Source: a virus (lineage: Duplodnaviria > Caudoviricetes). From it: a stretch of DNA of 30,971 nucleotides. The first letter of the stretch is position 1. Each line of letters opens with the position of its first letter. Of the stretch, positions 1 through 30,971 are shown piece by piece. The notes beneath the pieces are model-generated. The model saw only the letters and a program-made list of their open reading frames with translations, was not told where the DNA came from and did not search any database. The DNA lies in the IMG/VR virus record IMGVR_UViG_3300014508_000007, positions 1 through 30,971 of that record; one strand, written 5' to 3'. Made by a program: the position numbers and the translations under genes.

Positions 1-138
1 GGTTTAAGACGTAGGTATGAAAAGTACAGAGAACCGAAGGAAGGAGAAACGTATGAAGATGCGGTTGATGAGATATTTATGGGTATAGCGGATATCTTAG
101 AAAGTAACGGAATAGATATAGATAATTTAATAGAATAG
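1..138 (+). CDS. 3' end of hypothetical phage protein (partial)
   Basis: Open frame from base 1 (GLRRRYEKYREPKEG...GIDIDNLIE) to TAG at 136-138. Confidence 0.7.
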   Translation, partial: GLRRRYEKYREPKEGETYEDAVDEIFMGIADILESNGIDIDNLIE

Positions 139-197
139 ATATTTAACACTAAAGACAATAAAACATGAAAGAATCAAAGAACTAAAACAGTAAAGAT

Positions 198-392
198 ATG
201 GAAAAAATAAAAGGTATTAGAATACTTAAAGGAAATGTCAAGTTATTTAAACCTATCTTAATTTGGGATTGGTATGACTTTGGTTTAATGCTGAAAATCA
301 ACAAACAAAACAATATAGGAAAATATCACTTTGCAATAGATATACAAATAGCTTGGTTAAACCTTTGGGTGCAATGTTGGCGAAAATATTAA
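198..392 (+). CDS. hypothetical protein (Trp-rich)
   Basis: 64-aa ORF with the A-rich AAAGATATG start context shared with neighbouring genes. Confidence 0.6.
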   Translation: MEKIKGIRILKGNVKLFKPILIWDWYDFGLMLKINKQNNIGKYHFAIDIQIAWLNLWVQCWRKY

Positions 393-514
393 TACCAACG
401 GTTTGGCTATGTGTAGTGCCATTAAACTACACTAACAATTAAGTAAAGACCACAACCAAAGCAAAAAAAGTTACTAGCTGCATTAGATGATATTTAATAC
501 TAAAAATAATAGAT

Positions 515-780
515 ATGAACAGTAAAGTAGAAGTAATAACAACAGTGTTAATGTATGCGTTTAGATATGCGCTAGGAAGACAGACAGGTGCGCCTTATGA
601 TATATCAAATGCTATACATAAAAATATAGAACACTTTAAAGATTGGCAACTAAAACAGATTATCAAGGAAATACATGACCACGAGGAATTTATAGGAAAC
701 CTAGGAATGGATTGTGATAAAGCTACGTGTACGGGTTAATTGAATTTATAGAGAAGTATTTAAAAGATAGAGAACCTTGA
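515..780 (+). pseudogene. hypothetical protein with apparent 1-nt frameshift near 729
   Basis: ORF 515-739 ends CDKATCTG*. Restoring one G (ACG TG[G] TAC) gives CDKATWYGLIEFIEKYLKDREP* ending at 780. Could be a sequencing error. Confidence 0.5.
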
Positions 781-940
781 AACAAAGGTGTCACGTTAAG
801 CGGTTTCATTAACTGAACTTAACCAGCTTGTGTAGGTTGTTTTTCTAACAGCGCTATACATCTTCACGGAGCTAAAGTCGAGTGATGGGATTGAGGTAAC
901 CTCGGTCGGTTCAAACAAGAGGGAATTTATACCCTCTTGT
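772..940 (+). ncRNA. putative structured non-coding RNA plus 3' hairpin
   Basis: GC-richer intergenic segment with nested stems and a perfect 9-bp hairpin ACAAGAGGG/CCCTCTTGT (915-940). Confidence 0.55.
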
Positions 941-1039
941 CCCTGAATTAAAGAACTAAAGAAATAGATATGGGGTATAAAGTTTAATCACACAGTTGCT
1001 TGGATAAAGAAATTAACACTAATTAAATAAATAGAAATT

Positions 1040-1249
1040 ATGAAAGTAAAAGAATTTTACAAATGTTTACGAGAGATGAAAACATACACAAACGGACTGT
1101 ATAAGGTGTTTGGAGTAATTTATAAAGATTTCTTATATGGGATTGTTACACACTCTCCCACTAAAGTTTACAGAAAATATCAATTTTTAAAATCTAAAAA
1201 ATATCATTTACCTAGAGACTCAAAACCTCAATGGTATGTAAAACAATAG
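1040..1249 (+). CDS. hypothetical basic protein
   Basis: 69-aa ORF with AAATTATG start. Confidence 0.6.
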   Translation: MKVKEFYKCLREMKTYTNGLYKVFGVIYKDFLYGIVTHSPTKVYRKYQFLKSKKYHLPRDSKPQWYVKQ

Positions 1250-1325
1250 ATATGAAAGCAGATAAAAGAATTGAAGAACTAAAACAAGGGGTGTTTACTC
1301 TTAATTATGTAACAAAACAAAGGGT

Positions 1326-1463
1326 ATGATAGTAGCCTTAGTTAAAATGTACTTTGATAGAAGTCAAACAAAAACAACTCGCAAGAATAAGTGGAGATTA
1401 TTCTTCATGCCTATAACGAGAATAAAAAACAAACTGCTTTTAAGGTGGTTACTAAATAAATAG
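1326..1463 (+). CDS. small hypothetical protein (45 aa)
   Basis: MIVALVKMYFDRS...RWLLNK*; its stop abuts the next start (TAG-AT-ATG). Confidence 0.4.
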   Translation: MIVALVKMYFDRSQTKTTRKNKWRLFFMPITRIKNKLLLRWLLNK

Positions 1464-1465
1464 AT

Positions 1466-2191
1466 ATGAACAATTTAAAAACTAAATCTTCCGAGATGTT
1501 TAATTTTAAAATCTGGCATATAGGAGATACACATACGTATCATAAGTTATTAAAAGTTCCAAAAGGAATTGATATGGTAATCTTTAGTGGCGATTGTAGC
1601 AACCCAAAAAACCCATACAACAACGAACCAGAAGTGAGAGATTTCTTGAACTGGTATGCAGCCTTAGATATAAAGTATAAGGTTTTTGTAGCAGGCAACC
1701 ACGACTCCAGCATTGAATCTAACTTAATAAAAGAAGAAGAAGATTTTACAGCCAGAAATATCATCTATTTAGAAAATGATTATGTTACAATTGAAGGTTT
1801 AAAGATATGGGGTTCGCCTCATACACCTATATTTGGAAACTGGTCGTTTATGAAGAGCCGAAGTAAGCTAGATAAAGTGTGGAAACAGATACCGGGTGAT
1901 ACTGATATTGTAATTGTACACGGACCTCCAAAAGGTATATTAGATTTGTCTTATGACAGAAATCATACATTAGAATTTTGTGGTTGTTCAGCATTAAAGA
2001 AAAGAGTGATGAACCTACCTAATTTAAAGTTAATGTGTTTTGGACATATCCATAACAACAAGGATATTATCAATGCAGGAACTATGAACCTATCGGTGCA
2101 AGATACAATATTCAGCAACGGAAGTGTATTGACAGATGGTAGGTTTGGAAAATTAAGCAGCAATGGCAATATAATAAAATTAAACCAATAA
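1466..2191 (+). CDS. calcineurin-like metallophosphoesterase
   Basis: Motifs GDTH, SGD, AGNHD, HGPP, FGHIH. Confidence 0.9.
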   Translation: MNNLKTKSSEMFNFKIWHIGDTHTYHKLLKVPKGIDMVIFSGDCSNPKNPYNNEPEVRDFLNWYAALDIKYKVFVAGNHDSSIESNLIKEEEDFTARNIIYLENDYVTIEGLKIWGSPHTPIFGNWSFMKSRSKLDKVWKQIPGDTDIVIVHGPPKGILDLSYDRNHTLEFCGCSALKKRVMNLPNLKLMCFGHIHNNKDIINAGTMNLSVQDTIFSNGSVLTDGRFGKLSSNGNIIKLNQ

Positions 2192-2289
2192 AATATGACA
2201 CACATAACACCTACAACAGAAATCTTCAATGAAATGATTGAAGCCGCTAAACAAGTATGGAATACAAAAGATAATTTAAAACAATAGAT

Positions 2290-2547
2290 ATGCCAAAAAA
2301 AGAAAAAATAGGCAATTATTTGGATGGATGTGGGAAAGAGGTTTGCGGTCATTGTAACCTAAAACGAACAACCGAAGGACACGATGGATGTATAGGTACA
2401 CTACCTAATGTAATGAACGCTTGCTGTGGACATGGAGAAATAAAAGCAGCTTATATTCAATTCAACCACAAAGACTATAATTTACAGCCAAATAAAATAT
2501 GGTTAGGAGGTAAAGCTGCGTTAGATTATATAAATAAATTAAAATGA
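2290..2547 (+). CDS. Cys/His-rich hypothetical protein (probable Zn-binding)
   Basis: CGHC...HDGC...NACCGHG. Confidence 0.65.
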   Translation: MPKKEKIGNYLDGCGKEVCGHCNLKRTTEGHDGCIGTLPNVMNACCGHGEIKAAYIQFNHKDYNLQPNKIWLGGKAALDYINKLK

Positions 2548-2554
2548 TAATAAA

Positions 2555-2995
2555 ATGAAAAATGTAATATTTATAATAATACTCTACATATTTACAGGGT
2601 GTGCAGCAAAGAAGGTGTATGTTGAAACCAAAACAACAGATACAATCTATAAAAAAGAAATTATAAAGGTTTCAATACCACAAGTAAATAAGGTGTTTAT
2701 AGACAAGCCTTGCGATAGTTTAGGTAACATTATACCGTTTAAGCATATCATATATAACGACAAAGTAAGAACGGTTATCAAGACCGTAAACAATAACATT
2801 GTAGTTGAACAAAACATTGATAGCATTGTAGATATTAGAGTGAGAGAATACATATCTAAAAACAAATCACACGAGGAGGTTATAATAAAATACCGAGTGC
2901 CTAAATGGTGCTATTATTCTTTGTTGATAACTTCATTGTTATTAGTATGGATATTTAGAAAGTTTATTCCTATCTTGAAACTATTACCATTTTAA
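2555..2995 (+). CDS. lipoprotein with C-terminal TM helix, putative unimolecular spanin
   Basis: N-terminal signal with lipobox (IFTG-C), beta-rich middle, C-terminal hydrophobic helix (WCYYSLLITSLLLVWIF). Confidence 0.6.
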   Translation: MKNVIFIIILYIFTGCAAKKVYVETKTTDTIYKKEIIKVSIPQVNKVFIDKPCDSLGNIIPFKHIIYNDKVRTVIKTVNNNIVVEQNIDSIVDIRVREYISKNKSHEEVIIKYRVPKWCYYSLLITSLLLVWIFRKFIPILKLLPF

Positions 2996-2997
2996 AT

Positions 2998-3132
2998 ATG
3001 AGAGCAAAAAAATACACACAAGAGCAGAGAATTGCAAGACTTGAAAACGTAGTTACACAACTATATCTTGCAAACGCTTCTGTAAATGAAAGACTGTTAG
3101 AATTAGAACCTAAAAAAGAGAAAAAGAAATGA
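2998..3132 (+). CDS. small coiled-coil hypothetical protein (44 aa)
   Basis: MRAKKYTQEQRIARLENVVTQLY...; fills the gap and overlaps the next start by ATGA. Confidence 0.6.
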   Translation: MRAKKYTQEQRIARLENVVTQLYLANASVNERLLELEPKKEKKK

Positions 3133-3842
3133 GTGACTTTAGACCAAGGCTAAGAGGGAATGTAAAAAAAGCGTTTAATTGGTTAACAAACAAAGAAAGT
3201 AGAATACTAATCATTGGAGATTTGCACGAGCCTTTTACATTAGATGGTTATTTAGATTTCTGTAAAGAAACATACGCTAAACATAATTGTAACCAAGTTA
3301 TATTCATTGGGGATGTTATAGATAACCATTTTTCAAGTTACCACGAATCTGATGCGGATGGAATGGGAGGAGGAGATGAATTAGATTTGGCAATACATAA
3401 ACTATCTAAATGGTATGATGCGTTTCCAGATGCAGATGTTACAATCGGCAACCACGATAGAATTATAATGCGTAAGGCACAATCTAGCGCAGTGCCTAGT
3501 AAGTGGATTAAATCATATAAAGATGTATTAGAAGTGCCTAAATGGAACTTTACAGATAGGGTTGTTTGTGATAATGTGCAGTACATACACGGAGAAGGCG
3601 GTACTGCAAGAACAAAATGCAGAGCCGATATGATGAACACCGTACAAGGACACCTTCACACTCAATGTTATGTAGAGCATTATGTAGGTCAAAACTTTAG
3701 AGTATTTGGTATGCAGGTTGGCTGCGGAATAGATCACGATAGTTACGCAATGGCTTACGCTAAACGAGGTAAAAAACCAGCAATAGGATGTGGCATTGTT
3801 ATAGGGGGGCATACGGCAATTAACGTATTAATGAAATTATAA
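3129..3842 (+). CDS. calcineurin-like metallophosphoesterase
   Basis: Motifs GDLH, IGDVID, GNHD, HG, QGHLH. Confidence 0.9.
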   Translation: MSDFRPRLRGNVKKAFNWLTNKESRILIIGDLHEPFTLDGYLDFCKETYAKHNCNQVIFIGDVIDNHFSSYHESDADGMGGGDELDLAIHKLSKWYDAFPDADVTIGNHDRIIMRKAQSSAVPSKWIKSYKDVLEVPKWNFTDRVVCDNVQYIHGEGGTARTKCRADMMNTVQGHLHTQCYVEHYVGQNFRVFGMQVGCGIDHDSYAMAYAKRGKKPAIGCGIVIGGHTAINVLMKL

Positions 3843-4045
3843 TGAAAGAAAACAATACACCAAGTCATTATGCTACAAACACCTCTTTAGATGTGATAGA
3901 TGTATGTAAGATGTACAGCCTTAATTTTAACAAAGGCAATGTTATTAAATATGTTTGCAGAAGTGGGAAAAAAGAAAGTGAAGTAAAAGATATACTAAAA
4001 GCTATTGAATACTTGAAAAGAGAACTTAAGCACTTACAGAAATGA
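3842..4045 (+). CDS. DUF3310-like protein (T7 gp1.7 nucleotide kinase-related)
   Basis: PSHY...DVID...FNKGNVIKYVCR.GKK...DILKA.EYL signature. Confidence 0.8.
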   Translation: MKENNTPSHYATNTSLDVIDVCKMYSLNFNKGNVIKYVCRSGKKESEVKDILKAIEYLKRELKHLQK

Positions 4046-4254
4046 TATATATACTATTAAGTTTTTTAATTGGCTTGATGTATGCTATTTACGCTGGCTG
4101 TACTGTTATAATAACATTTATAAAAGGTGGTATGATAGGCGCTTTGTACAACAAAGAGCATTACGAGGGCGAAGATATAGAAGAACATACAATACAATTC
4201 TGTTTATTAATTATCACTATAACAATTATATGGGAAACAGAACACATTGGTTAA
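4042..4254 (+). CDS. small hydrophobic/membrane hypothetical protein
   Basis: Hydrophobic N- and C-terminal stretches; coupled to neighbours by overlaps. Confidence 0.6.
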   Translation: MIYILLSFLIGLMYAIYAGCTVIITFIKGGMIGALYNKEHYEGEDIEEHTIQFCLLIITITIIWETEHIG

Positions 4255-4769
4255 GCCTAATAGCTAAGCACCATAAAGAGTGGATAAACATTGCTAAAGT
4301 GTACAGCTGCGGAGGTTACGCAGAAGACGTAGTGCAAGAGATGTATTTAAAAATACATAAGTATTCTACTGCTGACAAAGTTATAACCAACGGAAAGGTA
4401 AACAAAGGGTACATATTCTTTGCACTTAGAAGCATTATAAATTCATATCATAAAGAAAAGTCTAAGGTAGTTAAATACGATATTGACTCTGTTAGACACC
4501 TATCTACTTGTGATAACCAAGACCAAATACAAGCATTTGAACGTGTGAGTGAAATGATAGACAAAGAGTCTGACGATTGGCATTGGTACGATAAACAAAT
4601 ATTTGACTTATACAGATACAATAAAACCTCTATAAGAAAGTTAGCCAAAGAAACCAACATAAGTTCTGTGAGCATATTTAATACACTAAAAAATTGTAAG
4701 GCAAAAATAAAAGAAAAATTTACAGAAGACTATCAAGATTATTTAAACGGAGATTATGACAGAATTTAA
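4230..4769 (+). CDS. ECF-type (sigma70 family) RNA polymerase sigma factor, probable late regulator
   Basis: Region-2-like AEDVVQEMYLKI and region-4 HTH SIRKLAKETNISSVSIFNTLKNCKAKIK; located just upstream of the morphogenesis genes. Confidence 0.8.
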   Translation: MGNRTHWLSLIAKHHKEWINIAKVYSCGGYAEDVVQEMYLKIHKYSTADKVITNGKVNKGYIFFALRSIINSYHKEKSKVVKYDIDSVRHLSTCDNQDQIQAFERVSEMIDKESDDWHWYDKQIFDLYRYNKTSIRKLAKETNISSVSIFNTLKNCKAKIKEKFTEDYQDYLNGDYDRI

Positions 4770-5157
4770 AGGAGATAAAAGAACAAAGGAATATAAGGAA
4801 TGGAAAGCAAACCAATCTAAAGGAGTGGGAGATACTATTGCTAAGGTAACTAAAGCGACAGGAATAGATAAAGCAGTTAAGTTTTTATTAGGAGATGACT
4901 GCGGCTGTGATGATCGCAAAGATAAACTTAATAAACTATTTCCGTATAAAGTAGAATGTTTAAATGAAAGCGAATACAACTACCTTAAAACTTTTTTCAA
5001 AGATATGAAAGGAACTGTAAATGTAGAGCAACAAAACAAACTATTAAAGATAAACAATAGAGTGTTCAACGACAATAGAAAAGGAAGTAGTTGTGGTTCT
5101 TGCGTAAGGGAAATGGTAAACAATTTAAAATCATTGTACAACGATTATAACAAATAG
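4756..5157 (+). CDS. Cys-motif hypothetical protein (CGC + CxxC)
   Basis: DDCGCDDRKDKLN and SCGSC; overlaps the sigma gene. Confidence 0.75.
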   Translation: MTEFKGDKRTKEYKEWKANQSKGVGDTIAKVTKATGIDKAVKFLLGDDCGCDDRKDKLNKLFPYKVECLNESEYNYLKTFFKDMKGTVNVEQQNKLLKINNRVFNDNRKGSSCGSCVREMVNNLKSLYNDYNK

Positions 5158-5175
5158 CTGATATAGTTGTTTTTA
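5150..5175 (+). promoter_or_regulatory. putative late promoter ACAAA-N12-TTGTTTTTA (copy 1)
   Basis: Motif repeated five times upstream of structural genes; this copy precedes terS. Confidence 0.7.
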
Positions 5176-5208
5176 TAACGCTATTGAATAAACAATTATA
5201 TATCAATT

Positions 5209-5472
5209 ATGGACAAGAGAAAAAACAACGGAGGTAAAAGAAAAGGTGCTGGCAGACCAACTAAGGCAGACGAAGAGAAATTGATACAAAGATTGTCTTT
5301 ATTAGATGACGATGCTTTCAAGTGTTTAGAGAACGGAATTAAAGATGGAAACTATCAATTTTGGAATAAGTTTATGGAGTTCAGATACGGTAAACCAAAA
5401 GAAAGAGTTGATGTAACAAGTAACGAAGAAAGTTTAAATATACCAATTATAAATTTTGCAAGTAACTCTTAA
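5209..5472 (+). CDS. terS: terminase small subunit
   Basis: N-terminal NGGKRKGAGRP motif; directly precedes and overlaps terL. Confidence 0.75.
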   Translation: MDKRKNNGGKRKGAGRPTKADEEKLIQRLSLLDDDAFKCLENGIKDGNYQFWNKFMEFRYGKPKERVDVTSNEESLNIPIINFASNS

Positions 5473-6664
5473 CGATAAGTTTAAACCATTATTTGAAAGC
5501 AAGTGCAGGTACTATGTTTTAACTGGTGGTAGAGGTAGTTCTAAGTCTTTTAGTGCTTCTGTATTCCTTACATTATTAACTTTATCAAAAGGTTTTAGAA
5601 CATTGTTTACACGATGGACTATGACCTCAACGCACTTATCTATTATACCAGAGTTCTTGGAGAAGATAGAGTTACTTAATTTAAGTAATGCTTTTAGTGT
5701 TAACAAATCAGATGTTACAAATACCGTAACAAAATCCGATATACTTTTTAGAGGTTTAAAGACTTCAAGTGGAAACCAAACAGCAAACTTAAAATCGTTA
5801 CAAGGTGTTACAACGTGGGTCATAGATGAATCGGAAGAATTAGTGGACGAAGATATGTTTGACACTATTGATTTATCTATAAGACAAAAAGATAAACAGA
5901 ATAGAGTTGTACTTATCTTGAATCCAGCTACAAAAGAGCATTGGATATACAAACGTTTCTTTGAGGCTAAAGGTATTAAGGAGGGTTTTAACGGAGAGAA
6001 AGACGATGTGTGTTACATACATACCACGTATCAAGACAATATAGAAAACTTATCCAAATCATTCATATCACAGATAGATAGAATACGAGAGAACAACCCA
6101 AGCAAATACAAGCATAAAATATTAGGTGGGTGGTTATCTAAAGCGGAGGGTGTTGTATTTGAGAATTGGGAATACGGAGATTTCAACCCTAACAACTTAC
6201 AGACTTCTTGCGGTATGGACTTTGGCTTTAGTGTAGATCCAGACACGCTAACAGAGGTTGCTATTGATAAGAAAAAGAAAATCATATACGTTAAGGAGCA
6301 TATCTATCAAAACGGTCTTAAAACGCACGTATTGTCTGAAATGGTATCTTCTAAAGTTGGAAGCAGTTTAATTATAGCGGATAGCGCAGAGCCTAGATTG
6401 ATAGAAGATTTAAGACACAAAGGAATTAATATAGAAGCTGTAAAGAAAGGAACTATCGAAAGTGGTATTACTAGAATGTTAGACTTTAAAATTATAGTAG
6501 AACACAAGTCTAGGAATATAGCTAAGGAATTAAATAACTACAAGTATGCTAACAAAGGGAGTAAGATGTATGTAGATGACTTTAACCACGCTATTGATGG
6601 TATTAGATATAATATAACCTATCATTTAGATAATCCAGAGAAAGGAAATTACTACATTTATTAA
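5456..6664 (+). CDS. terL: terminase large subunit (PBSX/Terminase_3 type)
   Basis: Walker A GGRGSSKS, Walker B WVIDESEE, LILNP, nuclease GMDFGFSVDP, ADSAEP, HAIDGIRY. Confidence 0.95.
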   Translation: MQVTLNDKFKPLFESKCRYYVLTGGRGSSKSFSASVFLTLLTLSKGFRTLFTRWTMTSTHLSIIPEFLEKIELLNLSNAFSVNKSDVTNTVTKSDILFRGLKTSSGNQTANLKSLQGVTTWVIDESEELVDEDMFDTIDLSIRQKDKQNRVVLILNPATKEHWIYKRFFEAKGIKEGFNGEKDDVCYIHTTYQDNIENLSKSFISQIDRIRENNPSKYKHKILGGWLSKAEGVVFENWEYGDFNPNNLQTSCGMDFGFSVDPDTLTEVAIDKKKKIIYVKEHIYQNGLKTHVLSEMVSSKVGSSLIIADSAEPRLIEDLRHKGINIEAVKKGTIESGITRMLDFKIIVEHKSRNIAKELNNYKYANKGSKMYVDDFNHAIDGIRYNITYHLDNPEKGNYYIY

Positions 6665-6683
6665 TGTGGTTTTTTTGCTTTAT

Positions 6684-6709
6684 ACAAAAATCAACACAAA
6701 TTGTTTTTA
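6684..6709 (+). promoter_or_regulatory. putative late promoter (copy 2)
   Basis: ACAAA-N12-TTGTTTTTA, 4 nt before ATG 6714. Confidence 0.7.
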
Positions 6710-6713
6710 ATAT

Positions 6714-7367
6714 ATGAGAATTGAAATTGAAGTACCTACTGATTTGAACGAGATAAAGCTAGATAACTATCAGAAGTTTTTAAAGATAGAAGATCCAACA
6801 GAGGTAGATACAATGAGCCACTTATTAGGAATGGATAAAGCTGATGTATTAAATATAAAAGCTAGTTCTTCTGATGTTATTATAAGTAGTTTAAATGAAG
6901 TGTTTGAAACCAAGCATAAGTTTGTTGATAGGTTCACTTTAAACGGTGTTACGTACGGATTTATTCCAAGCCTTGACAATATAACCTATGGAGAAAATAA
7001 AGACATTACAAGCTATCTAAATTGGGATAGTATGCATAAGGCTATGGCTGTTATGTATCGACCAATAAAGCAAAGTTTAAGTGGTAAGTATTTAATTGAA
7101 GATTACGAGGGTAGTTCTAAGTATTCTGAAATAATGAAAGAAGCACCTTTAGGGATAGTATTTGGTTCTATGGTTTTTTTTTGGACTTTAACAAACGAAT
7201 TGCTGAAAGCTATCCCGAATTATTTGGAGGCGGAAATGCAGAAGGAACAGACGAGCGGAGCAATTTCGGAAGAAAATGGGGAGGCTATCAAGAGTTCTAT
7301 ACACTTGCTCAAGGAGACGTTAGAAGATTTAACGAAATTACAAAGCTATCACTCCATCAATGTTTGA
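6714..7367 (+). CDS. putative tail assembly chaperone (0-frame product)
   Basis: First gene of the tail module; contains a T9 slippery run at 7174-7182. Confidence 0.6.
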   Translation: MRIEIEVPTDLNEIKLDNYQKFLKIEDPTEVDTMSHLLGMDKADVLNIKASSSDVIISSLNEVFETKHKFVDRFTLNGVTYGFIPSLDNITYGENKDITSYLNWDSMHKAMAVMYRPIKQSLSGKYLIEDYEGSSKYSEIMKEAPLGIVFGSMVFFWTLTNELLKAIPNYLEAEMQKEQTSGAISEENGEAIKSSIHLLKETLEDLTKLQSYHSINV

Positions 7368-7435
7368 TGTACTTAGCGTTTGAAAGGGAGCTTAAAGACC
7401 TAGAGGCGAGAATGATAAAGAAAAATTTTAAATAG
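7181..7435 (+). CDS. -1 frameshift extension of tail assembly chaperone (gpGT-like)
   Basis: The -1 frame ORF starts exactly at T TTT TTT (7175-7181) and ends adjacent to the ATG at 7436. Confidence 0.7.
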   Translation: MDFNKRIAESYPELFGGGNAEGTDERSNFGRKWGGYQEFYTLAQGDVRRFNEITKLSLHQCLMYLAFERELKDLEARMIKKNFK

Positions 7436-7870
7436 ATGCAATCATATTATAACATATTAAAAAAGATTAAAGACCAACTACAACTAGATGCTTTTGTAAA
7501 CACGGTTACTGATGGAAGTATTGACGATGTTGATTTAGATAAGCAAACGATATATCCACTAGCGCACTTAATGGTTGGTAATGGTTCTTATAATGGTAAT
7601 GTATGGGGTTTTAGCCTAAGTGTTATCTGTATGGATTTAGTCGATGTAAGTAAAGATAATACAGACAATGAAGAAGATGTGCTTAACACACAGTTAGCTG
7701 TCGTAAATAGGCTTTTAGAGTTGTTAAACAGAGGGTCTTTATATGATGACAAGTTTCAATTAGAAGGTAATCCAACTGTTGAACCTTTTACAGATAGATT
7801 TGAGAATAAAGTAGCTGGGTGGGTTTGTACGTTTGATGTTGTAATAGAGAACACTATGACCATTTGCTAG
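7436..7870 (+). CDS. putative tail terminator/completion protein
   Basis: Size, acidity, YPLAHL and beta-strand pattern, position in tail module. Confidence 0.55.
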   Translation: MQSYYNILKKIKDQLQLDAFVNTVTDGSIDDVDLDKQTIYPLAHLMVGNGSYNGNVWGFSLSVICMDLVDVSKDNTDNEEDVLNTQLAVVNRLLELLNRGSLYDDKFQLEGNPTVEPFTDRFENKVAGWVCTFDVVIENTMTIC

Positions 7871-8371
7871 ATGCAGTTAAAAGAAACAAAAAGAGCGTTA
7901 CAGATATTCGCTAGAAATGTAGTTAAATTTTCTAGAAGTAATCTAACACATCAGAAAAAGAACGTTTCTAAAGAGTTGTATAATAGTATTGGGTATGATT
8001 TAAAAGTACATAAGAACTCTTTTAGTCTTTCTTTTGAAATGGAAGATTACGGAGCGTTTCAAGACAAGGGTGTAAGTGGTAAAGAGAAAAAGTATAATAC
8101 CGAGTTTGGGTTTAAGAGTAAGATGCCACCGTTAGAACCTATATTAAAATGGGTTAATGCTAGAATATTAAGATTAAGGGATAAGGAAACTGGCAGGTTT
8201 AAAAAAGGAGGTCAAAAGAGTTTAGCTTTTTTAATACAAAGAAGTATTTATAAGAAAGGTATTAAGCCTACTTTATTCTTTACCAAACCATTTGAAGCAA
8301 GTTTTAAAAGGTTGCCAGATAACTTAATAGAAAAGTTTGCATTAGATTTAGAAAACATTATAACGGAATGA
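7871..8371 (+). CDS. putative neck/tail completion protein (HK97 gp10-like)
   Basis: Basic; LYNSI, YG.FQDKG, KGIKP..FF motifs. Confidence 0.6.
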   Translation: MQLKETKRALQIFARNVVKFSRSNLTHQKKNVSKELYNSIGYDLKVHKNSFSLSFEMEDYGAFQDKGVSGKEKKYNTEFGFKSKMPPLEPILKWVNARILRLRDKETGRFKKGGQKSLAFLIQRSIYKKGIKPTLFFTKPFEASFKRLPDNLIEKFALDLENIITE

Positions 8372-8580
8372 GAGAGCAATACAGACAAGCTAGGATTAAA
8401 AATACAAATGATATGGATTTAATATACGACATATTCAAAGAAATGGGCGGCACGTTAGATTTTAACAGGTTCTCTTTAGGGTTTAACATAAGTAGAAACC
8501 AAGTAATTCTAGCAATGGATAACTATTTTAATTTAACGAGTTTGCATAGAGCAGATGGAACTTTTATAAGAGTGATATAA
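8368..8580 (+). CDS. hypothetical protein
   Basis: 70-aa ORF overlapping both neighbours. Confidence 0.65.
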   Translation: MREQYRQARIKNTNDMDLIYDIFKEMGGTLDFNRFSLGFNISRNQVILAMDNYFNLTSLHRADGTFIRVI

Positions 8581-9719
8581 TGGCAAAGATAAACTTAAGA
8601 AGTCCAAGATATTTAAAAGTATCAAACGTATCGTTAAGCTACGCGGTATTAAAATTATATGTATATAGCGGCGAACTAACAACTGACAAACCAGCGACAC
8701 CACAATACACGATAACTAAAAAGGAAGTCGGTAGTAACAACTACGTTATTTTTGAAATAGCAGAATTAGTAAGAGATTACATAGAGCATACTTTTAACGG
8801 AGATTATGTAAATGCAGACAACGAGGTGCTGTGGGCAGAAAGTGATATTGAACTATTTGATAGCAGCGATGCTAGTTTGGGTAATTCAAATACAAACGAT
8901 ACTGCGTTCGATGGCTACGGCTATTTTGAGGATGGTATTAACCCACAATTAGAGCAGCCTTTACTACAAACTAACACTTGTATTTACAAGCCAGACGATA
9001 GTCCTTTAAGAATACCTATCGATACAAACGCAGCAGACAATGTTACGTTCTTTTTTAACGGACAGCAAATATACAACAAAGCTATATCTGCATCTACTGA
9101 AAGTAAGGACCAGATTGAATACGTTTCAAACGTGGCAAATGATATAGATGGTTTTAGGGACAGGGTGCTAGAAGATGGCGGTACGTTTGAGGACAACACT
9201 TGTATTGAATCGTTCTTAGATGAGTACACAATATTCCCAGTTGATACGGTTTATATTAGTGGGGTTTATGGAGTAGATATTTTAACCGTTAAAAATATAG
9301 AGGAATGTAAGTACGAGCCTTTAAAGATTACGTTTATAAATAGGTTCGGTGCGTTGCAGGATTTTTGGTTCTTTAAAAAGAGTGTTAAAAATTTATCGGT
9401 AAAGAGTAGTGATTTTAAAAGAAATATTTTAGATGAATCTTCGCTATCTTTTGGAAACGGAAGACCTGTAAATGTATTCGATTTAACCGCTAAGGATAGT
9501 ATCACTTTAAATAGTGGCTATGTGAATGAAAACCAAAGTAGTGCAATAGAAGAGTTACTATTGAGCGAAGATGTATGGATTAGTATTGATACGACTGACC
9601 CTGCACCTGTTAATGTAAAGACAAAAACAATGCAGTACAAGACAAGCGTAAACGATAATTTAATAAACCACACAATAGACTTTGAGTTTGCTTATAACAA
9701 AATAAACGATATTAGATAG
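8580..9719 (+). CDS. virion structural protein (tail tip/distal tail-like)
   Basis: Acidic, beta-rich; FINRFGALQDFWF; position before the large tail protein. Confidence 0.6.
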   Translation: MAKINLRSPRYLKVSNVSLSYAVLKLYVYSGELTTDKPATPQYTITKKEVGSNNYVIFEIAELVRDYIEHTFNGDYVNADNEVLWAESDIELFDSSDASLGNSNTNDTAFDGYGYFEDGINPQLEQPLLQTNTCIYKPDDSPLRIPIDTNAADNVTFFFNGQQIYNKAISASTESKDQIEYVSNVANDIDGFRDRVLEDGGTFEDNTCIESFLDEYTIFPVDTVYISGVYGVDILTVKNIEECKYEPLKITFINRFGALQDFWFFKKSVKNLSVKSSDFKRNILDESSLSFGNGRPVNVFDLTAKDSITLNSGYVNENQSSAIEELLLSEDVWISIDTTDPAPVNVKTKTMQYKTSVNDNLINHTIDFEFAYNKINDIR

Positions 9720-11795
9720 ATGCAAGATGTAATTTTATACATAGAGGGTATTAAGGTAGATTTATTTAAGGATGAAAACATTTCTTTAACTTCTTCTATT
9801 CAAGACATTAGGGATATATCTAAGATTTTCACAGATTTTAGTAAGTCGTTTGCCCTACCAGCATCAAAAACAAACAACAAGTTATTTAAGCATTATTACA
9901 ATAGTGATATAGATGGGTTTGATGCACGCACTCAAAAGGATGCGAATATAGAATTAAATCACATACCTTTCAGAGAGGGAAAGATTAAGTTAAATGGTGT
10001 TAAGTTAAAGAACAACAAGCCGTTTTCTTATAACGTTACTTTCTTTGGTAATACAGTAAGTTTAAAAACCGTAATAGGAGAGGATCAGTTGGATCAATTA
10101 TCTTCTTTGAGTTCTTACGACCACGAGTTTAACGCATCAACAGTACTTGAAGGGTTAACAACCAACGTACACAATGGCGCTATAAGATATCCTTTAATGA
10201 CACACACGCAAAGGTACACTTACGACACTAATGTAGCAAGTTTAAACCAAGGGAATATAGCTTATCACACAGGCGCAAGCCACGTTCACGGTATTAACTT
10301 CTTTGACTTAAAACCAGGGCTAAGCGTGTTGGAAATTATAAATGCAATAGAAGCAAAATACACTATTGCAAATGGGTACTCTCAAAATATTGTTTTTTCA
10401 AATGATTTTTTCAGCACTTCAGAAGAAGCGTTTGCAAGATTGTATCTTTGGCTACATAGAACAAAGGGAAAGATTGGAGCAACTACAACAGGAGAAGAGA
10501 AACTAAGTGTGGCTAGTGGGTTTTCTTATTTGTCTGGAGATGATTATATTACTTTTATACAAGGAAATAGTATTTGGAAGGAAGCAACAGATACCTCTAC
10601 TTTTGTAGATGCCACTATTACTATTACGCCAACACAAACAGGAGAGCTGTACGACCTTCAAATTGCGGATGAAGTTTCTGGTGCTATTCTTTTAGATAAT
10701 AGAGGGTTAACAGGCACACAATCTTTTACTGTATCGTTACCAAAAACAACAAGTGGCACAAGACCTTATGAGATAAAGACAAAGATAATAACGGAATCGG
10801 CACTAAATGAGTATGATGCTAAATGGCGTATTGAAACAACCAACGAGCAAGACCCTGGAGAACCTACAATATTTCAAGATGGAACATATCAAGCGTTAAA
10901 TATTCAGATAACTTCAGAGGTTATAATATTAGACAACGTGCCTAAAATTAAAATAATAGACCTTCTTACAGGGCTGTTTAAGATGTTTAATTTAACAGCG
11001 TACATTAACGGAACAGAAATAAAAGTAGAGCCTTTAGATAACTTCTATTCAAACGCTGACTCGTATGATATAACAAAGTTTGTAGATGTTTCTTCTAGTG
11101 ATGTTAATACGTCTTTGCCGTTTAGAGAAATTACATTTGCTTATAAAGAGCCAAAGACGTTTTTGGCAGATGCTTTTAAAAACCAAAACAACAAGGCGTT
11201 TGGTAGATTAGAATATGATGGAGGGGAAAAATTAGATGGCGGAAAGTATGAAATAAAACTACCTTTTGAGCATATGGTATTTGAGCGTTTAACAGATGAA
11301 AACGATGGTGTTTTGTCCAACTCTCAATATGGTTATTTTGTAGATAAAAAAGAAGAGCCTACTATCGCAGCGCCATTGCTTTATTACAACGTTAACCAAG
11401 TTGTTGGAAGTAAGAAGATGGTTTATATAAATGGTCAAGGAAATGCAATTATAGGAAGTGGAGAAACCTATATAACTTATAATAGACCAAGTAATACAAA
11501 TGAAATACCAACTTCTGATTACACTTTAAATTTTGGAAGTGAGTTTGACGAATGGGATGGTATATTAAATAACAACTCTCTATTTGAGAACTTTTATAAG
11601 AATTATATAACTGACAGTTTTAATTCAAAAAATAGGCTTACAAAAGTAACTGCGTTTTTGCCTTTAAAGATATTGTTAAATTACACATTATCGGATAGGT
11701 TTATTTTAAATGGAAAAAGTTACAAGATAAATAGTATTAATACAGATTTGCAAAGCGGCAAGTCACAAATAGAATTGTTAAATGATTTTACTTAA
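9720..11795 (+). CDS. large tail tip/baseplate hub protein
   Basis: 691 aa; N-terminal DLFKDENISLTSSIQDIRD...FSKSFALPASKTNN pattern; C-terminal hub-like beta segment. Confidence 0.65.
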   Translation: MQDVILYIEGIKVDLFKDENISLTSSIQDIRDISKIFTDFSKSFALPASKTNNKLFKHYYNSDIDGFDARTQKDANIELNHIPFREGKIKLNGVKLKNNKPFSYNVTFFGNTVSLKTVIGEDQLDQLSSLSSYDHEFNASTVLEGLTTNVHNGAIRYPLMTHTQRYTYDTNVASLNQGNIAYHTGASHVHGINFFDLKPGLSVLEIINAIEAKYTIANGYSQNIVFSNDFFSTSEEAFARLYLWLHRTKGKIGATTTGEEKLSVASGFSYLSGDDYITFIQGNSIWKEATDTSTFVDATITITPTQTGELYDLQIADEVSGAILLDNRGLTGTQSFTVSLPKTTSGTRPYEIKTKIITESALNEYDAKWRIETTNEQDPGEPTIFQDGTYQALNIQITSEVIILDNVPKIKIIDLLTGLFKMFNLTAYINGTEIKVEPLDNFYSNADSYDITKFVDVSSSDVNTSLPFREITFAYKEPKTFLADAFKNQNNKAFGRLEYDGGEKLDGGKYEIKLPFEHMVFERLTDENDGVLSNSQYGYFVDKKEEPTIAAPLLYYNVNQVVGSKKMVYINGQGNAIIGSGETYITYNRPSNTNEIPTSDYTLNFGSEFDEWDGILNNNSLFENFYKNYITDSFNSKNRLTKVTAFLPLKILLNYTLSDRFILNGKSYKINSINTDLQSGKSQIELLNDFT

Positions 11796-11928
11796 ACTAT
11801 TAAATATAAGCGAGTTTTACAACGAGAGTGAAACAATAGAAATTGCAAAGGGTAAAAACAAACTTCCAGAAACGTGGAAAGAGGGTTTTGAACAAATAAA
11901 AAGAGCAGCGAAATGGCAAAGAAAGTAA
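11782..11928 (+). CDS. small hypothetical protein (48 aa) before tape measure
   Basis: MILLKLLNISEFYNESETIEIAKGKNKLPETW...; bridges the 11795-11913 gap with overlaps on both sides. Confidence 0.6.
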   Translation: MILLKLLNISEFYNESETIEIAKGKNKLPETWKEGFEQIKRAAKWQRK

Positions 11929-13865
11929 TAGTAGATCTAGAAGCTAAGGTTGACAAGGCTATTGATGGAGTTGAAAAGCTGAACGATAGCGTTAAAGACT
12001 TACGCAAAGATAGCAAGAAGGCAACCGATGGTTTGCAAAAAGGAGTTGAAGATGTAGGAAAGACCGCTAAAAAATCAGAAAAAGGTATTGGGGGTTTAGC
12101 TAAAGGATTTAAAGGTATGGGCGTTGCTATGAAAGCTGCTGGTATCGGACTTGTAATTGCCGCTCTTGGAAAACTTAAAGAGGTTTTTGAAAGTAACCAA
12201 AAGGTTGCGGATGCTTTTAGCGTTGTGTTTGAAACTGTATCTTTAGTTTTTAATCAAATTGTTACGGCTGTTGTTGATACTTACGAGGCTGTTGCAAAGT
12301 CTTCGGATAATTTCGATGCGTTGGGCAAGGTTCTTAAAGGTGTACTTACTATTGGTGTTACACCTATGAAACTTGCTTTTTTTGCAATTAAACTAGGAAT
12401 ACAACAAGCACAATTAGCTTGGGAAAAATCTGTTTTCGGAGGTAAAGACCCAGAAACAATAAACCAATTAACATTAGATATATTAGAAACAAAATCGGCA
12501 CTAGTAGAGGTTGGAGAAGATGCTATACAGGCTGGTAAAGATATTGTTAATAACGTAGGAGAGGCAGCTGCAGAAATTGGAAACATAACAAAAATAGCTG
12601 GAGAGGAGTTATCAAAAATAAGTATAAGCGCAGCTGTTGAGGCAGCAAAGACAAATGTAAAATTAAAGAAGTCAGCAGAGATAGCAGCAGCCTTGAACCA
12701 AGGATTGATTGAGAAATACGATAGACAAGCTGAACAACTAAGACAGATAAGGGATGATGACACAAAGGGAATAGCAGAGCGTATAAAAGCTAATAATGCT
12801 TTAAAGTTGGTTTTAGAGGAGCAAAAAGAGGCTATGCTTAAAAATGCAAAAGCTATACTTGCAGCAGCACAAGCTGAACATTCAAAGAATGATAATCAAG
12901 AGAACACTATTGCGTTATTGGAGGCTCAAAATGAGTTAACAGCAATATCCGCACAAATTGAAGGCTTTAAAAGTGAGCAAATAAGTAACCGAATAGCTTT
13001 AGAGAAAGAAAGCGCAGAATTAACAAGAGCAAAGTCAGAAAACGAAAACGCACTTGCGTTAGATAGAAAAAGGTTTGCAGCAGAGCAAATTACCGATGAA
13101 GTAGCTAAGTTAGAAAAATTAAAAGCGTTACTAGAAAGTGAAAAAACAATCGAACTTGAAAGGTTACAGTTAAAAATTGATAGTTTTGCAGCAGGAACAC
13201 AGGCTAGGTTGGATGCAGAGAACGAGTTTGCAACAAAAAAACAAGAGATAGAGCAGGCGTTAGTTTTAAATAAGAGTGAAACAACGGAAGCTAAAAAGGC
13301 TTTAGGGCTAAAAGAGGTTGCAGATGACAAAGCGGTTGCAGATGCAAAGGCTTCTATAAGAAATGGTAATTTAAACAATGCAAGTTCTGCCTTTGCGCTA
13401 CTTGGTCAGTTAGCTGGTAAAAATAAAAAACTACAAGCGATTGCGTTAATTGGAGAAAGTGCTGTGGGTATCGCAAAAACGGTAATTAATACACAAGCTG
13501 CAAATGCTGCCGCTGTATTAAAGTACGCACTATTGCCCGGTGGTGTTGCTCTAGCTGCTGCTGAAAGAACAATTAACAACATTGGTGCTGGTATAAGTAT
13601 TGCTTCAAATATTGCAGCGACATCAAAAGGACTGAGAGCGCTAGGTGCTGGGGGCGCACCATCTAAGCCATCTGTTGAAGGTGCTGGAGCTTCTACTCCA
13701 CAGTCCCCAAATTTTAATATAATAGGGACAAGTGGAACTAATCAATTAGCAAGTGCGATAGGCGGTCAAGAACAACAGCCAGTAAAAGCGTTTGTAGTTT
13801 CTAACGATGTAACAACAGCGCAGAGTTTAGATAGGAATATTATAGAGGGTGCTAGTTTAGGTTAA
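11913..13865 (+). CDS. tape measure protein
   Basis: 650 aa, Ala-rich helical/coiled-coil with hydrophobic G/A segments. Confidence 0.8.
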   Translation: MAKKVIVDLEAKVDKAIDGVEKLNDSVKDLRKDSKKATDGLQKGVEDVGKTAKKSEKGIGGLAKGFKGMGVAMKAAGIGLVIAALGKLKEVFESNQKVADAFSVVFETVSLVFNQIVTAVVDTYEAVAKSSDNFDALGKVLKGVLTIGVTPMKLAFFAIKLGIQQAQLAWEKSVFGGKDPETINQLTLDILETKSALVEVGEDAIQAGKDIVNNVGEAAAEIGNITKIAGEELSKISISAAVEAAKTNVKLKKSAEIAAALNQGLIEKYDRQAEQLRQIRDDDTKGIAERIKANNALKLVLEEQKEAMLKNAKAILAAAQAEHSKNDNQENTIALLEAQNELTAISAQIEGFKSEQISNRIALEKESAELTRAKSENENALALDRKRFAAEQITDEVAKLEKLKALLESEKTIELERLQLKIDSFAAGTQARLDAENEFATKKQEIEQALVLNKSETTEAKKALGLKEVADDKAVADAKASIRNGNLNNASSAFALLGQLAGKNKKLQAIALIGESAVGIAKTVINTQAANAAAVLKYALLPGGVALAAAERTINNIGAGISIASNIAATSKGLRALGAGGAPSKPSVEGAGASTPQSPNFNIIGTSGTNQLASAIGGQEQQPVKAFVVSNDVTTAQSLDRNIIEGASLG

Positions 13866-13871
13866 AATATA

Positions 13872-13896
13872 ACAAATACAAATTAAATTGTTTTTA
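13872..13896 (+). promoter_or_regulatory. putative late promoter (copy 3)
   Basis: ACAAA-N11-TTGTTTTTA, 4 nt before ATG 13901. Confidence 0.65.
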
Positions 13897-13900
13897 TATT

Positions 13901-14812
13901 ATGCAAATTATTGAATTGATAATATCGGATAACGAGGAGTTAAACGGAATAGATGCTATTTCTTTAGTTGAAAATCCAGCTATTGAAGAAAACTTTATAG
14001 CATTAAAAGACCAAGCATTAGAACTTGCAAAGGTAGACGATGAAAAGCGTATATTAATGGGTGCTGCTTTAATTCCAAATAAACCAATTTATAGACGTAG
14101 TGGAGAGAATGAGTTTTATATTTTCTTTTCAAAAGATACTGTAAATAAAGCTAGTCAATTATTTTTACAGAACGGAAACCAAGGTAAAGCTACTTTAGAA
14201 CACGAGAAGGCAATACAAGGTTTAACAGTTGTAGAGAGTTGGATAGTAGAAGATGAAACACACGACAAAAGCAAGAAGTATGGGCTTAGTTTACCATTAG
14301 GTACTTGGATGGTTTCAATGAAGGTAGAAGATGATGCTATTTGGAATGACTTTGTAAAGACTGGTAAGGTAAAAGGTTTCAGTATAGAGGGATATTTTGC
14401 CGACAAATTAGAGCGACCAAACGAGAAAGTAAAAGATAATTTAAAAAACAATTTAAAAGAAATGAGTGCAGAAGAAAAGTTAATAAAAGAATTGCAAGAT
14501 ATTATTTTAGGTAGTCAGAAAGTAGAATTAGGCTTAATAGATGATGTGGAGAAAAAATTAGACAAGGCAAATTCAGAATTAAGAAGTTTAAAAAAACAAG
14601 CACTAAGTGTTGCGGATAAATTAAATGACCTACAATCAAGTTACGCAACTGTTTTTTCAATTTCAAAAAAAGCAGAAAACTCGGCAAAAGAATTGGGTGC
14701 TGACGATATTCAAAAGATGTTTGGAAGTCGTGGAGATGAGGCTAAAGACTTTGAAAAACAAGTTGGTAGTGCTGCAAACAAAATAAAATCTATAATAACC
14801 CAAATATCATAA
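13901..14812 (+). CDS. XkdF-like prohead serine protease with C-terminal helical extension
   Basis: AISLVENPAIE, GAALIP, TLEH, GTW, KGFSIEG motifs; extra ~95 aa after QKVELG. Confidence 0.8.
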   Translation: MQIIELIISDNEELNGIDAISLVENPAIEENFIALKDQALELAKVDDEKRILMGAALIPNKPIYRRSGENEFYIFFSKDTVNKASQLFLQNGNQGKATLEHEKAIQGLTVVESWIVEDETHDKSKKYGLSLPLGTWMVSMKVEDDAIWNDFVKTGKVKGFSIEGYFADKLERPNEKVKDNLKNNLKEMSAEEKLIKELQDIILGSQKVELGLIDDVEKKLDKANSELRSLKKQALSVADKLNDLQSSYATVFSISKKAENSAKELGADDIQKMFGSRGDEAKDFEKQVGSAANKIKSIITQIS

Positions 14813-14821
14813 ACCAATAAT

Positions 14822-15478
14822 ATGAGTGTTACAAGAGCCGATACTTCATTTAGCGTAAGACCAGATGTAGTAACTACTTCACAAATAGCCACACTTAGTC
14901 CAGAAGATGGTCGTATTATTTACGATAAAACGGTAAATAAATTAAAGACTTACAACGGTACAAGCTGGGTAACAATAGAGGCTCAAACAGATATCTTTAG
15001 CGGTGGTTTTGCAGATTATAACGATTTAGCAACTCAATCAACTCCTTTAGTTGTTACGGTTGCTGGAAGTCCAGTTTCACTTACAAACGATGGGTTAGGG
15101 GCGTTTACAAACAAAACATATCTACCTACTGGCGTTACTGATGTATGGGACACTTCAACAAATATGTTTGACTGGAGTGATTTAAGTTTAGGTGATATGG
15201 TTGATATTAGGTTAGACATTGATTTAATTACAGCATCTCCAAATACCGAGATAAAAGTAGATTTGCATTTAGGAACTGGAGGTGGTGCTTACACTATACC
15301 GTTTATAACGGATAAAGATTTTAAAAACGTTGGAACTCATAAAGAAAATAGATTTAACGGTATTTATATGGGGGATGCCAACACGTTAAACAACGGAGGT
15401 CAATTTATGATTACAACAGACAAGGATTGTACTGTAAAAGTAAACGGATGGTATGTTAAAATAATACAACGAGGTTAA
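14822..15478 (+). CDS. putative head fibre/decoration protein
   Basis: N-terminal GRIIYD.T.NKLK.YNG.SW motif typical of fibre proteins, then a beta-sandwich-like domain; located in the head module. Confidence 0.5.
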   Translation: MSVTRADTSFSVRPDVVTTSQIATLSPEDGRIIYDKTVNKLKTYNGTSWVTIEAQTDIFSGGFADYNDLATQSTPLVVTVAGSPVSLTNDGLGAFTNKTYLPTGVTDVWDTSTNMFDWSDLSLGDMVDIRLDIDLITASPNTEIKVDLHLGTGGGAYTIPFITDKDFKNVGTHKENRFNGIYMGDANTLNNGGQFMITTDKDCTVKVNGWYVKIIQRG

Positions 15479-15496
15479 CGATTAAATTATATAAAA

Positions 15497-15880
15497 ATGA
15501 ACACACAAAAAGCAGTATTTAAAAAACTAGCAGAAGCTAAAGTTGAATTAGCAACACAGAAAGTAGAGCTAGGTAATTTAAAGACTTTAGATTCTATTAT
15601 TCGTGGATTAAAGGATAGTAATAAAAGGAGTTCAAGAATGGCAAAAGAAGTAAAAGATAGTATTGCCTCGTTAAATGGAAACATTAGAAAGTTAAACATT
15701 ATTTCTAACGAAAGTAAAGGTTTAATTAATGAGGGGCAACAAGAAGTTAATGAGTTAACTCAATCTTTAAAGGAATTAAATATGCAAACGAAAGACATTC
15801 CATCTATAAAAGAGTTTGAGATATTTGCTAAAGAGGCTGCCGATTTTATAAAGTTTACAAGCAAGCAAAAGAAACATTAG
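15497..15880 (+). CDS. putative capsid-internal (cargo) helical protein
   Basis: N-terminus TQKAVFKKL resembles scaffold C-terminus TLDRVFAKL; KVELA/QKVELG motifs shared with the protease tail. Confidence 0.5.
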   Translation: MNTQKAVFKKLAEAKVELATQKVELGNLKTLDSIIRGLKDSNKRSSRMAKEVKDSIASLNGNIRKLNIISNESKGLINEGQQEVNELTQSLKELNMQTKDIPSIKEFEIFAKEAADFIKFTSKQKKH

Positions 15881-15896
15881 TGTAGCCGAAAATACA

Positions 15897-15922
15897 ACAA
15901 AGGGATAAACCTTTTGTTTTTA
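15897..15922 (+). promoter_or_regulatory. putative late promoter (copy 4)
   Basis: ACAAA-N12-TTGTTTTTA upstream of scaffold/MCP. Confidence 0.7.
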
Positions 15923-15937
15923 ATTAAATAAATAATA

Positions 15938-16504
15938 ATGAACGCAAAAGACACGTTATCAAAAATCAAAACTGCTCTAGGTATGGAAGTATCTTTGGAG
16001 GCTATGAAACTTGAAAACGGCACTGTTTTAGAAGCTGAAAAATTTGAAGCTGGCGAAGAAGTTTTTATCGTTAATGAAGACGAAAGGATTGCTTTACCAG
16101 TTGGAGATTATACGCTTGAAGATGGTCGTATTCTTAAAGTTGAAGAAGAGGGTATTATCGCCTCTATTGAAGCCGAAGAAGAAGAGCCAACGGAAGCACC
16201 AGCAGAAGAAGAAGCGCCAGCCGAAGAAGTGGAAGCTACCGAAGAAGTGACCAAGCCTAAAAAGGTGGTTAAAAGTATTACCGAGGAAATGTTTTTCGCT
16301 GAAATTGAAAAGTTAAGAAACGAAATTAAAGGTCTTAAACTTTCAAAGACAGAGGAAACACCAGTTTCAGAGATTGAACTTTCAGAGGTAAACGAAATTG
16401 TACATAGCCCAGAGGCTAATGTAGAAAAAAAAGAAATTAATTTATATTCACAAAAACGAGGAGGTTCTACACTAGATAGAGTTTTCGCAAAATTAAACAA
16501 TTAA
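15938..16504 (+). CDS. capsid scaffolding protein
   Basis: Highly acidic, low-complexity EEEAPA linker, coiled coil, immediately precedes MCP. Confidence 0.75.
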   Translation: MNAKDTLSKIKTALGMEVSLEAMKLENGTVLEAEKFEAGEEVFIVNEDERIALPVGDYTLEDGRILKVEEEGIIASIEAEEEEPTEAPAEEEAPAEEVEATEEVTKPKKVVKSITEEMFFAEIEKLRNEIKGLKLSKTEETPVSEIELSEVNEIVHSPEANVEKKEINLYSQKRGGSTLDRVFAKLNN

Positions 16505-16507
16505 AAA

Positions 16508-17440
16508 ATGGCAACAACTACAAGTATTACAACTACCTACGCTGGAGAGTTTGCAGGAAAATACATATCTGCTGCTCTATTAAGTGCATCTACTATTGAG
16601 AATGGTGGGATTGAGGTAAGACCAAACATTAAAAATAAAGAGGTAATTCAAAAAATTGCAACTGATGGATTAGTAAAAGATGCTACGTGTGATTTCACAG
16701 CAACTTCTACCGTTACATTAACAGAGAGAGTTTTGCAGGTTGAAAACTTCCAAGTAAACCTTGAACTTTGTAAAAAAGACTTTCAATCAACTTGGCAAGC
16801 GATGGAAATGGGAATGTCTGCATTTGACAATTTACCAGCTTCTTTCCAAGACTTCCTTATCGGACACGTTTCTGCTAAAGTAGCACAAAAACAAGAGCAA
16901 AATATCTGGGGTGGTGTTAACGCTACCGCTGGAGAATATGATGGATTGGTAACATTAGCAACTGCTGATGCTGATGTAATTGATGTAGCTGCTGCTGTTG
17001 GTGGTGTAACTGCTGCAAACGTAATCGCTGAATTAGGAAAGGTAGTTGATGCTATTCCTTCTGCGCTTTATGGTAAGGAAGATTTATCTATCTATATTTC
17101 ACAAAACATTGCTCGTGCTTATGTTCGTGCTTTGGGTGGATTTGGCGCAAGTGGATTAGGTGCAAACGGTTCTAACGGACAAGGTACTCAATGGTGGAAT
17201 AACGGTTCTTTATCTTTTGATGGGGTTAAGTTATTTGTGGCGCAAGGATTGGCTGACAATACTGCAATGGCTGCTGAAAAGTCTAACTTATATTACGGTA
17301 CTTCTTTATTATCTGATGAGCAAGAAGTTAAGGTAATTGATATGGCTGATTTAGATGGTTCTCAAAACGTAAGAGTTGTGATGAGATTTGCAGCTGGTGT
17401 ACAGTACGGGATTGGTTCGGATATCGTTCTTTATTCTTAA
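16508..17440 (+). CDS. major capsid protein
   Basis: 310 aa, follows scaffold, strong codon bias, followed by a terminator. Confidence 0.85.
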   Translation: MATTTSITTTYAGEFAGKYISAALLSASTIENGGIEVRPNIKNKEVIQKIATDGLVKDATCDFTATSTVTLTERVLQVENFQVNLELCKKDFQSTWQAMEMGMSAFDNLPASFQDFLIGHVSAKVAQKQEQNIWGGVNATAGEYDGLVTLATADADVIDVAAAVGGVTAANVIAELGKVVDAIPSALYGKEDLSIYISQNIARAYVRALGGFGASGLGANGSNGQGTQWWNNGSLSFDGVKLFVAQGLADNTAMAAEKSNLYYGTSLLSDEQEVKVIDMADLDGSQNVRVVMRFAAGVQYGIGSDIVLYS

Positions 17441-17462
17441 AATTAAATTAACTAACATTATT

Positions 17463-17492
17463 AAAGGGGTGGGTTCTGCCTATCCCTTTTTT
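17463..17492 (+). terminator. intrinsic terminator after MCP
   Basis: AAAGGGGTGGG-ttctg-CCTATCCCTTT followed by T run. Confidence 0.8.
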
Positions 17493-17512
17493 ATTTAAAA
17501 AAACATAACAAT

Positions 17513-18040
17513 ATGGCTTGTGATATTACAGCAGGAAGATTAGAACCTTGTAAGGATTCCAACGGAGGACTTAGGGCAATATACTTCATTAATTATGATT
17601 CTGGTTTGTTCGATAAAGCGACATTTACAGCAGAAGAAATAACAGCTTTATCATCTCCTGTAACTTGTTTTAAATACGAGTTAAGAGGTGCTAATAGTTA
17701 CGATGAAGCAAACGAAAATTCAAGAGAAAACGGTACGTCTTTTTGGACAGGCACAGGGACTTTTGTATTTAAAAAACAGGATTTAGCAACTCAAAAGGAG
17801 TTGAAACTATTAAGCTACGGAAGACCACAGATAATCATTGAAGATTATAACGGCAACTTTAGATTGGCTGGTATTAAAAACGGCTGTGATTGTGCAGTAA
17901 GTTCTGCATCTGGTGCAGCTATGGGAGATTTAAACGGTTACAATATTGTAGCAACTTCACAAGAGGCTGAAATGGCTTCTTTTATTGATGCTACTTTAAT
18001 GGACAATATCGCTGGGTTTTTGGTAACCGAGGGTGTATAG
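17513..18040 (+). CDS. major tail tube protein
   Basis: 175 aa; MACDITAGRLEPCKD.NGG start, SRENGT, DLNGY motifs; followed by a terminator. Confidence 0.7.
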   Translation: MACDITAGRLEPCKDSNGGLRAIYFINYDSGLFDKATFTAEEITALSSPVTCFKYELRGANSYDEANENSRENGTSFWTGTGTFVFKKQDLATQKELKLLSYGRPQIIIEDYNGNFRLAGIKNGCDCAVSSASGAAMGDLNGYNIVATSQEAEMASFIDATLMDNIAGFLVTEGV

Positions 18041-18063
18041 ATTTTATTTTTTATAATTAGATT

Positions 18064-18095
18064 AAAGGTGTTAATTAATTTTAGCACCTTTTTTT
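18064..18095 (+). terminator. intrinsic terminator
   Basis: AAAGGTGTTAA/TTAGCACCTTT hairpin plus T run. Confidence 0.8.
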
Positions 18096-18104
18096 ATATC
18101 AATA

Positions 18105-18130
18105 ACAAAAACACTACATAGTTGTTTTTA
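18105..18130 (+). promoter_or_regulatory. putative late promoter (copy 5)
   Basis: ACAAA-N12-TTGTTTTTA directly after a terminator and 4 nt before ATG 18135. Confidence 0.75.
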
Positions 18131-18134
18131 TAAT

Positions 18135-18461
18135 ATGATTGTTTTACAAGAAATAGCAACCGCACAAACTCTTAAATTTACACCTCGCTCTTATGTAGCG
18201 GACAGGGTAATAGTTAAAGATGAGCAGACTAATACAAGTGTAGAAATACTTGCTACTTTCACACAAGATAGTTACTATTTAAAGGCAGATATTACCTTTT
18301 CTTTAAAGGAAGGTAGATTTTACTTTATAACCGTTAAAAACGGAAGTACAGAGGTTTACAGCGATAAGGTATTTTGCACAAACCAAAATGTTAGCGACTA
18401 TTCAATCAATAATAACGAGTACAAACAACACAGTACTTCTAACGACTTTATAGTATTATAA
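18135..18461 (+). CDS. putative head completion/structural protein
   Basis: 108 aa beta-rich, coupled to the portal gene. Confidence 0.55.
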   Translation: MIVLQEIATAQTLKFTPRSYVADRVIVKDEQTNTSVEILATFTQDSYYLKADITFSLKEGRFYFITVKNGSTEVYSDKVFCTNQNVSDYSINNNEYKQHSTSNDFIVL

Positions 18462-20230
18462 TGAGTAATTTTATAATGAATTTAAGTGCTTATACAGCAC
18501 CAGAGATAGTAGAAACTAGGAATAAAGAATGGATTGAGTATGGTAGTGACAATAACTACTTCCAATATTTGATAGACCGTTATACTGGAAGTACTACAAA
18601 TAACGCTATTATCAACGGTGTATCTAAAATGATTTATGGCAAAGGGTTAAGTGCAGCAAACTCAAACAAGAAACCAGACCAATATGCACAAATGCTTTCT
18701 TTGTTTAAAAAGGACGATTTAAGACGTTTTATTTCAGACAGAAAGCTATTAGGTATGGCAGCGTTCCAAGTGTCTTACGATAAAGGTATAGTATCTAAAG
18801 TGAGCCATTTTCCTATGGAAACATTAAGACCAGAGAAGGCTAATAAAGATGGTGTTATTGAGGCGTGGTATTACCATCCTAATTGGAGTAAAAGAAAACC
18901 TAGCGAAAAGCCTACAAGAGTAACTGTATTTGGTTTAGGAAACAATAAAGGGAATGAGATATATGTATTAAGGCCTTATGTTGCTGGGTATTACTATTTC
19001 AGTCCAGTAGATTATCAAGGCGCTTTGCCTTATGCAGTATTAGAGGAAGAAATAGGCGACTATTTAATCAACGATACGTTAAATGGTTTTAGTGGTACTA
19101 AAGTAGTTAACTTTAACAACGGAGTTCCAGATGAAGAAAAGCAAAAAGAGATAAAAGACCAGGTTTTAAAGAAGTTAACAGGATCAAAGGGCGAAAAGGT
19201 AATAGTAGCTTTTAATAGCAACTCTGAAAATAAGACAACTGTAGAAGATTTACCTTTAAACGATGCACCTCAACACTATCAATATTTAAGTGAAGAGTGC
19301 GCAAATAAGCTAATTGTAGGGCATAGAGTAACAAGCCCTTTGTTAATTGGTGTAAAGACTGGTAATAGTGGGTTAGGAAATAATGCAGACGAGATAAAAA
19401 CCGCTAACTTATTGTTTGACAACATAGTAATTAACACATACCAAGAAGAAGTTACTGATGTAATAGATCAAATTTTAGCTGTAAATGATATTTCTTTAAA
19501 AACGTACTTTATAACAGTACAGCCTTTAGAGTTTATAGACACTGAAGGATTAGACAAGGAAACTAAAGAAGAAGAAACAGGTGTTAAAATGAGTTCTGAG
19601 GCTAGTTTTACTTACGAAGATGGAGAGGGTTTTTTAGATAACTTAAAAGATGCTAGTTTAAGTGATGAATGGGAGCTTGTAGATAGTAGGGAGGCTTTAG
19701 AAGATAACGAGAGCATCGAAGATTGGGCAAATAAAAGTATAAAAGAGAAACTTTCTACGGTTCAAAAGTTAGCAGACTTTATAACCTCAAAGCCAAGCAA
19801 GGAAAGTAGGCTAGATAAATCTGTTTACAAGGTTAGGTATGAGTATAAAGAAAAGTATTCTAGCGGTAATTCTAGGGATTTCTGTAAACAAATGATGAAT
19901 AGGTCTGGCAAGGGCGTTGTATATCGTTTAGAAGACATTGACAAAGCTAGTAGAAACGGTGTAAATAAAGACTTCGGGCATAAAGGACAATCTTACGACT
20001 TGTTTAAATACAAAGGTGGTGTTCAATGCGGACACGTTTGGAATGAAAACCTTTACAGACTAAAGAAAAAAACTGATGGTAGCTTTGTAGAAGATAAGAG
20101 TTTGGCAAGTAGTCAAGAAGTTACGAGTATTCCAAAGAGTTATAAACCAAGACCAGCTGGACATAAGAAAGCGGAGATAGCTCCTAAAGATATGCCTAAT
20201 AACGGACACCACCCTAATTATAAAGGATAA
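18461..20230 (+). CDS. portal protein with C-terminal MuF-like extension
   Basis: Portal-like first ~360 aa (SEECANKLIVGHRVTSPLLIG); C-terminal SRDFC...KGGVQCGHVW domain. Confidence 0.8.
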   Translation: MSNFIMNLSAYTAPEIVETRNKEWIEYGSDNNYFQYLIDRYTGSTTNNAIINGVSKMIYGKGLSAANSNKKPDQYAQMLSLFKKDDLRRFISDRKLLGMAAFQVSYDKGIVSKVSHFPMETLRPEKANKDGVIEAWYYHPNWSKRKPSEKPTRVTVFGLGNNKGNEIYVLRPYVAGYYYFSPVDYQGALPYAVLEEEIGDYLINDTLNGFSGTKVVNFNNGVPDEEKQKEIKDQVLKKLTGSKGEKVIVAFNSNSENKTTVEDLPLNDAPQHYQYLSEECANKLIVGHRVTSPLLIGVKTGNSGLGNNADEIKTANLLFDNIVINTYQEEVTDVIDQILAVNDISLKTYFITVQPLEFIDTEGLDKETKEEETGVKMSSEASFTYEDGEGFLDNLKDASLSDEWELVDSREALEDNESIEDWANKSIKEKLSTVQKLADFITSKPSKESRLDKSVYKVRYEYKEKYSSGNSRDFCKQMMNRSGKGVVYRLEDIDKASRNGVNKDFGHKGQSYDLFKYKGGVQCGHVWNENLYRLKKKTDGSFVEDKSLASSQEVTSIPKSYKPRPAGHKKAEIAPKDMPNNGHHPNYKG

Positions 20231-20727
20231 TGAAAGCACTATTTATAACAAATAAAGATTTAAAGAGGTTTAGTGTACTAGATGGTTCGGTTGATGCTGA
20301 TAAATTTATACAATACATTGATATTGCACAAGATATACATATTCAGAATTATTTAGGAACTGATTTATACGAGAAAATACAATCTGATATAATTGCAGAT
20401 ACTTTGACTGGTAATTATTTAACACTTGTTAATACCTATATAAAGCCTATGTTGATTCATTGGAGTATGGTAGAGTATTTGCCATTTGCAGCATATACAG
20501 TTGCTAACAAAGGCGTTTACAAACATAGTTCTGAAAACTCGGAAACAGTAGATAAGAACGAGGTTGATTTTTTAGTAGAAAAAGAAAGGAATATTGCACA
20601 AAATTACACGCGTAGGTTTATAGATCATATGTGTTTTAACAATGATTTATTCCCAGAGTACACGAGCAACACAGATGAAGACATAAGACCAGATAAGCAG
20701 TCTAATTTCGGAGGATGGGTTTTATAG
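20230..20727 (+). CDS. head-tail adaptor-like protein
   Basis: Helical; AQDIHIQNYLGTDLY motif; follows the portal. Confidence 0.6.
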   Translation: MKALFITNKDLKRFSVLDGSVDADKFIQYIDIAQDIHIQNYLGTDLYEKIQSDIIADTLTGNYLTLVNTYIKPMLIHWSMVEYLPFAAYTVANKGVYKHSSENSETVDKNEVDFLVEKERNIAQNYTRRFIDHMCFNNDLFPEYTSNTDEDIRPDKQSNFGGWVL

Positions 20728-20729
20728 AT

Positions 20730-20828
20730 ATGAAAGTAAAAAGAACGTACAAGCCTAAAGAGGTAAATGTAGTAAAATTGAAACAGTTTTTAAAGAAAAT
20801 AAATAATGGCAAACGAAATATACAATAG
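20730..20828 (+). CDS. small basic protein (32 aa)
   Basis: MKVKRTYKPKEVNVVKLKQFLKK...; TAG-AT-ATG junction. Confidence 0.5.
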   Translation: MKVKRTYKPKEVNVVKLKQFLKKINNGKRNIQ

Positions 20829-20991
20829 AACGTACTGGGGCGATGCAATAAACACCGCAAACATAGTAAATGACAAGCCTTCTTTTTTCAAGAGCCAGTT
20901 TGATTTAAAAGACAGGGTTACGACAGAAACCAGTACTTTTGAGGCGCAATTATGCGTTAGTGATAATTTACACAAAATAGCAAATTTATAA
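20806..20991 (+). CDS. small virion-associated hypothetical protein
   Basis: 61 aa, coupled to the downstream fibre gene. Confidence 0.6.
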   Translation: MANEIYNRTYWGDAINTANIVNDKPSFFKSQFDLKDRVTTETSTFEAQLCVSDNLHKIANL

Positions 20992-22223
20992 TGGAAAAAC
21001 CAAGTATAGCATTAATACCTAGTGCGTATAAAAATGGTAAAGTATATAGTGTATTGCCTAACAATGGCGATGGAGATTTCGACTTCACAAGAGGAAGCAC
21101 CGCAACAAGAGTAAACGAAAACGGATTAATAGAAGATGTAGCAACAGGAGTGCCACGTTTAGACTATTCAGATGGTGGGTGTCCTGTATTGTTATTAGAA
21201 CCACAGAGTACTAATTTAGCGACTTATAGTGAAGCTTTTGATAATGCCGCTTGGGTAAAATCACAAGCCACAGTTACACCAAATGTAATTATATCTCCAA
21301 ACGGAAGCCTGAGTGCTGATAAATTAGTAGAAGGCACAGGTTCATCTGGTAGTTATGTGAGTTCTGCGATTATATCTGTTTCTACTGGTCAAATAACAAA
21401 TAGCATTTGGTTAAAGAGTGGGGAGAGAACAGAAGCGGTTATATTTGAGCAAGTAACTGTTAAAGGTATTTACATAGATTTAGAAAATGGCACTTTTATT
21501 CAAAACTTGGTAAACCCACCAGACAACTACACTATTGTAAAAGGAAACGATGGATGGGTAAAGGTTTCTATAACAACTACAAATACAACAACTTCGAGGA
21601 TGAGGATTTACCCATCCTTAAATGGTTCTGTTGGCTATCAAGGCGATGGTATAAGTGGTATTTACATTTACGGCGCACAATTAGAAGAACTTTCCTACCC
21701 TACTTCTTACATACCAACGGTAGGCACAACGGTAACGAGGGTTGCTGATGCTTGTAATAACGCAGGAACGGTAAATGACTTTAATAGCGCAGAGGGTTCG
21801 TTTTATTGCGAATTTCAACTATTGCAAGACGTTCAAGTTAATAGTACATATATCTGTCTTTCAGACGGCGGCACTTCTGCTTCTGACAATACTGTTGTAT
21901 TGCAGTTTAGAAACAACGGTTCGATAAGATTGTATGCAGAGGGTTTGTCTACAATCGTAGCTATTTCTTCTTCGAGTTATGATTTTACAGAACTACACAA
22001 AATAGCTGTTAGATATAGTGTTAACGACTGGTCTTTGTATATTGATGGTGTTAAGATTACAAACTCAACAAGCACGATTCCAGCGGTAGCAGGATTGAAC
22101 ACTTTAGACTTTAATTTATGGTACACCGTTGGCACCACCGCTTTTGTTGGTGGGATTAAAGATTCAAGAATTTATAAGACAGGTTTAACGGAATCAGAAT
22201 TAGCAACCTTAACAACTTTATAA
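20991..22223 (+). CDS. fibre/spike protein with ConA/LamG-like domains (receptor-binding candidate)
   Basis: FTRGSTATRVN..G, PRLDY, LLLEPQSTN, GAQLEE..YPTSYIPT.G.TVTR.AD, C-terminal LamG-like LYIDG. Confidence 0.75.
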   Translation: MEKPSIALIPSAYKNGKVYSVLPNNGDGDFDFTRGSTATRVNENGLIEDVATGVPRLDYSDGGCPVLLLEPQSTNLATYSEAFDNAAWVKSQATVTPNVIISPNGSLSADKLVEGTGSSGSYVSSAIISVSTGQITNSIWLKSGERTEAVIFEQVTVKGIYIDLENGTFIQNLVNPPDNYTIVKGNDGWVKVSITTTNTTTSRMRIYPSLNGSVGYQGDGISGIYIYGAQLEELSYPTSYIPTVGTTVTRVADACNNAGTVNDFNSAEGSFYCEFQLLQDVQVNSTYICLSDGGTSASDNTVVLQFRNNGSIRLYAEGLSTIVAISSSSYDFTELHKIAVRYSVNDWSLYIDGVKITNSTSTIPAVAGLNTLDFNLWYTVGTTAFVGGIKDSRIYKTGLTESELATLTTL

Positions 22224-22224
22224 A

Positions 22225-22533
22225 ATGGTAGGCAAATACGAATTTTTTAACAAAGAACAAGCACAAGAAAAGATTGCTAAATTAGGAGTAGCAACAGATG
22301 AAGATGGTAACGAATACCCAACACATAAACACGCAGTAGTTTTGTTAGGTCATTTAGTTTTAACAGATGGAACGTATAATGAAGATGGCGAAGTAATTAC
22401 AGAACCTATTTTATCGGACAAGTACGCAGTAGATGTGCTATGGAATGAGTTAGATGACCACCCTTACGGATGGGGTAAGTATTCTTTAAATGTTGCAAAC
22501 CCTAAACACTCTTTTGCAGGGGTGCTTAATTAA
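22225..22533 (+). CDS. fibre-associated acidic protein (possible chaperone)
   Basis: Follows the fibre gene; YAVDVLW and PKHSFAG motifs. Confidence 0.5.
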   Translation: MVGKYEFFNKEQAQEKIAKLGVATDEDGNEYPTHKHAVVLLGHLVLTDGTYNEDGEVITEPILSDKYAVDVLWNELDDHPYGWGKYSLNVANPKHSFAGVLN

Positions 22534-22649
22534 TAAAATATAATGCAGATAAAAAGAAATTATGCAGATTTAAGACGTAAAGGTCTATTTGCGAAACAAA
22601 CAAAACGAGTGGTTTGGAAAACGCCAAGCCGCTTTATAGCTTAAAAAAT

Positions 22650-22811
22650 ATGTTATTAGAAGATATGAAAACTTACGCCTTGAATCTTACTGCTTTTGCA
22701 GTTAGCTTTACCAATATAGATGTGGTCTTGAAAATAATTCTACTACTCATAACTATAGGATTTACTATTGATAAATGGTATCAGATGCGTAAGGAGAAAA
22801 GCAAGAAATGA
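22650..22811 (+). CDS. putative holin
   Basis: Hydrophobic helices and basic C-terminus in the lysis cassette; ATG 22650 preferred over TTG 22614. Confidence 0.6.
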   Translation: MLLEDMKTYALNLTAFAVSFTNIDVVLKIILLLITIGFTIDKWYQMRKEKSKK

Positions 22812-22990
22812 AGGCGGTAATAGATAAAATATTATCCCTTTACATATCTAAAAAATTAATAGTATTTTTGATAGCTACTGGATTGGTTATTTCAGCTAAA
22901 ATAAGCGGTGCTGAATGGATTAATATAGCTATTGTATATATTGGAACGCAAGGAGTGATAGATGCTATTGTAAAGCTACGTAAGAAATGA
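22808..22990 (+). CDS. putative holin/antiholin (2 TM)
   Basis: Two TM segments, directly before the endolysin. Confidence 0.6.
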   Translation: MKAVIDKILSLYISKKLIVFLIATGLVISAKISGAEWINIAIVYIGTQGVIDAIVKLRKK

Positions 22991-23340
22991 AGTATTTTAA
23001 TCAAATAGAGTTTGACAGTCCAGACGAGTTAGGAAGTGGAGCTAATATGGATGTTGAATTTACACACTTACTAGAACAAGCAAGAGTAGTTGCTGATATT
23101 CCTTTTAGGATTACAAGTGGTTATAGGACAGAATCATATAACAAGTCGGTTAATGGTAAAATAAATTCAAGCCATTTAAAAGGACTAGCGGTAGATATAC
23201 ATTGCGCAGATAGCAGAAGTAGAAGTATTATATTGAACGCTCTTATATCAGTAGGGTTTACTAGAATAGGTATTGGAAAGACTTTTATACACGCAGATAA
23301 TGACACAAGTAAGTCGCAAAATGTTTACTGGGTATATTAG
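22987..23340 (+). CDS. endolysin, peptidase M15 family
   Basis: ITSGYR, SSHLKGLAVDI, FIHAD Zn-peptidase motifs. Confidence 0.9.
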   Translation: MKYFNQIEFDSPDELGSGANMDVEFTHLLEQARVVADIPFRITSGYRTESYNKSVNGKINSSHLKGLAVDIHCADSRSRSIILNALISVGFTRIGIGKTFIHADNDTSKSQNVYWVY

Positions 23341-23376
23341 TTGATAACTTTTATTCTTTAATAGAAAAGAATTTTA

Positions 23377-23384
23377 TAGTTTTG
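23377..23384 (+). promoter_or_regulatory. Bacteroidota-type -7 promoter element (TAGTTTTG)
   Basis: Matches TAnnTTTG; no clear -33 TTG at canonical spacing. Confidence 0.45.
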
Positions 23385-23453
23385 AACCTCGAAGGTTAAA
23401 GTTTGTTTCATAATTTTAAATACCATTTCATTTATTTGAGGTGGTATTTTTTT
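23385..23453 (+). ncRNA. putative antisense small RNA
   Basis: Bounded by a -7 element and a terminator; 23403-23421 complementary to 24016-24035. Confidence 0.5.
23418..23453 (+). terminator. intrinsic terminator after lysis cassette
   Basis: 13-bp stem AAATACCATTTCA/TGAGGTGGTATTT (2 G-U) plus T run. Confidence 0.8.
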
Positions 23454-23464
23454 ATATAATAAAT

Positions 23465-23632
23465 ATGGATTACAATTTAGACGAATTAGAAATTATTATT
23501 TTTCATTGTTGCAATCATAAAGAACTATTTGAGGTTTGTAATGTGTTAGATGAAGTTAATTCTTACGATAAAAAAGAACTTGACCATATCCGTAAACTTG
23601 TTTTTCATAAACATATATCATTGTTAAGATAA
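23465..23632 (+). CDS. hypothetical protein
   Basis: MDYNLDELEIII...; ATG 23465 preferred over the GTG inside the terminator. Confidence 0.5.
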   Translation: MDYNLDELEIIIFHCCNHKELFEVCNVLDEVNSYDKKELDHIRKLVFHKHISLLR

Positions 23633-23795
23633 GCATTTTAAAGCATTATAATATACGCAGGTATATGTATATATCACTTTTACTTTAAAGTGTCTTAAAA
23701 CGCACAGAAACGTGCTTAAATTGTGTTTTTAAGTCTTTTATTGAGTAACTAATCTATAAATTGCTTAAAATTATACCTTTTTTATTTAAATAAAC

Positions 23796-23920
23796 AAAAT
23801 AAAGGAAAGGAAAGGAAAGCGCGTGTAAAGGGTTAGCATCCACAACCCAATGGATTTGCATTATACACCCAATAGCTACCTAATAGGTTGGCATAGGTTA
23901 CCCATAATCACACCTATAAA
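23796..23920. repeat. purine tract (AAAGG)n plus 11-bp periodic repeats, putative replication origin
   Basis: AAAGG x3 + AAAGC; ACCCAATGG/ACCCAATAG/ACCTAATAG/ACCCATAAT at 23845/23867/23878/23900. Confidence 0.5.
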
Positions 23921-23964
23921 AATCAATAATATTTTTAAATATTTTAGGTTTATTTGTACAAAAG

Positions 23965-23994
23965 TTGGTAGATTAAAAAAAAAGTTTATCTTTG
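23965..23994 (+). promoter_or_regulatory. Bacteroidota housekeeping-sigma early promoter 1
   Basis: TTG-N19-TATCTTTG; TTGTACAA palindromes just upstream and overlapping the 3' end. Confidence 0.8.
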
Positions 23995-24025
23995 TACAAG
24001 AATTATAAAACTTAAATTTAAAATT

Positions 24026-24115
24026 ATGGAAACAATTAAATTAAAAACAGGAATTATTTGCGTTCAGAAAATGCAAAAAAACGGAGTAGTAAGGGTAACT
24101 GTAAAAAACAAATAG
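24026..24115 (+). CDS. small early protein (29 aa)
   Basis: METIKLKTGIICVQKMQKNGVVRVTVKNK*; AAAATTATG start directly after the promoter. Confidence 0.55.
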   Translation: METIKLKTGIICVQKMQKNGVVRVTVKNK

Positions 24116-24117
24116 AT

Positions 24118-24249
24118 ATGACTTACGATGACTGGAAATTGGACAATCCGAATTATGATGAAACAGCAGATTGTGTTGTTTGTGGGGCAGAAATACATAC
24201 AGATGACATTTACTGTTCAAGCGCGTGTTATAAAGCAGATCAATTATGA
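24118..24249 (+). CDS. small Zn-ribbon-like protein
   Basis: CVVC...YCSSAC; ATG 24118 preferred. Confidence 0.65.
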   Translation: MTYDDWKLDNPNYDETADCVVCGAEIHTDDIYCSSACYKADQL

Positions 24250-24428
24250 GAAAAATAAACTACAAATCTGTTGAAATAGATGGAATAGACTCTAAAGATT
24301 ACCCAGACTTTTGCGATGCGTTTATATGCTACGCTGAATGGAGTGATGGAACAGAAATGACAGAGCAGGAAATTGAAGATAATTTCGATGATGATATTTA
24401 TGAATTTATAGAAAACAAAATATATTAA
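24246..24428 (+). CDS. small acidic hypothetical protein
   Basis: DGIDSKDYPDFCDAFI motif; very acidic. Confidence 0.7.
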   Translation: MRKINYKSVEIDGIDSKDYPDFCDAFICYAEWSDGTEMTEQEIEDNFDDDIYEFIENKIY

Positions 24429-24430
24429 TT

Positions 24431-24805
24431 ATGAACGTAGAAAAATTAAAGGAACTTTACAACAAGTATAATTTAACGAAAGACGATGTATTTAAGCACC
24501 AACATTATATTATTATAACGAGGTCTGGTATAGACAAAGTGCAAGGAATTGAAGGTATTAAAATCAATTACGAGGTTATAAAATGTGAGCCTAACTTTGC
24601 AGTTGTAAAAGCTAAAACACAACACTTGGAAACTTTTGGTAGCGCAATTAAAGGTGCTACTTTTAAAGACGGAAATACCAATTCTTGGTATGTTATGGAA
24701 ATGGCAGAAAAAAGAGCAATGAGTAGAATTGTTTTAAAGACTTGCGGTTTTTATGAATTAGGTGTATTTGGAGAAGATGAAAGCGAAGATTTTAAAAGAA
24801 AATAA
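24431..24805 (+). CDS. putative single-strand annealing/recombination-associated protein
   Basis: EMAEKRAMSR.VLK and GVFGEDE resemble annealase helix motifs; located near the SSB-like gene. Confidence 0.4.
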   Translation: MNVEKLKELYNKYNLTKDDVFKHQHYIIITRSGIDKVQGIEGIKINYEVIKCEPNFAVVKAKTQHLETFGSAIKGATFKDGNTNSWYVMEMAEKRAMSRIVLKTCGFYELGVFGEDESEDFKRK

Positions 24806-24806
24806 T

Positions 24807-25022
24807 ATGGATCAAATAGAAAAAATAGAATTTATGTTAGATTTGTACGAAATTAGATTATATCTTGCGATTAACGACATTAAGCAACCAATTAAAGAAA
24901 TGGTTAAGCGTGGTTTTATAAAAGAAGATAAAAACAATACAAACTATTTAAACGGAAGGATTTTAAATTTAGACTTTTTAAATAACTTAAAAGACTTTGA
25001 GCGTTCATTATGGGACTTTTAA
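24807..25022 (+). CDS. hypothetical protein
   Basis: MDQIEKIEFML... directly after the previous stop. Confidence 0.6.
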   Translation: MDQIEKIEFMLDLYEIRLYLAINDIKQPIKEMVKRGFIKEDKNNTNYLNGRILNLDFLNNLKDFERSLWDF

Positions 25023-25249
25023 AAGACTGTGAGCAGACGTTAAGAGTTACTTGCACAATGCCTATGAGCGTTTATAAGGAAGTTAAAAGAGAAGATATAC
25101 AGCTACTCTCTATCTACGACACTTCTTTATACGACAATTTTAAAAAGAATAAAGAGTGGCAAGATGTGCAGAAGTTATACAGAGAAATATCGGAAAGAAA
25201 AAAGGACATTGAGTTTGATATAAAATTTAAACTTTATAATAATAAATAG
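25010..25249 (+). CDS. hypothetical protein
   Basis: 79-aa ORF overlapping the previous gene. Confidence 0.6.
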   Translation: MGLLKDCEQTLRVTCTMPMSVYKEVKREDIQLLSIYDTSLYDNFKKNKEWQDVQKLYREISERKKDIEFDIKFKLYNNK

Positions 25250-25274
25250 AGGAGGAGCTATAAGCAACTATATT

Positions 25275-25329
25275 ATAAAATGCGTTTTAATGCATTTTAT
25301 GAGAAGTTAAACCACGTTTTAATGTGGTT
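25275..25329. repeat. tandem hairpins with identical GTTTTAAT loops
   Basis: ATAAAATGC-gttttaat-GCATTTTAT and AACCAC-gttttaat-GTGGTT. Confidence 0.7.
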
Positions 25330-25368
25330 AAAAAATAATAAAATAAATAATAATTAAAAATAAGTAAA

Positions 25369-25704
25369 ATGAAAGTAACAGGAAAAATTACAAAAGTATT
25401 AGAAGTACAAAAAGGACAAACAAAAGAGGGCAAAGAATGGCAAAAACTATCTTTTGTATTAACCACAAACGAAAATTATAACAACTTATATTGTTTTGAA
25501 GTGTTTGGAGATGAAAAAGTAGATAATTTTATTAAATTTAACAAGCTTGGGAATGACGTAGAAGTTGATTTTAATGTAAAAACTAACGAATGGAAAGGAA
25601 AGTATTTTACTAGCTTACAAGCGTGGTTAATTAAAGGAGTAGCAGAGGTTGGTAATGATGTAATTGCTGGAGAACTTGCAGAGGTATCAGATTTACCATT
25701 TTAA
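25369..25704 (+). CDS. DUF3127-like OB-fold single-stranded DNA-binding protein
   Basis: GKEWQK, EWKGKYFTSLQAW, acidic tail ending DLPF. Confidence 0.8.
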   Translation: MKVTGKITKVLEVQKGQTKEGKEWQKLSFVLTTNENYNNLYCFEVFGDEKVDNFIKFNKLGNDVEVDFNVKTNEWKGKYFTSLQAWLIKGVAEVGNDVIAGELAEVSDLPF

Positions 25705-26117
25705 TGAAACTAACAATAGTTAAACAGCTAAACAACACTTTTAAGGTCGCCTACGATTCAGACTATGAAACTCTGAAAAAAATAAAGGTAGGCGACCTTT
25801 TAGAGTGTGAGATACGGAAGCCTAGAAACTACAAGTTTCATAAGAAGTTCTTTGCTCTTTTAAATTTAGTTTATCAGAACCAAGAAATCTATAATGATAT
25901 TGACGATTTAAGAGAAGATTTGACAGTCGCAAGTGGCTTCTATGTGAGCAGAACAAGCATACAAAATTATCAAATTAAAAAAGCTAAAAGTATATCATTT
26001 GCAAAAATGAGTGAAGAAGATTTTAGTAAATTTTATAATGCTATTGTTGATGTGATCGTAAAATATTTTAAATTTGATAAAGAATCTATAAAAGAAAATA
26101 TTGAACAATTCTACTAA
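25704..26117 (+). CDS. DUF1367/NinB-like protein
   Basis: PRNYKFHKKFFALL and KSISFAKMSEEDF..FY motifs. Confidence 0.7.
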   Translation: MKLTIVKQLNNTFKVAYDSDYETLKKIKVGDLLECEIRKPRNYKFHKKFFALLNLVYQNQEIYNDIDDLREDLTVASGFYVSRTSIQNYQIKKAKSISFAKMSEEDFSKFYNAIVDVIVKYFKFDKESIKENIEQFY

Positions 26118-26661
26118 AATAAGAAAAAAGAGGTGTAATGTTTGCTTCGAATTATTTACACCTTTTAATTATTTACAAAAGGTTTGCTCTACACCTTGTG
26201 CAATCTCATTCGCTAAGGACAAAAAGCAAAAAGAAACCACGAGTTTAAGGAAATACGAGAAGGAGCTAAAAATAGAAAAGAAGCTACCTAAAGAACTTGA
26301 AAAAACAAAGCACTTAGTACATAAGTTCATACGAGAAAGGGATGTAGATAAGCCTTGCATTAGTTGCGGAAGTGCTTATAGGTCTAACTTTGATGCAGGG
26401 CATTTCTACCCATCTGGTAAATTCTCAAACATTAAATTTGATTTTGATAATATACACGGACAATGTATAAAGTGTAACCGATACAACAAGGGCGAGTTTG
26501 AAAATTATAGTCTGGAACTACCTAATAGAATAGGACAAGACCGTTTTGATGCTTTGAAAAAACGAGCAGCACTATCAAAGAAATTTTTAAAAAAGTGGAC
26601 TATTTACGAGCTTGAACAAATACGTAAAAGTGTTAAAGTTTTGTTAAAATCTGTTAAATAA
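26101..26661 (+). CDS. ninG: NinG-like recombination endonuclease
   Basis: CxxC...CSxxCA, FIRERD..PCISCG, DAGHF, NIHGQC.KCN. Confidence 0.85.
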   Translation: MNNSTKIRKKRCNVCFELFTPFNYLQKVCSTPCAISFAKDKKQKETTSLRKYEKELKIEKKLPKELEKTKHLVHKFIRERDVDKPCISCGSAYRSNFDAGHFYPSGKFSNIKFDFDNIHGQCIKCNRYNKGEFENYSLELPNRIGQDRFDALKKRAALSKKFLKKWTIYELEQIRKSVKVLLKSVK

Positions 26662-26662
26662 G

Positions 26663-26693
26663 TTGTACAAGAAATAAATGTTGTGTAGTTTTG
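26663..26693 (+). promoter_or_regulatory. Bacteroidota housekeeping-sigma early promoter 2
   Basis: TTG-N20-TAGTTTTG; TTGTACAA overlaps the -33 element. Confidence 0.75.
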
Positions 26694-26735
26694 GGTATGC
26701 GTAAGAGATATGCATATAACCTAAAAACAAACATT

Positions 26736-26984
26736 ATGAAAACAATTACAAAATTACCAAACAGAATGAATCCTTACAAATCGTATCTAATTTTAAAGCC
26801 ATCAACAGGCGCAAGAGGGTATTTAGAATATTGCGAAGATATGGGGTATTGCCTAAAAGTGTCTTCTTCTTTTCATAATGAATTTAAAAATGAATTGCTA
26901 GTAAATAGCGAGAACTGCGTTTGGTCAAGCACTAAAGCGATAGCAGTAAAAAGAGCAAAAAAATTAGGATTTAACATTTCTTAA
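26736..26984 (+). CDS. hypothetical early protein
   Basis: MKTITKLPNRM...; ATG 26736 after promoter 2. Confidence 0.65.
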   Translation: MKTITKLPNRMNPYKSYLILKPSTGARGYLEYCEDMGYCLKVSSSFHNEFKNELLVNSENCVWSSTKAIAVKRAKKLGFNIS

Positions 26985-26989
26985 ACATT

Positions 26990-27115
26990 ATGAAAAACAC
27001 ATTTTTTAAACCAACAAACGAACCAACCCTGCACGAAAGTTTAGAGCAAACTTTCGATAGAATGACAAAAGATTGGAATGACTTTGTAGAATTTTTAAAC
27101 GACATAACAAAATGA
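26990..27115 (+). CDS. small hypothetical protein (41 aa)
   Basis: MKNTFFKPTNEPTL...; ATGA overlap with next gene. Confidence 0.55.
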   Translation: MKNTFFKPTNEPTLHESLEQTFDRMTKDWNDFVEFLNDITK

Positions 27116-27285
27116 AAGACTTAATAGAGTTTCAAAGATTTAGAATAGAAGCAATGCAAAATGAGATAGCAAAGCTGAAAAGGAGTGAAACAAGTTTAAA
27201 AAGCTATGTATTAGAGTTAGCGGATAAAGACTGTCCGAGCCAATACAAAAGAGTGGTAACTACCTTAATACTACAAGATGACTAA
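27112..27285 (+). CDS. small coiled-coil protein (57 aa)
   Basis: MKDLIEFQRFRIEAMQNEI...; tiles the gap. Confidence 0.6.
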   Translation: MKDLIEFQRFRIEAMQNEIAKLKRSETSLKSYVLELADKDCPSQYKRVVTTLILQDD

Positions 27286-27430
27286 TATAACACCAAGCAG
27301 GAGAATAGATAACGGATATTATGTAAATGGCAAAGGTGTTCTTTTAGATAATTGGGAATTTCACAAAAAAGGAAGTAGATTTACAGTTACAGAAATTAAA
27401 GCATTTGATAATTTTATAAAAGCATTATGA
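27278..27430 (+). CDS. small hypothetical protein (50 aa)
   Basis: MTNITPSRRIDNGYYVNGK...; ATGA overlap with the initiator gene. Confidence 0.55.
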   Translation: MTNITPSRRIDNGYYVNGKGVLLDNWEFHKKGSRFTVTEIKAFDNFIKAL

Positions 27431-28047
27431 AGAAAACCTACTATTTTAGCCACGATTACAACGCAAGAACTGACGTTAAAACAAAGGCGTTGATTATGGA
27501 GCTAGGTATGGAGGGTTACGGTTTGTATTGGTGTTTAATCGAGGATTTATATAACAATAATAACCAATTACCTTTAAATGTTAAGGGAATTGCTTATGAC
27601 TTGCGTACCAGCATAGGTAAGATAGAAAAGGTTTTGAACGACTTTGAATTGTTTATAATATCCAACAATATAATTAGTAACGAAAGTGTTGGAAAACGTC
27701 TTAAAATACGTGACGATAAGTCAGAGAAAGGTAGAGTATCAGCACTTAAACGCTGGGATAAGAAAAAAGGAGTGAAAAAGGTGCAAGAATTGAAACCTAA
27801 AAACAAACAAATAAAAGAGCCGATGTATCGAGTGTTTAATCATTTATCTTTATCAGTAAAAGACTTTGAAAAGCTAAAGGAAAAATATACACAAGTTCAG
27901 ATAGATAATGTTTTAGATAATATTTCTAACTTTGCACAGAATAAAAAGTATAAAAGTTTGTATATTACCGCAAATAATTGGCTTAAAAAAGATGTTGGAA
28001 GTAACAAGTCTGCAAACGATAGGCTGCGACAAAGTATAGGTTTATGA
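27427..28047 (+). CDS. replication initiator-like protein (DUF4373 / Lin1244-Lin1753-like N-terminus)
   Basis: YFSHDYNAR.D.K, GMEGYGLYWCLIEDLY; C-terminal KYKSLY.TA.NWLK. Confidence 0.75.
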   Translation: MKKTYYFSHDYNARTDVKTKALIMELGMEGYGLYWCLIEDLYNNNNQLPLNVKGIAYDLRTSIGKIEKVLNDFELFIISNNIISNESVGKRLKIRDDKSEKGRVSALKRWDKKKGVKKVQELKPKNKQIKEPMYRVFNHLSLSVKDFEKLKEKYTQVQIDNVLDNISNFAQNKKYKSLYITANNWLKKDVGSNKSANDRLRQSIGL

Positions 28048-28859
28048 TAAAAAAATATGAAACAACACCAGGCACGAAGCTAGATTTTGAGGCAATGGCT
28101 CTTGATAGCTTTATTAATGTAAAGAAAAAATTAGAATATCCGCCAGTAGCTATAAGTATAGGAGCTGCAACTTTAGGGCAAAATACATACGCAATTCCTT
28201 TTGGAACTTTCGGAAACTTTAGCTGTATAGTTGGAGCGAGTAAAAGTAAAAAGACATTTTTTAAGTCGCTAATTATAGCTTCTTTTATTGGAGGGAGCAC
28301 AACAAGAAATGCACCAAACATAAAAGGAGAAAGGGATAAAGATATGTTTATTTTAGATTTTGACACAGAGCAAGGGCAATGGCACTCGCAAAATGTATTC
28401 CAAAGGGTTGGTAAATTGGTTGGAGAAAATTACGAATACTACAAACCTTTTTATTTAAGAAAATACGATTGGAAGGAAAGACTGCAATTTATAGAGTGGT
28501 GTATTTTAGATTCAGATTATAGAAATAATATAGGATTGATTAGTATTGATGGATTTGCCGACTTAGTAAAAGATGTAAACGATTTAGAAGCTGCGAATAA
28601 TTTAACGCAAAAATTAATGAAGTGGAGTGAAGTAAGTAAAGCACATTTAACTGGGGTATTGCATAGTAATTTTGGAACATCTAAACCTACCGGACATTTG
28701 GGGTCTGCAATTTTAAAGAAAGCGGAAACGGTTTGTATGTTAGAAAGAGATGAGGTTAATGAGAAGGTTGTAAATGTTAACTTTCCTTTTACTAGAAGTT
28801 TCGGTATTGAATCTTTCCAATTTATAATAGGTAATAATGGACTACCAATCATATTATGA
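28044..28859 (+). CDS. RecA-like/AAA_25 replicative helicase
   Basis: Variant Walker A GASKSKKT, DFDTEQG, IDGFADL, VLH.N, GHLGS. Confidence 0.8.
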   Translation: MIKKYETTPGTKLDFEAMALDSFINVKKKLEYPPVAISIGAATLGQNTYAIPFGTFGNFSCIVGASKSKKTFFKSLIIASFIGGSTTRNAPNIKGERDKDMFILDFDTEQGQWHSQNVFQRVGKLVGENYEYYKPFYLRKYDWKERLQFIEWCILDSDYRNNIGLISIDGFADLVKDVNDLEAANNLTQKLMKWSEVSKAHLTGVLHSNFGTSKPTGHLGSAILKKAETVCMLERDEVNEKVVNVNFPFTRSFGIESFQFIIGNNGLPIIL

Positions 28860-29053
28860 GCGATTTAACTTTAAAAACTACGAGATTTAAAATAAAAAAC
28901 ACTATCTTTGAAATAGTTGGTACAAGTTTTGGGAAACAAGGTGTTTGGAACGCTACCGATACTATCAAAAATTTAGACAACAACCAAAGAAAAACATTTA
29001 AAAGGTCTGAATTAATTGTAATGTTAGATAAATACAAAGCTGAATTTATATGA
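28856..29053 (+). CDS. hypothetical protein
   Basis: 65 aa, ATGA overlaps. Confidence 0.6.
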   Translation: MSDLTLKTTRFKIKNTIFEIVGTSFGKQGVWNATDTIKNLDNNQRKTFKRSELIVMLDKYKAEFI

Positions 29054-29481
29054 AACCATACAAGATACTCGAAAAACAAAAGAACGTCATTGAGAAGATG
29101 CGATTTAATATGCAATTTTCTAAAAACAAAGATAGAGATGCGAATATTTTGAACACCGCAGTAGATACAGCAAACTGTTTAGAGAGCGTTTTAAACAAAG
29201 AACTAAAGTTAAGCATAGTAGATAGCCTGATTCATTCTTTAATGTATGAATATATGCTTAAAAACAAAGTGTATAACGGTGGTAGCCTTTCTTTGAATGA
29301 GATGGTGTCTAAGATAGAGTTAGGGATGAACAAAGGATATAGTAAAGAGCAAGTTGTTTCAATATTAAAAACACACGAAATGACAAACGTATTAAAATAT
29401 AAGGATATTGATAGTCATAAATTTACAGACTTTAATAAATTAATAGATAATTTAGTAACAAGTATAAAAACAGGAATATGA
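29050..29481 (+). CDS. hypothetical protein
   Basis: 143 aa, ATGA overlaps. Confidence 0.65.
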   Translation: MKPYKILEKQKNVIEKMRFNMQFSKNKDRDANILNTAVDTANCLESVLNKELKLSIVDSLIHSLMYEYMLKNKVYNGGSLSLNEMVSKIELGMNKGYSKEQVVSILKTHEMTNVLKYKDIDSHKFTDFNKLIDNLVTSIKTGI

Positions 29482-29639
29482 ACGTAGATGTAAAAATCAG
29501 CAAAGTAAATGATAACACCAGTTTATCAGAAAAAAGCTACTACAATTTAAAAATAAAGACTTACAAGCAAGTTTTTGAAGGTAAGTTTGACTGGAGTGAA
29601 TTAAGATATTTAATACAAGAGATAGATAATGGGATTTAA
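29478..29639 (+). CDS. small hypothetical protein (53 aa)
   Basis: MNVDVKISKV...WSELRYLIQEIDNGI*; tiles the gap. Confidence 0.6.
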   Translation: MNVDVKISKVNDNTSLSEKSYYNLKIKTYKQVFEGKFDWSELRYLIQEIDNGI

Positions 29640-30126
29640 AAACAGTAAATTAACAATTGAGCAACTTTTTAGTTTTATAAATGACGAGTGTATGCTTAAT
29701 ATGGCAAAAGTTACAAGGAAAAGAGAGTACACAGAGGCACGTTCTTTGTTTGCTCATATACTACACAAACACTATAACCTCAGGGATGAAATGATAGTTG
29801 GAGAGTTTTACAATTTAGGTCTAAAAACCAATAGAGCAACCGTATATCATTCACGTAGAAAGGCAGAAATGTATATGGGAAACAATCCAACTATTAAAAA
29901 AGTATATTACACGCTATATCCTTTAGAGCGAAAAGCAAAAGAAGTGTTTATTGAAGAAAAAACAGGTTTTATAAAAGACAGTCTTTACAATCTAGTAAAA
30001 GACATTCCTTTAGATAGAAGAGCAGAAGTAGAAGATAGAATCAAGATATTAATTGATAGTTGGAGTTGGAAAACAGGTATAAAAGAAAAAAATAAAAGAA
30101 CTTTGGCTTATGAAATATACACATAA
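29629..30126 (+). CDS. DnaA C-terminal-like helix-turn-helix protein
   Basis: TRKREYTEARSLFAHIL...NRATVYHS resembles DnaA domain IV (R...AR...DH.TV.H). Confidence 0.6.
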   Translation: MGFKNSKLTIEQLFSFINDECMLNMAKVTRKREYTEARSLFAHILHKHYNLRDEMIVGEFYNLGLKTNRATVYHSRRKAEMYMGNNPTIKKVYYTLYPLERKAKEVFIEEKTGFIKDSLYNLVKDIPLDRRAEVEDRIKILIDSWSWKTGIKEKNKRTLAYEIYT

Positions 30127-30193
30127 GTATAATTAAAACAGTAAAAATATACATATAAGCACCTAATTTAGGTGGTTACTAAAAAAAATAGAT

Positions 30194-30523
30194 ATGAAAT
30201 CAATAAACGTTTACACACCAGATAATTGGGTTATTTTAGAAATAAAACAAGAAGAGCAAGACCCTTTGTATAAATTATTAACAGGAGTTTCTGGAGGATA
30301 TTTGGACACTGGTAGTTGGAGAATCAATTCAGGTATTGAATCTGTTGAAGAACACGAAGATTACTATTTGTTTCATGGTTTCTCTGGGTCTATTTATAAA
30401 TGCTATACGGAATTTGAAAGAACAAGAATGAATAATGCATATATACTTGAAAAACTAATTAAAAACGAAAGAGTTAGTAGGGTAAATTATAAAGATATTA
30501 AGGAACATTTAAAAAGATTTTAA
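30194..30523 (+). CDS. hypothetical phage protein
   Basis: YTPDNWV, GGYLDTGSWRINSGI, GFSGSIYKC; ATAGATATG start context. Confidence 0.75.
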   Translation: MKSINVYTPDNWVILEIKQEEQDPLYKLLTGVSGGYLDTGSWRINSGIESVEEHEDYYLFHGFSGSIYKCYTEFERTRMNNAYILEKLIKNERVSRVNYKDIKEHLKRF

Positions 30524-30558
30524 AGATTTTACGTGGTATGCACCATTAATTTAAAACT

Positions 30559-30651
30559 AAGAAAGGGTAGTGAAGCTGTTGTTAGATAATAGGTAAGGGA
30601 TAGCCTACTCGCACAGTATCCCCGAAAGACCCGAAGCCCTTTCTTTTTTTT
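30559..30651 (+). ncRNA. putative pseudoknotted structured RNA
   Basis: Closing stem AAGAAAGGG/CCCTTTCTT, inner stems, loop GGGATA complementary to TATCCC. Confidence 0.5.
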
Positions 30652-30671
30652 AAAACTAAAACAATAAAGAT

Positions 30672-30971
30672 ATGACAGGTTTTGAAAACAAGTTGTTAGA
30701 AAAAGGATATGTGAAATATGTATTTAATAATAAAAAAAATAGTTATGAATTAGCAAAGAGGCATGTTATATCTACTATGGTAAATTTAGCACATTTTTAC
30801 ATCCACAAATCTAACAACACATCACTAGGTAGTAATACTAAAAATGTTATTTGTTTTGGACTACACGAAGTAGGAAAGCCACCTACATTGATATATCCAA
30901 GACCTAGTATAAGTGTAAAAAGGAATAGACATATTAATAATGAGGAGTGTATTGTTATAGAGAACGAGATG
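30672..30971 (+). CDS. hypothetical protein (partial, runs off the end)
   Basis: Open frame MTGFENKLLEKGY...FGLHEVGKPPTLIYPRP... to the window end. Confidence 0.7.
   Translation, partial: MTGFENKLLEKGYVKYVFNNKKNSYELAKRHVISTMVNLAHFYIHKSNNTSLGSNTKNVICFGLHEVGKPPTLIYPRPSISVKRNRHINNEECIVIENEM

Follow-up and report, generated by a model that had tools for sequence, protein, structure and literature searches.

A candidate FopS-like antisense small RNA downstream of the late genes of a marine flavobacterial-type phage

Introduction

Does the short stretch that follows the endolysin gene of a marine phage encode a small RNA directed against the start codons of the phage's own early genes, or is it a late-operon terminator whose U-rich sequence resembles such an antisense RNA by its composition? 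An earlier note on this DNA had favoured the first possibility, describing a ~65-nt RNA antisense to the start codons of the first genes of both early operons.

The window, i.e., the whole stretch of DNA analysed here, is the 30,971-base virus record IMGVR_UViG_3300014508_000007, with a CheckV completeness of 99%. According to the annotation of its ORFs, the terminase, portal, tail and endolysin genes, as well as a block of SSB, NinB, NinG and replication genes, are found on the + strand only. Its closest cultured matches are phages of Flavobacterium, Cellulophaga and Tenacibaculum, with 60-90% identity over short stretches, and the sequencing runs containing the window are marine metagenomes; no RNA run is among those listed, which speaks neither for nor against expression. 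It is likely a marine phage with hosts among the flavobacteria. The labels "early", "middle" and "late" rest here on the order and annotation of the genes rather than on expression.

Results

Genomic surroundings and anatomy of the unit

The unit sits between the endolysin gene and a consensus promoter (Table 1). Several other features were observed along the window. An ORF with a weak match to a sigma factor (4230-4769; phrog_1740, E 2.6e-7), located just ahead of the terminase block, is a candidate late-gene activator. About 330 nt of non-coding sequence ahead of promoter 1 (23633-23965) contain repeats of GGAAA along with several words resembling ACC(C/T)AAT, and could serve packaging or as an origin. 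A second start tag, A(A)TAGATATG or AAAGATATG, is found ahead of about nine mostly small middle ORFs (at 198, 515, ~971, ~1253, 1466, 2290, 24118, 30194 and 30672), and the word CATATCT occurs on the + strand in five places only, all of them within ORFs. In addition, a repeated leader, GGTGGTTACTAAA...ATAGATATG, precedes two unrelated genes (at 1444 and 30171), where it possibly marks a cassette or recombination junction.

Table 1. Features of the window discussed in the text; small RNA, promoters and target sites are predictions
Feature	Position	Strand	Remarks
Endolysin gene, final gene of the late block	22987..23340	+	phrog_894, E 1.5e-21; stop 36 nt before the -7 element
Minus-strand 17-codon ORF, MKQTLTFEVQNYKILFY	23358..23411	-	chance length
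-7-like element, TAGTTTTG	23377..23384	+	outside the refined TAHHTTTG consensus; no -33 TTG
Hairpin AACC/GGTT, 4-5 bp	23385..23397	+	straddles the predicted start
Predicted ~65-nt small RNA	23389..23453	+	inferred; own weak promoter and/or 3' end of late transcript
Anti-start seed	23403..23421	+	UGUUUCAU in loop of weak predicted stem
Intrinsic-terminator-like hairpin and U-run	23418..23453	+	also the first terminator downstream of the lysin gene
Early promoter 1 (predicted), full consensus TTG-19-TATCTTTG	23965..23994	+	from sequence
Main predicted target	24016..24035	+	leader and start codon of 29-aa ORF 24026-24115; spans A-3 and A-6
Putative promoter 2, TTG-20-TAGTTTTG	26663..26693	+	from sequence
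Weak secondary site, start of ORF 26736	26733..26745	+	similar site at 26990
11-nt exact site, start of ORF 1040	1035..1045	+	from sequence

Of the anatomy proposed earlier, the terminator stood. Its stem (23418-49) comprises 13 pairs, 3 of them G-C, and the run of 7 T ends at 23453. The -7 element is present, but it carries G at position 3 and is thus off TAHHTTTG, the refined consensus of F. johnsoniae; a TTG is absent 17-21 nt upstream of it, and the looser form TAnnTTTG is found at about 70 places in the window. Transcription in F. johnsoniae starts 4-5 nt past the element (PMC6847099), and the same spacing is seen in the FopS copy of locus L212, a provirus record discussed below. Starts at this distance place the predicted beginning of the RNA at 23389-90, which cuts the AACC/GGTT hairpin, so that this structure probably lies outside the promoter-made RNA and was rejected as its 5' part. 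The seed had been regarded as single-stranded; however, folding predicts a weak AU/GU stem of 7 bp that has the seed core in its loop, and 4 of the 19 pairing bases fall within the base of the terminator stem. The window holds one such U-rich unit only.

Pairing with the early starts

The 19-bp complementarity between the seed and the main site, with one bulged G and merely 2 G-C pairs, is present as the earlier note described it, and it is the top Watson-Crick match in the genome, as the start region of ORF 24026 scores highest among 2447 genome windows (both strands). None of 300 dinucleotide-shuffled seeds equalled this score at any place on the + strand. Among 1209 start regions taken from other phages, 1-2 match the seed equally well. 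On 24026, the unit itself scores 16.5, and the highest score among 36 foreign units is 13.5. The comparison with shuffled controls turns out differently in co-folding with accessibility. There, the 24026 duplex reaches -11.3 kcal/mol and rank 4 of 56, 10 of 500 shuffled seeds bind 24026 equally well, and when each shuffled seed is given its best start out of the 56, the median energy is close to -11.8 kcal/mol. Once folding is counted, the modelled duplex is ordinary, and shuffled seeds equal it over the gene set. Variants of the seed or the target were absent among DNA contigs of 4 sequencing runs, compared over 22900-24800.

Since a strong site is found only at 24026, antisense action against both early operons was an overstatement. 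The shorter matches named earlier do exist, but the site behind promoter 2 is weak, as about 7% of start regions from other phages match equally well; for the one at ORF 1040, the corresponding share is about 3%. These remaining matches represent a short ATTATG(A) tag that is enriched in early genes, with ATTATG present in 8 of 20 early and 3 of 25 late starts. In the same two groups, early starts outscore late ones by Watson-Crick matching (8.3 vs 6.4, p 6e-4), a preference found in 0 of 1000 shuffles; by duplex energy, the preference has p 0.04, and the seven best-binding starts are all early. Foreign units too favour the window's early starts (mean 1.01, with 2 of 36 attaining the own value of 1.88), showing about half of the own unit's early-over-late preference, and much of the match is therefore generic.

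Relatives of the unit in viral contigs and cellular genomes

Relatives were sought by the pattern TATATTTG-N2-25-TTTCATA-N25-55-T6, with a control in which CAT of the seed is changed to ACT. A terminator hairpin was found in 47 of 120 viral pattern matches (40 distinct) versus 3 of 120 with the control seed, and the estimated number of viral stretches is about 1800 for the pattern versus about 700 for the control. Six of 48 pattern units represent one real opposite-strand gene family; over all 48, the median opposite-strand ORF has 16 aa. A class of viral units composed of a predicted promoter, seed and terminator is well supported by these counts. Loci sharing the lysin or ORF 24431 contributed 79 short promoter-to-terminator units (57 distinct, in 146 sequences), mostly U-rich, a set that takes in structured leaders and chance matches. 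The end of a same-strand ORF lies no more than 50 nt from the unit start in 24 of 33 units. Several of the ORFs ahead of units look holin- or lysin-like by eye, and the units usually lie just ahead of small genes.

The same pattern in cellular genomes gave a terminator in 30 of 120 matches. By record title, 24 of these 30, and about 46 among all 120, belong to Bacteroidota, where the units span Bacteroidales, Flavobacteriales, Sphingobacteriales, Chitinophagales and Cytophagales.

Close homologues of the window unit were absent among the compared loci, where its best local score was 19, and base-pair covariation for this pair could therefore not be obtained. An exact 19-nt scan of viral contigs gave two matches, L142 and L143, and the former was rejected as a homologue because of its unrelated context. 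ORF 23465 has just 2 short matches, and no relatives of the 29-aa ORF were found among the compared loci.

Other recurring elements were seen alongside the units. One of them combines a strong promoter, a short 5' G/C word and a long terminator with a loop complementary to that word, and is likely an attenuator-type leader (L087:3941, L102:5431 and 6466, L084:7727, L080:5785, L088:5810; also in G002, G006, G008, G031 and G033). In Sphingobacteriaceae chromosomes (L468, L472, L474, L496, L532), a FopS-like unit is conserved in which a small 5' hairpin precedes GUUUUUCAUAG. In six viral loci (L153, L161, L175, L206, L223, L265), a conserved ~208-aa ORF begins with codons whose opposite strand shows a perfect -7 element, an anti-start seed and a terminator, which may be an overlapping small RNA or a false positive.

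Correspondence between units and their own phages

Units and promoter-proximal first genes were called by fixed rules on 39 contigs plus the window. At first, 39 of 44 contigs were taken, G041 was added later, and some contig ends were left out. Also left out were the 6-unit gene family (opposite-strand ORF of at least 109 aa), the near-duplicates G009 and G022, one nested promoter of G016, units with less than 40% U and contigs without a called promoter-proximal start. For the resulting 22 non-redundant units and 56 promoter-proximal starts, the own-phage residual was 1.20, versus 0.01±0.17 for permuted labels (p 3e-4), in a set where kinship was handled by near-duplicate removal only and whose contigs were partly picked after the initial duplex scan results. 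Shuffled RNAs gave 0.28±0.17 and the mirror control (complement-not-reversed) 0.41. The residual was 1.07 without the window and 1.10 for the 9 pattern-found units. The signal is located in positions -30 to -1 (1.04) and not in codons (0.14), it falls to 0.14-0.20 for other genes on the same contigs, and it amounts to 1.67 for starts within 1 kb and 0.93 for those more than 3 kb off. The best antisense match over the whole contig was a start region in 16 of 31 units, versus 1-8 of 31 over 8 shuffle rounds. In individual contigs, the seed of G027 mirrors AAACAATAACAA in two distant leaders, and that of G023 matches 13 nt ahead of an ATG.

Replication of the effect was weak. On 5 short loci it was not significant (0.44, p 0.18, mirror control 1.54). 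On new whole contigs, 13 units gave 0.79, and after removal of G050 and G054 (opposite-strand ORF of at least 45 aa), the remaining 11 gave 0.52 (p 0.03), below the mirror control of 0.89. Antisense and mirror versions won 5:5 in these 11 units and 17:4 in the first set; pooled, 33 units reach 1.01 versus 0.64 for the mirror and 0.24 for shuffles. A version using all ORF starts in ±5 kb loci gave p<0.05 for 6 of 55 (median p 0.30-0.37), with an ORF caller that missed 24026, and unconstrained duplex scans were noisy. Tuning of the seeds to their own phages is likely, but in part it is a shared low-complexity style.

Discussion

A possible early-to-late brake

We consider it an even chance (about 0.5) that the unit is a FopS-like small RNA directed against predicted early genes of its own phage, with ORF 24026 as the chief target. 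By pairing with the AUG and the A-rich leader ahead of it, such an RNA would likely block ribosome loading. It would come from transcription starting at 23389-90, from the 3' end of a late transcript that stops at the same terminator, or from both. The exposed UUUCAU could nucleate pairing, which would then extend over A-3 and A-6, positions that tune initiation in Shine-Dalgarno-less Bacteroidota (PMC6847099). Rising amounts of the RNA would then damp those early and replication genes whose starts carry ATTATG(A), which would make it an RNA-only early-to-late brake. The enrichment of the class, the own-phage preference and the early-over-late preference speak for a trans-acting repressor of early genes, as suggested before, but the replication is weak.

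The role in immunity that had also been suggested did not hold up. Neither a first set of 20 unit-bearing contigs, 11 of them records with a completeness of 90% or more, nor a second set of 15 gave a PF00589 tyrosine integrase. Among the window ORFs, PHROG and Pfam named neither a serine integrase nor plasmid-type prophage genes. As for the protein repressor, none had been recognised in the window before, and this agrees with the lack of an XRE HTH (PF01381) there; 3 of 20 unit-bearing contigs gave matches below the cut-off. With neither a tyrosine integrase nor an XRE repressor found, early shut-off is likelier than prophage immunity, which we rejected.

The same elements could be explained in other ways. 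An anti-start RNA could act mainly against mRNAs of the host, in host shut-down, or against early mRNAs made by competing phages, in superinfection exclusion. Its match to its own phage could then come from genes that use the strongest of the generic leaders of Bacteroidota. The generic target motif fits this, with equal or near-equal sites in the starts of other phages, and so do the units of the same design in Bacteroidota hosts, the cellular operon-first targets of FopS, and an exact 14-nt seed complement found 14 times in 5 Flavobacteriaceae genomes versus 3 times for a control, counted irrespective of starts. However, these exact 14-mers amount to just 0-4 per genome, and the confinement of the own-phage effect to promoter-proximal genes is not predicted by a host-style explanation, which makes this possibility somewhat unlikely. 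It is unlikely, too, that the stretch is only a late-operon terminator with a U-rich 3' UTR, its octamer a chance occurrence and its complementarity derived either from low-complexity, AT-rich sequence or from an early leader that was once copied in inverted orientation. The off-consensus octamer, one of about 70, the ordinary co-folding energy, a target only about 600 nt off and a mirror control that reaches the level of antisense among the replication units all agree with it; against it stand the 47 vs 3 terminator counts with CAT and ACT seeds, the 0 of 300 shuffles that reach the match, the persistence of the effect beyond 3 kb and the pooled residual of 33 units in comparison to shuffles.

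Quite improbable, in our view, is an RNA acting through a protein or in cis, either as a decoy that draws off an RNA-binding protein of the host, e.g., RbpB, or through a seed that silences 24026 only in read-through transcripts. FopS RNAs bind RbpB via their 5' part (PMC11697453), and the nearest starts give the strongest own-phage effect, yet seeds track their own leaders at distant sites too, and a strong terminator lies between seed and target. Finally, the motif could belong to a real minus-strand gene of 17 aa, as its leader and start. The reverse strand does read like a good Bacteroidota start, and opposite-strand ORFs of at least 45 aa begin at the CAT in 6 of the 48 units found by pattern and in 2 of the 13 used for replication. 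On the other hand, the annotated genes are all on the + strand, the 17 aa equal the class median for opposite-strand ORFs, and no minus-strand TAnnTTTG is present between the unit and 25398, i.e., within 1.9 kb upstream. We rejected this peptide as a chance-length ORF, the chance of it being a gene appearing very remote.

A broader scenario can be put forward, albeit tentatively, as possible rather than probable: FopS-like small RNAs encoded where the late operon ends could serve Bacteroidota phages widely as a switch made of RNA alone. The seed would be retuned in each lineage to the "address" of the early leaders and, by exploiting initiation that needs no Shine-Dalgarno sequence, would silence the early regulon as well as superinfecting relatives, with no protein repressor involved. 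The number of such units in IMG/VR would then run into the hundreds. A compact RNA against the A-rich leader and AUG would suit a phylum without Shine-Dalgarno initiation, the FopS design would be extended beyond gut Bacteroides, both to phages of aquatic habitats and to genomes throughout the Bacteroidota, and the unit would give a programmable knock-down scaffold for Bacteroidota. To our knowledge, early-gene shut-off in integrase-less and repressor-less flavobacterial phages is undescribed.

Comparison with known antisense RNAs

In phage P22, sar is encoded opposite its single target, ant, within the temperate immunity region. Our unit differs in that it lies on the strand of its target, about 600 nt upstream, and pairs with it partially (19 bp with a bulge), in a window without a recognised integrase or repressor. 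As a phage antisense RNA that blocks translation initiation, sar nevertheless is a precedent, and so is c4 of P1/P7, a trans-acting phage antisense RNA of similar size with its complementary bases in loops (PMC12197685 for both). In contrast to c4, the unit has a simple predicted seed-plus-terminator fold, and no antirepressor gene was recognised in the window. The earlier note cited these two RNAs, but FopS/GibS of Bacteroides is the closer analogue. The available text of that 2025 review of phage sRNAs, which covers sar and c4, contains neither "Bacteroid" nor "Flavobacter" (PMC12197685), and a literature search whose reach excluded most subscription journals returned no publication on this phage class.

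FopS sRNAs of Bacteroides (RF04319) repress translation by binding near the start codons of operon-first genes; one of them is derived from a 3' UTR, and one copy is noted in a Caudovirales phage (PMC11697453). Such a case is the true FopS copy at L212:6002-6069 (-), which scores 80.7 bits and adjoins two tRNA genes in a provirus record. The window unit, in turn, gave no match to RF04319 at gathering or E<=10, with the controls L212, L509 and L529 at 78-81 bits; the family was likewise found in 0 of 20 other unit-bearing viral loci, and a search of the window with Rfam, C4 included, returned nothing at either threshold. It lacks the rest of the FopS consensus, including the R1/R1' seed, sharing UUUCAUA and a U-rich flank only. 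It is also single-copy where FopS is multicopy, and it resides in a flavobacterial-type phage, with predicted targets among the phage's own early genes and a seed that varies by phage. The likeness lies in the layout, i.e., a Bacteroidota primary-sigma-type promoter, off-consensus in our unit, followed by a 5' seed stretch with UUUCAUA and an intrinsic terminator within about 65-70 nt, as well as in the predicted complementarity to operon-first start regions. Judged from its sequence, the unit resembles FopS in design but is not a member of RF04319, and its predicted class is widespread and, as a variant of a kind of small RNA already known, apparently unpublished.
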